A program made the translations under genes and the position numbers. From the human T2T-CHM13v2.0 reference genome, Homo sapiens: DNA of 64,000 nt. Where the stretch lies: the NCBI RefSeq assembly GCF_009914755.1, contig NC_060935.1. One strand, 5' to 3'. How positions within the stretch are numbered: the first letter of the stretch is position 1; each line of letters begins with the position of its first letter. Under the pieces are notes generated by a model, which saw nothing but the letters and a program-made list of their open reading frames with translations, searched no databases and was not told the DNA's origin. Shown here one piece after another: positions 1 to 64,000 of this stretch.

Positions 1-686
1 CTGTTTCAGAGAAGACTCCCTACTGGAGAACAGAGCTGTTTAGACTTTTCTGCATGATGAGAACTTAGCAGTTGTTGATTTCCAGAAATACTACCAAATG
101 GAAGTCAGCTTAGGGCCTTCAGGGACTATCCAGATCACCAAGAATATAAAGCTTGTGAATTCCCCACCCTTGGAAGGTCTCTTATGCATCTTCCCAGGAC
201 ACGCCTTAGAGGCAGCAAGTGCAGTTAAACCTGGATCAAAAATCAACTCAGTGCCATCATTGGGGATTAGAGCTCATCCACCTCCTAGAAAATCTAAAGT
301 TCCGCAGCAGACTCAGAGGGCCCTCTGGGAGCCTTCCTCGAGTTGCTGGGCCTGAGTTGCTATAGGAAGTCACAGGACAGAGAGAGCTGCTGTGTTTTAT
401 ATTTGCTGCCCAGACTGAATGCAACATGCAAGCAGCATCAGGGTTCTTATGGGCATAGTGGTGCATGTGCCGGGCTGCCTTCATTGTTCATGCCATTGAC
501 CTGGGCTCCCATCATAGATCCTGAGGAAGCAGCTGTTTCACAGCACAGGGCTGCTTTGAAGGATATTCAGGAACCTCTGATTCTGGCTGAGCTTCTGCTG
601 CTTCTTGGGAAGAAGCCAAGCCTCTGCCAGGATGTGACTGACTGGTCACTGGCCAGGGCCTCTGCCAGCCCTCACACACAGCCCTC

Positions 687-984
687 TTTTTTTTCTCTTT
701 TTGAGATGGAGTGTTACTCTGTCACCCAGGTTGGAGTGCAGTGGCACAATCTCAGCTCACCGTAACCTCTGCCTCCCAAGTTTAAGCAATTCTTGTGCCT
801 CAGCCTCCTGAGTAGCCGGGATTACAGGCACTGGCCACTATACCTGGCTAATTTTTGTATTTTTAGTGGAGATGGGGTTTCAACATGTTGACCAGGCTAG
901 ACTCGAACTCCTGACCTTAAGTGATCCGCCTGCCTCAGCCTCCCAAAGTGCTGAGATTACAGGCGTGAGCCAAAGCACCTGGCC
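687..984 (-). mobile_element. AluS-type SINE
   Basis: Reverse-complement Alu dimer with poly-T head; imperfect TSD CACAGCC(C/A)TCTTTT on both sides. Confidence 0.92.
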
Positions 985-1297
985 TCACAGCCATCTTTTT
1001 AAGATCATGGGTCAAGTCACTCTCAGGGCCTTGATTGCCTATAGCTAAGGAGTGAGAGGTTTGGAGGCAGGGGTACATTACCTCTGTTCTGCAGATAAAC
1101 TTTGACCTTGAAATGATCCTGATGCCAGCCCTTGCTCAGATGCCCTGAAGAATCTTCAGAATCACACTCTTACTGTCCCTTTATATATTTCTTAGTCCTT
1201 CTTAATGAAGGAGAAACAATGTTAGAATTTTGTGGTACGATTATAGGTTTCTGAACATGAATTCAACAATTCAGTCTTACTACCTTAATGCTTGCAG

Positions 1298-1401
1298 GGC
1301 CTTCGGAGAGAACTCTCTCAATCAATGAAGAAGAACCGGAGGGAGGTTTCAGCAAGTGGAACGCTACAAATAAGGACCCTGAAGAATTATTTAAACAAGA
1401 G
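1298..1401 (+). CDS. PPFIBP2: Liprin-beta-2 internal coding exon (GPSERTLSINEEEPEGGFSKWNATNKDPEELFKQE)
   Basis: ttgcag acceptor and GAG|gtactg donor; frame open and continuous with the downstream exons. Confidence 0.9.
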
Positions 1402-3239
1402 GTACTGTGTTTCCATCCATGACGTAGGGTTTCAGCAGGTCCTCCGAGCTTGCCCTGAGCTTGAGGGAGGATCTAGTCAGACACGTGTCAGGTGCACATC
1501 TTGGCAGGTGAATACTTAAATTAATATAGTGCCCCTCAGGCTGTGATGGGGATGGGCGAGCAAGAGGCTGAGGCTCTGGCCTGTGCTCTGGTTGGAGGCA
1601 GCATGGTGGATACTGGAACTTTCAAGGATAGGAGTTCTCCTTTTTAATCAGGCTCCTAGTTTATTTTTATCTTTTTTTTCTCTGGAATGTAAGCATAGAC
1701 CAAAGGTGATGTTTGATTTATCTACCACCCTTTCTCCAAGGTCTGCAGTAATGCCCGATACCCAGTAGAATTCAACAAATATTTGTTGAATGAACGAACA
1801 TGTCTTGCTCATTTAGAGGAATTAACTGCAACCTCTGAAATGCCGCATTCCTGCTTGACAGATACGCCCTTCAGCCCCTATAGCCAGGACACAGATTTTC
1901 CTTCTCATCTATTTCGTTTGTTTAAAATCTGGTCCTATTGTATGAATCTCTCTAGACTTAAGCTAGATACAAATAAACAAATAAACAAGACCTCAGGTGA
2001 AGGAGGGGCTTCAGCCTAGGGTCCAAAAGATTCCTGAAAACGTCACACTATCAAATTGAAAAGAATCTTAGTGCTTCAGTTCAACCTTTTTAATTAAGGA
2101 GCAAAAGCATCATCCAGTGAGCCAGTTATTGACTCAGAACAAGCACCCCAGATTGCTGGCAATTACAGAATAGCGGTGTCCAAGTCTTACCAAGTCTTAC
2201 TGGATACCTCCACGTGGTCACTGTGATGAACATTGTATCTGGCAGAATATGGACTTGAACCCAGGTCTGACCACAATGCCCAGGTATTTAAAACTATACT
2301 ATAATGCCAGCGTTGTTGTTATAGTAGACCAAGAGGATGCTAGGATCTAGAGAAAAGAGGCAGTACTGGAGACATGGGACTGTCTTCTTTCATAACCTCC
2401 ATTAGCTCAAGGTGGCTCCGCCTGTGATGCTAGGTGCACTGCTGAAGGCACAGTGTTGTGGTAGGTACAATACTGAAGACACGGGACTGTATTATTTCAT
2501 ACCATCATTAGCTCATGGTCTTTCCCCCTGTAATGTTCTTTCCTTTCTTGCCTTAACCAGTTCTCATTTCTCAAAATTCAGCTCAGCTTTTCTCCTCTCT
2601 AAAGCTTTCTCAGCCTTCCCTCTGGTGAGAGGGAGCCCCTCTCTCCCACTGTTCCCATATTGTGTTACAGGTGTTGGAGCCATAAGAGCATTGCACATTA
2701 TTCTGTTATCCTAGTGTACTTGTCTGTCTCCCAGATGTGGGGAGTGCTTGCTCCAGACCTGGCACAGGGCCTGGCAGGGAGTAGATGTTGCTGATGTTTG
2801 TCGGGTGACCATATCAAATGGGATTTTCTCATTGAAAGCAACAAAATTTGGCTCTGGCTAACCTAAGCCAAAAAGAATGTTTTTAAAAGAGTCTGCAGTG
2901 GCTCGCTGAATGAAAGGAAAAGCTGAAGAACCAAGATCAGAAAGGGAAGGAGCAGAAAAAGCCCAAGAACCCAGGTCTCAGGACTGTACTACTGGGATAT
3001 GAACATGATCTAAGCTCTAGGGTCCAGGAAGGAGAGGCAAGCTGGCCCAGATGGACTGATAAGCCTACCACACCCCCTTGCATCTTGAAAGAGCAAGGCA
3101 TCTATAATGATGTATCCACCATGGCTGCACCCAGGGAGGAAATGTCTCCCTAAAAGGAATCATGTGAAGCAGGGGGAAAGATGGTGGGTGGTCCCCAAAC
3201 AGACTGTCCTCTACCGTGACTCTTCTGTCTCTGGTGCAG

Positions 3240-3307
3240 ATGCCTCCAAGATGTAGCTCTCCTACAGTGGGGCCACCTCCATTGCCACAGAAATCACTGG
3301 AAACCAG
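3240..3307 (+). CDS. PPFIBP2: Liprin-beta-2 coding exon (MPPRCSSPTVGPPPLPQKSLETR)
   Basis: gtgcag|ATG acceptor, AG|gtaaga donor, phase 0 to 2. Confidence 0.92.
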
Positions 3308-4867
3308 GTAAGAGGCCTGGGCATTTCCCCACAGCCACTGTGCTCTCAGGCTTGCCTTGGGGCTGCCGAAGTAGATGGTGATGACCGTGAATGGTGAGCA
3401 TGGCCACTGAGTCCTAGGTGCACCTGCCCCTCTGTTGTTAGGGCAGTTACAAACCAGGCCTACCTCTTTTGGCCACAGAAGGGCTTCTCATCCTTCAGGC
3501 TGAGGGTGTGGATCATTGTCACTGAGAAAGGATCTGGCCAAGGATTAGAGCCTCAGAGGAGAGGTGGCTGCAACTCATCTGTGTCTTATAGCAGCTCCTC
3601 AGAGCTGAGAGCATCCCGTGATGTGTGTTCCTTTTGTCAGCCTCTGCCTCCTGCTCTTAGAGTGAATTTAGCCCTTTGACAGTCGAAGCTTTCTAGGGAA
3701 GGCCATGTCTTCTCATAGCAATTGGTCTAATTGCTTTAAGGATGCTTCACAACAATGAACTAATAATGGGCTCGCCTCTGAGGTCATTTGACTGCCATCT
3801 GTCTTGTTCCCTCTAAAATAAACCTAAATCTAGTTCCCTATGTCTGTACTTTAGCACACATTTTGAAATTGAGCCCCATGTAAGGGAGACATGGAGGCTT
3901 CACTACCAAGGTACTGGCAACCACTACCAGGCTGCCTTTCAGCTAAGGTGTTGGGGCAGATGACCACAAGCATCACAGAAACTCCCCAGAATGGTGCTGA
4001 GTCTCCAGAGCCTGCACTCTGAGTCCACTTTCCAGAAAGCAGTTGTTCCCTTGAGCCTTTAGCCCAGAGGAAAATGGTAATGTTAGAGAAGTTGATCAGG
4101 CAGTCCTTAGTTTTGGAGAATAAGAATTGTGGTTTATGAGTTCACTGAGGGAAAGGTCAACACCAAGGAACTCGGACTGACCAGATTTACAAGAGACTAA
4201 TATTTTTTAAAATGATGACTTACTCGTATAATCTGAGAAATATGACTGCCAAGGAGACTTGGCACAGGTTACCCTTGTGACCACTGGTGGCATTGCCTCT
4301 TGACACATTTGGTGCCTTTCTCTGCAAAATAGACCCTGAGAGAGCCAGATGAGTCTGAGCAGACTAGATGGGCATGCAGATCCAGAGCAGAGTGTGGCAG
4401 GGTCCTAGCAAGTGATGTTCTGGAGCCATGGCTGGTTAATGTGTTCATCTCTACTCTAAGGAGGCCCAGGTCCCTGCTCCCTGGATTACTCTTAGACTCA
4501 GACAAGCCCAGCATCAGCACCTTTCCCCTCTTTTGACACTGTAGACCTTGGCCTTTTATGACCGCACAATTGTCACCTCAGTGCAGCAGAATTGAGTGTA
4601 TTCTGGCTTTTTGTGCAATGCCAAGAACATTTCATTTGGATTTAAGTGACCCTGTCATGCCCTTACTAACACATTATTGGACCAGTCTGTCCCCCAAGGT
4701 GGGCCAGTCTCATTTTGTATGTAAAGGCTATTATGAGAGGGTATTTTTTTTTCTTGACTTTGAACCTAAGCCCAAGACCATCGGTTAAGCATTTGAAATG
4801 TCCTCTGCATGAGTGATAACATGTACCTCCTTCTCATAACTATTTCTTTCTTTTGTGTTTTTTTCAG

Positions 4868-4925
4868 GGCTCAGAAAAAGCTCTCTTGTAGTCTAGAAGA
4901 CTTGAGAAGTGAATCTGTGGATAAG
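4868..4925 (+). CDS. PPFIBP2: Liprin-beta-2 coding exon (AQKKLSCSLEDLRSESVDK)
   Basis: Long T tract plus cag acceptor, AAG|gtcggc donor, phase 2 to 0. Confidence 0.92.
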
Positions 4926-5924
4926 GTCGGCTCATCAACCTATCCTTAAAGATGACTGAGTTACTTTTTTGGGCCTAGCATAGTACTGGGATATACAGGC
5001 AGGTCCTGGTCCCTACCTTGTAGAGGATTTTATAAAGTTGTAGAGGAAGCAGGAATTACATGAACATTTTGAGAAAATTAACTGGGTGTGGCCCAAAGCA
5101 TCTTAGAGGAAGGACAATTCAGGAAATGTTGCCTGGAGTTGATGAGAGAAGATGTTGAGATCAGCAAAGCTTGGTTAGAGTCTGCTGAGCAATAGCAGGT
5201 TTTGGAAGATGGTGGAGAGTAGGAGGAGGTAAGGTCAGAGCCATGAGACAGATCAAGCCAGGGAAGATCTTGACTACTAGTCCTATATCCCTGGGGCACT
5301 TGGGGACATCGTATAGATTTTTTTAATGATGAATTAATGTGAATAAAGGAGATGATCCCAAGGAAAGATGTGGGATCGTCAGGATGTTGGAGAGTGAGCT
5401 GTTGTAAGAGTCTGGAAAGATGGAGGAGGGTCTTGTGGCTCCTTATATAGGAGTAGCCCTTGATCATGTGGGTGGACCTCATGCTGCAGGGGACAGTAGC
5501 AGGCTCTTGAGCTTGGTCATTAGAGACCAAGGGAGCCTGCCCTGATAGAGACCCTTCAGTGAGCCTGTGCTGCATACCATCCCTTGGTCTCCAATAATGT
5601 TCATCAGCCTCCTTGTTGATACAGTGGAGAACCATAAAGGCTGAAGTCTGCAGGAGCCCTGGGATCATTCAGTGGCTCTGCTCCCATGGTCACGTGTCTC
5701 TCGGTTGCCATGGTCATGTTGCTGGCAGCTGCCCAGGACATCTGTCCATGGAGTTGGACAGGGATCTTTCCTGCCCTGGATGGTGATTACTTGACATGAA
5801 GATGTGGAGGGAGGGGATGCGCCTTTCAGATTTAAGCAAACAGGTAGTCCTGAGTTGTTGCTGTTTGTGAATAACACAAGTCTCTTTTTCTCCACATAAA
5901 CGAAATCCTCATGTTACTCCATAG

Positions 5925-5966
5925 TGTATGGATGGGAACCAGCCCTTCCCGGTGTTAGAACCCAAG
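5925..5966 (+). CDS. PPFIBP2: Liprin-beta-2 42-nt coding exon (CMDGNQPFPVLEPK)
   Basis: ccatag acceptor, AAG|gtacat donor, phase 0 to 0. Confidence 0.88.
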
Positions 5967-8460
5967 GTACATTGACTTCGTGCCCCGTCGTCTATTTGTG
6001 GTTACACTGTTTGCTAGTATTTTAATTTAGCAAGTCATAGTTTTCATAACCTTAAAATGTGCCAACTGTAAGGAGTAAGAGGGCAAGAGGAAAGACGCAA
6101 CTTTTCTCTCCCATTTTATTTTTATGTGCACTCAGCTATTTAATATGCTTTTGCTATCATTATCTGTGGGACAGGATTTATTATTATCACCTCCATTTTA
6201 TAGGCTCAGAGAAATTAATCTTTAACAAAGTAATCTAGATTTAATCACTGGGAAGGGGATTGCTACGATCTCAGCACACTGAAGAACGTGACAGCTCTCA
6301 TCCTTTCTGTGCTGATATGTCATGGTTAAAAAAACACAAGTGTACACTCAGTCCCGCTTTGATGAACAAGTTATGTTATAAAAATTCCATTAGGACTGAT
6401 TTTCTCCAGGGAAGCCTGTTGTGGAAGAGGATTAAGTTTTTAGGCCAGTGCACAAAATGTTGAGCCCATAAAGAAATGAAGATTCATATAATTAGCATGA
6501 TTTCAGCCACACCCAACCACCATTTATAACATTATATGGAAAATGTATTGTGAGGCTGATGGCATTTCCCTTCTCTGTCCCCTGCCTCCATGTCCATATG
6601 AAACATGGAGCTTCTCATTGCTTGCTGACTTCTGCCTGAGAGGGTCATTTTATATTTTCACGGTAAAATGGGGCATCTCTGCTCCTCCACATCTGCGTAA
6701 GAGAAAGATCTTTTCTGCACGTCTGCATCTATATAAGGGGCTTCTCTACTCTTCCATATTTGTAGCAGTTGGTTCTTCAAGTGGGCAGCCATTCCTTGGG
6801 CCATCTGAACTGTATAGCAAAAGTCTTCTGCCTGCTCCCCTGCCCAGGTGCTCTGCAACACAGTCCCTTGAGCCTGGGGTTGGTGTGGTCCCTTTGTGAA
6901 CTGAAAGGCTTCCTATGGCGTCAGCTGTTAAATCGCTCAGCAGTCCCCCCTCCCACCTCAGCTTCACAGAGGTCATTCGCAGGTGTTTCTAAAGCACACC
7001 TGTAAGTGACCACCTGCTCCTTTGGAAACACACCCAGCTCACAGGCTCAAGGTTTAAGACGCCAATTTGATTACCAAGAAATATAAGTGACGTAGAACTA
7101 TTTATAAAGAAAAAAATGCTCCAGATTAAAAGATTAATTCTTACATGGTTTTGGCCATAATCACAATCTTATACAACCTCAGTTATTCAACATGACCACC
7201 CTCCCCTCTCACCCACATACACCACCGTCCTCCCCAGAATAGCTACACAGGTGCAGAACCGCTCCACAGTCATCTTTCTGCAGCATCCCTAACTGTAGTG
7301 TCTGGCCCTTGCTTAAACTGGCTCTTGCTTTCTGTGACTGAGAGCTCATTTCATTGGAAGACATCCTTTGTATTCTTTTGCAGCTGTGTGAGCTTCTCTA
7401 AAATGTGCATCTGCTGATCCTCTCCCTCCACATCTAGCCCATGGAAAAAGTCAATCTCCCCTACTCCTGACAGCTCTGGAATTTAAGTCCCTCATGCCCT
7501 CTCTGAGTGCTCTGTTCTCTGGGCTGAACATCACCTTCTCATGTGCATGGATCACAAGCCTTTTAAGCTGCTACTTAGTCTTCTTAGGCTCAGCGCTAGT
7601 TTCTCAATGTATTCTTCAAGTTCTGCCCTGGACCAGACTTGGAGTGTGATATTCTAGATGTAGTCTGACCAGTGCCTGCCGTGGTCTAAGGACTCCTCTT
7701 CTAGATTGCTATTTCTTTAGGCCCTGGGTATGTGATATTTCCTGTGCTTCTCCTTATCCACTGTCCGCTGTGTGCTAGGCCCTGTGGATATGTTATTTCC
7801 TGGCAAACCTGAGGTAGGAATTGTTATTCTCCATTTAGAAATGACCAGAGGTCCTGAGAGGTGGAAGAGAAACAGCTCTGTCTGAGTTGGTCTGACTCAA
7901 AGCCTAGGCCCTTTCCACTCTGGCATGCTGCTTCTCTGTTGTAATTTAAAGCAGCTGGATAATCAGTTCTACACTACTCCCTTGGCTGGGGCTTCTGTTC
8001 CCCTACAGCCAGGAGGATTGTTCTTTTTGGAGACAGGAGAAACAGAACTGGAGTTGAGCATCCTTGTTTCCTCTGCGTCACGTCTTGACATTGCACTGCC
8101 TTCCACATCAGTGAGTCATTTCTTCCCAGCCCTTATTCTTGGCCTGAGCAGAGCTCAGAGAGCCCTTTCCATTGTCCTTGATTCCTTTTTGCTGTCTTTC
8201 TTACAGGTCGGGGCTGCCTTTTAAACCCCATCCTTGGGTTAGGTATGTGTTCTCCTTGCATCTCAGCTCCTCAGGGAGCTCCCCGGGTGGCCCACTTGCT
8301 TCCTTGGCTGTCTCTGCCCTGCCTTGAGGGAGCATGCGTGATGATGCAACCAGAAACACGTTTTTGAGAGCTCTTCCCCCCTCCATATGTCGTATATAAT
8401 AGGGAGCTTGGAGTCATGCCCTTCAGGTCTCTAACATCTTTGAACACTACCTTCTCACAG

Positions 8461-8655
8461 TCAGTGGTTCCTGGGTCTGACTGCATTAGTATAATCTGAG
8501 ATAATCTGAGATCCTTGTTAAAAATATAGACATCTGGGGTGTGCTTCCAGAGGGACTGAATCAGGGACTGGGCACTGGGAATTCATGTTGTTTTACAAGT
8601 GCTCCAGGTAATTATGAAGAGCAGCCGGCACATGAACTACCACTTGGAAACTGTG
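8461..8655. mobile_element. MER5-like hAT-Charlie MITE remnant
   Basis: cagtggttc start and gaatcag...acaagtgctccaggtaatt pattern; family assigned from memory. Confidence 0.5.
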
Positions 8656-10104
8656 GGTCTTGACCGTATGTCTGATCATGTCTAATCTTCACCTCATGGG
8701 TCATCACAAACTTGAAAATCTCATAGCCTTCCTCTCTGAAGGTTCTAGTTACTTCTACTCCACCAGCCAGTTCTTTCAGAATTCAGTTTCCTCTCACTGT
8801 ATCTCTCCTTTCTGAACTATTTATGGGGAGTTAATAGTCAATGTTCAATGAATGAACTGAATCTCAAACAATTTCTAGGACATATGTTTATAAGCAAATT
8901 GAATTGGAAATATATTGGATATTTGGCCTTTAGCTAAATGGAACTTCATAAGATGTCTCAGTCACAGCAGCCTTCCATTACTGTTGTGACTTGCCAGTTT
9001 GAAATCTGTTTTGTTTTTTATATTACTTTCTTCAGGATCTAATCAGGTGATCCACAGTTGATTCCTTTAGTGACATTGCTTCAATTTCTCTTTTCTTTTA
9101 TTCTCACTTTCACAGCACATTCCACTGTGTTTCTCTCAGGTTTGCAGATTAAGAGAGGCCATTATATGCCTCTTTACCAAATAAGTGCTATCTTCTTCCT
9201 CATTTAATCAACTTGTTTCTTTGGGACCTTTCCATGGCCAGGGTCCAAGCATGGAGCTGGCTGCACTGAGGCTCTACCTCGTGCAGACTATGATCCTAAG
9301 TTCCCAAAGGAGCTTTGTTGGCATGTAGTCCTCTGGCCCATTTCTTGTTGTCAGCTCCCCCAAGGGTGTGTGTGTATCTTCATGCTTGCCTTAACATGAT
9401 GTTTTTTAAGAAGCCATGATCACAATATAGGGATTTTTTCTTCTTTTGCTCCACATTTAAACTATAATTTCCCTTCTGTACCATAGCCGCTCTCAGGCAA
9501 GATCCATATCATTTATGCAGTTGGTCAGGCCCTCACAGAGATCTGCCCTTTTCTGGTCTGAGTAAGGGTTCCAATTAGCAGAAGCACCTCTCTCCTCACC
9601 ACAGGAAAGCAAATCTGGGGGAAACAGAGGAGCCCAGACCAGACTGAGCTCAGTTTCCTCTCTTGCAGGATTGTTATTTTACATATATATGTATGTATGT
9701 ATGATAAAACACTAGGCAGCTTTTATTAGAATGCCAATTTTCATATCCAAAGAGCTTACAGAGTAATTCACGGCTGTTAATTCATTGAGTCTCTGAGCAC
9801 TAGGCCAGACAGCAAAGGCCGCTTTGCAAGACAGCTTCACTTCCTGTTAGAGTCAGTTTCAGTCAGCCCCAGATTTGCACTTGACTCTGTCCCTGTCTTA
9901 CTGTGTGGCCTTGGGAAAGTTTCTTCCTTCCTTGGAACTCTGGTCCCCTTTCTCGGACTAGCTAAATAATCTTTGAGGGGTGTTCAAGTCACCATATGTG
10001 AAAAATGGCTCTTGCAAAACAGGGAGTTGTTCTGTATCCAAGGATTTCCTAACTGAGGCTGACAGTTAAGTCGGTATCTCTCTCTTTCTCTCACCTTCCA
10101 ATAG

Positions 10105-10243
10105 GACAGCCCTTTCTTGGCGGAGCACAAATATCCCACTTTACCTGGGAAGCTTTCAGGAGCCACGCCCAATGGAGAGGCTGCCAAATCTCCTCCCACC
10201 ATCTGCCAGCCTGACGCCACGGGGAGCAGCCTGCTGAGGCTGA
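10105..10243 (+). CDS. PPFIBP2: Liprin-beta-2 coding exon (DSPFLAEHKYPTLPGK...GSSLLRL)
   Basis: Pyrimidine tract plus aatag acceptor, A|gtgagt donor; overlaps ORF 10117-10302. Confidence 0.93.
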
Positions 10244-11403
10244 GTGAGTGTCCAGCCCTGGTGCTGGTGGCCTCTGAGCAGTGTCCTTGGCACTTTCAAT
10301 GATTGTATAAGATCCCTGCACCTACCACCACAATCCACAATTGGAGAATGGTGGGGTGGGTGGCTGGAACAAGTTGTACCTTGGGGTGGTCCCACCTCTA
10401 GAGGCTCCCCCTGGGCGAGCTGTTTTCTAAGGTCAGCACTCTACAGTCTCAGCAAACCAGGGTGTGTGTATCCCCTACTTCTTTTCGGCTGCAGCTTTTC
10501 ACCCTTATTTCCTCTCTTCTTCTCTTCCTCCTCTCGAACTCTTTCCTGTCCTTCCTAGCATTGTTTTCCCTCCTCTCAGACACCCCCTTCTACCCTTCCT
10601 GCCCCTGGTGCTTCCTTCCTCTGTCATTCTGATCTTCTCTCTCCTGTCTCCACCTTCTTCTCTGCAGCTTCCCTATTCCCCGTAGGAGGGTATCATGCAC
10701 TCCAAGTGGGAGCATTTCCTTAGGCAAATGAAGTCAGTGGCCAATGGGCAAGGGTGTCGGTCTGCAGGTATCCTTTCGGTGCGTAAGACCTGAAACCACA
10801 GAGGCTTTTGCTGCTTTTCATTCAAAATAAGCCATCTTTCCCCACCAGCAGCAAAAGATTCAATGGCCCCGGAAGGGAACATTCTGGTCCTGGCAGGGTT
10901 CTTCCTGAGGCTCCTCAGCCTCAGCTCTTCCCTGAGCTGGCCCATGCATTGGCCTAGTGAAGGCCAGCTCTGCCGTTGGCTGCAGGAACTTCAGATAAAC
11001 CCTTGAATGAGTGTGTTCTAGTGACACTCAAACTGGACTCACTATGGCTTCAGATTGTTCTAGTCTGAGCTGAGTGAGCCCAGGCACCTGCACAAGAGCT
11101 GCCTGTGGCCTGGAGTATTCAGCCCCTGCTGCTGTCCCTTCCTTTCCCTGGGTGTGGACACCTCAGCCTGTCACAAAGGGGCCCCAGGAACACTTGGTCC
11201 CCTCACATGAAACCTCTTCTCAGTGTCAGTCACCACTCACCCCCTCCTTCTCCATGGGATTATTTTTCTTTCTGTTTGAGTTTTTCTCTCTTGCTCGATG
11301 ACACTCTTTTGTTTATTTCTTTGCTTCCCCGTAACTCTGTTGGGCTGGACTTTGGCCTCTCTTGTTTCTTCATGTGGCTTCTCTGCTTCTTGGTTCACTG
11401 GAG

Positions 11404-11436
11404 ATCGTGGCCGGAGTGTCAGTGCCCCCGTATTAG
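11404..11436 (+). CDS. PPFIBP2: Putative 33-nt cassette microexon (NRGRSVSAPVLG)
   Basis: Long pyrimidine-rich tract, ctggag acceptor, AG|gtactg donor; phase 1 to 1 matches both flanking exons; resembles the RKRSASAPTL segment of paralog PPFIBP1 (from memory). Confidence 0.72.
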   Translation: MVAGVSVPPY

Positions 11437-11849
11437 GTACTGTACCCATTCCAGGTGAGGTGGAGAGTGAGAATGCCTTTGTTTCCCTACCCTAACCCTC
11501 CCCTTCACCAGCACTCAGCCAGGGACCCACTACTGCCTGCGTTCCTGCATCTCCCTCTGAGGAAAAAGAAGCTGCTTGTTGGAATAATCCACAAGTACTT
11601 TGGACCCCAAATCCTTAAAATTAAAGACATTAGCTCACCTAGATTTGAAATATTGAGCACACTAATTTCTCAGCAAGGAAGCCTGGAGTCCCCACTAGTC
11701 TCTGGGATCTTGGTATGGAGTTCTGCCCTGAAGGCAGAACTGGGCAGATTCTCTGGACTCCCACTGAAGGGGAGGGCCCAGGCTTGGGGAAGAAGGGTTC
11801 CAGGGGTCACATCCTTACATTCACATTCATTGCCTTCTTCCAATCTCAG

Positions 11850-11991
11850 GAGACACAGAAAGTGGCTGGGATGACACTGCTGTGGTCAATGACCTCTCAT
11901 CCACATCATCGGGCACTGAATCAGGTCCTCAGTCTCCTCTGACACCAGATGGTAAACGGAATCCCAAAGGCATTAAGAAGTTCTGGGGAAA
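11850..11991 (+). CDS. PPFIBP2: Liprin-beta-2 coding exon (RDTESGWDD...KGIKKFWGK)
   Basis: ctcag acceptor, AA|gtaagt donor, phase 1 to 2. Confidence 0.93.
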
Positions 11992-12668
11992 GTAAGTTGG
12001 TGCCGTTGATCCTAATTATATTGCTTAGAATTTTTCTTTTTGATTGGGCAAAGAGTCTATGTAAGCCCCTGGTCCAATAGACACTGAAACAGCAGTCAAA
12101 ACAGAGTGTTCATGTTCAAAGAGAAGAATCTGAGATATTTTCCAGGGCCAAGAGAAGGAGAAGTATGAAAGACACCCATTGAATATATCCAGTTGACTTT
12201 CATGTCATGCATCCTAAGCACCCACCCATTCCACACACCCTGAACATAATCTCTGCAGCTTATATTACATTGGATCTGGCACAGACACAGATGAGACTGT
12301 ATTCTCCCTTCTTAGGAGTCAGTCTGTTTTAAGAAATCTTTGAAAAACCTTTGAAAGCCAAGTACTTGCTGGCCCAACTGATCCACTTTGTGACATGAGG
12401 CAGAAACTGGGGCCTCCTACAAGGCATCAAACTTTGCTTTGACTTCTATGGCAAGTGACCAAATCCCAGAGGCAGGATCCGAATTGAGGCTTGAGTCTGG
12501 CCAAGGAGCTGCGACAGGTTGTGATCCTTGATCTCTGGGAAGGTACGGAGAAGCAGTGCTGCCGAGAGTCCCTGTGCTGGCCTGCATGGCCTTGCAAAAG
12601 AGGAAGCACAGTGACTGTAGGCTTTCTGACTATTCCATGACCGTCTCCATGGATTCTTCTCCATGCAG

Positions 12669-12797
12669 AATCCGAAGAACTCAGTCAGGAAATTTCTACA
12701 CTGACACGCTGGGGATGGCAGAGTTTCGACGAGGTGGGCTCCGGGCAACCGCAGGGCCAAGACTCTCTAGGACCAGGGACTCCAAGGGACAGAAAAG
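12669..12797 (+). CDS. PPFIBP2: Liprin-beta-2 coding exon (IRRTQSGNF...FRRGGLRATAGPRL...GQK)
   Basis: Conserved liprin-beta RGGxRATAGPRL motif; atgcag acceptor, AG|gtaagg donor. Confidence 0.95.
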
Positions 12798-15116
12798 GTA
12801 AGGCTTGACCCACTTTCCTTTGATCTCCCTGCTCTGAAAAAGAAGTATCTCCCTTCAAACCTGCACGGGTGAATCTTTACTCCTGTGTTTTGCGGAAACC
12901 CCTTTCCATATTCTCTTCCCCAGTCAAGCAGTCCCTACAGTACGTCATTTCCAGCACAATATCTCCTAAGTTCTGAGTTACTCAGCCAAGATCAGTACTC
13001 CTGGAGGTCTTCCACAGGATTGGAATGTGACATTTTATATCTAACCAAAAGGCAAAAAGTAAGCTGTAACTCTCTTCAGTTTAGTCACCTCAAGATTGCC
13101 ATATACCAATGCAGAGTACAGGTAATTACTGGTTATGATATGTATCATTCAGATGTCCGTTCTCAGAAATAATATAGTCTAGGTTCCAATTAAGGAAGAA
13201 AAGCATTTCCCTAAATGCATCATATTGTTTGCAGACCTGCATCCCCTGTGGAAGGGAGTCTTAGCTTATTTTGCACATGGATATGATACTGCACTTCCCT
13301 GGCTTGCCAAACAGGTTTCTAGTCTTACCAGGTCCTCCTCGTGCATGAGACCTGGGACCTTTCCAGATCCATTTATTCTTCGATGAGTATCCCCAGACTC
13401 CAGGAAGCTTGAAAAGAAGCATGAGAATGTGTAGACCATTAGCTTTTAGAGGCTAGAGAATCTAAGGACATAGTCTAAGTAAGTCAGAGACCAATTCAGA
13501 GCCCTTAGAAAGTGAGCCAGGGAAAGCTTTACCTGTATATTCAATAATTAGATATTCTAATTTACTTGGCAATTTTCTCAATGTAGACATTACTGTTGTT
13601 TCTGATTTATCTGAGCTGAAAAAAAATCAAGCTATAGTAAGCTTGAATGATTGATCTTTGTTTTAATTCTGGCTAGTTCTTGAAGGATTGACTCTAGAAG
13701 GGGAATCATTGGGTCAGGGTATAAAAACTTTCCTAAGACCCCTCAGCATTGTCCCTAGAGTAGGAGAGCATGGTTAGGGAGCTATCTGTATTCTGACAGT
13801 CACTTTAGGGTATGGGGTGACCAGGGTCAGTAGCTTTCTTTGCCAAAGGAAAAAACTGCAGTTCCAGCCACAGGCTGCTTTGTTCAAATGTCTTTGTGCT
13901 TTATGAACCGTAACAGTGGATGAGAAAGGGAAGACGTATGAAGAAGTCCTGATGAGATTGTTATGTTTATCGTAATGGTGCAAAATGAATTTGCTCGTGG
14001 AAAAGAAAGGCCTTGTGACTCTTAACTAGAAATTGATATATGTTAATGTCCTCTGGTGATATTTATAATTTCTAGATATTAATATTTAGGTGTAGCTTTA
14101 AAACTGTTGTTGCTAGTATTCTTTAGGAAAAGTACTTTGATACTGAAAGCCTCCAGCCCCAACCTTTTTTTGTTCAATAAAACAATTGATTTTTTTTTAA
14201 ATATGATATTTGATAACATTGTGTAGGCACTCTCTCTCAGATTATGGATGAACACATTTTATTTTCTTTCTTCTCCCAGGTAAAGTTTTACAGAGTTACA
14301 TTCCAGTCAGCACTGCTGGACAGAGTGCGCCTATTACACCCACATCCTTGTCAGCATTGAGTAGTTAAATTTTTCTTTTTCAAAGTTTTCTACTTTTATG
14401 AACCTCCAAATTTCCTTTTTATTGGTAATTTAGTTTTCATGTTTGTCCTTTTAATTCTTTTGTGAATTATCTGCATTTTTGTTCATTATTATTATTGTAT
14501 TTCTTATAGATTTCTAACTGTTCTCTATTAAGATATTAAGTCATGTCTAGTAATTGTGACAAAGTATTTTTAGGTTTGTAGCAGAATTTTACTTTTGCTT
14601 CTGATACTTTGATACATGGAATTTTTATGTTTATATAGAATTAGGTTCATCCACTTTGTGAATTCTTTCATCATTTTGTTTTAAATTTTTTTCTGTGATT
14701 TTTAAAAACTTTGAATAATCCATTTAGGAATTATTATAGTTTGTGAGTTTATTATGAGTTACTATTTTTGAGAAAAAGGCAGTAAAGTATAATGTTTAAG
14801 GCAAACAGGCTCTAGAGCCACATGGCTGGATCCCACCTTTGCGGAGTGTTTTTTTCCTGAGTTGATCTACTGACTGTATTGCCCTTCAGGACTCCAGCTT
14901 TAGGAGAGGTCCCCAATCCTACTGCTCCCCTACCCTGGGCCCCATTTTGTTTCCTTTTCCTACACGCATGGTGAGTCAGATTCATCATGAATGTAAAGAT
15001 GCTTAAGCTTCAGGGACCCTCCTTTGTATGGAGCCCTTCCAGGGTCCAGAGAAAGTCTGATCATAGTGTTAACAGGGCCAGGTGTTTTGAAAATTTTGCC
15101 TAAAAAAGGTATTTTA

Positions 15117-15448
<332 letters not shown>

Positions 15449-16943
15449 TTAAGACTGCTGACTATTTTTACTGCAACTTTCCCTTGGTCTATACTTTTCC
15501 TTGTAACAGATGGTGTTAGGGCAGCTGTGGGGGTTTTGGAGGACTTGCTAAGGGGAAGTTGACCTGGGGATCCATGTAGTTTGGGTTTAGGGGGGTATGT
15601 GTGTGCATGTGGTTTGCAGTCACTGCATGTTTAGTTTTGTTAGGTTTAATTCACTAGCTTTCCTACTGCACAAATGGCTTCCAGGATTTCTTCTACTTCC
15701 CATTGTGCCGATTCGCTCAGTGCTCTGTACTCACTAATGAACTGTAAATTATAAATGTGCCATGTGCTCTCCCCCTACTGTGAGAAGAGCATATTTGAGA
15801 AATCTCAGCTACATCATTTGAACTGCAATTTGAAAGGATGTTTTGGAATGTGTCAACAAAACAAATGGTTTGGCTGTATATGAAGGGTATCTTCTCTGTC
15901 ATCTCCAAATTATTTCCCAGCGTGTTCAGTGGTGCCCTGGCTGAGGATATGGGAGATGCTGGCACTGAGAGGAGCTGAGGAGGAGGTGCAGAAGCTGGGT
16001 CTGATTCTGTGTGAACACCTCAAGGCTTAGGAGGCAGGAGAGGATTCGCAAAACAAAAAATGGGAAGACTACTGGAGATGATGCCCAGAGCTCTAGGTGG
16101 TTTTGAAAAGGTCGATAGCACAGAGGTTTTCCAATTATGATCTCAAAAACACTTATTTCCCCTTTAGAGCTGAAATGTTAGGTTCACAAAGACTAGGCAA
16201 AAAATAAAAGTTAAAAAATTTAAAAAAGAACTGAAATGTCCCTCAGATATGTTTGTTTTTCCCACTTCCAAGAAACAAGGAAACAAATGAAATAAAAACC
16301 AAATATAATATAAAACAAAAGTGATAAAATGAGCATTGAAATTTGAGAGAAATTATTCTTTCTTACATTAAAAAACAAATTATAAACAAAAAATCCAGAT
16401 CATACCAAAAGCAGTAATTTGCTAAGAGCAAGAGGTAAGGTTTAAACAAAAGGAGTGAGTAGCCCTCTAGATTGTTGTTCATATAAGATGAATGATATGA
16501 ATCCATTGGGAAAAGGTTGAAATTTCTTGCTGAGTTTACATGATGTACTGACAGTGACAAAGATAACATAAAACTCATGTACTGCCGCAAGGACATAGAC
16601 AACACATGAGTTAAATGAACATTGTCAATTCAAAGAATGTTTAAGATTAGCCATAGCGTTAGAAAACTTGAATGCGTTATAGTTTTACAACTCACATATA
16701 AAAGACATTTGATAGAGGCCTTTCTAAATTTAAATGATTCTAAAAATGTACATGACAATACCAGTTATAAATTGTGAAGATAAAACTTCTTAACTATTGT
16801 CATAGAAGATAAATATTGATCAGTCATGCTAGAAGAAAGACTAAATCAACCGTCTGTTGTCATAGAATATATTATAAAGTTGTGGACATACAAAGAAGCA
16901 GTCAAAGAGTATCCACCCAAAATACGAGAGTAAAGAAGTACTA

Positions 16944-17100
<157 letters not shown>

Positions 17101-18753
17101 TTAATTACTAACACCCTGTCTCTAAAATAAATACCCCATCTCTGAAATAACAAATACCCTGTCTCAAAAAAGAATCAAACTATAGAGGTACATCAAGATT
17201 TTATATAATGAAATATTTCTAGATTTTGTGATTTTTTTTTCAGTTTTGCAAAACTTGCAATTTTTTGTGGCTTGTTTTCTAATTCTAAATATTCCCTTTG
17301 TTTCTAATTGTATATTCAAATTTTATACTATTTTGAAGAGAAAGTTTGTAAGTTCCAGGCCTCGTAAAATATTTTCAGGACCCATGAAAGCCCAGGTTCC
17401 AGATTATGATTGATCAGTCCCTGCCCCAGGGTATACATTATCTCTAACATTTGATCTAAAATGGGGCATTCTTATCATGCTTATCCTTTGAGGAATTCCC
17501 TCACTTTAACAACAGCTCAACCAGGCATTTAAAAAAATATGTTTTAATCTAATATGTTAGGGGTACTTTGAAGGAATCTTTCTGGTCTTTGAAGGAATAT
17601 CTACGATATTCTATAAATCCTCATTTATGAACATAAAGTTGCTCTGTCGAATCCCCCCTGAAAAAATGACTCTATTGGGATTTTTAGTGTGCTATTCACA
17701 CTTTAAATGAAAAATGGATGTCTTTAAGAATTGATGGCTTTATAAAACCCAGTCATCCTGTCTAGGAACATAATCTAGCTTTTCATTTATTCATGTCCTT
17801 TTTTATCTAGCTCAGTTGACTGCTGCAGTCAATACCTCTCCCCACCCCCGCAATCCCCACACATAATCACACAAGGCCAAACATCTCTTGTTAAGGCAAT
17901 TCCTAGACGTTTTATAATGTTGGTTGCTATGAGTGGGATTTTTAAATTGTTTTAACAGTAGCATTAGTATCTGTGCATTGATGGTATTAGAAAATTGTTG
18001 ATCTTTGTATGTAACATACGTTACATATGTTTATATGTGTATTTTGTAAGTGGCCACCTCACTGAGCTTTCTTGGGTTTTCTAAATGGGCAGTCCTGACA
18101 TCTGTAAAGAATGGCTTTATTTCTGCCTAATAGCTATACTTCTTGTTCTTATTTATCTCTAATACTGGCTATGACTCTCAGACCAGTGTTGTTAGTACTG
18201 ATGAAAAATATATTGTCCTTTTATTGACTTTAATGTGAATGTTCCTCCTGTTTTGTTAATAAGTAATGTGCTAGCTGTTGTTGATTGGCAAGTTTTTGCT
18301 TTTAGTTTTGGGTGTTTTGTTTTTTTTCTTTTTAATGTTAAGAGAACTGACCCTCTTAAATGCTAAGAAAAGTAGTTTTCTAAGCATTTTCCTAAAAAGA
18401 TGATTCCGCCTAATGAGGCCACAGCTCTGGACTTGTGGCATGTATATGTGTGTATGCGGACCTAGGACATGTGAACATGATCTCAGGAGGGCCATACAGG
18501 CTGCCCCATTCTCTAAGTAGCCTGAGATTTGAAATTCAGATCTTGTGTTATTAAGAAAACTCTAGGGTCTACCTCCTATGAGTGTGTTGTAGTGGAATTT
18601 TGTTCAGCAGAATCCCATGATGGAGGTTGTTTGTTAAAAAACAGGTTTTTTGTTTTGTTTTTTCTTTTCTTTTCTTTTGTTTGTGAGACATGATTAGATT
18701 CAGAACCTCAGGCTCTCCCACTAACAGGAATATGCTGTTTTCCTGCTTCCCAG

Positions 18754-18904
18754 TGACGCCAATGCCCCCTTTGCCCAGTGGAGCACAGAGCGTGTGTGTG
18801 CATGGCTGGAGGACTTTGGCCTGGCTCAGTATGTGATCTTTGCCAGGCAGTGGGTATCTTCTGGCCACACCTTATTGACAGCCACCCCTCAGGACATGGA
18901 AAAG
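18754..18904 (+). CDS. PPFIBP2: Liprin-beta-2 SAM1 exon (DANAPFAQWSTERVCAWLEDFGLAQY...QDMEK)
   Basis: SAM W-x4-V-x2-WL signature; cccag acceptor, AAG|gtaagg donor. Confidence 0.96.
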
Positions 18905-19166
18905 GTAAGGGCTCAGCTTGGGGAGAGGAGGCTCCCATTTCTCCCCAAAGCATGGGGAGGCCAGGGTCCGCCACTCCTGTCACACATACACACAGGAGGA
19001 TGGATGGAGGAGGCTGAGAGTTCCTCTGTAGCTGCAGGTTGGCATCCCAGGGCACGGTGTGGAGATACACTGCCATACTCAGAGCATCTCCACCCAGACA
19101 CAGCTTTCTCTGAGGGCCAAATTGCCTGCCAAAATTTCACATGTGGTCTTCATCTTTTAATTTCAG

Positions 19167-19278
19167 GAGCTAGGAATTAAGCACCCACTCCACAGGAAGA
19201 AGCTTGTTTTAGCAGTGAAAGCCATCAACACCAAACAGGAGGAGAAGTCTGCACTGCTAGACCACATTTGGGTGACAA
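19167..19278 (+). CDS. PPFIBP2: Liprin-beta-2 SAM1/SAM2 exon (ELGIKHPLHRKKL...LDHIWVT)
   Basis: LGIxHPLHRKKL SAM motif; tttcag acceptor, A|gtaagg donor. Confidence 0.96.
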
Positions 19279-19513
19279 GTAAGGATAGGCATATATGTAT
19301 TAAGAATGTCTCTGGCAGCAACTAAGAGTAGAAAGAATTTTCCTGTTAAATGGGTACCTCAAGGACAGCTGTCTCCTTGTAAAAGGCAGAGGAATTACTA
19401 AACTTTTGGGGGAATAAAACGAACCTCAAAATATAATTTGCTCCCCTTTTTTTGGTGTCTACATTCTCTCATTCTCATGAATCCTGACCCATCTGGGGTT
19501 TTTGTATTTGTAG

Positions 19514-19602
19514 GGTGGCTTGATGATATTGGCTTACCCCAGTACAAAGACCAGTTTCATGAATCTAGAGTTGACGGACGAATGCTGCAATACCTAACTG
19601 TG
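19514..19602 (+). CDS. PPFIBP2: Liprin-beta-2 SAM2 exon (RWLDDIGLPQYKDQFHESRVDGRMLQYLTV)
   Basis: Liprin WLDDIGLPQY motif; ttgtag acceptor, GTG|gtgagg donor. Confidence 0.96.
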
Positions 19603-19898
19603 GTGAGGACTTTTTCTTTAAATATTTCAGTTGTCCCTGTGAGCACTCAGCTCACGTGTACCCATGGTGGTTATTTTAAACTTGATTCCATATATTCTTA
19701 AGGCCTTGAAATAGTATCATTTGTCACAAAAGAGGTCCCAAGTAGCAGAGTACAAACCACTGTGATAAGCTATTGGTGTCTCCACGTGCACCTTCCTGAG
19801 ATGTGGTTGACTTGTCTATGCTTGGTCTGGTGAGGGACATCAGGGGTCTTTTGTCACTTTGGAAACTCTGGTTTATAAACCAAACTTTCCTCTTTCAG

Positions 19899-20021
19899 AA
19901 CGATTTACTCTTCTTAAAAGTCACCAGCCAACTACATCATCTCAGCATCAAATGTGCCATTCACGTGCTGCATGTCAACAAGTTCAACCCCCACTGCCTG
20001 CACCGGCGGCCAGCTGATGAG
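19899..20021 (+). CDS. PPFIBP2: Liprin-beta-2 SAM2 exon (NDLLFLKVTSQLHHLSIK...RRPADE)
   Basis: tttcag acceptor, GAG|gtgaga donor; lies within ORF 19803-20072. Confidence 0.96.
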
Positions 20022-21206
20022 GTGAGACCACAAATAGTATCTCTCCAGGTAGCCCTGAGCCAGGACCCCTGAAACATCAAGCATGAGCAAACAAGAATGA
20101 CATCATAAAAGCACTGTTTTTTGCACCATGGTGCCTGGGATTCTTTTGTTTGCTTGTGCTTCCTGTTGCCCCAAACATCCGTTACCTGCACTTTGTGTCT
20201 CACAGTAGCCATAGACCTCTAAGCTCCCACCCTCCACTGGGGAGACACATGCTATAAAGTCATCATAGTGATTAAAGGAGATGAGGAGATGGTGCAAAGG
20301 AGAGGGGGAGGGAAAGACAAAATGGAAAGATGGGTGTCACAGTAGAAGAGAAGAGAAGAGACAGAGGAGGGGGAAGAGGAGCCCGTAGAAGCTAGACATT
20401 TCAGAATAGGTATCCCTACTTGTAGATCCAAAATTAACTGACTTCCAGGCCCAGGTACAGGGGATCCATGAGTAGTCTTGCTAGAGAAGAAATAGTATAC
20501 GTAAATAACAGCACCCCAAGTCTTGAAGAAATAACTGATTATGTTCCATGAACTTCGGAGTTCTTGGTGGACCCCCAAACTGAAGATTGTCAGTCACATC
20601 CTATCTCCTCTGTTCCTGGGAACTAGGTCTAACCTTGCTGTAAAATTAACTCAGCTTCCTGGGCTGCTACCTTTGCTGTCTATCTCCTATTTTCTCCTTA
20701 TTCAACCAACATGTTTTGAATGTCTTGTATATGTCAGGCACAGCGCTGTGCATTTTTAAGACCACAGTGCTACGTGAGAGCACTTAGGAATAAGTACCTT
20801 AAGGTGTGCTCCCCTAAAATCATTGGCCACACCAGGGAGATCTTTCATCTATAAACCACTTGGATTGTAAAATTGACAGTCATCTTTAAAGTTCTGTTGA
20901 ATCACTGAAAGAATAACTATAATGTCCTCATTTATTTGTCTCAAAGTTAGCCGGAAAATGATGGAGTAACAGAATTCTGGATTCAGATATCTCAGTGTGG
21001 AAGATCTTCAAAGATTCAGTGGGAGCTCTATTTCCTAGAAACTGGGGAGGCTGGTGCTCTGGCAGATGGGGTGGGTCACTAAGCTTGAGGGCCTTCTATT
21101 GTTGTGATGCGTCTGGGGCAGGGTTACTTACCGGGGCTGACTCCACAGAGGACCATGGTGGGACCTATTAAGCCTAACTTCCTCACTCTCCTTCTCCCTC
21201 TGACAG

Positions 21207-21332
21207 AGTAACCTTTCTCCTTCAGAAGTTGTACAGTGGTCCAACCACAGGGTGATGGAGTGGTTACGATCTGTGGACCTGGCAGAGTATGCACCCAATC
21301 TTCGAGGGAGTGGAGTCCATGGAGGCCTCATT
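21207..21332 (+). CDS. PPFIBP2: Liprin-beta-2 SAM3 exon (SNLSPSEVVQWSNHRVMEWLRSVDLAEYAPNLRGSGVHGGLI)
   Basis: Highly conserved liprin motif; gacag acceptor, gtgagt donor. Confidence 0.97.
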
Positions 21333-22022
21333 GTGAGTGGCTCTCTGGCCTAGCCCACCTGCCTTGGTGCAAATGGGATATTCAGAAACTTATTTATTAA
21401 GGACAAGACACAAAAGCTAACGAAAAAAAATAGGTACTTCATCTGGAGGTCTTGCATAATTTGATGTCTCAAAGTATTTTGATAACTTGTCCTTGAGAAT
21501 TAATATACCTCATGGAAGCAAGATGCCTTCTGGCAGCACCTCCTTGGCATGAGACTTGAGGATTCTAGGTCGATGGGTTGCATGGAGACCAACGCTTACA
21601 AGGCGAGGGAACAGCAGGGCTGAGGAAGGGACGGGGAAGCCGTAAAAATGCAGCTTCCCACTTGCTGCAATAGGATCCCTATCACTACTCAGATCTGTCA
21701 GTGGCAAAGCCAGAGGGGAAATGAGGAAGTGTGGTGGCTTGGATGTCATCCAGAGAAGATCCTGAGAGACAGCCTCACCAAAGAGGTCCCAGTTCTCTGC
21801 TGGCCTGTGAAAACAAGGTGGTCAGTCAGCACATGTGCTAGTATGTGCTCAGAGCCAGGCCCTGTGCCAGCCAGTGAGTGGAGTGGGACTCAGAACAAGT
21901 GACTGAGCTCCTGTCCCTCCTCTGGAGGCACCCCCAGCCCCAACAGGCCAGTCTCTCAGCATCCTCCCCCTCGAGCCATTTGTATTTGCTCCTGGCCAGG
22001 CTTGTCTCTGGTTCCTTCTTAG

Positions 22023-22211
22023 ATCCTGGAGCCACGCTTCACTGGGGACACCCTGGCTATGCTTCTCAACATCCCCCCACAAAAGACGCTCCTCAGGCGC
22101 CACCTGACCACCAAGTTCAATGCCTTGATTGGTCCGGAGGCTGAACAGGAAAAGCGAGAGAAAATGGCCTCACCAGCTTACACACCACTGACCACCACAG
22201 CCAAAGTCCGG
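22023..22211 (+). CDS. PPFIBP2: Liprin-beta-2 SAM3 exon (ILEPRFTGDTLAMLLNIPPQKTLLRRHL...AKVR)
   Basis: LNIPPxKTLLRRHL motif; cttag acceptor, CGG|gtgagt donor. Confidence 0.97.
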
Positions 22212-23390
22212 GTGAGTTGCAGAGCCTTTCTGGGCGGGCCCCGGGCTGCCTCCTGGCCCTCACGCAGCACAGCACCTGGCGCGATGCCCACAGCCAGAGC
22301 AGCATGCGCAGCCTGGACAAAGAGGATCTTTCAGCTTCTGCTGTGGGCTTGTGGTCTGTGAGGCCAGTCTTTGTTAAGCCAGTTCTCCACCAGTTTTGAG
22401 TCCAAGGAAGACAGTGCAGGTTTCTTTACCTAGAAAATATGTGCAGGAAGCACCTATCCTCAGGTGGCTTAGAGCTCGTCCTCTACCCCACTGCTGCTGT
22501 GACTCACCTTGCAGAGCGGAAGCACTCCGAGTCTGGCTTTCCTTCGGTCAGGCCTGCCTGCGTGCCGCAATGCCGTGGGATCTTGGTCAAAGCTGTCCTG
22601 CTGATATAGGAAGTGCTTCCAATGGAAGCTGGTTCCATTTGTCTTGTTTCGTGAAGTGGCCAGCACACAGATACCCAGAGGTCCCCAGGTCTTTCAAGCA
22701 CCAACACTACTCACTGGGGCTCCCAGAATCCCACAAAGCCCTTTAGACCTGCCTGAGCCACAGCATCCTCAGACCACATTCTTCCCAGACTACAGACCAA
22801 CAGGCAACCTCTGGAGGCCACGCTGGTCCTATCCCTGGTAGTGTTGATGCTTCATGCCCAGCTACAACTCAGGCACAGACCTCCTTCCCCAGGGGAGCAA
22901 GACAGGAAGTATGTCTGGGGGAGTCAGGCAGAAACAGTGCTGGATGACGCTAGGGCAGGGAGCAACCTGGGGCTATCCTACGCGCCTTTAGATGGTGCCA
23001 GGTGCTGAGATGGGAAAGGGTTGGGGTGCCAGCAGCTGTGCTGAGGCAAGTTCTCTGTGCTTCGCCTCAAATGCAGACCTCAAGTACATTCTAAAGGAAC
23101 TCCCAGTTCATCTATGGAAATAAGAAAGTCACTTTGGTGGGGCAGCCAGGCATGAGTTTCAGGCATAGTATTGGAGGGGCAGCTCTTATTGTTCAAGATT
23201 ATTTACCTATTGGCCTTTCTGCAGCATAGAAATTGCTTCCAAGAGCTCTGTTTTGTTCAGAGTCTTTCTAGGAGCAGTTTACATTATTCCTCTCCTTGAG
23301 TGCCTGCTCTTAAATTTTAAGTATATTGTCAGTCATACCTGCACACTGCCTTGATTGCCTTCTCATAATCTTGCATTTTCTGTGTTTTAG

Positions 23391-23585
23391 CCAAGGAAAC
23401 TAGGATTTTCACACTTCGGAAACATAAGAAAAAAGAAGTTCGATGAATCGACGGACTACATTTGCCCAATGGAGCCCAGTGACGGTGTCAGTGATAGTCA
23501 CAGGGTCTACAGTGGCTACCGGGGCCTCAGCCCCCTTGATGCCCCTGAACTGGATGGGCTGGACCAGGTGGGACAGATTAGCTGA
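23391..23585 (+). CDS. PPFIBP2: Liprin-beta-2 proximal last coding exon (PRKLGFSHFG...LDGLDQVGQIS*)
   Basis: ttttag acceptor; TGA at 23583-23585; internal donor CAG|gtggga after 23567. Confidence 0.95.
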   Translation, partial: PRKLGFSHFGNIRKKKFDESTDYICPMEPSDGVSDSHRVYSGYRGLSPLDAPELDGLDQVGQIS

Positions 23586-24098
23586 TGCCCTTGTCACCTG
23601 CCCTCTGTGCACCCTGAGAGCTCACAGTAACACTGTGTGTGTCACCATATAACTGCACCTCACCCCCGCACGTGTGCATGACTCGCAGAGAATATTCCAG
23701 CAATTGTGTACCCCTGGGCCAGTCTCTTTGAACCCTGAGGGTGGCCAGGATCTGGAGCTGCATCTCTAAGGGGCCAGGCTTTGGGGACCATTGCCAAAGG
23801 TGGACTCAGGAGGAAAGACACTTAAAGACACTTTTACATGTCTAGTAATTCTTGATGTTCATCTTCAGCACCAGTGGAAACACATGAACTTCGATGCAGG
23901 TCCAGAGACCATGGACACTCCCACGAGGCTCAGCTCTCAGGCACCCCCTACACTTCAGTTGAGGGAAAAGCTCAAGTGCCTTAGGCCCGTGGACCACAGT
24001 CTTGGCTGAGATCAAAGGGATGAGCAACAGGGACTTCTGCCACAGTGACAATGGAATTGTGTTGTGCCTTACTTCAGAGGTGGTCTCTTCTTTCTTGT

Positions 24099-24104
24099 AA
24101 TAAA
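24099..24104 (+). terminator. PPFIBP2: Proximal PPFIBP2 polyadenylation signal AATAAA
   Basis: AATAAA about 515 nt after the stop, with TGTA immediately upstream. Confidence 0.8.
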
Positions 24105-25799
24105 AGCAATATTTATGCGGAAAGCAAGCAGCTCACCATATCTTTAACTTTGTTGGGGAAAAAGAGCTGAGGGTAGCTGGAAATGGAGTCCTACGGATTG
24201 CAGAGCTGAAGAGCCGGTGGCACTGAGCCTAGTCCTCAGCCAGGTGCATGCTCAGGATTCACCAGGGGGGTAGAGCAAGGCGGGACCCCCTCCCATAGCC
24301 TTCAGAGGAGGTCCGTGGCCGCACTGCTTCAGAATTTGCTTCCCTCTGTGAAGCCGAGGGGGCTTCGAGTCTCATGCACATCCTGACCATAGGGTCCATC
24401 TGTCGTGCAGACCTCAAAGCTGAGTGCTTTCAGTGGCATGAGCCCCCCCAGTGAAGGGGATGGTGGGGAGACAAGAAGGCACCTTGCTGGAAAGACTCTC
24501 TTTCATGTGTTTTGCTGGCTTCTCTATTACTGACTTAGCTAGGCTCATAACCATGGTGGGGGCTGGTCTGTCTGCTGGCAGAACTGAAAGAGATCTGTCC
24601 CCTTGATTTAGAGGCTGACTGACTGATAATGACTGATAATGGCTCCTCCAGATGGGCCTTGTCTGGCTGGGACTGAGGTAGAGATGTGCCTTGCCAGTCT
24701 GGACTCCTGGTCAGCAGACTCTAGTTTGCCCCCAGGCAGTGCTTGGCTCCCCTCAATCCCCTGGGCCTCATCGCAGAAGAGTAACACCACGTCACCGCTG
24801 TCTGATGGCCTGGGCACGGCCTGATGACTCCATTCCATTGTAGCACTCTGATTCTGTACCAGATGGAGGCTATGCTAAGATTTGCTTCTTAAACTACCAG
24901 CAGCCTCAGGCATGGTCTGTTGCCACAGGCCACTGCCTCCTGGGAGGTGAGAGATGTGGGGACAAGCTTGCCAGCTGGCAATGCTGCTGATAGATCCTGG
25001 TACCCAGGTCCACTGGATGACAAGTGCTCATTCAGGCTGATGCCTGGCCACTGGAGTTGTAGAGCCAGTCAGGGCAGGCTTTGTCCCTTGTTTCTTATGT
25101 TGCGGTACAGGGATCTCTGCATGTGCCTGTTTTCAAAACCTGCATGGAACTGTTATGCCACTGATTCTCTGCACCCTCAAGTAAGTCCTGTTCCCTTTGT
25201 GGGCTTGTTTTCCTACCTATAAAACAAGGGAGGGGTTACACTTGGTGCCCTCCAAATTTACAGAGGATGTTTCCAAATCTACAGTGTCTAAGTAGGTTTA
25301 GGGAAGGAGGAAGAGACCAGCATTACCTGAGAAGGAGGGGCAGGAGGAAGGCTCTTGAGTAGTGAGGAAGGATGCCCACCTATGTCAGGGCATTGGTGTC
25401 TGAGCTCCTGTTGCCTGGTAGCAGGAGTCTAGCATCCTGAAGGCCTTCATTCCTACTGCTCTCTGCTCCTGGAAATAGCTGGAACATTGAACACGTGCAG
25501 AAGGGCTGCTTCTGACAAGCCTGTGTCTTGCCTCTGTGTACCCTGAATGCCAGTTCCCAGTGGGGCCCCAGGAGAGGTATGCATGCAGTGTGGGACATTG
25601 ATGCCTTTCCCCAGGAAACAGGAGCAGCATGTGCTCCACCCACCTGTCACTCCTCAGGGCCTGGCCCACTCCTTGCCTGTCCCTCCAGAGAAGCATGCCC
25701 TGGAGAAGCCAGGCTTGAGCACGACAGGACTTGCATGCCATCTCTCTGAATCACAAGCTGCATCCATGTGTGCTGACCAGGCTGCTGCCCATTTTACAG

Positions 25800-25865
25800 A
25801 TGGCACCTTCGGAAGGTACCGTGACGCAGATAGGGCTCCTCTCCCAAGACATTCACCGCCTTACG
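25800..25865 (+). CDS. PPFIBP2: Alternative C-terminal exon A (MAPSEGTVTQIGLLSQDIHRLT)
   Basis: ttttacag acceptor, ACG|gtagga donor, phase 0 to 0; resembles PPFIBP1 MEDSEGTVRQIGAFSEGINNLT (from memory). Confidence 0.85.
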
Positions 25866-27093
25866 GTAGGACTCTGACCCTCTCCCCACAGTCAGACTGG
25901 TGCCAGGGAGGCCCAGTGAGTTTGGTGTGGTGTGGTGTGGTATGCACAAGGCCTGGGGGACGGCGAAGAATGGTGCTTAGTGCTGGGGTCACAGCCTGAG
26001 CCTGAGCCAGCCACGAGGCAGAAAGCAGCCCAGGGGCCTTCTCTGTTGGCCTGTTACTGGACCTTGAGCCCCTAAGGGCAGTGGGGAGGCTCATGGGCTG
26101 TTAGCCAAAGCCAGCTAAAGCACACTAGATCTCAGGTCCTCTTCCCAGGCTTAGAGATGAGGAAACCAAGATGCTCAGCAACTCTAGATCACCTGTCTCA
26201 TCAGCCTAGAGCCCAGGCTGCATCCTGTCCTAGTGGACACTTCCACCCTCTGCCCAGAGACACATGCATTTCCTATCGTGCCTCTGACTTTGTGGGTATC
26301 ACAGAGTGTTGACAGGCTTGTGAGCACATCCTGGCACGCCCGAAAGGACAAACCATATCATGGGGAAGCAGTTTGGCCTCGAAAAGCAGCTTTGGAGTGA
26401 GGCTGAAGTCCCTGCTCTGACTTCACTAGCTCTGTGACCTTGGATGTCATTCTCTCCTGAGCTTTGGCTTAGTTATCTGTAAAGCAGGGCTAATGACATC
26501 CTCCTTGCCAGGCTTATAGGCAGACTAGAGCTGGCAGGAAAAGGCCAGCCACAGAGCACAGGATTTGTTTTTGAGGATCCATCACTCCCAAGGCCTTTTA
26601 GTTCTTGGACATTCCATCACTGAGCCTATTGGCTATAGTGTCTGTCCCCATCGAGGCCCCTGTCCCTGTACTTTGCTTGCTTGTCTAGCAAGGCCCATTG
26701 GGATGACAGGACAAGGACAGGGACACACGACTCTCCTTGTTTTCAAGGACAAAACAGGAAAGTCTCCCTGACTCCAAACAGGATCACTTTTACTCAACGT
26801 TTTTATTTATTGGCCCACCCATGAAAGGAATCTGCCCACACTTGCCCTTATGATCTAGGCCTTTGGTGGCCTGAAAATAGAAAATTTATTTCTAAGATGA
26901 ACAATTTATTTTTATCTTAATAGTGTTGTTTATTCTGACCCAATACTCAGGGTTTCTTGGGACACTATAAACTTATAGTGCACCTGTGTCAGATGCAGCC
27001 CTCACCCAGTGCCCTCTAGTTCCGGTGCAGCTGCCGCAGGGCAGCCTGGACCAAAACTCTATTAAACTGACCCTTCGGCTGTGTCCTTTTCAG

Positions 27094-27165
27094 ACAATGC
27101 TGAGCCAGGACCAGCTGCTGAATGACTCTCGCCTGCCTGCCCCCAACTCTGATGACTGGAGATGA
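27094..27165 (+). CDS. PPFIBP2: Alternative terminal coding exon B (TMLSQDQLLNDSRLPAPNSDDWR*)
   Basis: ACTGAC branch point, ccttttcag acceptor, phase 0, TGA at 27163-27165; candidate ATTAAA at 27896-27901. Confidence 0.8.
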   Translation, partial: TMLSQDQLLNDSRLPAPNSDDWR

Positions 27166-28730
27166 CTTTCTTCGTGGCTGAGAGCGTAGGGAGGCATGTG
27201 TGGGGGCCCCGGAGCCTTTGCTTCTGTGGGGAGCGGGCACACAGCCCCCTCTGCAAGCCCAGTCCGGGCTGGCAGGGTGTCTCAGACAGGCTGCTGACAG
27301 GCATGAAGCAGAGCTGTGGGACAGGTGTCCAGGGGTGGCCCCAGGGTCCATGTGTGTCTTCAACCATGCTGCGCTCTTCACCGCAGGCTTCATACCTTTT
27401 GTACTTTTATACGTGGACTGCAGACCACTTTGTGGGAGGGCAGTGACATATCAGCACACAGACTCGATGGCTCGTGATATTCCTGGTGACAGCCTGGAGG
27501 CTCTCACACTCGAGGGGAAGAGCTGTTAGTTCATAAAACCTGCTGGAAAAAAAGTTCCGAAAAACTGTTTTGAATGTTCTGTAGAGACTGTGTTTTGTGA
27601 AATGGTCACCAGGAGGTCCCTCCGGGGCTGCTTCACAGAACGTGCTTTTTCCATTCTTGGGACTGTGGCTGGGCAAGGCAGGTGTTTAGGGTATGAGCGG
27701 GTAAAGCAACGAGGCTCCTTTCCCACAGCACTGCCTGACTCTATCTCCCGTCATCTGCAAGGGGTATCTGTGCGACTCCCAGCTTGGAGCAGAGGCGTCC
27801 CCAACACGTGCACACCCTGCCTTCTGCCTCCACCCAAGCTGACACACAGCCTCCTCCCAGGCCTTGCCCTTGGAGCAGCTCAGGCGTAATGTCTGATTAA
27901 ATAGCTCCCCCAAGTGGAAGGCCCTTGAGCACCTCAAGCTCCGTGTTTCCACCCCAACTCACCAACTTCCCAAACATGTCTGTTTCCTCTCCACTCTTTA
28001 GTCCTTCCTCCCTCCAGGCGTCTGCTCAGGCCCTTCCCTCACTAGGGAATGCATTTTTCTCCTAGTCCCCTTCATGAGGGAAAATCCTGTCTCTCAAGGC
28101 ACGGCAAAGAGACCATCTCTCAGGAAGCCTTCCCGCATGATCCAGTTACAGGTAGCTCTCCCACAGTGCCGTGTCTGCCCTTGAGCCAGAGCACAGCTCA
28201 CCTTGAAGTTTCTTGTCGTCTTACCATACCCGTCCTCACCACAAACTTGGAGCACCTGCTCTGCACTGGCTCCTGTAGACAGTCCTCCAGTTGCCAAGGA
28301 GATCTGTGCTCCTAAGTTCCTCATCCACCCACTCCTTCGCATGTGTGTGTTAAGAACCTTCCATGCCAGGGCTAGAGATACAGGCATGAATGCCAAGGTC
28401 CCTGCCTAAAGGTGCTTACAGTGTAGTGGAGTACAGACCAGTTTCAAACAAGACTCTGCCAAAGGTTACAGATGCTCCAATATTAGTTTCTGCAGCCTAA
28501 AAGAGCATGTTGTCATTTTTTTTTTATTATACTTTAAGTTTTAGGGTACATGTGCACATTGTGCAGGTTAGTTACATATGTATACATGTGCCATGCTGGT
28601 GCACTGCACCCACTAACTCGTCATCTAGCATTAGGTATATCTCCAGGTGCTATCCCTCCCCCCTCCCCCCACCCCACAACAGTCCCCAGAGTGTGATATT
28701 CCCCTTCCTGTGTCCATGTGATCTCATTGT

Positions 28731-32562
<3,832 letters not shown>

Positions 32563-32625
32563 TATGATGTTAGCTGGTTATTTTGCTCGTTAGTTGATGC
32601 AGTTTCTTCCTAGTCTTGATGGTCT

Positions 32626-33642
32626 TTACATTGTGGCATGATTTTGCAGCGACTGGTACCGGTTGTTCCTTTCCATGTTTAGCACTTCCTTCAGGAGCTC
32701 TTTTAGGGCAGGCCTAGTGGTGACAAAATCTCTCAGCATTTGCTTGTCTGTAAAGTGTTTTATTTCTCCTTCACTTATGAAGCTTAGTTTGGCTGGATGT
32801 GAAATTCTGGGTTGAAAATTCTTTTCTTTAAGAATGTTGAATATTGGCCCCCACTCTCTTCTGGCTTGTAGGGTTTCTGCTGAGAGATCTGCTGTTAGTC
32901 TGATGGGCTTCCCTTTGAGGGTAACCCGACCTTTCTCTCTGGCTGCCCTTAACATTTTTTCCTTCGTTTCAACTTTGGTGAATCTGACAATTATGTGTCT
33001 TGGAGTTGCTCTTCTCGAGGAGTATCTTTGTGGCGTTCTCTGTATTTCCTGAATCTGAACGTTGGCCTGCCTTGCTAGATTGGGGAAGTTCTCCTGGATA
33101 ATATCCTGCAGAGTGTTCTCCAACTTGGTTCCATTCTCCCCATCACTTTCAGGTCCACCAATCAGACATAGATTTGGTCTTTTCACATAGTCCCATATTT
33201 CTTGGAGGCTTTGTTCATTTCTTTTTATTCTTTTTTCTCTAAACTTCCCTTCTCGCTTCATTTATTTCATTTCATCTTCCATCGCTGATACCCTTTCTTC
33301 CAATTGATCGCATCGGCTCCTGAAGCTTCTGCATTCTTCACGTAGTTCTCAAGCCTTGGTTTTCAGCTCCATCAGCTCCTTTAAGCACTTCTCTGTATTG
33401 GTTATTCTAGTTATACATTCTTCTAAATTTTTTTCAAAGTTTTCAACTTCTTTGCCTTTGGTTTGAATGTCCTCCCGTAGCTCAGAGTAATTTGATCGTC
33501 TGAAGCCTTCTTCTCTCAGCTCGTCAAAGTCATTCTCCATCCAGCTTTGTTCCGTTGCTGGTGAGGAACTGCGTTCCTTTGGAGGAGGAGAGGCGCTCTG
33601 CTTTTTAGAGTTTCCAGTTTTTCTGTTCTGTTTTTTCCCCAT
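32626..33642 (-). pseudogene. L1 ORF1p with nonsense codon (CGA>TGA at 33349-33351)
   Basis: ORFs 33349-33642 (MGKKQNRKTG...) and 32626-33261 are in the same frame. Confidence 0.95.
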
Positions 33643-34097
33643 CTTTGTGGTTTTATCTACTTTTGGTCTTTGATGATGGTGATGTACAGATGGGTTTTTG
33701 GTGTGGATGTCCTTTCTGTTTGTTAGTTTTCCTTCTAACAGACAGGACCCTCAGCTGCAGGTCTGTTGGAATACCCTGCTGTGTGAGGTGTCGGTGTGCC
33801 CCTGCTGGGGGGTGCCTCCCAGTTAGGCTGCTCAGGGGTCAGTGGTCAGGGACCCACTTGAGGAGGCAGTCTGCCCGTTCTCAGATCTGCAGCTGCGAGC
33901 TGGGAGAACCACTGCTCTCTTCAAAGCTGTCAGACAGGGACATTTAAGTCTGTAGAAGTTATTTCTGTCTTTTTGTTTGTCTGTTCCCTGCCCCCAGAGG
34001 TGGAGCCTACAGAGGCAGGCAGGCCTCCTTGAGCTGTGGTGGGCTCCACCCAGTTCGAGCTTCCCGGCTGCTTTGTTTACCTAAGCAAGCCTGGGTA

Positions 34098-34190
34098 ATG
34101 GCGGGCGCCCCTCCCCCAGCCTCGCTGCTGCCTTGCAGTTTGATCTCAGACTGCTGTGCTAGCAATCAGCAAGACTCCCTGGGCGTATGA
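34098..34190 (+). pseudogene. L1 antisense ORF0, truncated at 30 aa (MAGAPPPASLLPCSLISDCCASNQQDSLGV*)
   Basis: ATG GCG GGC GCC CCT CCC CCA at 34098; premature TGA at 34188-34190. Confidence 0.85.
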
Positions 34191-34735
34191 CCCTCCCAGC
34201 CAGGTGCGGGATATAATCTCCTGGTGTGCCGTTTTTTAAGCCCGTCGGAAAAGCGCAGTATTCGGGTGGGAGTGACCCGATTTTCCAGGTGCGTCCGTCA
34301 CCCCTTTCTTTGACTCGGAAAGGGAACTCCCTGACCCCTTGTGCTTCCCAAGTGAGGCAATGCCTCGCCCTGCTTTGGCTCGCACACGGTGCGCGCACCC
34401 ACTGACCTACACCCACTGTCTGGCACTCCCTAGTGAGATGAACCCGGTACCTCAGATGGAAATGCAGAAATCACCGTCTTCTGTGTCGCTCACGCTGGGA
34501 GCTGTAGACCGGAGCTGTTCCTATTCGGCCGTCTTGGCTCCTCCCTCGCATGTTGTCATTTTTAATGGGGGTTTGGGGAAGGAGTCTGAATAGGTTCCAT
34601 GGAAGAGATGACACTTGAATTTGGAAACATGAATCATATTTTCCCAGGTATGCCGGAGAGGAAGGGCATTCCAGGTAGACAGACTTGAAACAGCCCAGTA
34701 CAACCTAGGGATTGCCAAAAGTTGGTAGGCTAGAG

Positions 34736-34975
34736 CAGGGTTTCCTGGCCTCTGTGCTGCTGTCACTTTGGGCTGCGTAATACTCTGTGATGGAAATACT
34801 CTGTGATGGAGGCTCTCCTGTGGGTTTTAAGATGTTTAGCAGCATCCTTGGTCTCTACCCTCTAAATGCTAATAGAGGGTAGATGCACCCCTTCTGTAGC
34901 TGACAACCAACATGTCTTTGGACTTTGTTATCTGTTCCCTGAGCAGCAAAATCACCCTCAGTTGAGAACCAGTAG
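34736..34975. mobile_element. MER20-like hAT MITE
   Basis: atgtttagcagcatcc...tctaccc and gttgagaacca terminus; family assigned from memory. Confidence 0.7.
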
Positions 34976-35492
34976 GTGAGAGAATGGGGTCGGAGTTGGG
35001 GGCCCAGGGAAAGAAAAATCTGATAAAGTCGGCAGGAGCAAACCAAGAAGGGCCTTGGGAGCCAGGCCCTGGAGTATGTCCTGGAGAGATGGGGGTGGCC
35101 AGAGTGGGGTCTCCCTTGAAAGCAGTGAAGGATCCCCAAGGAGACAGTGAACAGGGGGATGGGTGAGGTTGGCTGTCCCTCCCCCCCACCCCAACAGACC
35201 GTCGTTTGGGTTTCATGATACAAAGGATTTAAGGCAGTTTCTGGAACCTGACTTTGAAAGTTGAGAAGTTTCTGTGTGTAACCACTCCTACCATGACCCC
35301 TAGTGCCATGGAGAGATTCTTGAGAGTTGATGTGACCCCACTTGGAGTTTTTTAGGAACTGCCCCGACACTTGCCAGTTGTGACCCCCATGGGCATGCAG
35401 AAGCCAACTCACAGGCCAGGCCACGGCCTCCTGACTGCCCAGCAAGTCCCCCACAGAGCCACACTTCATGGGCAATCTGCTTTGTACTTGAG

Positions 35493-35498
35493 TTTATT
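35493..35498 (-). terminator. CYB5R2: CYB5R2 polyadenylation signal AATAAA
   Basis: TTTATT on the + strand about 255 nt past the stop codon. Confidence 0.85.
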
Positions 35499-35751
35499 TC
35501 ACAAAACCACGGAGAAAGATACTGAAATGGAGCTCTTGCCAGCCTCCAAGCAAGGAGGCCCCAGCAGCCAGTCTCCAGCCCCTTGAGCCCTTTTTGTTAG
35601 GCCCACACCCAAAAGAGGAGAACCAGTGTGTGCGCGAAGGTACATGGCAAGGCACTTTTGAAAACATCCCAGTTTACCGTGGTGAAATTGAACTTACTCT
35701 GAAACAGATGAAAAGGGACATGCAAATTTGCTGAGCACATGGAGGTGTTTG

Positions 35752-35924
35752 TTAGTAGGTGAAAATCATGTCCTGGGTATAACCCAGCTTCTCCAGGTTA
35801 GGGTGAGCCGCCGTCTGGATCAGTGGTGGCGGGCCACACACCAGGATGAGCGTGGACTTCGCTGGAGGAGGAAGGTGCTCCTTGATCATGTCGGCAGTAA
35901 CGAAGCCTGAGCTGTACTTCCAGC
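35752..35924 (-). CDS. CYB5R2: NADH-cytochrome b5 reductase 2, last coding exon (WKYSSGFVT...VCGPPPLI...MIFTY*)
   Basis: CGPPP motif of the FNR family; tttcag acceptor; TAA stop. Confidence 0.97.
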
Positions 35925-36830
35925 CTGAAATGAAGGAGATGCAGGAGCAAGCTGAGGGATGCCAGGTGGAGTTCCTGATCCCAGGCCGCCTGCACACCCA
36001 CCCTCAGCCAGGGAGGAGGTGACAAGCTGCTCTACAAAGGCTTAGAAGTCTGTACTACTGCACCCTGCAAAAAGCCTCAGAACTAGTAAACAGCCCTCTG
36101 CAGCAGTCACCCCAGGCCCCAGGCTCACTGCAGGGACCCTGAAGCCCTGCTGCTGTCTGTCAGCTGTCAGCATTGACGAGGAAGGAGAACACAACGAGGT
36201 ATACCGAGGTGTGTGAATCAGTACAGCCAGCTGGAGTTGTCCGGCAGGGTGTGGCCTGGTGTTAGTGGAACTGCGCAGAATTGCTCAGTAGGGTAGCGCC
36301 CTCTGCCGACCAGGGACCTGTATGACAAGCAGGTACAGCCGGGAGCAGTGTGAGAGGCGCGCCTGTGGGGTGCTCTGTGCACAGTGGTTGCTGGGATGCT
36401 GTCTGGGCTGCAGCAGCTGTCTGGGGGCTCAGCATGTCCAGGTGAGGTGGGCGGTAAGGGGTGTGGTGGCCGTAAGCAGAAGGGTGAGTGGTGAAGGGGT
36501 CAGTGCCCATATTAGATGTGTATGTGATGGCTGTGTGGAATGGGTGGGTGTTCACAGTGGACAGGGGCAGTGTCCCTTTTGATGTTCAGTGCAGCGTGTG
36601 AGGTGCTGCTGATGTATTAGACACCTGCTCTCGATTGCCCTTAAAAGCAGGCCATCCCAAATCCTCTCTCCCTCAATTTCTCACATTTCCCATCTGGAGC
36701 CAGAGCCCCAGGCTTAACCCCCACATCTGGTCCTACAAAACTAAAACAAAACAAAGAGACAGAGACCAGTCCTCAAAGTGGTCAAGGGTTGGTGCTGACC
36801 CATGGTGAGTGAGGGCACTGGATGTCGTAC

Positions 36831-36930
36831 CAATGGGAGGCCTGTCCAGGGTGTACCACAGGTCGAACTGGTCTGGGTGAGTCCTGGCAATTTCTTCAAG
36901 CTCTTTTCTGACCAAGATATCCTCCTCTGT
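36831..36930 (-). CDS. CYB5R2: CYB5R2 exon (TEEDILVRKELEE...WYTLDRPPIG)
   Basis: ttctag acceptor, G|gtacga donor. Confidence 0.96.
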
Positions 36931-38108
36931 CTAGAAAAGAAGCAACACTGAAAAAGCCCCTCCAGGGCCATCCTCTTGTTCCCTGGACTGACTACACCGG
37001 TCAGCATACTCATGGCCAAAGCTGCCACCACTCCAGCTGGAGTGCTCGCTGCCAACTCCCATGGCAAACAAGAGTTCTGCTGCTGCTCCTGAAGCTCAAA
37101 CCCTTTGTTTTGTGGATGAAGTTCCTCCATGTGGATGAAGAACCTCCATGGGATGTAGGTTCCCATGGAGCTGCAGTGACCGCCTCCAACTAGAAGGACC
37201 TTAGCCAAGCGCTGGCCAGGATGGCTTCACTCGGAGCTCCAGCCCTGCCTCCTACATCTACACTGAGCTCTAGCACAGCAAACCTAACTGGAACAAGCTC
37301 AGTGCAGGCCCAGGATCTTCTGGAAGAAATGTAATGGGCTCAGAAAGTCCTGTGATAGAACAGCACTGGATATGTGAAGGAGAGGAAAACAGTCTGGAGC
37401 CCCATTTGGGGGAAAGGGAACCAAAGCCAAAAATAACCTGTCACAGCCTCAAAGATAACTGCACAGAAGACCTGGATCTTAAAACTCCTCATGATTCTCA
37501 TCCCAGTCATTCCACTTCTGGGATTCTGTTTTAGAAAATAATCTAAAAGTAATCAAGCGTAGGCACAATTATTCATCACCATATTATTTAGAACTGAAAA
37601 CAGCCTGAATGTGGAAGTTAGTAAATTATAGTGCAACTTGATAAAAACTATGATGAAAATATTTATAAAGCATCTTAAAGAGAAGAAAATGCCTGTTGTG
37701 GTAATGCTGAGTGAAAAAAAAAAAAGCATATATAAATTACAAATATATAACATATATAGAAAAAAGATTTAAAAAGTAAGTAAATATTTATATTCTGTAT
37801 TTTCTGAAGTGTCCACTGAGGACATCTGTGATTTTACACTTAGCAAAAATACAGCAGTACATCTTAAGGAAAAAAGGAATGCTTAGTGCTTAGGGCTGGC
37901 TGAGGAGACACAAAAGAGTTAAATACATGCAAAAAGCAGGCCTGGACTCAGCTTCTCCAGCTGCCAGCAGCCCTGTTGATCCCACTAAGCCCTCCCACAG
38001 ATGCAGGCACCCAAGCAGCATGAGCTCAGTCAATGCAGGAGAAATGAAAACAAGAGCCCAGCTCAGCAAACATTCCATCCTACCACTGCAAGCTCAGCAG
38101 GAACTGAC

Positions 38109-38194
38109 CTGGTTGGCAAAGATGAGGGACATCCTGGTCCTGTCACTGGGGTCCTTGGTGATGTGGCGAATGAGCTGCAACATGGGTGTGATGC
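38109..38194 (-). CDS. CYB5R2: CYB5R2 exon (GITPMLQLIRHI...LIFANQ)
   Basis: GITP NADH-binding motif; ttccag acceptor, CAG|gtcagt donor. Confidence 0.97.
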
Positions 38195-38858
38195 CTGGAA
38201 CACAGTGAGCGAGCAGCCAGCTTTCTCCCTGTCTCTGAAGCCCACAGTCCCTGACCTGCAGCAAGCTTCATACCTTCCCCCAGCCCAAGTTATCCTTTTC
38301 TCACTTCTGTCCCCAAAACTCAAAGCAGGAAACAGCCCTTCATTTTGGTTTTCCTTTCTAATGCAACAGTAAGTCAGGTAGTCTTTCTCATTTTCATATG
38401 GCAAGATGGAAAGAACACTCTAAGTTCTTCAGTGTCCTCATTCATCAAACAATGACGGGTAAATGTGATCGTTTTAAGAATGCCTATTACAGTGCCTGGC
38501 ACATTGTATGTCTCCTTCAAAGACTGCTCTCTTTCTTCAGGCAGTCATTTTCAAGGGATGGGGAGAGTCAGGCTTGAACTGGATCTAGGAGCCCCTGGGA
38601 CAGCATGGGTGGGCCTGCCCAGCTTGCCCCCAAGCCTGACCTGAAAGGTCCCCACAAGGCTCCTGAGCAGCCACCATATTGGTTAGGGGAAGCAGGGTAC
38701 ACAGGGTCAGTTTCAAGACCTGTCACTGGTTCATCGTTCCCACCTTCTACAGCTGGAGGCGAAATCTCTCATGTTGTCCCTTCGAGGATCAAATGACTCC
38801 CAAGTCAGAATGGGTCTCGGGGCTCACTCTCTGGATGGAGCCCCTAGAAGCCTCTTAC

Positions 38859-38942
38859 CTGTGCCCCCAGCAATCATTCCCAGGTGATCGGCCAGTGTTT
38901 TTTTAGGCTCACTCGTCTGGTCTGGTCTGATTCCAAGATTCC
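38859..38942 (-). CDS. CYB5R2: CYB5R2 exon (GNLGIRPDQ...LGMIAGGTG)
   Basis: MIAGGTG motif; ttccag acceptor, G|gtaaga donor. Confidence 0.97.
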
Positions 38943-39585
38943 CTGGAAACACAGAGAATGCTTATGACCTCTGCAGTTCTTGCCTAAAGAGACTGCAAAA
39001 GATCACTGACATTCCTTAGGACTCCCAGGAGGCACGTCCAGCTAAGGGACTGTCTGCACCATTTTAAGCTGGAGAAGCAGGCCAGGGCAGTCTCCTCAGC
39101 TAGCCCTGGTGCTCCAGTGCACAAAGTGGGAATAGAGCCTGGGCTTGGTCGGGGAATCGCCGGGCCTTCTGTTCTGAGGAAAAAGAGGGGCAAGTTGAAG
39201 TTAACACAGAGACTCAAAGAGCATTCTCACTCACGGAGGTGAACCAGTGAGTAAACAATGGCTATGTGAGTAACCAAGGAGCATGGACTCCCTCCATCCA
39301 TTTTTCAGTATTAGCAGGCACCATTTATGTATCAGGCATTGTGCTGGAGATTTTGATACAATGACGAGGAAACACCAAGTCATTCCCCTACCTTACAAAA
39401 GCTGACAACCTCATGAAGTGGGTGTGTGAATGTGTAACAAGTGTGATCATTATGCATTGTGTGTGAATGAATGAAGACTAAGGACAACCCCATGTGACTC
39501 AAATCTGAGGAGTGTACGAGAACAATGGAACCATTGCAGGAATCTTCCTCCCAGCTGGGAGCCCAAGTATTAACCCCTCCAGTAC

Positions 39586-39715
39586 CTGGCCCATGGTAAA
39601 ACAAGCGTCCCCTTGGCCCTCGAAAAAAGATGGTCTCCCCGATTTTCATGTTCTCCAAATACTGAGTCATCTTCCCACCTTCAGGATATTGGGGGTGTAC
39701 ATTTTTGAAGTAGAT
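39586..39715 (-). CDS. CYB5R2: CYB5R2 exon ([20 protein letters not shown]...RGPRGRL)
   Basis: GGKM(S/T) FAD motif; tttcag acceptor, G|gtactg donor. Confidence 0.97.
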
Positions 39716-40005
39716 CTGAAAAGCAAGGCAGCACTGCTTTCACATTCCCAGACACAATGCCACAGCCACGTACAACTAGAAAATGCATTTACTGCTGGAA
39801 GCTTTGCAGAGAAAGTGTTCTCCTCTCTGAATTGCTGTACGCAATCCCTGAAGATGAAGCTGCCACAAGGTTAACTGTAGCTTCACTGCTGGAAAGCCCT
39901 GCCTAGGGCATATGTGCCCTCAGAGAAAAAGCACTGCCCCTCCACCCCACCACCCTCAGTAGGCTTGGAAGCACGAGCTAGCCAGATATGGTGGGCACTA
40001 TTTAC

Positions 40006-40112
40006 CTTTATAATTAGGTCCACAAAGCCTCTGTCATCATCACTGGAGACAGGGGTGTAAGCCCTGACCACCAATTCATTATCGATTTTTGCCAAGAGCT
40101 GGACATAGTTAC
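40006..40112 (-). CDS. CYB5R2: CYB5R2 exon (GNYVQL...[21 protein letters not shown])
   Basis: RxYT FAD-binding motif; ctatag acceptor, AAG|gtaaat donor. Confidence 0.97.
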
Positions 40113-40459
40113 CTATAGAAAAGGCATCAAGCACTGAGTCAAAGCATATTTAGCTTAAATAAGGCCCAGGAATAAAGGACTGAGCTTCAGTGAAGGGAGC
40201 AAATACTGGGGGCACAATGTTAAGAGGGGTGGGAAGAAGAGAGCAGGGAAGGAGCCCAAATATGGGATGCCCGGATCCTAGGCCTGCCCTGCCTCCCTGT
40301 GCTACCCTAGGCAAGTCACTTCACCTCTCTGGGTTTTGGTCTCTTCATCTGTAAAATGGGGGTGATATGTCTGCCCACCTGTGATCTTAGTGTAACTGCT
40401 TTTTGGAGCAGGAAAAGATCATTAAAGTTGGAGAGTGAGTATTAAAAATTACAGAAAGG

Positions 40460-40822
<363 letters not shown>

Positions 40823-42832
40823 TCACTGAGATCTGTGAATAAATTACAACTACTCCATCTGTATCCTGGTACTAGGCACAGAGCAGGCCTGGGCTCACAG
40901 ATACTACAGGGCCCTAGGATTTGGGTACCCATGGAGCAAATGAAACAACAATATCATGTCTTCCTGGCCTATGGCCTTGTGAGGAGTAGCAGTGAAGTTT
41001 TTAACCATGTAACTCTGCCCTTCCTGGGTAGAATTCAATAAACCAGGTGTGGCCAGAGACCTATGGATCATGACTACATCCCACTGTCAGATGACACACT
41101 GGGCAGCTACGACCTGTTGGATCCAAAATGTGAGACTCAAATTACTAAGGCAATTAGTGGCAGGGACAGGAGTGCAATCAAGAGATACTAAGAGCTAGAG
41201 GCAAGAGAAAGTTTTGTAACCCTAACCCTTGACTAACTTCCTGTATGTATGTAGTCAGTTTACTCCCTCAGTTTCTACTCGCTCAGAAACTGAGTGGACT
41301 ACATACGGGAAATTAGTCAAGAGACAAGGAAGATGGAACAGAGAGATGGATAGAAACCAAGACCTAAGGTGCAGGGAGGAGGAGGAGGCAGGAGGAGAAA
41401 AAAGCAGGCAGAGTAGGCACTAGAGGGGCTGGTCCCTGAAGCTGATTCAAGGGGATGAGCCAAGTCTTTGAGGTGCCAACACTCTGGGCTCAGAACAGGC
41501 TCAATGACTCTGGTCATGGTCCCTCTGGGCACCAGGGATAGCCAGGAGTAAGTGAGACACCTAGCTTCCTTCTGAGAACCTGAAACTGGAAACCTGGAAA
41601 GGCTCTTTCATATGCAGCCACCTAGGCCTGGCCTGAGGGTGTCCCCAGGGCAAATGGGGCTCCCTGGCTGGTCCTTCAAGCCCCATCTCTAACTTGCTTC
41701 ACTTCCACTGGGCTGGGACGAAGCAGCGAACTCTGAGGCCTCATATTAGACTCTCCCAGAGGCCTCTACATTACCTTGTCCCACTAACTTTGCACGGCCT
41801 AGGCCAAGGCTGAGGAGATAGTGGGTCAAGGCAGTTTCTAAGCAATTCTCTATCTCAAAGTTTTTCATTCTTTTAGGCTTCCTGCCAACAGGACCTGCCT
41901 GACAGGCCGAGCAGGGAGCTGAGAGACGGCACGCACAACACTGAGCTCTCGTGCATAGAGATGGAGTGAGGGAACAGCAAGGAGGCTCAGGGGCCCAGCG
42001 AGCTGGCTAGAGTGTAATCTCACCACCTGATAGAGCTGAGGTCAAGGTTTTGGCCTGTGCATATAAGACAAATAGGCCACGGAGTAGGATCCACCAGGCA
42101 GGCAAGCAGCACTAGCAGATTATACAAAGCTGCTCTGAATCCCTGATTCTAGCAGTTTTCTACTGCACTAAGACTGACTCAGCTATCTAGTGGTGTTACA
42201 GATTAGAAATGGGATAACTCAACTCTAGGACTCCTAGGGCTGGAATCTGCAACTCGTAGGGCTGGTCCCTCCTTATGTGGGTCTGAGGCCCCTGCAGAGA
42301 ATCTAAGTGACCTTGGGGGCAGGGCACACCTGACTCATTCCTGCCTACCCGCACATTCTGGGCCTTTCCCCGACCACTGGTTCCTCCCATCCCTCCCAGG
42401 TGCACAATACTTTGTAGTTTCTGAATTTTCATATCCATCAGTCACTCTACTTTCACAACAACCCAAGTGAGGTAGACAGGCAGGCCTGGGAAATCCCATT
42501 TCATAGACTGAGGCTCAGAGAGATTGAAGGACTTCCCTTAAGTTCCCCAGCAAGGAGCCTTCCATGAGATTTTAGGCCTTTTGGCTCTAGGTTCAGTTCT
42601 TTTCAATGCTCACTGAGGTACCACTCTCGTGTCAGCCCAATTGGAATAATGAAGAAAAGAAATTTTCTGTCCCACATCCATCCCCCTATCTATCTCCCTG
42701 AGCTCACAGGCTCAGGAGGAGCAAGAGGGCATCTTCCACACCTCAGGACGTGGGAAACCTGTGTTTCTGTTAAGAGAGGAGGGCCTAGCCCCCAGAGGCC
42801 CCAGTCCTGGTGATGACCCAAGCCCGGCTCAC

Positions 42833-42905
42833 CTACAGGAAGCCCTAAGACATGGTCCGGCGAAGGCAGTCCAAAGCGGAACCTCCGGGTGTTGTGGCTG
42901 ATTTT
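42833..42905 (-). CDS. CYB5R2: CYB5R2 exon ([25 protein letters not shown])
   Basis: tatcag acceptor, G|gtgagc donor. Confidence 0.97.
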
Positions 42906-43004
42906 CTGATAAAACAAAACATAGGCAGGTTCTGTCAGCTTTCTAGAAGCCTTGCTGGGCAGCTGAGATGCCTGGGAAAGGAGGTCCGTTTGGCGCTATT
43001 CCAG

Positions 43005-43030
43005 CACACACACACACACACACACACACA
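43005..43030 (+). repeat. (CA)13 microsatellite
   Basis: Read directly from the sequence. Confidence 0.95.
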
Positions 43031-43135
43031 GGGCGGCGGGGAGTGAACTGGAGGCCATGAGATGACTGTCTGGATGCCCTGCCATCCCAGCCATCATCCA
43101 CTTACTGCCTTCCACCCACAGGGCTGACCCATTAC

Positions 43136-43213
43136 CTCTTTCTCAATCAAGGGCAGCGGGTACTTGGCTTCAGGGTCCTGTAAGGTGATTGGCTCTCTCC
43201 TCCTGGAGTTCAT
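43136..43213 (-). CDS. CYB5R2: CYB5R2 first AUG-initiated coding segment (MNSRRREPITLQDPEAKYPLPLIEKE); the exon begins at 43279
   Basis: ATG at 43213; GAG|gtaatg donor; the eight coding segments sum to 831 nt, 276 aa plus stop. Confidence 0.96.
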
Positions 43214-43859
43214 GCTCTTCAGGACCAACACGAGCACAGTGACCCCAGTGACGGTGATGGTCAGGAGCAGGGACGGGTCCTGGCAGACACAATGTGAACA
43301 GAGCACCTCAGGTCTTGCCCGCCCTGGACAGGGCAGCTCTCAGGCGCAGAACACCCTCCCCACACCAAAGGCACAGGAGCTGAGCTCTGCCTGCAGGAAA
43401 TAGGCAAAGAGAACAGTAGTGACACAGAAGGCGGCTGGGAGAGCCTGTGGTGGACCAGAGGGTAGGGAGGGGTCAGCTGCAGGTCACACAGGAAGGATGT
43501 TTCAGGCCCCTGGAGCAGGCAGCACACATGGCCTGGGGTGCTCAGGTCACTAGGCCCCTCCTGGCTACAGCCAAACGTTCATACACTGGAAGTCCCTTCC
43601 TTGAGGTGAAGGGGGAGGACGTCACCCCTAACACACAATCCGGAATGAGGGGCCCAGTCCCTAAAGACAGAACTAGGGTGCGTAGCTCTAAGAGGTGCCC
43701 CGTGACTTAGGGCCTGGGGACTCCCCAACAGTCTCCTGGACAGGGCGAAGGGGGCCTGGGCACTCAACTGCCAGAGACTCGGGAGCCTCCCCGCATCTGT
43801 CCCTACCCTACAAGGCCGCCCTGCTCCTCTCCCAACTCAAGCCCGACAGGGAAAGTTGC

Positions 43860-44830
43860 CTCTCCTCCCGCCGGGTCACTGGAGTCTCAGCCTTCCGGAA
43901 TCCGAGCCGGCCCGCCCCGCTCCCCGCCCTTCGCGGTCCCGCCCACGACCTCTCCCCACGCCTCCCGCTCCGGCCCCCAACCTCCCGGTCGGACGTTCGT
44001 TCCCGGCTCTGGCCGGCCTCCGCGCCTCTGGCCTCTTTCCTTCCGGCCGTCCCGACGGAGATATTTCTTCAATACTCCATAAATACACCCCGCCGCGGAA
44101 CCCACCCGGAGTGAGACGCCCAACACGTCGTCGAACTGGGGTTGGCCGGGGGCCGCTCCCCGCCGCGGGCCCGCAGACTCGTGGCGTCGCCCCGCAGCTC
44201 CGCCTGGCCGACGGGGAACCGGCCGAGACCCGGACACGCACGCCCGGGAGGACAAAAGCGCGGGCGGACCCCGCAGGCTGGGACCCCGGCGGCTGGCCCG
44301 CTCCCCGAGAAGGGCCGTGGTCGGGGGGCTCTCACTCACGAGCCGCTGGCTCTGGGTCAGCCCTGCCCCCAGGGCAGCGCTCCATCATGAGGCTGGCGGG
44401 GCGCTGAGCCGTGGCGTCCTCGCTCCTGCGCTGCCCCTCTGCATCCTGGCCCCTTCCCTGCACACGCAGAGCTGCCACACTGAGCGCCCCTCAGCTTACT
44501 TAAGCTCGGCAAGGCTGGAGAAGGCCGTCTGGGTGACCGGGCGGAGGGGGATGCTGGGGAAGGAAGAATTCAGGCAGCTGCAAAGAGCGCGCGAATATAT
44601 TCATTCGACATACCTCATGGGCGCCTACCCTGGGCCTGGTCCGGGGCGGGTGTTTGCGGGGTGGGGCCGAAGCAGGGGCGTCGCCGAGTTGAAGACGTGT
44701 ACTCCGAGCGCTCCTGCGTTCATTCATTCGCTGGGTGGAGAGAGGAAGGACAAGAGCCCCGCGCCGATCGGAGGGGAGCAGAATAGTAGGCACAGTTAGA
44801 GGGTCTTCACGGTGCGTTTCGGAACCTTGG
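43860..44830 (-). promoter_or_regulatory. CYB5R2: CpG island, CYB5R2 promoter and alternative first exons
   Basis: Very high GC and CpG density, GGGCGG boxes; minus-strand donors after 44340 (gtgagt), 44500 (gtaagc) and 44614 (gtatgt). Confidence 0.88.
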
Positions 44831-44919
44831 CTGCCCGGCTCGCCCTTGATTACAGGCAAAGGCAAATTCTTGCCTCAGGACCTGTGTGAAACAGAGAAGC
44901 CCAGAAGCAGATCCCCACC

Positions 44920-45346
44920 TGTTTGACTCTGCTAGGGCTGCTGTAACAAAGTGCCGCGGACTGAGCGGCTTAAACAACAAAAATTTATTGTCTCGCAGGT
45001 CTGGGGGCTGGAAGTCCAAAATCAAGGTGTGGGCAGAGTGGGTTCCTTCTGAGGGCTGTGAGGGAAGGATCTGTTCCATGCCTCTCCTAGGTTTGTAGGA
45101 GAGGGGCTAGGAGAAGGGGCATCTTCTTCCTATGTCTCCACATTTTCATCCCTCTGTGTGTGTCCCTGTGTCCAAATTTCCCCTTTTATGAAGACACCAG
45201 TCATATTCAATTAGGGTCCATCCTAATGACCTTGTTTTAACTTGATTACCTATGTAAAGGCTCTACCTTCAAATAAGGTCATATCCTTAGGTACTGGGGC
45301 TTAGGGCTTCAACATAAGAATCAGGGTGAAAACAATAACCCATAAC
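44920..45346 (-). mobile_element. MLT1 (MaLR) solo LTR
   Basis: ctagggctgctgtaacaaagt...aatttattgtctc...gaagtccaaaatcaaggtg pattern. Confidence 0.8.
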
Positions 45347-45479
45347 ACTTTACCAACCCTTCTCCCCAAGACACACACCACCACAGGCTCAAAAATTCTT
45401 GCTGTGTGAATGAATAAACAAACTTAATTTTCTCTCTTTGACTTAATCAAATGCCTTTACTTTTGATTTACCTGCAGGT

Positions 45480-46260
45480 GCTTGGTTATTATAGGCAGAT
45501 ATTTTAATTTTTGACAATGCGATAAGTGTAAAATGATGTATCAGGAATCCAATTTGCATTACCTAATAACTGCTAATAAGTTTGAGCACCTTTCATATAT
45601 TTATTTCCCATGGAGTTTCCTTTTCAGAAAAAAAAAAATGCCTGCTCATAAATTTTGCTCATTTTTCTGTTGTCTTTTTCTTACTGATTTTTAGGGGTTT
45701 TATATGTTTTAGATATCCCTTCTTTGCCAGTTACATGAATTAGTAATGTTTTCTCGTAATTTGTAACTTATTCTTTCTTTTTTCTTTCTTTCTTTTCTGT
45801 CCCACCTTTTTGTGGTGTAGTCTGATGAATAGAAATTTGAATTGCAGTATAACCAAATATACCAATCTTCAATTTTTTTGCCGTTATGGTTAGTGATTTT
45901 TGTGACTTGTCTATTTCTACCCAAGCCCTTAAAGATATTCTATATTTTCCCCAACAAGATTTAAAGATTTTCCTTTCACATTTAAGTTTTTCAACCACTT
46001 GGAATTGATTTCTGTGTAGGATGTGAGGCAGGGATACAATTTCATTTTTCCATGTGGCTAATGTGTGTTTTTCAGTAACATTTATTGAATTGCTCACATC
46101 TGGCCACTGACCTGCAACTGACCTGCTACCCCTGGCCTATATCAGTTTTCATAGGTGTGTGAGTCTAGCTCCGGCCTCCCATTTCTCTTACATTATCTAG
46201 CTGCCCAACCTTGTCGCAATACTACACTGTTTTAGTTACGGTAGTTTACAACAAGTGTTT
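45480..46260 (-). mobile_element. Ancient L1M fragment
   Basis: Antisense L1 ORF2-like tracts (tttgcatt...ttgagcacctttcatat; ttggaattgatttctgtgtagg). Confidence 0.6.
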
Positions 46261-46364
46261 ATGTCTTTCATTCTTATACATTCTTTAGATCTCAGGTCAG
46301 ATATCACTCCCTTGGAGATGCCTGCTGTGATCCCCCAACTTAAGTACATGTACATATTATAATC

Positions 46365-46728
46365 TGTTAAGTTTAACTTAAAGCTGCCTCCTTAATGTTT
46401 TAGTTTCACCCTAAAAGTTTCTTCGTACATAGTGAACTGTAACCTACTCTTGTATCAATCATGGAAGTTTCAGCCCATTATAGGCAGCCAACTGTTCAGA
46501 CTGTGTTCAGGTAAGGCAAATCATGAGCTGTAACCAATCCCGCTGTTTCTGTACCTCACTTATGTTTTCTGTACATCACTTTCCTGTTTCTGTCCATAAG
46601 TATTATGCAACCACGTGGCAGCCCCAGAGTTGCTCTGAACCTATTCTGGTTCTTAGGGTTGCCTGATTCATAACTTGATTTTTGCTCAATTAAACTCTGT
46701 TAAATTTAGTTTTTCTTTTCGTTTAACT
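46365..46728 (+). mobile_element. MER57-like ERV1 solo LTR
   Basis: tgttaagtttaacttaaagctgcctcctta start; ttgctcaattaaactctgttaaattt end; family assigned from memory. Confidence 0.7.
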
Positions 46729-46742
46729 ATTCTATTCATAGC

Positions 46743-47075
46743 TTTTTTTTTCTTTTTTCAGAGACAGTCTCACTCTGTTGCCCAGGCTGGAGTACAATGG
46801 CACGATCATAGATCACTACAACCTTGAACTCCCCGGCTCAAGCTAGCCTCCAGCCTCAGCCTCTGAGTAGCAAGGACTGTTGCCATCATGCCTGGGTAAT
46901 TTTTGTATTTTTTGTAGAGATAAGGGTCTCACTTTGTTGCCCAGGGTGGAGAGCAATGGCTATTCAGAAGTATGATCATTGCACAGTACAGCCTGGAACT
47001 CCTAGCCTCAAGGGATCTTTCCTCCTTGGCCTCCCAAAGTCCTGAGATTTTAGGTGTGAGCTACCACACACGGCC
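46743..47075 (-). mobile_element. Atypical old Alu dimer with a FAM-like left arm
   Basis: 15-bp TSD CTATTCATAGCTTTT (46732-46746 and 47076-47090). Confidence 0.85.
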
Positions 47076-47453
47076 CTATTCATAGCTTTTACTTTCGTTT
47101 GTAATTGTGCATTTGAACAGTGCGTTATTGAATGACTGACTTTCACACTAGTCTGGAAGTTCCTTTATGGCAGACACCTTGTTTTCCTAGGGTTTAGCAC
47201 ACTGACTGTCACAAAGAAAGCATGCAATAAATATTTAATGAACAAATGAATGAATTCATCTCTGCCTTATGTGTGCATTTAGCACACATGATAGACACTC
47301 CATAAATACTTCTTCACCTAGGAGAGGAATAATCCTTTCCATCGCACTCTGTCCCCCTTCCTTGCTTAATTTGTCTCCATAAGACATAGCACCAGATGAT
47401 ATATTTTTTTACCTATACAACATATTTTACTTATTTGTTACATAGAATGTAAG

Positions 47454-47832
47454 TGTATTAATCCATTCTCATGCTGCTATAAGGACATACCCGAGACTGG
47501 CTAATTTACAGAGGAAAAAGATTTAATTGACTCACAGTTCAGCTTGGCTGGGGAGGCCTCAGGAAACTTATAAAATCATGGCGAAAGGGGAAGTGAACAC
47601 ATCCTTCTTCACATGGCAGCAGGAAAGAGAAGTGCTGAGCAAAAGGGGAAAAGCCCCTTATAAAACCATCAGATCTTGTAAGAGCTCACTCACTATCACA
47701 ACAGCCTGAGGGGAATTGCCCTCATGATTCATGATTCAACCACCTCCCACTGGGTCCCTCCCACAATATATGGAGATTATGGGAACTACAATTCAAGTTG
47801 AAATTCGGATGAGGACACAGCCAAACCGTATC
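47454..47832 (-). mobile_element. THE1 (MaLR) solo LTR
   Basis: tgtattaatccattctcatgctgctataagg...cacagccaaaccgtatc, flanked by gtaag. Confidence 0.85.
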
Positions 47833-48563
47833 GTAAGCTTCATGAGGATAGGAGTTACTTTGTCTGTTTTAACTACTGCTATATCCCTAGAACAGTGTCT
47901 GGCAATTGGTAGATGCTCAATAAATACTTATTGCATGTATGTATGAATGAATGAACAAACATTGTTTTCCCCCTTGGACTCTGTCAAAAGCTTTTACTTG
48001 TAGCTTTGAAATCCGGAGGCACCTCACCTTTTCCTGTGGTTTTCTTAGTAGTTTGTTTCTACCCTTCATTCTTCCCTCTCATTTTCTCTGCCTGTTCCCT
48101 CTGTGTTATTAGAGAGGCAGATAGCAAGCACATTCTCTTTATTCATTCTTGGAGCAGGATAAAAGGCATTTTTCTGGGCTCCCAGTAATCTTGAAAGGGC
48201 AGTGATTCGCCTCTCTTCTCCTAACTCGTAAACACTGTAAATGTGTCCCTCACATGCTCATGTGCTGCCTGGATTTTGGCTCATTTTCTACTAATCCCCT
48301 GAAATAAACCATGAGCACAAGTCTCATGTCTGTAAATCCCCAGCTTGATAATAGGGCCTGGCAAGGGTAGGCTCTCAACAAGCGTTTGCTGAGGAAAAAA
48401 AAACAAAACAAGATGAACCTCTGTTGTCACTGTTTGAACATCTGTGAGACTCCACCCCACAAGATTCAGCTCTTCCTGTGCAGGAACGAGGCCTCCTTCA
48501 TTGCTGAGTACCTCTGGAGGGAACTGATGTCCTGCCCAAGTCATTGGTCAATGAGTGTTTGCC

Positions 48564-49335
48564 ATATGGAAAAATGCTCCACATCACTAATCATCAGAGG
48601 AATGCAAATAAAAACCACAATGAGATACCGTCTTGCACCAATCAGAATGGCTATTATTAAAAAGTCAAAAAATAACAGATGTTGGTGAGGCTGTGGATAA
48701 AAGAGAACGCTTATACTCTGTTGGTGGGAATGTAAATTAGCTCAGCCACTGTGGAGAGCAGTTTGGAGATTTCTCAAAGAACTGAAAACAGAACTACAAT
48801 TTGACCCAGCAATCCCATTACTGGATATATCCCCAAAGGCAAATAAATCACTCTACCAAAAAAACACATGCACTTACATGTTCATCAAAGCACTGTTCGG
48901 AATAGCAAAGACATGGAATCCACTTAGGTGCCCATCAGTGGTGGAATGGAAAAAGAAAATGTGGTACAGATACACCATGGAATACTACATAGCCATAAGA
49001 AACCAAAATCATATTCTTTGCAGCAATGTGGGTGCAGCTGGAGGCCATTATCCTAAGTGAATTAACACAGAAACAGAAAACTTAATGCCGCATGTTCTCA
49101 CTTATAAGTGGGAGCTAAGCATTGAGCACACATGGACATAAAGATGGGAGCAGTAGCCACTGGGGACTGCTAGAAGGGAGAGGAAGGGAAGGAGGCATGG
49201 ACTGAAAAACTACTTATTGGCTAATATTCTCATTACCTGGGTCACGCGATCATTTGTACTCCAAACCTCAGCATCGTGCAGTAATATGCATGGAACAAAC
49301 CTGTGCATGCACCCTCTGGATCTAAAATAAAAGGC
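48564..49335 (+). mobile_element. 5'-truncated older L1 (L1PA/L1PB), ORF2 end plus 3'UTR
   Basis: [18 protein letters not shown] and MFIKALFGIAKTWN remnants; TSD-like aatga(g/a)tgtttgc flanks. Confidence 0.88.
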
Positions 49336-49486
49336 AAACATTTTTTTTAAATGAATGTTTGCTCTCAAAACAGTTTCCAGGCAGCTGTGAACTTTTCATT
49401 AAGTGTTTAATCTTGAAAATAATTTATTTCCATTTTATCCTCTATATAAATGACCATTTCTTAGGTCCTAGCTGTTAAGCCTAAAT

Positions 49487-51207
49487 TGGGGTAGACTGAA
49501 TAATGGCACCCCAGATATGCCCACAACCTATGAATGCTACCTTTTATGACAAAAGGGACTTTGTAGCTGTGCATGATATTGTGAAATATATATTTGGTCT
49601 TCCTCCCAGTTTCCTGGCATACAACAACTAAAATCCTTGGAATCTCCCAAGTGATATGGATCTTTTTGTATGATAATGAGTTGACTGATTGTTGGGGGCT
49701 CCTGAATAGCCTCCTGATGGGTGCTGGTTGCCAAGGAAACCAACCCCATGTTTAGAGGGTGATATGGTTTAGGTCTGTATCCCCACCCAAATTTCATCTT
49801 GAATTATAATCCCCATGTGTAGAGGGAAACAGGGAGGTTGGTGATTGGATTGGGGGGCAGTTTCCCCATGCTGTTCTCATAATAGTGAGTGAGTTCTCAC
49901 CAGATCTGATGGTTTCATAGGTGTTTGGAAGTTCCTCCCTCATTCTCTCTCTCCTGGTGCCTTATGAAGAAGGTGCTTGCTTCCCCTTCACCCTCTGACA
50001 TGATTGTAAGTTTCCTGAGGCCTCCCCAGACATGCAAAACTGTGAGTCAATTAAACCTCTTTCCTTTATAAATTATCCAGTCAGTCTCAGGGATGTTCTT
50101 TGTAGCAGTATGAAAATAGACTAATACAGAAAGTTGGATGGAACCTTCAGCATCCCACTCTCCAACCTCCAGGGAGGGGAAAGGGACTGAAAGATGAATT
50201 GCCCACCAATGGTCAATAATTTAATCAATTATGCCTCATAACAAAGCTTCCATAAATACCTCAAAGGGCTGAGTTCAGGGAGCTTCTGGATAGCTGAACA
50301 CGTGGAGGTCCCTAGGGCACAGTGTGCCGGGAGAAGGCATGGGAGCTCCGTGACCCTTCCCATATGCCTTGCTCTGTGAATCTCTTCCATCTGGCTGTTC
50401 GACTGTGTTCTTCGGAATATGCTTTATTAGAAAATGATCAACATAACTAACATGATTCCCTGAATTATATGAGCAACTCCAGCAAATTAATCTAATCTGA
50501 GGAGGGAGTCATGGGAACCCCACTTCATAGCCAATCAGTCAGAAATTCTGGAAGCCCAGCCTTGAGACTGGCATCCGAGGTGGGTGGCAGTCTTAGGGAC
50601 TGAGCCCTCAATGTGTGGTCTCTTAGGCTACTTCCAGTAGACAATGTCAGAAATGAATTGAATTAGAGGACAGTCAGCCAGTGTCTACTGGAGAATTGCT
50701 CACCTGGTGCGTGGGGAAAAATTTCCACAAATCTAGGGTCACAGAAGTGTTGATCATTGAGGGAAAGAACAGGACAAACACTTTTTTTTTTCTGACTCTC
50801 AAACTGCAATTAATTTAAAGATCTTGAGACAGAGAGGCTCTCCTCAATTATCCGGGTGGGCCTGATGTGATCACAAGGGTCTTTATAAGAGAGTCACAGT
50901 AGAAGAGAGTCAGAAGAGAAGGCAGTGCCATAACAGAAGCAGCGACTGATTGGCAGAATGAACTTTGAAGATGGGGGGAGGGGCCACCTGCCAAGGGATA
51001 CAGGCAACCACTAGAGGCTAAAAGGCAAAGAAATGGATTTTCCCCTCAGAGCCTCCAGAAAGAATCAGCCCTGTTGACACATTGACTTTAGCCCTGTGAA
51101 ACTATTTCATACTTCTTGCTTCCAGAACTGTAATAGAATAGATGTGTGTTGTTTTAAGCCACTAAATTTGTAGTAATTTGTTACAGCAGCAATAGGAAAC
51201 TAATACA
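49487..51207 (+). mobile_element. Nested LTRs: MLT1D-like host, MER21-like (about 49573-50805), THE1/MST (49760-50128)
   Basis: tgatatggttt...gactaataca inner LTR; outer LTR resumes near 50810 and ends ggaaactaataca; family names from memory. Confidence 0.7.
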
Positions 51208-53029
51208 ATAAATGAATGATTGTTTTTGTCTCAGAGGGCTTATTTATTTATACTTGAATTTACTCTATTAAAAAATTTCCTAGGGCTTGGCTCAGAAGTC
51301 CCCCAAGGGAGGAGCCCCCTGTTCTGATGTTCTCATTGCTTTGATTGTGGGCCTCTTTTCCAATGTGCCCCCTGCTACCCAGTCACATCTTCAGCTCATT
51401 GTCTCTGCCAGAGCTTGTAAGCAGACCACCCACTCCATCTCTTCCTCTTCACCCTGGCGCTGGCCCATCCTTTGTGCATTTTGCTAAAATGTCATCCTGA
51501 ACAAAGAGGCTCGGAGGACTAGTACAGTTGACTGGGCTGAGCTTCATTAGGGACCACTGATGGAGCACCCAGCCCACTCAGACACTCAATGCTGACCAAT
51601 GCAGAATATTTCTTAAATCAGTTTCATTAGCTTCCCTTTTCAAGGATTTTAGACTAAAATATGTTAATGCTACCTGTTCAGAATTCTCTAAGAAGCACTA
51701 TAGACAGGTATAAAGCAATGGCAATATTTTGCTTTCTGGAATATCTTCAACCATTACTTATGCAACATAAATGTGCCCATGGAAAACCTTGTGCACTCCT
51801 GGCAACGTGGGGCTAACATGGGCATGATAGACTGTATAAAGGCAAGAGTCTTGAGACACCTGGAGTGGTCAGAATTTGCTAGAAATAGTGTGGTTGGGAA
51901 GAGTCAACAGAACCGCTTGCAGGGTCCTATTCCTGTAGAACCTTCCACACCCAGCTATGTGTACAGAGCTGTGTTAATGATACTAGTCAATTACTTCACC
52001 AATATTTACAGCAGTTGCTTCAACTCTTTATAAACGGCATCTGTTGTGGTAGGGGCTGGGTTAGAGCCTCCAGAAGGAATTGCTTGTGAGTTCACAGCTT
52101 GGGCTGTGGAGACAACCAGGAGTAAGTGAGGCAGTTTCCAGTGGAGAATTCCACCTGCATGGACAAGCCTGGGGATGGGCGCTTCAGATTTGTAATAGGA
52201 GAAAAGCTGGCTTCCAGGACGGGGAGAAGGGGGAAATGTCCAAAAAAAAAAAAAAAAAAAGAAAAATGAAGGGACGCATTCCAGACTCCTACTTAAACAT
52301 GACCAGGACTTTGGTTTTTCACAAATTTGCCCCAGCCTCTGCTTCCTTTTCTTTTATGGGGGCAAAAACAGGAGCTTTTCAGAGAAGAGTTTTGTTTGTG
52401 ATGACAATTTCTGTTTTAAAAAGCAAAACAAGTGAAAATAGAGCAAATTGGGCTAAAGTCTCCATTCTGAGCGTTATTCTAAAACCTTCATTTTCATAGA
52501 GCTATATAGTTTATAAAGCATTACAATGAAACATCATTCTGAAATTGTTATAATCTTTTTACAAACAATTTAGTTTGGAGAAGAAAAAATCTCGGAAAGA
52601 TTCTCTGCCTTCTCCAACATCACATCGCTGGACAGTAGCAAAGCTGGGACATAAGCCCATGTTCCTAAATCCAGCCTAGTGTTCTTCCCCTACACCACAG
52701 CAACCTGTGGGCCAGCAAATGCATAAATAACACTTTTGTTTTAATGCCATGCAAATTTAAATTTCTGATTTCAAATTGAAAGAAGCTCCCCATTTTCAGC
52801 TGGTAAAGCTGAGGCCTGGAGATGTTAAGTGATGCTTTTGGAGGAAGGGCTATGACTGGGTCATTGGTATTGAGCTGTCAGCTTTGCACAGCCTGCAGTT
52901 TGATTAAGAGCCAGTGGAAGAAAATTGAGAAAGTATAGAGATGTAGAAAACATACATTTTTCCTCTGCATTTCCTCCAGTTACTGTTCCCACCTGACTAA
53001 ATGCTCCTTTTGTGTCCTAGCTCTCTTTT

Positions 53030-54480
53030 CCTCTCCAATGCTCAAGAACATTGCCCCAGCAGTTTTCTCTTTGCTCCTTATGATCAGTTCCTTCTCTCCA
53101 TTTGATAATTCCTATTAATAGACATATGTGCTGTAATTTCTGCCATGTTTTAAATGACAAAATACCTTCTCTTGACTTCCTTATCCCCATCTAGGTGCTA
53201 ACACCCTTCCACATTCCTAGTTACGACAAGATTCCTTGAAAGAATTGTCTACACTTGCAATCTCTATTTTTTCCCATCACATTCTGTCTAAAGTCTACTC
53301 CAAAAAGCTTTTACTCTCACCACTCCTTTGAAACCACCATGTTGCAATCACCAATATCCTCACATTGCTAAATTTAATGTAATGGTCAATTCTCAGTCAA
53401 TGCTCCTCATTTCCAACCCCTGGAAATGTTGGAGTGCCCCAGGGCTCAAATCACAGACACCTCCTTTGGTGATTTTGTCCTGCATCCTGGGTTCATATAT
53501 CAACAATATGCTGATAGTTTTGAAGTTTTCATATCCAGGCTGGGTCAGTCCTCTGAACTCCACATTCATATATCCAACTGCCCACTTGACATATCCTTTT
53601 AAATGAATAGGCAAATCAAACTTGGCATGATCAAATACTAACTCCTGGTATCTACCGCTCCCCGCCCCGACCCCAAATTCTGATACCTTGGTCTATATCT
53701 TACTTCCAGTTGATCAGGCCAAAAGCCCCATGGTCACCTTTGACATCTCTCTTTCACACCTCATATCCAATATATCAGGGGATCCTGTTGGTTTTTTCTT
53801 GAAAATACGTCCAGAATCTGACTTACCACTTCCACTGCTAGCATTCAGATCTTAATATCTTACCTTGATTATTGCAATAGTCTCCTAACTGATCTCTCTG
53901 CTTCCTCCCTTTCCCTCTCCTGCAGTCTAATTTCAATACAATAGAAAGAGTGATCTTGTTACAATGATTTCAGGTCCTGTTACTCCATTTGATGTCATCC
54001 CATTCCACTTAGAGTAAAAGCCAATGTTTTTACCTTAGCCCATAACATCCTACACAAGCTGTCCTCCCACCTACCTTCTCTGATATCCCCATGCTCATGA
54101 CTCTCCAGACATAACTGACCTCCTGGCTGGCTTTCGTATATATCAGGCATGCTCTTACCTCAGGTCTTTCGTACTTGCCTTTCATTCCTTGTGCCTGGAA
54201 TTCTCTAACCCTTATTATCTGCATAGCCTTTGCCTTCAACTCCTTCAGGCCTTTTCTCAGATGTCTCTTTATCAGCTCTTCTCTGACCATACTTTTTTTT
54301 ACAATTGCAATACCCTGCTCACCAGCATTCACTATCCCCTATTCCTGCTTTATTTTTCTCAGTATCATTTATTGCCATCTGGCATTTTATATATATATAT
54401 GTATATAAAATATTAAAATATATATTATATATATTACTTCTTTGCTTATTATCTGCTTCCCCATCCCCACTAGACTGTTG
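53030..54480 (+). mobile_element. L2 LINE remnant
   Basis: tcaggccaaaa...tttgacatctctctttc...atccaatatatcag and cttgattattgcaatagtctcctaactg L2 3' motifs. Confidence 0.7.
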
Positions 54481-54858
54481 TCTATTTTTCTTACTGCAGA
54501 ATCCTTTGTCAGCAGACCTGTTCTATACCTGGATACCTGGATGAGATGTCCTTGAGGATAATGCCTGACCTTTCTTGACCATCAAAAAAGTTTGTCAGCA
54601 GAAGTTAGAAGTGGAGGTATGGATCTCATGCCACATATATTCCATTCACTGGAAAGCAATAGCCTTTCTCACACATTCACACACCAGACTTTGTGTTTGC
54701 ATAGCCTCTTGTTGAGTCGGGAACTCATTTCTTGTGAGCCTCGTCCCTGTGAGCATCTTGACACAGTTGAGTTTCTGGGCCAACAGAGCTGAGGACCTGG
54801 ACCCTGAAAAGCACCTTGGGACTCTCTGCCTGGGATGCCAGCTGCCTGCCCTCAAACC

Positions 54859-54891
54859 TATATATATATATATATACACACACATACATAC

Positions 54892-54929
<38 letters not shown>
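54859..54929 (+). repeat. Compound (TA)n(CA)n(TG)n microsatellite
   Basis: Read directly from the sequence. Confidence 0.95.
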
Positions 54930-54931
<2 letters not shown>

Positions 54932-57694
54932 TACGGTTCTTAAATCCAGCTTCAGTAAGCTATATTAGAGCACATTTTTTTCGTTTTGTTCCTAGAATCT
55001 TAAGTGTAACTACAAATTAGCCCCAACAAATGAGGTGTATGGTCTATATATAAGATATAGTTAATTCTCTTGTGTGATAGGCAGTCTCAGTTTTAGTCTA
55101 AGCAGATTTCAGACATATCCAGTGATGTATGAACTGGTGGGATGGAATCAGCGAAAGTCTATTTGCCTAGTGCTGAGGAGCTTCCTGAGGAGGAACTTAG
55201 GTTGAGGGAACAGTAATCCAGGCACAGAGAGTCTGGGAAGACAATGAAATCTTAGCATCTTAAGGGGGAAATTCTGAGAACATCGTGGTGTCTGTCTCTT
55301 GCATTTGTCTCTCTCTCTTGAGCCTGCCAGGCTTATCTTAAGGAAAGCAAGAGTGAGGTCCTTAAGTCAAAACTGAAAAAATAGTTTCATTAAAGTCTGC
55401 TTTAAACACTGGGACTCAAGAAATTCTCATGGAGGGTAACACAAAGCAGAGAGGCATTCTTTCTCACTTGACCAAGAAACATGAGAGTCTTGACACCCCT
55501 GGGTTTCCAGTGACTTGGTGGAGGAGCTGGTAGGAGAGTGGGGGCACACAGAGAAGTCGAGTGGCAGGGTCCCCCAGGAGGGCTGGAGGCTGAGCAGGGA
55601 CATGCTGCTCCTGGTAGGCACAGAATGGGAGGGAGAAAAACCACACCGCCTATGGGAGCAGACTTGTACCGAACTACGTGAGATAACCCATGAGGGCTAC
55701 AGGACATTGGAAGGGCATTTTGCAAGAGCTGAGACCCTTCATGACAGGTGGGCACATGAATAAGTGGAACTTGGGTGTTATTAAGGCAATTCTATTTCTA
55801 CCCACCTGCTGAGGAGGCCCCAGGAAACTCAGGATACCTTCCACACCTAGGAAAAGTGTTTACCTTGCATAATGAGTTTCTTAAATATTAACAGATACAT
55901 CCACCAAACATATTTTTAGAAAATTTTCCTTAGGTTGTCTTCCAGACCCAATCCTTCTCTCTCCAGGCAGCTTTCTCAGATAACTCTAATTTGATGTTTC
56001 CACTTGCTCTTGAATAGCTCCCACCCGGTCGGTGTCCAGCCACAGCTCCTGCCCTTGCCCATACTCTATGTTACACTATTCCCTAATTATTGCAGGATAT
56101 CTTTATCTTGTGTCTTCAATGAAGCTGGGATGCCCTTGAAGGCAAGGGCACATCTCTACCTTCTCTTGTACCTATCTAGCTCAGCTAGGCATGTCACAGG
56201 TGTTCAGTAATTACTTGTTGATTACTTCTTTACTTTCCAGAACTGTTTTTCAGATTATACTCAGTGTGGATGAAGAAGGAAAACCCCAGGTATCTTGCTG
56301 GATTCTAGTGTTTTAGGAGCGGAAAACAGATCCAAAGGCCAGGTTGTCATTGAAAAAAAAAATTCTCTGGCTTGAACTGAATTTGAAATCTACCTGCTAA
56401 CAGGATTTTTCAGATAGAGCTCAACTGTGGATCCTCTTTGTGTGGCTGAATCAGTCTTATATTCAGATTTATCATTTGTATATTGGAGATACTTACACCG
56501 AATATACCCACCTGAGAGGTAGCACAGCACTGTGCCGAACTCTGGTAGAAGGTTGCTGAGGTATGAAGTCCTGCTCCACCAGTTTACAAATGATCTGGCT
56601 GGGGACTATTACTGAACATTTCCAGGTCTTGGTTTCTCCATCTTTAAAATGGGTATGATGATGACGATGATTCTTACCTCTTAGGGTCATAAGATGATTT
56701 TATGAGTTAATTCATATGCAACGTTTAGAATGAAGCCCAGCATATAATGGATTGTACATTAATGCTATTATCAATCTTACATAAGTTTTGATTTAAAAAT
56801 GAGTGTAGAGTACCCATAACAGTAATTATCGCTTAATGTATGTTAGCTGCCATTCTCTCATGATGAACAAGCAAGTACTACCTATTTTAAATTATTAAAA
56901 ACGACAGACATTTGTTGTTAAATACACATTTTTAAAATTATTAAAAACAACAGAGAAAAAGAAGCACTCATTCTCATTCTCACAAATTAATTTGTCTATA
57001 CTGAGCCTGATCCCAATCTATAAAGAATCTGCAGGAAGAAAGGAAATCAAAATCCTGAAACTAAGAAAGGAGAGCCCTTTCCCTTACTTCGTATCAGAGA
57101 GTAGAACATTTCTGAAAATTCACAGAAAGCTTTTTTTAGAACAGACCATTCAATTCTGAAAAGAAAGTTCTTAAAATTGTCTATAGTGTATCCCTGAGCA
57201 TCCTGAAGATTTTAAATAAGTTGTCACAGCAGCTTCACCCAGAGGCTGTTTCATCAAACCACAAAGTGACACTCCCAGCCCCCAAGTGTCCTGTGGAGAG
57301 CAGAAAGATGGCAGCTGGAGAGCTCACCCAGCAGGAATCGTTGCCCGCATCTGCTGCACTCCTTAGAATTCCTGGAGAGAAACATACCATACTCCTGGCA
57401 TGCTTCTGATGCAAAGGTGGGGATTCTAAGCTGCTATAGTTTTTTGGACTTCTTTCTACCTTAAAGGCAAGGAATCTCTGTTGTTAAGTTCATAAAGATC
57501 CACCCCCGGACCCCAACCCCGCAAAAAAAAAGAATATATTTTCAGGGGATATATTTCAGGGCATGTTATTCATACAGATGAAAAGAAAGGTGATTCCACC
57601 ATGTAGCTTAAAAGGTATGTGATATTTCTGCGCAAATTGTCAAAAAAATATGATGTTACCCAAAACATTATTTATAAGAAGTGATGGCTGTGGA

Positions 57695-57729
<35 letters not shown>
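57695..57729 (+). repeat. (AAT)n trinucleotide microsatellite
   Basis: Read directly from the sequence; about 11 units. Confidence 0.95.
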
Positions 57730-57730
<1 letters not shown>

Positions 57731-58094
57731 GCCTAAGACATAATTTTGAGAAAATTGAAGGCTAAGGCTGAGAAATAAATTCTTACTGGGATTATGCTAG
57801 TGTATCGGAACTGCTTCTATGACTCTATGACTCCTGAAGCCTGAGAGCTTCAGGCAACAGAGGCCAGAGGCTCAGAACAACACTTGGGGACCTTTCTTTA
57901 TGAAAGTGAAATCTACCTCCAGGGAGCCTCTTTCTCACCTCCCATTCACTCTCTATCTTTAGCAATCAGACTGTGGAATTCTGACTCACTGAGGTTACCT
58001 ACAACATCCCAGTGGCCAAATCCAAAGGCCTCTTTTCCCATTGTTATGTTACTAGATTCTGTCCAGCATTTTTCATCATTGACACCTCTTTCCC

Positions 58095-58462
58095 CTGTCT
58101 TTGCTTGGGCTGATATAACAAATATACCATTGACTGGGTGATTTAAACAAGAAATTTATTTCACAAAGTTCTGGAGACTGCCAAGTCCAAGATCAGGGTA
58201 TTGGCAGATCCAGTGTCTGGTGAGGGCCCCCTTCCTGGTTTGCAGATGTCTGTCTTCTTGTTTTATCCTCACAAAGGGGAGAGTAGAAAGAGAGGAAGCA
58301 AGCTCTTGTGCGTCTCTTCTTATAAAGGTACTAATCCCATCGATGAGGGCTCCACCCTCAGAACCTAATTATCTCCCCAAGGACCCACTCCAAATATCAT
58401 CACAATGGAGATTAAGCTTCAACACATGAATTTGGTGGGAGCGCAAACATTCAGTCCACAGC
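58095..58462 (-). mobile_element. MLT1A-like MaLR solo LTR
   Basis: gcttgggctgatataacaaa...aagtccaagatcagg...aacattcagtccacagca. Confidence 0.75.
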
Positions 58463-59776
58463 AAAACCTAATCTCTCTCTCCACAGCTCCCATGTCTGTC
58501 CTGGTTCTCCTCCTCCCCTTATGCCTGGCTCCTTTCAGCCTTTTTCTTTGGTCTTCCCTTTTCTCTTTTTCCTCTAAAAATAGGCTTCTTTTGGGTTGCA
58601 ACTCTCACCTTTATCTGCTACCTCCCAGACCACCCCATCCCAGGCTTGATTCTTAATTCCTGGACATCTGCAGCTGGATATCCCACAGGTAAATTGACAG
58701 GCACACACTAAATTCATCTTCAACCTCTCACACCCTCCTCAAATGTGCTACTGCTATGATATTCTCTTTTTTGGTCTTTGGAAATATTGTGCTTGGCAAT
58801 GGCTTTGCTGAATGTACCCCCTGGTGGCCGAGAGAAGGAATCACTGCAGCCACACTTTACAAAAATTTTTCCACCCGGGGCTTCTTTGCATCATGAGGTC
58901 ATTGTCAAAGAAGCCAGAACAAAAAGACCCCAACTGCTTTCATCCCTTCTTATGAAAATGAATTTTCATTCCCGACTCTCTCTATTATTCTGTGTCCTAT
59001 GTGTCCGAAAATTTATAAAAATAAAAATAAAAAATAAAGGATTTGACTTTTCTCCTGATAAATCAAAATGGCAAAATGGCAAACTATAAAAGTTTCCCCA
59101 CCTCATCTTCTGCCTGCTCTCCTCACCACTGTATTTTCCACATGGAACAAGATGTCACTTATATATGCCAATGGATGTCATGGACAAACAAGGAACAGGG
59201 AAAGCCCAGAACTTCTCAATGCTCATTGGCACTAGAACATAGTAGTATACTTGCTATTTTTCAGAGGTGGGATCTTGTGAATGAGACCACAATTTGGCAC
59301 AGAAAGTAGTCATTGCCACTGAATTATTCACTTGAGATGAGAATTTATTCTGGTGACTGGAAATATTCCAGTGTTGCTTTGAGCAAAAGGAACAGTGACC
59401 ACATCCCATGAAGCTCCATGTGATGGCTTTTTTGATATGTCAGCTTAGCTAGGTGACAATCCACAGTTATTAAATCAGACACTAATCTAATTGTTGCTGT
59501 AAAGAAATTTTGCAGCAGTAATTAAAATTCCTAATCATTTGACTCTAGGTAAAGAAGATCATCTTGAATAATCTGGGTGAACCTGACTTGATTAGTTTGA
59601 AGGCCCTTAAAAGCAGGGCTGAGGCTTCCCCAAAAGAGAGAAGAAATTCTGCCTGTGAGGAACAACTTCAGCCCATGCTGTGGATTCCGGTGTTTCTATG
59701 ATTTTCCCTTTCTGAGCACCTGGCCTGTAGATTTACCTGCTTAGTCAGCCCCCACAATTGTGTAAGCCAATTCTGG

Positions 59777-60243
59777 TGTATCCGTTTGCTAGGGTTGCCA
59801 TGACAAAGTACCACAAACTAGGTGGCTTAGAACAACAGAAATTTATTGTCTCATAGTTCTGGAGGCTAGAAGTCCAAGATCAAGGTGTCAGCAGGGTTGG
59901 CTCTATCTGAGGGCTGTGACGAGGAGTCTGCCCCAAGCCTCTCCTCTAGCTTCTGGTGGTTTACTGACAGTCACTGGTGCCCCTTGGCCTGTAGATAATG
60001 TATTGCCCCAACCTCTGCCTTCATCATTACATGATATTCTCCCTGTGTGTGTATGTCTCTCTGCTTCCAATTTTCTCCTTTTAATAAGGACACTAGTCAT
60101 ACTGGATTAGGGCCCAGGCTAATAACCTCATTTTAACTGATTAACTCTGTAACAACCCTATCTCTAAATAAGGTCACATTCTGGGGTACTGGAGGTTAGG
60201 ACTCTAGTATATTTTGGAGGAAGATGGAATTAAATCCATATCA
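59777..60243 (-). mobile_element. MLT1C-like solo LTR inserted in an MLT2-like LTR (from about 59419)
   Basis: tttgctagggttgccatgacaaagtaccacaaactaggtggctta...aggtcacattctggggtactgg. Confidence 0.78.
59842..59847 (-). terminator. OVCH2: Probable OVCH2 polyadenylation signal inside the MLT1 LTR
   Basis: TTTATT on the + strand, downstream of the ctacag acceptor at 59989. Confidence 0.6.
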
Positions 60244-60340
60244 CCTGCTTCTCCGGTTGAACCCTGGATTATACTCTGTGTGTATCAATTGGTCCCCAAA
60301 ACAGCTTACCAGAAACATTGGTTTCTCCATTTGGCACATC

Positions 60341-60399
60341 TCATGTCTCCAGAAACATTGATTCATCCTCTGATATGGAGATGTTTAAATCTGGGTATA
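60341..60399 (-). CDS. OVCH2: Ovochymase-2 last coding exon (VYPDLNISISEDESMFLET*); exon continues to a donor after 60310
   Basis: cccag acceptor, phase 1 matches the upstream exon, TGA, then CTG|gtaagc donor. Confidence 0.8.
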
Positions 60400-60914
60400 C
60401 TGGGTATAAGTATGATACAATTACTCAGTTTCCACAAAGACAGCCAGGGTTGGAGATTTATCAGAAAATGATTTATGAAGCTATTGTTAGAATTCTGGGG
60501 CACCTCAGCCAGCTAGACTCTATAGGTATTTCAAATGAGGAGTGGGGCATTTTAACTATAACCTGGCTTTGCCATCTGCAGCTGCTTAATACCTAAAAAG
60601 AATGAACAACTTGGAAAGCAGATAATTGGCTTTGTGGGGTTTGGAAAGAAGAATCATGGGTATGAGAATGTGTAAGGAAGCTGGTTAGGTAGTTCGAATG
60701 TCCAGGGCCTGGAACTGGTGAAGATATTTCATGTTTCTATGTCTCTGTTATGTACTGCACACTTGCTTGTGGCCAAGTGTATCTTATCTGATTTAATCCT
60801 CACTACATTCTTATTAGGGATGCATTGTTTTCCCTTAGTAGGGTTGAAAAAAATGAGTCTGAGGTGACTCTTAAGATTACACATCTAGTAATGATTGGCC
60901 AGGATTCAGACATA

Positions 60915-61565
60915 CAGTCACTCGTTCTTTGTGAACTCCCTATACGTGAATTCACCTACTCACTAAAAATTATTTATAGCTCCAAAAGTGATACTCATGT
61001 TGTCCTCAGGATCATTCATAGGCCTGTGAAGAGTGACAAAAAATACATGTTGTTAGACACACGTTTCCACACGAGATAAAACAAGGCAATATTTTGCCTT
61101 CTTGCTTCAGCCCTCATCCTATAAACAAATGTCCTTTTCATGGTCTATTTAGTGGCACTTTTTTTTCATTTCTGTTCTTTTTATTGGTGACCTCAACCTT
61201 TAAAATGGCCCCAAGCATAGTGCTGAAGTGCCGTCTAGTGTTCCTAAGTGCAAAACTCTGTGGTGTGCCTCACATAGAAAACACACGTGTTAGATAAGCT
61301 TTGTTCAGACATGAGTCATAGTGCTGTTGGCCATGAATTTAATGGCCGTGAATTCATTGTAATGAACCAGCAATATATATTAAATAACATATCTTTAAAC
61401 AGAAACACACATAAAACAAGTTTATGTACTGATCAGCTGATGAAAATGTACCTTGAAGGCACCTAACCTTGTACATTTCCTAGGAGGGATGGCTGAGTAT
61501 TCTCTTATTCAGTGTCCATGGTGACTTGATAGGATGTAATTACTGCAGATAGTGAGAATCGACTG
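60915..61565 (-). mobile_element. MER82-like TcMar-Tigger DNA transposon
   Basis: Terminal inverted cagtca...gagaatcgactg and internal gcctcacatagaaaacacacgtgttagataagctt; family assigned from memory. Confidence 0.75.
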
Positions 61566-61651
61566 TCTCTGTGTTGGGCTCTAAAGACCTCTAATTCACA
61601 TCACAAGGATTAGAACTGGGAATCAAAGAGTTGGTAACTCTATCTTCTTAC

Positions 61652-61783
61652 CTGCTTTAGGAATGAAGGAGACTGTAGCCTGAAAGCCCCTGCAGGTCCC
61701 GTTTTCATCTGATTGGAAGCTGATGAGCATGATGCTGGAGGGGCTCAGCACAGGGGTGGGGACATCATAGCCACACAGCCGAG
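61652..61783 (-). CDS. OVCH2: Ovochymase-2 CUB-domain exon (ARLCGYDVPTPVLSPSSIMLISFQSDENGTCRGFQATVSFIPKA)
   Basis: CUB motifs LCG and FxSD...GF; aacaag acceptor, G|gtaaga donor. Confidence 0.92.
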
Positions 61784-62284
61784 CTTGTTGAAGGCCAGCC
61801 CAGGCATGACATTGTCAAGCACCCAGCAGATAGCCATGGCATTGGAGAGAAGAAAAAAAGAAAATCATCCTTCAGGTAATTGTTGAGAAATACGCTTTTC
61901 ACAATTCATTTTCTAAATAAAGGCAGCTCACTCCTTAATTAACCCCATGACATTTCAATTTGGTTTTCTCTCCTGAACACTCCCACACACAATGATGTTA
62001 AGGGAACTGGTTCTAGCCTCAGGACTTGTTTCAATGGAACTTTCCCTTTCTGACTCCTAGTTTCCTCATGGGCCTTTTGCATTTCTGTTTCAGTGGTTCT
62101 TTGATTCTCCCTTTTTCTCTTCCTGCCCCTAATGAAGAAGACAAAGGAGTGATGGTGAGACCACAGGGAGGGGTGGAGGTGGTGCAGGAAGATGGAGGAA
62201 GATTGATCTGTCTCCTTTTCGTTCCCATCTCAAGACTGGGTCCAAACACAAACCAGAGCGAGCTGAGGCTCAGAGGACACAAAC

Positions 62285-62378
62285 CTATTTCCTTCTTCCT
62301 TTCTACATCGCTGTGCACTGTCACATAGTCGGAAGTGCAGTCTCCACTTTCTTCTATTTCCAGACTCTGAAATGAAAG
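62285..62378 (-). CDS. OVCH2: Ovochymase-2 CUB-domain exon (LSFQSLEIEESGDCTSDYVTVHSDVERKKEI)
   Basis: CUB LxF...ExxxxCxxDYV motif; tctcag acceptor, G|gtttgt donor. Confidence 0.92.
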
Positions 62379-64000
62379 CTGAGAAGACACGAAGTTACAT
62401 CCAGAGTAAACAATCTGAATGAATTACCTGACTTTGATTCAGCAGAGAAATTTGGATTGCTCAACTTGTTCTGGAGTAAGACCTTAGATAAGAAAGTTAA
62501 TGGGGTATTCAGGAGTGGGTCAGATTACCAAGGGAAGGATTCTATATCACAGGCTCTAACTTTTTGAAATAGCTACCAAATATGGCCTGAATCAAAGGGC
62601 AGGAAACTGTGCAAATATTTTAGCTTCCTAACATCTCTAAGAGATTAGGAGAGCTACCGCATGGGGATTTTTTTCCTTGGAAGCAACTAGGCACTCAACT
62701 CAACTAATTGCATATACACAAAACTGCTTCTCTGGACATCTTAGTGTTGTTCACCTGGTTCCTGATGTTTCATCTTGAACCTCTAGTTCTCCTGAATCAA
62801 GACTGAAATTTGTTGTGCCCCTTGGAGACCGTGTCTTTCTACCCAGCGGGATATAGCTGGCTCCTCTTCTCACCTGCTTTGTCCTGTTGCCACTATATTT
62901 CCATGCCTCACTGCAAAATTCTGAGAAGGCACACATGTAAGTGAGTCTAATTGCTGATATAAAACAAAGTATCATCTGAGCTACTGAAAGCATTTGCATA
63001 AGTGGGCTCGGAGTCAAATGTAGTGAGCCTCATGAATGTGCATGAAAAAGGAAATCCTTGTATGAGTTAGAGAGAGCTGATTTTGGATACTAAGCTTAAA
63101 TGTAAACCTCAGCAAAATTCTTGAGTAGATTATTAAGCTATGATGAGTAATGACCTAGAAAAGAAAGTTGATCACCTGGAATCAACCTAGGGTCACCAAG
63201 AATAAATCTTGACAAACCTTTTCTCATAGTTTCTATAATTGTGATGCTTATTGGCAGCATAATATTTCATTTATCTCTATCCTTGAGACCTGTATTTTTT
63301 GCTATCTTAAAAACTTGGCAGTGAATATCTTTAGGCATTTACTTTTTTTCTTCTCTTGTATCATTCCCTGCATGGGGCACTTGTTTTGTTTCAGGAAAAG
63401 GGAGGGGAACTATCTAGATAGAAGGAACAGTGTGAAGGAGAAACAAAGAAACAATAAAGAGTGATCTTGGAGCAGTTTGGTGAGCACTAGCCAATTGAAT
63501 TTGAAGTGAAGAGTGGTGGGAGAGAGGGCTGATGAAATAGGAACTCTAATTTTAACACACAGTTGGTGGGGATTCAATGGGACCCAGACTCTGAGCAAGA
63601 AACAGAAAGGATTGTGTGGATAAAACAAAACTGGAGGCAAATAATTACTAATGGTAAAGGTAGGCGTGGGGAGGGGGACCTGTATCAGAAATAGGATTCA
63701 TTCAAACATTTATTAAACCCTTACTGGGATACTTTCTGGGAAGGGGCCCTTTTCTCTCCAAGTCAAATGGTGAGCATATTCCTATGACTTTTAACACCAG
63801 TTTCCAAATTACTATCTTACACGAGTTCTGCAAAATGATGCTGTCACTGGCAGAGTATGAGAGCATCGCTTCACTGATGCACGACACTCAAACTTTACTT
63901 ATTGAAGAGATATTTTTCAATCACTTCTGGCTCTGGCATTTTCAGATTTTCAACTAAATTTCCTCTTCTTCCTCCACCTGGAAACATGCTCACAACCTAA

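What the first reader, a model, noticed from the sequence alone, without database searches (positions are those of the whole stretch)
43214..44380. Hidden CUG-initiated, myristoylatable, membrane-anchored CYB5R2 isoform in the 5' leader
Seen: on the minus strand the first exon ending at donor CTC|gtgagt (44340) contains GCTGCC-CTG-G (CTG at 44372-44370), a CUG with G at -3 and G at +4, exactly 11 codons before the junction. Spliced to exon 2 (43279) it reads without a stop as (M)GAGLTQSQRL|DPSLLLTITVTGVTVLVLVLKS into MNSRRR..., a 33-aa extension giving 309 aa. It has Gly2/Thr6, then an uncharged hydrophobic run of about 17 residues, then basic residues. Established: MGxxxS/T is the N-myristoylation consensus, and the membrane isoform of paralog CYB5R3 starts MGAQLST in a short first exon followed by a hydrophobic anchor in exon 2, with the soluble form starting at a downstream Met. 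CYB5R2 is generally described as a soluble 276-aa protein. Inference: CYB5R2 either keeps a non-AUG membrane/soluble switch or carries a fossil of one after an AUG>CUG change. Caveat: two out-of-frame AUGs lie 13 and 16 nt upstream and would compete if transcribed.
Basis: partly seen in the sequence, partly recalled or inferred. Interest (0 to 1): 0.8.

Follow-up and report, generated by a model that had tools for sequence, protein, structure and literature searches.

The report
Relic membrane anchor in CYB5R2 leader

Summary
The letters are as described. CTG 44372-44370 is followed by 11 codons to CTC|gtgagt. Exon 2 reads 22 open codons (DPSLLLTITVTGVTVLVLVLKS) into the annotated ATG at 43213.

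The hydrophobic stretch is real. It is the N-terminal anchor of placental CYB5R2, present in 50 cluster representatives.

The proposed first exon is not the ancestral one. At least 27 of those 50 begin with a 7-9-residue peptide such as MFGVSFR or MLGVSLR (gibbon), placed directly before the anchor. In human that peptide lies at 44126-44106, ending at the RefSeq donor 44106, and its first codon is GTG instead of ATG.

- Residue 2 of that peptide is Phe or Leu, so the ancestral form has no myristoylation signal.
- No RefSeq exon ends at 44340.
- A strong-context AUG lies 13 nt before the CTG.

The main transcript closes the frame with a TGA, so the 276-aa product lacks the anchor. A predicted human model (isoform X7) reaches the anchor from an AUG at 44727.

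Verdict: the "fossil" idea is right in spirit, but the exon and codon are wrong and there is no myristoylation.

The parts
43214..43279 (-). 22 in-frame codons of exon 2 upstream of the annotated ATG. They encode the ancestral hydrophobic anchor (DPSLLLTITVTGVTVLVLVLKS).
   Evidence: The 48-aa exon 2 translation is 96% identical to gibbon and green monkey proteins and 75-81% identical to other placental proteins. Kyte-Doolittle 2.25.
43211..43213 (-). Annotated CYB5R2 start codon (A at -3, A at +4). It corresponds to an internal Met of the roughly 305-aa orthologs.
   Evidence: The residue at this position is Met in 28 of 50 anchor-bearing representatives and K, R, L or N in 22.
44106..44126 (-). 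Ancestral exon 1 coding part: GTG TTG GGC GTC TCA CTC CGG, read as (V)LGVSLR, ending at the donor CGG|gtgggt. Human has GTG where orthologs have the initiator ATG.
   Evidence: QPQFDDVLGVSLR aligns with seal QPHFDDMFGVSFR, 9 of 13. Gibbon P0003 starts MLGVSLR. The exon end 44106 is a RefSeq exon boundary (hub table).
44340..44372 (-). It is not supported as coding.
   Evidence: No RefSeq exon ends here. 0 of 127 fetched proteins share any of five 5-residue words. It lies inside the RefSeq 'silencer' 44191-44400 and a GC-rich stretch with raised CpG content.
44383..44388 (-). Two tandem out-of-frame ATGs.
   Evidence: The uORF ends after 17-18 codons if the RNA is unspliced. If spliced at 44340, it overlaps the main ATG.
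43807..43888 (-). First exon of the selected transcript NM_016229.5. Its in-frame TGA at 43839-43837 closes the anchor frame 32 codons before the ATG.
   Evidence: hub table.
44614..44854 (-). RefSeq alternative first exon. The AUG at 44727-44725 (weak context, C at -3 and A at +4) is in frame with exon 2 when spliced directly to it. This gives a 60-residue extension that includes the anchor.
   Evidence: The N-terminus matches P0002, 'isoform X7 [Homo sapiens]', 258 aa.
43982..44080 (-). A further alternative leader exon. Human reads MEY*RNISVGTAG..., where green monkey isoform X1 reads MEYLRNIPVGTAG... and continues into the anchor. This route is closed by a TGA in human.
   Evidence: against P0004.

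Best explanation
The 66 nt before the annotated CYB5R2 start codon are the intact coding sequence of the N-terminal membrane anchor that placental CYB5R2 normally carries.

In most placentals a 7-codon first exon (MFGVSFR or MLGVSLR) is spliced to exon 2. This gives a protein of about 305 aa with a short N-terminal stub, about 19 hydrophobic residues, a basic cluster, and then the FAD/NADH reductase.

In this human sequence that first exon is still present at 44126-44106 and keeps its donor, but its initiator reads GTG. The selected transcript starts from a downstream exon (43807-43888) that places a TGA in the frame. Translation therefore begins at the internal Met and yields the anchorless 276-aa protein.

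They are most likely a chance arrangement.

Shown here: homology of the anchor, the position of the ancestral exon, GTG in place of ATG, and the in-frame TGA.

Inferred: that human cells make little or no anchored protein. Also inferred is the topology. The Lys/Arg cluster after the hydrophobic run would keep the catalytic domain on the cytosolic side.
For: -: the translated human exon 2 (48 aa) finds 23 proteins with E <= 0.01 among 92 candidates. Many are CYB5R2 of 304-312 aa covering 100% of the query, leader part included.
- 50 anchor-bearing cluster representatives were found by pattern among the 126 proteins held besides the query. Of these, 27 have M-[F/L]-[G/S/C]-x3-5-[R/Q] directly before the anchor. 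Two whale proteins missed by the pattern have it too.
- These carriers span Afrotheria (aardvark, sengi, tenrec), Xenarthra (sloth), bats, mole, shrew, rhino, seal, badger, alpaca, hippo, goat, cattle, squirrels, guinea pig, degu, kangaroo rat, mouse lemur and gibbon.
- the human exon 44106-44655 ends, in frame with exon 2, in ...QPQFDDVLGVSLR. Seal isoform X2 reads ...QPHFDDMFGVSFR, so the human V (GTG) aligns with the ortholog's initiator M.
- the TGA at 43839-43837 closes the frame in the selected transcript.
- residue 2 is Gly in only 3 of the 50, all of them alternative-exon models.
- the AUG at 44385 has A at -3 and G at +4 and sits 13 nt upstream of the CTG.
- CYB5R2 is absent from the held supplements of Fedorova et al. 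2022 (PMC9789052, 9 files; a control search found PTEN, CYB5R1 and CYB5R3) and of PMC11317171 (1 file).
Against: - I had no DNA from other primates. The timing of ATG>GTG rests on one gibbon model plus non-ape mammals.
- The window is a single human haplotype, so the GTG could in principle be a variant.
- The ortholog proteins are mostly automatic gene models, and several are isoforms of one species. The counts are therefore not independent.
- The full combination of start, open frame, Gly2 and Thr6 arose in only 1.6% of shuffles.
- I could not look at RNA-seq junctions, CAGE, Ribo-seq or proteomics, so the absence of the isoform is not shown.
[quoted passage not shown] That would fit some membrane association.
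- The anchor frame is intact in human. Over the short time since the gibbon split this is expected under neutrality too, so it does not discriminate.
Confidence: 0.8

Rival explanations
1. A transcript spliced 44340 to 43279 is translated from CUG 44372. This gives a 309-aa protein that is N-myristoylated on Gly2 and membrane-anchored.
For: - The frame is open and the CTG has G at -3 and G at +4.
- GTGAGT is a perfect intron-side donor.
- Gly2 and Thr6 fit the recalled myristoylation consensus.
- The combination is uncommon in shuffles (1.6%).
- The same CTG is also in frame through the annotated exon 44106-44655 (89 codons).
Against: - No RefSeq exon ends at 44340 (hub table).
- The exon-side donor bases CTC match only one of three consensus positions.
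- A strong AUG lies 13 nt upstream in another frame.
- 0 of 127 related proteins carry any of five words of the peptide.
- Upstream of the ancestral start, the seal protein read in the same frame shows no similarity beyond 6 residues.
- The ancestral N-terminus has no Gly2.
- The gene is not in the held lists of non-AUG extensions.
- A 93-codon open frame is ordinary here (21% of shuffles).
Confidence: 0.04
2. Human keeps the ancestral 305-aa anchored form at a low level by GUG initiation at 44126, on transcripts that carry exon 44106-44655. This would be a non-AUG membrane/soluble switch at the true ancestral start.
For: - The exon and its donor are annotated in RefSeq (hub table).
- The GTG sits exactly where orthologs have ATG and has G at -3.
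- The downstream 28 codons are intact and still form a good anchor.
Against: - +4 is T.
- The annotated exon carries six upstream AUGs if transcribed from 44655.
- GUG usually initiates poorly (general knowledge).
- The gene is not in the held Ribo-seq and phylogeny lists.
- Intactness is uninformative over this short time.
Confidence: 0.1
3. An anchored human isoform is made conventionally from AUG 44727. It would come from transcripts that splice exon 44614-44854 directly to exon 2, as in the RefSeq model isoform X7 and relatives.
For: -: this AUG is the first in that exon and is in frame. The extension is 60 residues and includes the anchor.
- protein P0002, 'isoform X7 [Homo sapiens]', begins exactly so.
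Against: - It is a predicted model.
- The AUG context is weak (C at -3, A at +4) and an out-of-frame AUG follows 4 nt later.
- X7 itself (258 aa) has an alternative C-terminal end that lacks the last part of the reductase.
- The 38-residue leader peptide appeared in no protein named for another species among those fetched.
Confidence: 0.25

Closest known systems
CYB5R3 membrane and soluble isoforms (alternative first exons; myristoylated Gly2 plus hydrophobic anchor)
   Same: - The enzyme family is the same.
- A short first coding exon is followed by an anchor encoded at the start of exon 2.
- A soluble form starts at a downstream Met.
- The two CYB5R3 isoforms and Gly2 myristoylation are stated in the review PMC9706631 (passages seen).
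   Different: - The placental CYB5R2 first exon gives Phe or Leu at position 2, so there is no myristoylation signal.
- In human the anchored route has lost its AUG.
Anchored CYB5R2 of other placental mammals (304-307 aa database models such as aardvark, sloth, squirrel and guinea pig)
   Same: - The 22-codon human leader is homologous to their anchor residue for residue.
- The 7-codon first exon and its donor are present in human at 44126-44106.
   Different: - Human reads GTG at the start.
- Human has Thr where nearly all the others have Ile in the middle of the anchor. Minke whale also has Thr.
- The human main transcript uses another first exon with an in-frame stop.
Conserved non-AUG N-terminal extensions of human proteins (the PTEN type, catalogued in PMC9789052)
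   Same: An in-frame open leader upstream of the annotated AUG would add a targeting element to the protein.
   Different: - Here the orthologs use AUG, not a conserved near-cognate codon.
- CYB5R2 is not in the held supplementary lists.
- There is no evidence that the leader is translated.

Membership tests
N-myristoylated proteins (NMT substrates) | Gly directly after the initiator Met | tested here: not met
In the ancestral CYB5R2 N-terminus, residue 2 is Phe or Leu in 27 of 27 representatives that carry it.
N-myristoylated proteins (NMT substrates) | Small or hydroxyl residue (Ser/Thr) at position 6. This consensus is recalled, not taken from a call. | tested here: met
This holds for the hypothetical product only.
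N-myristoylated proteins (NMT substrates) | The N-terminus is actually made and acylated | not testable with these tools
   No Ribo-seq, N-terminomics or acyl-proteomics data were on hand.
Membrane-anchored NADH-cytochrome b5 reductase (CYB5R1/2/3 type) | N-terminal hydrophobic segment of about 19 residues followed by a basic cluster, homologous to ortholog anchors | tested here: met
   Kyte-Doolittle 2.25 against 2.0-2.6 in orthologs. The exon 2 translation is 96% identical to gibbon and green monkey and 75-81% identical to other placentals.
Membrane-anchored NADH-cytochrome b5 reductase (CYB5R1/2/3 type) | An in-frame AUG upstream of the anchor in the main transcript | tested here: not met
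   There is a TGA at 43839-43837 in NM_016229.5 exon 1, and GTG at the ancestral start 44126. Only the predicted X7-type transcript supplies an AUG, at 44727.
Membrane-anchored NADH-cytochrome b5 reductase (CYB5R1/2/3 type) | FAD-binding and NAD-binding reductase domains downstream | tested here: met
   PF00970 and PF00175 are precomputed for the human and ortholog proteins in the hit tables.
Conserved non-AUG-initiated N-terminal extension | The near-cognate start codon and the frame are conserved across species | tested here: inconclusive
   At 44126 the orthologs have AUG, so this is not a conserved non-AUG codon. For CTG 44372 no orthologous DNA was available. No protein counterpart was found.
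Conserved non-AUG-initiated N-terminal extension | Ribosome footprints or initiation peaks in the leader | not testable with these tools
   The only evidence is indirect. CYB5R2 is absent from the held supplements of PMC9789052 and PMC11317171. Files may have been cut when stored.

The most novel reading that the evidence does not exclude
On the human lineage after the split from gibbons, CYB5R2 changed from a membrane-anchored reductase into a mainly soluble one. It did so by losing the initiator (ATG>GTG at 44126) and by closing a second leader exon with a TGA. The intact anchor frame is still translated at a low, regulated level from a non-AUG codon (GUG 44126 or CUG 44372) or from AUG 44727. 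This would give a minor membrane-bound pool, for example in testis.
Probability: 0.2. Interest if true: 0.6.

Novelty: new member of a known kind. Interest (0 to 1): 0.4.

Why it matters

This analysis gives a concrete answer at the sequence level. Placental CYB5R2 is ancestrally anchored, and the human gene still holds the anchor's coding sequence in its 5' leader. However, the ancestral start codon is GTG in this genome, and the main transcript stops the frame.

This matters in three ways:
- It explains why the human protein, and separately the mouse protein, is treated as soluble.
- It warns against carrying localisation findings across species.
- It defines simple tests for a residual anchored form.

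My literature searches found nothing in print on this. They cover only open-access papers and preprints.

Tried and rejected
- Two literature searches with a loose term count returned papers unrelated to CYB5R2 and were of no use.
- Passage searches in PMC3980038 (the promoter methylation paper) for CpG island, transcription start, exon 1, isoform and localisation found nothing.
- PMC12314331 gave nothing on CYB5R2 localisation. PMC12718117 does not mention CYB5R.
- The third protein search was meant to reach non-mammalian vertebrate orthologs. Its 120 listed hits were placental CYB5R2, insect proteins and unnamed records, and none was named for another vertebrate. Deep vertebrate ancestry of the first exon therefore could not be settled. 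One unnamed 300-aa protein (P0127) and five insect proteins show an N-terminal hydrophobic anchor without Gly2.
- I considered whether the 93-codon open frame from 44384 to 44106 is itself evidence of coding. It is not: 21% of shuffles are at least as long.
- I considered CUG or GUG starts inside exon 2 of the main transcript. Their contexts are poor and nothing supports them.
- I did not run structure prediction, the representative-library search or the atlas search. None could tell the hypotheses apart.

Full report
**What the sequence shows**

On the minus strand, CTG sits at 44372-44370 with G at -3 and G at +4. Eleven codons, read as LGAGLTQSQRL, run to CTC|gtgagt, so such an exon would end at 44340.

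Exon 2 starts at 43279 in phase 0. It reads DPSLLLTITVTGVTVLVLVLKS before the annotated ATG at 43213. Joined in silico, the frame is open back to a TGA at 44387-44385.

The two out-of-frame ATGs at 44388 and 44385 are there. The second has A at -3 and G at +4.

The hub's RefSeq table lists five kinds of 5' exon (43807-43888, 43982-44064, 44106-44655, 44614-44848/44854/47468). None ends at 44340.

**The hydrophobic leader is a real, conserved anchor**

I used the 48-residue translation of exon 2 (P0001) as a query for longer proteins. It returned 23 proteins with E <= 0.01 among 92 candidates. Many are CYB5R2 of 304-312 aa that cover the whole query, including the part that is 5' leader in human. 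Identity is 96% for gibbon and green monkey and 75-81% for squirrels, guinea pig, horse, sifaka, tenrec and aardvark.

Two further searches used the aardvark protein:
- Residues 1-62 gave 66 hits among 116 candidates.
- Residues 1-125 gave 1117 hits among 1430 candidates, of which the best 120 were listed.

A pattern search over the 126 proteins held besides the query found 50 cluster representatives with the anchor. The pattern misses some, such as two whales and a beaver. Several of the 50 are isoforms of one species, so the counts are not independent.

The human segment scores 2.25 on a 19-residue Kyte-Doolittle window. The orthologs score 2.0-2.6.

**Where the ancestral first exon is**

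Of the 50, 27 begin (or, in one read-through seal model, continue) with a 7-9-residue peptide directly before the anchor. Examples are:
- MFGVSFR: aardvark, bats, alpaca, mole, seal
- MFGISFR: sloth
- MLGVSFR: squirrels
- MLGAWLR: guinea pig, degu
- MLGISLR: mouse lemur
- MLGVSLR: gibbon

The carriers span all four placental superorders, so this exon is ancestral for placentals.

In human, the RefSeq alternative exon 44106-44655 ends, in frame with exon 2, in ...QPQFDDVLGVSLR. Seal isoform X2 reads ...QPHFDDMFGVSFR at the same place (9 of 13 identical). The human V is GTG at 44126-44124, and it aligns with the initiator Met of the orthologs. The donor CGG|gtgggt after 44106 is kept.

Because gibbon, mouse lemur and non-primates have Met here, parsimony places the ATG>GTG change on the human lineage after the gibbon split. 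I had no ape DNA and only one human haplotype, so both the timing and the fixation are inferences.

- None of the 127 held proteins contains any of five 5-residue words of GAGLTQSQRL.
- Upstream of the six residues before the start, the seal read-through protein shows no similarity to the human translation in the same frame.
- Residue 2 of the ancestral N-terminus is Phe or Leu in 27 of 27. Gly2 occurs in only 3 of the 50, all alternative-exon models of horse and star-nosed mole. Myristoylation is therefore not an ancestral trait of CYB5R2.
- The strong AUG at 44385 lies 13 nt before the CTG, in another frame. If the RNA is spliced as proposed, its reading frame runs past the main ATG.
- The segment lies in a GC-rich stretch with raised CpG content (GC 0.71-0.78, CpG observed/expected 0.56-0.99 for 44100-44499). 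It also lies inside a RefSeq 'silencer' element (hub table).

- 44340 is one of only three sites in 43280-44900 that match at least 5 of 7 donor consensus positions. The other two are the RefSeq donors.
- In 2000 dinucleotide shuffles, a good-context start open to a donor-like site arose in 29.5%. With Gly2 and Ser/Thr6 added it arose in only 1.6%. Those criteria were chosen after the fact.
- The same CTG also stays in frame through the annotated unspliced exon (89 codons). An open frame of 93 codons is ordinary here, though, occurring in 21% of shuffles.

**Other routes to the anchor in human**

- The selected transcript NM_016229.5 puts a TGA (43839-43837) in the frame 32 codons before the ATG. 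The in-frame CTG and GTG codons inside exon 2 have poor contexts.
- The leader exon that green monkey isoform X1 opens with MEYLRNIPVGTAG... reads MEY*RNISVGTAG... in human, so a TGA closes it.
- Exon 44614-44854 spliced straight to exon 2 supplies an in-frame AUG at 44727 with a weak context. This gives a 60-residue extension that includes the anchor. It is exactly the N-terminus of the predicted 'isoform X7 [Homo sapiens]' (P0002). An anchored human isoform is therefore already present among database models. X7 itself has a truncated C-terminal end.

**How it most likely works**

In the ancestral arrangement, a 7-codon first exon plus exon 2 gives a short stub, a hydrophobic helix and a Lys/Arg cluster. 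By the positive-inside rule (general knowledge), the reductase domain would stay on the cytosolic side, as in its paralogs.

Many species also have 275-276-aa models that start at the internal Met, for example a second squirrel isoform. The residue at that position is Met in only 28 of the 50 anchored representatives and K, R, L or N in 22. The soluble form is therefore optional across mammals, and the anchored form is the common one.

In human the anchored routes are weakened or closed, so the 276-aa anchorless protein is the default. Whether a minor anchored pool persists is open.

**Other lineages**

- The mouse X2 model scores only 0.83 on the hydropathy window. The golden hamster model keeps an MLGLWAR start but scores -0.17. 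The anchor has therefore decayed in these rodents.
- Felids, hyaena and meerkat appear only as 275-aa proteins. This is weak evidence of loss.
- A deer mouse model keeps the anchor but has a different first exon.

**Literature**

- The family review PMC9706631 (passages seen) says that whether CYB5R2 has a membrane anchor is uncertain. It describes the CYB5R3 membrane and soluble isoforms and Gly2 myristoylation.
- PMC10834511 (passage seen) cites the Human Protein Atlas for Golgi and nucleoplasm localisation.
- PMC9595208 (passage seen) found zebrafish cyb5r2 mRNA enriched in the membrane-bound fraction, which fits an anchored product there.
- Searches pairing CYB5R2 with myristoyl, transmembrane, ribosome profiling, isoform plus N-terminal, and start codon found nothing on an anchor, a start loss or a leader translation. 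A further search on the gene's full name and sperm-related terms also found nothing.
- The held supplements of two surveys of human extensions do not list the gene. Those files may have been cut when stored. bioRxiv supplements and PDF supplements were not available.

**Verdict**

The proposed CUG start, splice donor and myristoylation are most likely coincidence. The better-supported story is a relic of the placental anchored isoform whose initiator has become GTG at 44126.

Noticed in passing
window 43982-44080 (-): Human reads MEY*RNISVGTAG... where green monkey CYB5R2 isoform X1 (P0004) reads MEYLRNIPVGTAG... and continues into the anchor. This second AUG route to the anchored form is closed by a TGA in this human sequence.
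   Followed up: partly
proteins P0018, P0021, P0023, P0024 (mouse, unnamed, golden hamster, Apodemus): The anchor segment has decayed in these rodent models (hydropathy 0.83 in mouse and -0.17 in hamster, against about 2.5 elsewhere). The hamster model still begins with the ancestral-type MLGLWAR. This looks like a loss of the anchor independent of the human one.
   Followed up: partly
one search hit list: After placental CYB5R2, the named best-scoring proteins for aardvark residues 1-125 were insect reductases (mostly Lepidoptera). No hit was named for a marsupial, bird, reptile, amphibian or fish. This may be an effect of the word-based candidate choice, or of how non-placental orthologs diverge.
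   Followed up: no
proteins P0083, P0084, P0086 (Balaenoptera): The baleen whale CYB5R2 models are truncated or irregular (216, 266 and 338 aa) although they keep the MFGVWVR start. Minke whale shares with human the Thr in the middle of the anchor, where others have Ile.
   Followed up: no
window 44383-44388 and 44332-44334 (-): The strong-context AUG at 44385 opens a 17-codon upstream reading frame in the annotated exon 44106-44655. That exon carries six upstream AUGs in all, so this leader would be strongly inhibitory for any downstream start.
   Followed up: partly
window 44106-44384 (-): A 93-codon open frame runs in phase with the donor at 44106. It is ordinary for this GC content (21% of shuffles). 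The other two frames are open for 75 and 76 codons.
   Followed up: yes
window 44614-44618 (-): An ATG lies 5 nt before the strong donor GAG|gtatgt of exon 44614-44854. Spliced to exon 2 it is out of frame and stops after 7 codons.
   Followed up: yes
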